The notes under the pieces: generated by a model
The model's database searches: none
What the model was told of the DNA's origin: nothing
What the model saw: only the letters and a program-made list of their open reading frames with translations
From: Nanopusillaceae archaeon
Lineage (GTDB): Archaea > Nanobdellota > Nanobdellia > Nanobdellales > Nanobdellaceae
Assembly: GCA_049973735.1 (NCBI GenBank)
Contig: JBMFJL010000039.1
Span: 1-5,729, forward strand
Direction: 5' to 3'
DNA length: 5,729 nt
Shown: piece after piece, positions 1 through 5,729 of the stretch
Layout: every line of letters begins with the position of its first letter
How positions within the stretch are numbered: the first letter of the stretch is position 1
Translations under genes and position numbers: made by a program

Positions 1-464
1 AAATAGAAATAGTATGATAAAATGAATAAAGTAGGGAAAAATGCTTGTCTATGTACATCAAACCAATTTATACCTGCTAATGGGAAATAAATTAACCAAC
101 TTAAAGAAATTAATAGAGAAGGTATTTCATCTTTTAAATAATGCTTTGCTATTCCATATAAAGGAAAAACTGCTAATGCTAACCAAATGCTTTGAAAAAC
201 CAATAACGCTTGAGTTCTAATTTTTAAGAAATAAAATGGTAATAAAAGAACAAAAGCTCCATTGCTAGCTAGTTGATTTAATATACCTGATAAAGGTAAA
301 TGAGCCGTATCATAAAGTCCTTGCAAAAATATTCCTAAATCTTGAATGTTTGCATTTAATGAATAGTACCTCATCAAAGATATGTAAGACCACGTTATAG
401 CATATGATATAAAACCTATTATTAAAATTATCTTTATCTTGTTTGATTTTAAATTAGTTAACAT
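1..464 (-). CDS. 5' part (about 154 codons) of a polytopic membrane protein, DUF2079-like; continues past the left window edge
   Basis: This ORF is absent from the supplied track because it is open-ended. The reverse complement from the ATG at 464..462 is stop-free to position 1: [60 protein letters not shown]...[10 protein letters not shown]...[28 protein letters not shown] Shine-Dalgarno lies at 473..470, 5 nt before the ATG. The 'DLGIF.Q' and 'FD.H...P' motifs and the several hydrophobic helices match my recollection of DUF2079 N-termini. This was not checked with an HMM. Confidence 0.7.
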
Positions 465-496
465 TATCGCACCAAATAGAAAATAAATTATAGAAA

Positions 497-508
497 TTAT
501 ATATTTTT
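497..508 (-). promoter_or_regulatory. Candidate BRE/TATA-like box for the DUF2079-like gene
   Basis: The minus strand reads AAAAATATATAA, an A-run followed by a TATA-like element. It is centred about 35 nt upstream of the ATG at 464 and about 26 nt upstream of the GGTG site. The background is AT-rich, so specificity is limited. Confidence 0.3.
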
Positions 509-650
509 ATTACAAAGGCAATTAAAAAATAGGTTAAAGGTGATTCTAGATATTTAAAACTTTTATGTCTGAAGTAGTATAATAACTAAGCGGTATATCA
601 AGAATTAAACATTAATTACTAAATCTTTTATAATTTATTGTCGAGAAATC

Positions 651-1331
651 CTACCATTTCCAAGTATAAACTATATTAAGAAAGTAGTTTAAAGGAGCAA
701 CTAAAATTGACATTATAACATTTGCCCAAACAATGTGAATACCTATATATTTGTTAAGAAGAAATGCTAAAAAAGAGGTAACCAATTCTGTTATTGCGTA
801 AATGATATTATATCTAACACCTTTTGATACAAATTTATAATTCCATTTGTTTTTAAAAGAAGAATAAAACATATCGTTTAAAGAAAATCCGAACCATATA
901 GATGTCTCGTTAGCTATTATTAATGAAGTGAGCCTTGGAATATTTAAGATCAACAAGAAAATGAGTAAGATCTGAGTAAATATTAGTGCTGTTAAGCCTA
1001 CTAGTAAAAATGTAGCAATGCTATTTTTAACCATGTATAATATTATTTTCATGAAATTAAACAAATCTATTTGTTTTGATATGTAGCTTTTTTGTTGGAA
1101 ACTTGTTGGTATATTAATTATTGTGAAGTTTTCTTTTAATGCAAGTATTATTATTTCTATAATAATTGTTAAATCTGTTTTAGTAAGCTTATAAACCAGC
1201 CTACTTGGGAATGCTATTATACTAGGGTTTATATCGAAGACCATCTTATTATAGAGAATCCTAAAAGCTAAAGAAAGCAATTTATCAGTGAAAAAATAGA
1301 AAAAATAGAAAAAATCTGTCTTTCTAAACAT
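651..1331 (-). CDS. Distal part of a GT2 (Dpm1-like) glycosyltransferase plus a GtrA-like 4-TM C-terminal domain; this is the downstream half of a frame-disrupted gene
   Basis: 226-aa ORF. Its first ~100 aa (LLSLAFRILYNKMVFDINPSIIAFPSRL...IIEIIILALKENFTIINIPTSFQQKSYISKQ) align by eye to the acceptor-side half of polyprenyl-phosphate sugar synthases such as Pyrococcus DPMS. The last ~120 aa form four hydrophobic helices with a GtrA-like pattern (FLLVGL..., ANETSIWFGFSLND, ...LNYFLNIVYTW). The ATG at 1331 lies inside the overlap with the upstream ORF and is probably not a real start. Confidence 0.75.
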   Translation of the reverse strand: MFRKTDFFYFFYFFTDKLLSLAFRILYNKMVFDINPSIIAFPSRLVYKLTKTDLTIIIEIIILALKENFTIINIPTSFQQKSYISKQIDLFNFMKIILYMVKNSIATFLLVGLTALIFTQILLIFLLILNIPRLTSLIIANETSIWFGFSLNDMFYSSFKNKWNYKFVSKGVRYNIIYAITELVTSFLAFLLNKYIGIHIVWANVIMSILVAPLNYFLNIVYTWKW

Positions 1332-1765
1332 CTTTCTTGTTTATTAATACTAATAACAACGGCATTTTCGTTTGATTTCTTAATAATATCATCAATACTT
1401 GAAAATTCATATATTTTATTTGCATTTATAATTAATATAATTTTTGCATTAGGAATTGTTTTTAATCCATATCTTAATGAAGTTATGTGAGCCATGCCAT
1501 AGCCTTTATGAGGCTGAAATAAGATTTCATCCACACCAGCTACTATATATTTCTTTAGATCATCGGTGTCTTGTTTATTTAAACTTATTATAATATATAT
1601 TGAGTTGTTGCATTTGTTTCTTAAATAGCTTATTAATTCAACATTTTTCTCATTTTTGTTAGACACAAATATGCTAACAATTATATCAATATTTTTTGTG
1701 TTCTTATTACTCCTGTATAAAATTGTGGCATCATTGATATATTTTGAAAGGCTTTCTGGTTTCAT
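1268..1765 (-). CDS. N-terminal nucleotide-sugar-binding (Rossmann-like GT-A) half of a GT2/Dpm1-like glycosyltransferase; upstream half of the frame-disrupted gene
   Basis: 165-aa ORF with a strong AGGAGGAG Shine-Dalgarno at 1783..1776, 10 nt before the ATG at 1765. The pattern IDIIVSIFVSNKNEKNVELI ... IYIIISLNKQDTDD ... HKGYGMAHITSLRYGL ... AKIILIINANKIYEFSSIDDIIK ... AVVISINK follows the beta1-NE / beta2 / KG..A...G / DxD-strand / GSR order of GT2 enzymes. The acidic motif positions are substituted. Confidence 0.7.
   Translation of the reverse strand: MKPESLSKYINDATILYRSNKNTKNIDIIVSIFVSNKNEKNVELISYLRNKCNNSIYIIISLNKQDTDDLKKYIVAGVDEILFQPHKGYGMAHITSLRYGLKTIPNAKIILIINANKIYEFSSIDDIIKKSNENAVVISINKQERCLERQIFSIFSIFSLINCFL
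1291..1315 (-). repeat. 9-bp tandem repeat, minus strand (TTTTTTCTA) about 2.8 units, containing three T6 tracts; site of the frame change between the two GT ORFs
   Basis: The plus strand reads aaaaaatag aaaaaatag aaaaaat. It encodes FFYFFYFF in the downstream frame and IFSIFSIFS in the upstream frame. Confidence 0.9.
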
Positions 1766-1810
1766 ATTATTAAAACTCCTCCTAAACTATCTTATATCAG
1801 AATAATAATA

Positions 1811-1862
1811 AGCTTAAAAATTTTTTATAATTTATTTAGCTTAAAAATTTTTAAAATTTATA
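1811..1862. repeat. Two tandem ~27-bp direct repeats in the divergent intergenic region
   Basis: AGCTTAAAAATTTTT occurs at 1811..1825 and again at 1838..1852, identical at 15/15 positions. The tails (TATAATTTAT versus AAAATTTAT) are similar apart from one indel. The A5T5/6 core is self-complementary. Confidence 0.8.
1813..1826 (-). promoter_or_regulatory. Candidate BRE/TATA-like box for the GT2 gene
   Basis: The minus strand reads AAAAAATTTTTAAG. Its TATA-like part is centred about 26 nt upstream of position ~1790, which would give a ~25-nt leader containing the AGGAGGAG site. A second copy lies 27 bp further upstream at 1852..1840. Confidence 0.35.
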
Positions 1863-2259
1863 ATTAATTTAAAAATAACAACAATTAATTCATTATAATA
1901 TTATTAAAAATGTTTATAAGATCTATTTATTAAAACGTTATGTTTCTCTATTATGTTATTATTTGATAAAAAGAATTTTCAATCTTATATCATTGTTCTT
2001 TTAAGCTAATAAATGTTTAATGTTTAGTTATAGCTGATTGTTTTTTATAATAAATATTTTAGTTATTTTTAAATATTTATTAAAATAAATTAAATGAGCA
2101 GAAAATATTGTATTATTAGTTTGCTTGTTATGCGCGTGTATTTTAATCTGTAAGAGCCATACTATTTTTAAAATAAAGTTTGATTCAAAGTGTTTAGTAG
2201 CAATATTTATTAATTAATTGATTGTGATGAATTGAAAATATATTTGCTTTAATTAGTAT

Positions 2260-2272
2260 GAAAATTTTTATA
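2260..2272 (+). promoter_or_regulatory. Candidate BRE/TATA box for the plus-strand gene set
   Basis: GAAAATTTTTATA. The TATA-like TTTTTATA at 2265..2272 is centred about 47 nt before the TTG at 2316. The predicted start near 2295 gives a ~20-nt leader carrying GAGGTG (2305..2310). Confidence 0.45.
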
Positions 2273-2315
2273 GCTAAACGGAAATATTCCTATTTGATTG
2301 ATTAGAGGTGTAACA

Positions 2316-2768
2316 TTGGACAAAAAGTTAATAATTATCACTTTAATAATTATTACAATAGCTTTACAGTTTTCAATGATATCCAAAGCTAATAAAATAA
2401 CATGCAATGCTACAATAAATAATATAGAAACCGCTTATAATTATTTGGAGAAAGTATCGTCTATGGGTTATAATTCAAATTATGAAAATGATCTAAAACT
2501 TTCAATTAACTATTTAAATATGGGAATTAATAAAAACAACATCAGTTATTGTATTAAATCTTATAATATATCTAGTAATATTTTGAATAATTCTTCAGAG
2601 TTTCTAAATAAGGCCAAAAGTTTATATTATGATAAAATTTTTGAGAATGTTTTAATTATATCTATATTGTTTGCATCTTCTTATATTTCTTACAGGTTTG
2701 TACCAACAATATTTTGGATAGCATGGCTTAAAGCTCATGAAAATTATGAGGTGAAGGAAAACGATTGA
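2316..2768 (+). CDS. Small bitopic membrane/secreted protein with an N-terminal hydrophobic signal/anchor, a sequon-rich helical middle and a C-terminal TM helix; function unknown
   Basis: The ORF track gives 2298..2768 with a TTG start. An in-frame TTG at 2316 sits 5 nt after GAGGTG (2305..2310) and gives MDKKLIIITLIIITIALQF..., so I prefer it. The middle contains the sequons NAT, NIS, NIS, NNS and NSS and two Cys residues. The C-terminus has a hydrophobic stretch, VLIISILFASSYISYRFVPTIFWIAWL. I recognise no family. Confidence 0.65.
   Translation: MDKKLIIITLIIITIALQFSMISKANKITCNATINNIETAYNYLEKVSSMGYNSNYENDLKLSINYLNMGINKNNISYCIKSYNISSNILNNSSEFLNKAKSLYYDKIFENVLIISILFASSYISYRFVPTIFWIAWLKAHENYEVKEND
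2748..2754 (+). promoter_or_regulatory. Shine-Dalgarno (GAGGTGA) for the next gene, embedded in the 3' end of the previous CDS
   Basis: It is a full match to the motif used before the other genes here (GAGGTG at 2305, GGTGA at 3225, AGGTGG at 3885). It lies 9 nt before ATT 2764, 10 nt before TTG 2765 and 13 nt before ATG 2768. Confidence 0.55.
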
Positions 2769-3234
2769 TGATAAAATAAGAGATATAACGGCTGGTTTCT
2801 TTATTGTAATAGCAATAATTTTTTCCATCAATTTCCTAATGGAAAACTGGAAACCAGGCTCCTATAGTTTGTTGGCTTTATTAAATGGAAATAAAGAATT
2901 AGGAGGCTATCCAAGTGAAGTTCAAGTAAATTCTACATCGAGCTTTTACATTTATATAGAAAACCACGAGAACAAATTGGCTTTATATGAAATAAAAATT
3001 TATATTGTTAATTCCTCTTTTATCTTAAATTCAACAAGTCTGCAAAAATGTAAACCCTATTACATTTTTTACGATATAATAAACAATAATAAAAACGATA
3101 CAATTCCATTTAATGTTACTTTTAATAAACCAGGTCAATATAAAATATTGATTTTATTATATATGTTTAATGGTAGTAATTTTAATTATACAGGATTATA
3201 CAATCAATTTTATATTAATTCTACGGTGAGATAA
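2764..3234 (+). CDS. TM-anchored extracellular domain matching the C-terminal module of DUF1616; heavily sequon-decorated; start codon unresolved
   Basis: The ORF track starts at ATG 2839, but the frame is open from 2755. It encodes a clean TM anchor upstream of that ATG: (I)DDKIRDITAGFFIVIAIIFSINFL-MENWKPG. The pattern LLNGNKELGGYPSEVQVNSTSSFYIYIENHENKLALYEIKIYI ... PGQYKILILLYMF matches my recollection of the DUF1616 C-half ('EFYLLG..G.A.dYP....Ge....igi.NHE....Y.l.v ... kl.flLy'). There are eight N-x-S/T sequons after the anchor. Confidence 0.75.
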   Translation: MDDKIRDITAGFFIVIAIIFSINFLMENWKPGSYSLLALLNGNKELGGYPSEVQVNSTSSFYIYIENHENKLALYEIKIYIVNSSFILNSTSLQKCKPYYIFYDIINNNKNDTIPFNVTFNKPGQYKILILLYMFNGSNFNYTGLYNQFYINSTVR

Positions 3235-3803
3235 TGGATTCTATAGAGGACGAAATTATTAAATATTTGAATAAAAATAAAAATAAAAAAAATAAAGTTA
3301 AAGACGTTACAATTTATCTGGACAATATTTCTAAAAAAATGGTTAATAAAAAAGACGTAAGCAAATCTATTTATAAGTTAAGAGAGCAGAGAAAAATAAG
3401 TTTAATAAAAAAGGGAAACTATATTAATTATTTCTTTAGTGTGGAAAATTCATGGTATCTTTTTTCGATTTCTATAATGATAATCTCATTTATTTCATCA
3501 TTATTTTTAAACGATAAATTTATTTTAATAAAGGGTATCTTAGTTTCGCCACTTTTATTTTTCTATCCTGGCTATGGTATAGTAGAATTGGCTTATCCTA
3601 AATCTGAATGGAATGATTTGGAAAAGGTCGCGTTGTCTATAGGATTAAGTCTTGCATCATTAGCAATAATTGGTTATATACTCAATTTTACTTATGCTGG
3701 TTTAAATGTTAAAAGCGTTTCTTTATCCCTTTTAATCTTTTCAATAGTATTATTAATATTGTCTAATTTTAGAAAATTTATTGAAAAAAGTGATAATTTA
3801 TGA
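3234..3803 (+). CDS. Putative winged-helix-like N-terminal domain fused to a 4-TM domain matching the N-terminal module of DUF1616
   Basis: ATG 3234 overlaps the upstream TAA (TAATG), and GGTGA (3225..3229) lies 4 nt upstream, which suggests translational coupling. The segment LVSPLLFFYPGYGIVELAYPKSEWNDLEKVALSIGLSLASLAIIGYILNFTYAGLNV matches the recalled DUF1616 N-half ('lPGY.l.aalfP....l..iERvaLSfGLSia.vPliGl.LN.Tp.Gi'). Residues 1-65 (SIEDEIIKYL...KDVTIYLDNIS...KKDVSKSIYKLREQRKISLIKKGNYINY) have a helix / helix-turn-helix / beta-wing pattern. With four TMs both ends are predicted cytoplasmic, consistent with the RKFIEK tail. Confidence 0.8.
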   Translation: MDSIEDEIIKYLNKNKNKKNKVKDVTIYLDNISKKMVNKKDVSKSIYKLREQRKISLIKKGNYINYFFSVENSWYLFSISIMIISFISSLFLNDKFILIKGILVSPLLFFYPGYGIVELAYPKSEWNDLEKVALSIGLSLASLAIIGYILNFTYAGLNVKSVSLSLLIFSIVLLILSNFRKFIEKSDNL

Positions 3804-3849
3804 TAGGTTTTGGAAAAGACGTTATTATATTCTTATTTATTAGAAAATT

Positions 3850-3862
3850 AAAAATTTTTATA
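3850..3862 (+). promoter_or_regulatory. Candidate BRE/TATA box upstream of the 594-aa membrane protein gene
   Basis: AAAAATTTTTATA, the same 12-mer core as at 2261..2272. It is centred about 36 nt before ATG 3895, so the leader would be only ~10 nt and would overlap AGGTGG (3885..3890). Whether this is an internal promoter or read-through from upstream cannot be decided from sequence. Confidence 0.35.
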
Positions 3863-3894
3863 ATTATTTCTATAAATTAAACTAAGGTGGGAGA

Positions 3895-5679
3895 ATGAAG
3901 CTACATAAAATTATACTGACTGTCCTACTGGTTCTAGGTACATTATTTGGATTAATTTATGCCTATTTAATGATGAAAGCAGGAGCTATGGGAATTTATG
4001 GAATTAATGATATATATGGCCCTCTATCGAGAAGTCCACTTTTATCAGTATTTCTTATATTGTCAATGTCTTTTTTGCTAATTGCATCAACAATTAGCCT
4101 AAACAAAGATAAAAAAGTATTCATATTTATAACAATTTATTCTATTATAACGATAGCTTTCTTAAGGTATTTTTGGCCTGATTTCGCTAATTATTACTAC
4201 ATGACAGATTTTGAAGATTCATTTGGTCATAATTTGCAAGCGACATACATAACTACTAATGGACATATTTGGTATGGTACATTTTCATCACTTCAACCAG
4301 GTTTTTGGTTGACATTAGCGGAAATAGTTTTAATGATATTTGGTAAGACTAATAGCCTAACTTCTCCTCCTTTTTATTTCTTTATTAAATGGTATACAAC
4401 GATTTTCATTCTGATTTCTATACCTGTCATTTATATAACATTTAAACTGTATGGTCTTAACGATAGGCAGACAATGATAGCATTAATTGTTTACCTTATA
4501 ATATCTCCTCAGTTCGCTTATGTCATATCAAACGATTATGCAATAATACCTTTTGCTTTATCTTCTGGTTTTTTTATTAAGGCTTTAAAATCAAATAAAA
4601 TTAGAGATTATATAATATTTATGATAACCTTTTTCTTTTCAGCTTTAAATCACCTTTTAATTTTACTATGGCTTTCTTTTGGTATTTTGGGAGCTTCTAT
4701 GCTGATGATAATCTTACCTAAAATTAATATACCTAAAAGAAATGCATTTTATATATTTTTAAGTATAATATCTTTGTATTTATTAAGGTTAAGCTTATTA
4801 CCTAGAAGCTTTGTAACATCAAATGTTAACGGAGTCTTGTATTCTATTAATACGGGCCTTAAGTCTTTAATTGATCTATTTGTTAAACCAAGATCAAGTG
4901 CTTTTATTACAGAATCTGTTAGGGCATTACCTTCTTATACTTTTGCAGTTAGAATTAAAGAGCTAGACTACATGTATTTATTGGCAATTCCTTTTTTTGT
5001 TCTACTTTCTTTTAGTATTATAAATAAAAAAATAGAATATAAAGTTCTACTTCTTTTCATTATTTTTAGTGGGCTAATTGCAGGCTTACAAGTTATCGGA
5101 ATGGGAGGTGTTGGGTGGGCAGATAGATTGCCTAAAGACCTGCTTCCAATATTGGCCTTTTCGTTTTCATCAATTTTATTTTTAGGAGAAAACAGAAAAA
5201 ATAAACAACTTAAAATTAAAAAAATTATAAAAGTGGTTGGCGTTTCGCTCATAATAATTGCCTCAACATTATCATTGTTTGCTACATATGCTGGATATTC
5301 AACTGTAGCATTTCCATATAGCGAGCCATTTGGAGAGGCAGGTATAGGGATAGGAATTACTAATCATACGTCACCCAATTTTGATTTTTATTATTATGTT
5401 GATTTTGGACTTCCACTTTTATCTTATAGTTCTCCACCTATGTATTATGAGTTTGCTTGGACCTACTTTATTTATGGTGTCTATAGTATATATCCTAATG
5501 CTACCTACCTATTAAACACTATTAATAATATTTCATCAAAATCTAACATTGTTTTGATGACTCCAACAGATTTTATTTTCCAGAAAACATGGCCTTACCA
5601 CAAATTACCACAAATAATAAAACGAGAATGGATAATAGCATTGTTGAGAAAACATTTAACAAATCAAAATATTGGTTAA
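3895..5679 (+). CDS. Large polytopic membrane protein (about 14 TM helices) with a ~125-aa aromatic-rich C-terminal ectodomain; possibly a GT-C-fold glycosyltransferase or glycan polymerase (DUF2206-like?)
   Basis: 594-aa ORF with an ATG 5 nt after AGGTGG. Hydrophobic segments run throughout. The short loops NKDKK, KSNKIRD and ENRKNKQLKIKK follow the positive-inside rule. Under this topology the acidic motif MTDFEDSFGH falls in a predicted outside loop. The C-terminal region carries the sequons NHT, NAT and NIS. The family assignment rests only on architecture and neighbourhood. Confidence 0.85.
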   Translation: MKLHKIILTVLLVLGTLFGLIYAYLMMKAGAMGIYGINDIYGPLSRSPLLSVFLILSMSFLLIASTISLNKDKKVFIFITIYSIITIAFLRYFWPDFANYYYMTDFEDSFGHNLQATYITTNGHIWYGTFSSLQPGFWLTLAEIVLMIFGKTNSLTSPPFYFFIKWYTTIFILISIPVIYITFKLYGLNDRQTMIALIVYLIISPQFAYVISNDYAIIPFALSSGFFIKALKSNKIRDYIIFMITFFFSALNHLLILLWLSFGILGASMLMIILPKINIPKRNAFYIFLSIISLYLLRLSLLPRSFVTSNVNGVLYSINTGLKSLIDLFVKPRSSAFITESVRALPSYTFAVRIKELDYMYLLAIPFFVLLSFSIINKKIEYKVLLLFIIFSGLIAGLQVIGMGGVGWADRLPKDLLPILAFSFSSILFLGENRKNKQLKIKKIIKVVGVSLIIIASTLSLFATYAGYSTVAFPYSEPFGEAGIGIGITNHTSPNFDFYYYVDFGLPLLSYSSPPMYYEFAWTYFIYGVYSIYPNATYLLNTINNISSKSNIVLMTPTDFIFQKTWPYHKLPQIIKREWIIALLRKHLTNQNIG

Positions 5680-5684
5680 AAATA

Positions 5685-5693
5685 TTTATTTTT
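5685..5693 (+). terminator. Oligo-T tract (TTTATTTTT) 6 nt after the stop codon; candidate archaeal intrinsic terminator
   Basis: A T5 run preceded by TTTA lies immediately downstream of TAA 5677..5679. Archaeal RNA polymerase terminates at oligo-T tracts. T-runs are common in this AT-rich DNA, so support is weak. Confidence 0.3.
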
Positions 5694-5729
5694 CCCTTAT
5701 ATAATTCTTTATTCTATATTCCATCCTCC

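Follow-up and report, generated by a model that had tools for sequence, protein, structure and literature searches.

A three-gene split DUF1616 membrane module with a winged-helix-like domain in a Nanopusillaceae archaeon

Described DUF1616 proteins and the genes of the window

Canonical DUF1616 proteins (PF07760; COG4743/arCOG02884), such as HVO_2173 of Haloferax volcanii and MMP0360 of Methanococcus maripaludis, are encoded in a neighbourhood similar to that of the genes described here (PMC5898192). The DUF1616 ectodomain, which is TM-anchored and lies outside the cell in HVO_2173, is predicted to be Ig-like (PMC6393860, PMC5898192). In the canonical chains P0095 and P0120, Pfam positions 3-307 are contained in one chain. 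An operon around DUF4350, MoxR and DUF58 was predicted from gene context in 2015 to be a secretion or surface system, and pfam07760 proteins with "2 or 4 TMs" and "membrane proteins with 2-3 TMs" are already among its listed components (PMC5898192). Text searches of that paper found no mention of a winged-helix/HTH domain, of a split into complementary halves or of fusions (PMC5898192).

The window, that is, the whole stretch of 5,729 nucleotides analysed here, derives from a contig of a Nanopusillaceae archaeon. It contains three adjoining genes, G, C and WT, and a gene for a 594-aa membrane protein (Table 1). The genes share with canonical DUF1616 proteins the four-TM core motifs PGY, ER and LNYTPWG as well as a TM-anchored ectodomain. 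Unlike the canonical proteins, no gene of the window carries the whole PF07760 model (four-TM block, linker, fifth TM and ectodomain) in one chain. Specifically, the two halves are separate genes, the ectodomain gene comes first and the linker is absent, while a winged helix is added N-terminally to the four-TM gene and the third gene G lies alongside. No tRNA or Rfam feature was found in the window, and an NCBIfam search of its proteins returned nothing useful.

Table 1. Coordinates of the features in the window
Feature	Position	Strand	Basis or remark
Gene G	2298..2768 (probable start TTG 2316)	+	ORF list; GGTG at 2307-2310 precedes TTG
GGTGA Shine-Dalgarno-like element	2750..2754	+	6 nt upstream of codon 2761, within conserved Y-E-V-K codons of G
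Gene C, DUF1616 C-half	2761..3234	+	PF07760 profile 164-286; alignment to 157-aa homologues starting MIDDKI
Winged-helix-like (Z-alpha-like) cytoplasmic domain of WT, residues 1-64 (probable side)	3234..3425	+	AF2, family profile
Four-TM DUF1616 N-half of WT (whole gene 3234-3803)	3441..3794	+	PF07760 profile 4-117
594-aa polytopic membrane protein	3895..5679	+	Orthologue or paralogue of the full operon's last gene (563-572 aa)

In the Pfam search, the translated frame 2755-3231 matches positions 164-286 of the 307-position DUF1616 profile (E = 5e-8, 32.9 bits), barely exceeding the gathering cut-off of 31.6 bits, and the ORF 3234-3803 matches positions 4-117 well above that cut-off (E = 1.1e-15, 58.1 bits). 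The first-pass annotation had described the two ORFs as complementary halves of DUF1616 in swapped order, and the order of the profile segments bears this out. The linker, profile positions 118-163, is absent from the pair. Two truncated paralogues of the same DUF1616 region are ruled out because the Pfam coordinates do not overlap. PF07760 is likewise matched by all relatives sampled, 40 of 40 for WT and 20 of 20 for C.

At the junction of the halves, the stop codon TAA (3232-3234) of C and the start codon ATG (3234-3236) of WT have one base in common (TAATG). An artefact at this place, namely mis-assembly, a sequencing frameshift or truncated paralogues covering the same part of DUF1616, is highly improbable. 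The contig analysed is metagenomic and short, its genome is very rich in A+T, and the two assemblies differ by one real indel, located elsewhere than at the C/WT junction. However, the independent JGI contig L001 is base-identical over 2605-3924 (99.25% identity overall), C-WT junctions with a spacing of 0-2 nt recur in a complete genome and several MAGs, and the Pfam coordinates of the two ORFs are complementary. Mis-assembly at 3230-3240, which had been named as a condition that would undo the first interpretation, is excluded, since L001 is identical there and the pair is also present in the complete genome of Caldisphaera lagunensis and in other Nanopusillus contigs. A sequencing frameshift that splits G from C was rejected as well, because the same 8-nt overlap is found in L002, L005 and L086.

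Organization and distribution of G, C and WT

Gene C encodes a short cytoplasmic N-terminus, one TM helix (~2785-2838) and an ectodomain (2839-3231) with eight N-x-S/T sequons, and is 63-78% identical to its counterparts in L005 and L002. The ectodomain gives weak Pfam matches to the beta-sandwich families DUF3244, GBS_Bsp-like and Filamin, while a PDB profile search with the C-half found no match. The earlier proposal that the ectodomain is glycosylated agrees with the N-glycosylation reported for the ectodomain of the Haloferax homologue HVO_2173 (PMC8241124).

As first described, from 2755 on, gene C has no canonical start codon. Position 2755 is only the first codon past an in-frame stop, no ATG, GTG or TTG occurs in frame before 2839, and the first ATG, at 2839, lies downstream of the TM helix. 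The start of the homologues (M-I-D-D-K-I) aligns to ACG at 2761 in the window, and the next codon, at 2764, is ATT. The tetranucleotide GGTG occurs nine times on the + strand, and at four of these a gene start follows after 4-6 nt (G, C, WT and the 594-aa gene).

Gene G encodes an N-terminal TM helix, a helical ectodomain with five sequons, a second TM helix and a cytoplasmic tail (WLKAHENYEVKEND). In L002 and L005, the gene preceding the C-half shares 42-49% identity with G, and a purpose-built G HMM indicates that G adjoins C or WT in most loci. Thus, the system that had been taken for a two-chain one comprises three chains, G (2298/2316-2768) being an obligatory partner that had been overlooked.

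The TM helices of WT span residues 70-91, 94-120, 128-151 and 159-187 in the AF2 model, with pLDDT of 86-97. The motifs PGY, E-K/R, SxGLSLA and LN(F/Y)T..G form invariant or near-invariant alignment columns. Foldseek with the whole WT model found nothing in the PDB at E<1; its matches are generic 4-helix TM bundles of Cys-loop receptors.

The WT architecture (winged helix plus four TM helices, ~200 aa) is represented by 2247 cluster representatives at E<=1e-3, and the best 150 of these are mostly 185-215 aa long and aligned over the full query. In a second search, all 120 matches listed are 188-237 aa long and carry PF07760. A scan of GTDB species genomes, for which the query was an alignment of eight closer sequences, gave 492 WT-type loci. 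C and/or G adjoin WT in 71 of the 75 loci with enough flank, and four loci have WT without C or G within 5 kb. The order G-C-WT of the window is found in 49 of 83 loci. The split three-gene form is present in sampled Thermoproteota lineages, two Asgard MAGs and Nanopusillaceae (DPANN); in many archaea, the DUF1616 family normally takes this split layout with a third gene and a winged helix. What the first-pass annotation regarded as an unusual permutation, with C upstream of WT, is therefore standard for a very large clade.

Other lineages join the same parts in several ways. Fused G-C is transcribed divergently from WT in 12 loci, C-G-W-T forms a single ORF in P0077, L059, L067, L073, L076 and L079, and G-WT fusions occur in P0035 and P0037. 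Every fusion has a topology that allows the winged helix to lie in the cytoplasm and C and G outside, and the distribution of sequons agrees with this. The occurrence of G-C, G-WT and C-G-WT fusions in other lineages makes it probable that the three products belong to a single membrane complex, consistent with the earlier suggestion of a multi-chain complex. Gene order is free, as seen from the 12 loci with divergent G-C and WT and five with C-G-WT in a single ORF. This freedom, together with the intervening G and winged helix, leaves the proposed tandem duplication followed by loss of the outer halves without specific support. Finally, the chains P0105, P0143 and P0061 have the layout T-T-T(-T)-C; because such methanogen-type proteins carry three to four tandem four-TM blocks before one ectodomain, the four-TM core probably oligomerises.

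The winged-helix-like domain of WT

The AF2 model of the 189-aa WT ORF, built on a 123-sequence alignment, has a mean pLDDT of 86.6 (68-83 for the winged-helix domain), compared with a poor pLDDT of 58 from a 3-sequence alignment. The domain has a three-helix core (helices 4-14, 22-32 and 39-51). A 31-sequence profile of the domain (A7) matches winged-helix proteins only in the PDB, with Z-alpha domains at the top (ADAR1, E = 1.2e-5; poxvirus 34L, 1.5e-5; PKZ and ZBP1 weaker, to 1e-2), followed by the winged helices of MarR, BlaI and Lrp. The three-helix fold and the Z-alpha matches at E ~1e-5 substantiate the winged-helix pattern noted earlier on residues 1-65. Our own W HMM scores 6e-10 on the window domain. 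In Pfam, the winged-helix matches of WT members are all sub-threshold, the most frequent being MCM4_WHD (9 of 40), and neither an OmpR/PhoB-type nor any other DNA-binding family matches WT above threshold.

The domain is probably cytoplasmic, as had been predicted, judging from its Lys/Arg-rich composition and its single N-x-S/T sequon in ~70 aa, compared with eight in the ectodomain. The net charge of the window domain is +10, in keeping with the Lys bias that goes with a genomic GC content of 25%; family-wide, the median net charge is +1 and 47% of the domains have pI<7.

Among solved structures, the Z-alpha domains of ADAR1, ZBP1, PKZ and poxvirus E3L/34L are the best profile match (E 1.2e-5 to 1e-2), and the similarity of the family profile to them is significant. 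Specifically, the helix-3 pattern K-K/R-x-E-x-x-R-x-(I/L)-Y-x-L is common to both. On the recognition helix, 103 of 123 members have R/K at the position of ADAR1 R174 and 87 of 123 have Tyr at that of Y177. Unlike Z-alpha, the WT domain is part of a polytopic membrane protein and does not keep Asn173 and Trp195: at the Asn173 position, the family consensus has Ala and the window protein Ser, and Trp195 is not conserved. The Pro-Pro wing (DPxPP) is present in the family consensus and missing from the window clade. Of the Z-DNA contact set Asn173, Tyr177, Pro192-Pro193 and Trp195, the window thus retains the Tyr alone (Y47).

Bacterial ToxR and CadC and ArnR of Sulfolobus are membrane-tethered one-component regulators. 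Similarly, the probably cytoplasmic winged-helix-type domain of WT leads straight into membrane helices, and an external domain could sense the envelope. In contrast to these regulators, WT has four conserved TM helices rather than one or two, and the external domains are on separate chains.

Operon context and proposed function

In the full operons of L002, L005, L086 and L087, the trio lies directly upstream of n229, n84, n610, DUF4350, MoxR, DUF58 and a 572-aa gene, an arrangement also shown by about half of the 80 loci surveyed. Across the 83 loci, many of them truncated, n229, n84, n610, DUF4350 and MoxR follow WT in ~27-43, depending on the gene. L002, L005, L086 and L087, where the nearest relatives of the window genes lie, belong to the system of Makarova et al. 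2015 (PMC5898192), whereas the window holds only G, C, WT and the terminal gene. These four genes show the operon combination of pfam07760 with small 2-3-TM membrane proteins described for that system (Makarova 2015). DUF4350, MoxR AAA+ and vWA/DUF58 neighbours are absent from the 5.7-kb window and L001, and n229, n84 and n610 are absent from the window; the link to that system is therefore made here via orthology with relatives.

The 594-aa protein is 62% identical over 558 aa to L087 9255-10970, and jackhmmer relates it to the gene that ends the operon in L002 and in L005. As an orthologue or paralogue of the operon's terminal gene, it belongs to the same system. It has no Pfam and no NCBIfam match, and BLAST does not match it to the gene of 607-622 aa located after WT in relatives, which was rejected as its homologue. 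The glycan-assembly role first assigned to this neighbour was abandoned, as no glycan-related family is matched and the conserved operon's last gene is the close relative.

Given the domains observed, the order of the genes, the broad conservation of the trio and the natural fusions elsewhere, we consider it probable (roughly 0.6) that 2298-3803 is a conserved three-gene split DUF1616 membrane module at the base of a predicted envelope apparatus. G would be a hairpin-anchored helical ectodomain, C a single-TM anchor with the DUF1616 ectodomain, predicted in the literature to be Ig-like, and WT a cytoplasmic winged helix followed by the four-TM DUF1616 core. The three products would assemble into one heteromeric membrane complex, as fusions and synteny suggest. 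This complex may serve as the membrane base of an envelope apparatus around DUF4350, the MoxR AAA+ ATPase and vWA/DUF58, acting in secretion or surface-layer assembly, and the winged helix, facing the cytoplasm, would serve in docking or regulation, with a protein or a nucleic acid as ligand.

A different role for the same proteins, that of a membrane-tethered transcription regulator or sensor in which the winged helix binds DNA under the control of external C (and G) in trans, is conceivable but doubtful. The placement of the winged helix immediately N-terminal to TM1 on the cytoplasmic side would suit such a role, as would the nearness of the profile to nucleic-acid-binding Z-alpha and then to regulators, the near-invariant basic residue and the Tyr at the R174 and Y177 positions, and the charge of the window domain. 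However, the domain is nearly neutral family-wide, its Pfam winged-helix matches are sub-threshold and the commonest, MCM4_WHD, is of a protein-interaction type. Moreover, canonical DUF1616 proteins (P0095, P0120) have the same four-TM core without a winged helix, so the function of the core is independent of it, and a strongly conserved four-TM domain is odd for a mere tether. That the domain is a true Z-alpha-related nucleic-acid binder and the trio a three-chain transmembrane signalling device is still less likely. Such a device would make the binding of DNA or RNA at the membrane responsive to the condition of the glycosylated surface or of the MoxR/vWA apparatus. In that case, archaea would have a widespread one-component system that has so far gone undescribed, and its Z-alpha-like domain would be the first with a membrane anchor.

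The module of the window could also be a decaying remnant, an operon acquired from a Caldisphaera-like host lineage and now being lost from this reduced nanoarchaeal genome, with C, perhaps the whole trio, now nonfunctional here; we regard this as unlikely. Four homologues of C have a canonical start at the position of its ACG, and no other canonical start precedes the TM helix in C; the six operon genes between WT and the 572-aa gene (L002, L086, L087, L005) are missing in the window, and the adjoining GT2-GtrA gene is frameshifted in the window strain. Decay or acquisition would also accord with the 42-78% identity between Nanopusillaceae and Caldisphaera versions, compared with <=35% for other lineages. 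On the other hand, the 26 codons of 2761-2838 are still open and conserved (GFFIVIAIIFSINFL vs GFFIIIAVIISINFA), the Shine-Dalgarno element ahead of 2761 is intact, neither of two strains shows damage to G, WT or the 594-aa gene, and the absent operon genes could lie elsewhere in the genome, of which 5.7 kb is visible. With Caldisphaera as outgroup, no rate acceleration relative to L002 is seen: identities to Caldisphaera for the window and L002 are 63% and 63% for C, 42% and 43% for G, and 56% and 61% for WT. Because the two sets of proteins are about equally distant from Caldisphaera (WT slightly lower), there is no sign of long-term decay. On the reading favoured here, the system is a reduced one in this Nanopusillaceae lineage: of the operon, G, C and WT have stayed together with the terminal 572-like gene alone, and C, with its near-cognate ACG, would be either weakly translated from ACG/ATT behind the intact Shine-Dalgarno element or recently crippled. 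The close likeness of the operons in Nanopusillaceae and Caldisphaera suggests that symbiont and host have exchanged genes of a cell-surface system.

The instance in the window is genuine, ordinary for its clade and somewhat eroded, a typical, partly reduced member rather than a unique rearrangement; as a class, the split architecture has received little description. Among the uncharacterised membrane systems of archaea, DUF1616/arCOG02884 and the DUF4350-MoxR-vWA operon rank with the more widely conserved ones. G, C and WT provide a concrete subunit list for structural and genetic work, with natural single-chain versions available to model, and the probably cytoplasmic Z-alpha-like winged helix on the four-TM core offers a handle on signalling to, or docking by, cytoplasmic partners.

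The divided DUF1616 domain

The first-pass annotation read a DUF1616 protein as two genes in swapped order, and hmmscan against Pfam agrees. The reading survives all the refuting conditions named in that annotation. The translation of 2755–3231 (C) matches PF07760 positions 164–286 of 307 (E 5e-8, 32.9 bits; cut-off 31.6 bits), and the downstream 189-aa ORF (WT) matches positions 4–117 (E 1.1e-15, 58.1 bits). The halves are complementary, the C-terminal one upstream, and their genes share the one-base overlap (TAATG) described earlier. The junction at 3230–3240 is genuine and not an assembly artefact, because an independent JGI contig (L001; 99.25% identity to the window, 31 mismatches, 2 indels) matches the window base for base over 2605–3924. 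The window (25% GC) matches a Nanopusillaceae archaeon MAG, and the NCBI product name of the 189-aa protein is "DUF1616 domain-containing protein".

The upstream gene does encode the DUF1616 C-half, but position 2755, where it had been started, is merely the first codon past a stop. The earliest in-frame ATG, GTG or TTG is at 2839, beyond the TM helix. The 157-aa homologues of C start with M-I-D-D-K-I, and the aligned window codons are ACG-ATT-GAT-GAT from 2761. GGTGA lies 6 nt 5' of this ACG; thus, C has an intact ribosome-binding site but a near-cognate start codon, in both strains. GGTG is scarce on the + strand (nine copies), and four copies sit 4–6 nt before the starts of G, C, WT and a 594-aa gene. 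The conserved C-terminal peptide of G, N-Y-E-V-K, is encoded by AAT TAT GAG GTG AAG, which includes a Shine-Dalgarno-like GAGGTGA for C, and this double role may account for part of its conservation.

Gene G is kept immediately 5' of the C-half in Nanopusillus sp. L002 (49% identity) and Caldisphaera lagunensis L005 (42%), and an 8-nt G/C overlap is common to the window, L002, L005 and the Nanopusillus-like locus L086. By these comparisons, G is a third gene of one set with C and WT.

Features of the window
Feature	Position	Strand	Description
GtrA-domain gene	651–1765	−	
8 extra nt relative to L001	1291–1318	−	within the minus-strand GtrA-domain gene, inside a short AAAAAATAG-type repeat
Spacer	1766–2297		~530 bp, very AT-rich (17–21% GC), between the divergent GT2-GtrA gene and G
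TTTATA box	around 2268		within the spacer
Gene G	2298–2768, probable start TTG 2316	+	N-terminal TM, helical sequon-rich segment, second TM, tail WLKAHENYEVKEND
N-Y-E-V-K of G	2746–2768	+	conserved C-terminal peptide
C	2761–3231	+	TM and ectodomain
WT	3234–3803	+	winged helix and four-TM (4TM) block
N-x-T sequon of WT	3684–3692	+	NFT, residues 151–153
594-aa gene	3895–5679	+	membrane protein

Gene order, fusions and topology

When 1.84 billion cluster representatives were searched with a profile built from WT and the two close homologues, 2247 proteins were retrieved at E<=1e-3, 483 of them at <=1e-10. The best 150 of the 2247 are overwhelmingly 185–215 aa and align over the full query, namely the N-terminal soluble domain and 4TM. 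A second protein search gave 480 matches; the 120 listed are all 188–237 aa with PF07760, and NCBI-named members among them come from Parvarchaeota, Nitrososphaerota and Bathyarchaeia. Scanning one genome per GTDB species yielded 492 loci, the best 80 of which belong to Bathyarchaeia, Nitrososphaeria, Desulfurococcales, Thermofilaceae, Methanomethylicia and Geothermarchaeota, and also include two MAGs, one labelled Baldrarchaeota and the other Odinarchaeota.

Gene orders were read at 83 loci with our own HMMs for C, G, the winged helix (W) and 4TM (T) run on stop-to-stop ORFs. The window's order, G-C-WT, occurs at 49 loci, a fused G-C gene transcribed divergently from WT at 12, a single C-G-W-T ORF at five and C-WT at three; WT-G-C and G on the opposite strand followed by WT occur once each. 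WT stands alone at 12 loci. Eight of these have no upstream sequence, and partners adjoin WT in 71 of the remaining 75 informative loci. In the other four (L031, L042, L047, L062), neither C nor G lies within 5 kb of WT in either direction, although L047 retains the downstream n229..MoxR genes; in these loci the partners may be located at another site or may not be needed. The swapped layout is therefore not the unusual permutation it had been taken for; the window carries an ordinary member of a split form of DUF1616, made of three genes, that is widespread. An origin by tandem duplication and loss finds no specific support, because neither order nor strand is fixed and because G and the winged helix come in between.

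Fusions define G, C and WT as a predicted complex. P0077 (501 aa), with two Pfam DUF1616 stretches, runs from TM and ectodomain through a G-like helical segment, TM and WAKAHRGW to winged helix and 4TM; P0035 and P0037 join a G-like part to winged helix and 4TM. Canonical P0095 and P0120 cover PF07760 3–307 as 4TM, linker, TM and ectodomain, without a winged helix. P0061, P0105 and P0143 (606–760 aa) carry 3–4 tandem 4TM blocks before a single TM and ectodomain, which suggests that the 4TM module oligomerises and hints at a 3–4:1 stoichiometry or a pseudo-oligomeric pore-like core.

All arrangements are compatible with one topology, in which the winged helix and the tail of G face the inside and the domains of C and G the exterior. 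The sequons are distributed accordingly: eight in the C ectodomain, five in G and one in the ~70-aa winged-helix segment despite its 11 Asn. Four N-glycosites that depend on AglB are present in HVO_2173, a DUF1616 protein of Haloferax (PMC8241124). The sequon at WT residues 151–153, in the 4TM domain, falls within a near-invariant external loop motif, LNYTPWG(I) (family alignment), which may be structural or may mark a conserved site of glycosylation.

Neighbourhood and state of the locus

In L002, L086, L087 (Nanopusillus-like) and L005, the operon reads 288, 356 and 512 aa, ABC ATPase, G, C, WT, 229, 84 and ~600 aa, DUF4350, MoxR AAA+, DUF58 and ~570 aa. Neighbour profiles place n229, n84, n610, DUF4350 and MoxR 3' of WT, with counts that range, gene by gene, over about 27–43 of the 83 loci. 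This neighbourhood was put forward by Makarova, Galperin and Koonin (2015) as a novel secretion or membrane-remodelling system (PMC5898192; also PMC6393860). A table of PMC5898192 includes pfam07760 proteins with "2 or 4 TMs"; text searches of that paper found nothing on HTH domains, fusions or a division into complementary halves. The split form is already database-annotated and lies inside a system predicted in 2015.

In the window, the 594-aa gene directly follows WT and six intervening operon genes are missing. Its product shares 62% identity with the 572-aa protein at the end of the relatives' operon; it has no Pfam or NCBIfam match, so the earlier "glycan-assembly" label is unsupported. 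In L001 (5580–5759), a tandem paralogue begins after an 84-aa minus-strand gene (shared MTDFEDSF..LQPGFWLTLAEI segment). On the other side of the trio, the 8-nt excess breaks a 368-aa GtrA-domain gene, intact in L001 (286–1392), into overlapping 226-aa and 165-aa ORFs, which looks like a strain-level slippage frameshift. The N-terminal part of the 368-aa protein has no Pfam match, so its GT2 domain is only assumed. Searches of the spacer for RNA families and tRNAs gave no match; it probably holds both promoters.

Partial and recent decay of the locus in the window lineage is a possibility to which the ACG start of C, the missing operon genes and the GT2-GtrA frameshift, restricted to the window strain, all point. 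However, the TM codons of C before 2839 are open and conserved, its Shine-Dalgarno element is intact, and the window and L002 proteins are about equally far from the Caldisphaera outgroup (identity 63% vs 63% for C, 42% vs 43% for G), with WT slightly lower in the window (56% vs 61%).

Between Nanopusillaceae and Caldisphaera (Acidilobales), proteins encoded at window 2298–5679 and in L002, L086, L087 and L005 are 42–78% identical. Gene order is the same in both versions, and every other lineage is <=35% identical to WT. This cell-surface operon is a candidate for symbiont-host horizontal transfer.

The N-terminal domain of WT

The AF2 model of WT (123-sequence alignment; mean pLDDT 86.6, pTM 0.69) contains helices 4–14, 22–32 and 39–51, an amphipathic helix and four TM helices. 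Foldseek with the whole model found no significant match in the PDB. A domain-only profile (31 sequences) matched PDB entries of ADAR1 Z-alpha (1.2e-5), yatapoxvirus 34L (1.5e-5), PKZ, ZBP1/DLM-1 and ORF112, followed by MarR, Hop2, BlaI and Lrp winged helices; Pfam winged-helix matches are sub-threshold only (e.g. MCM4_WHD in 9 of 40 members). The predicted helices and the PDB matches, all winged helices, uphold the fold proposed in the first-pass annotation. Counterparts of R174 and Y177 of ADAR1 are conserved in the WT family, as is a DPxPP motif in the wing; N173 and W195 are not kept, and the window clade lacks the Pro-Pro. Net charge of the domain is about neutral family-wide and +10 in the window protein, which fits a Lys-rich proteome.

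Nucleic-acid binding by this domain is possible, and a putative membrane sensor-regulator built from G, C and WT is a minority reading. At the level of the class, the partner gene G, the series of fusions and the Z-alpha-like domain on the cytoplasmic side seem under-described.
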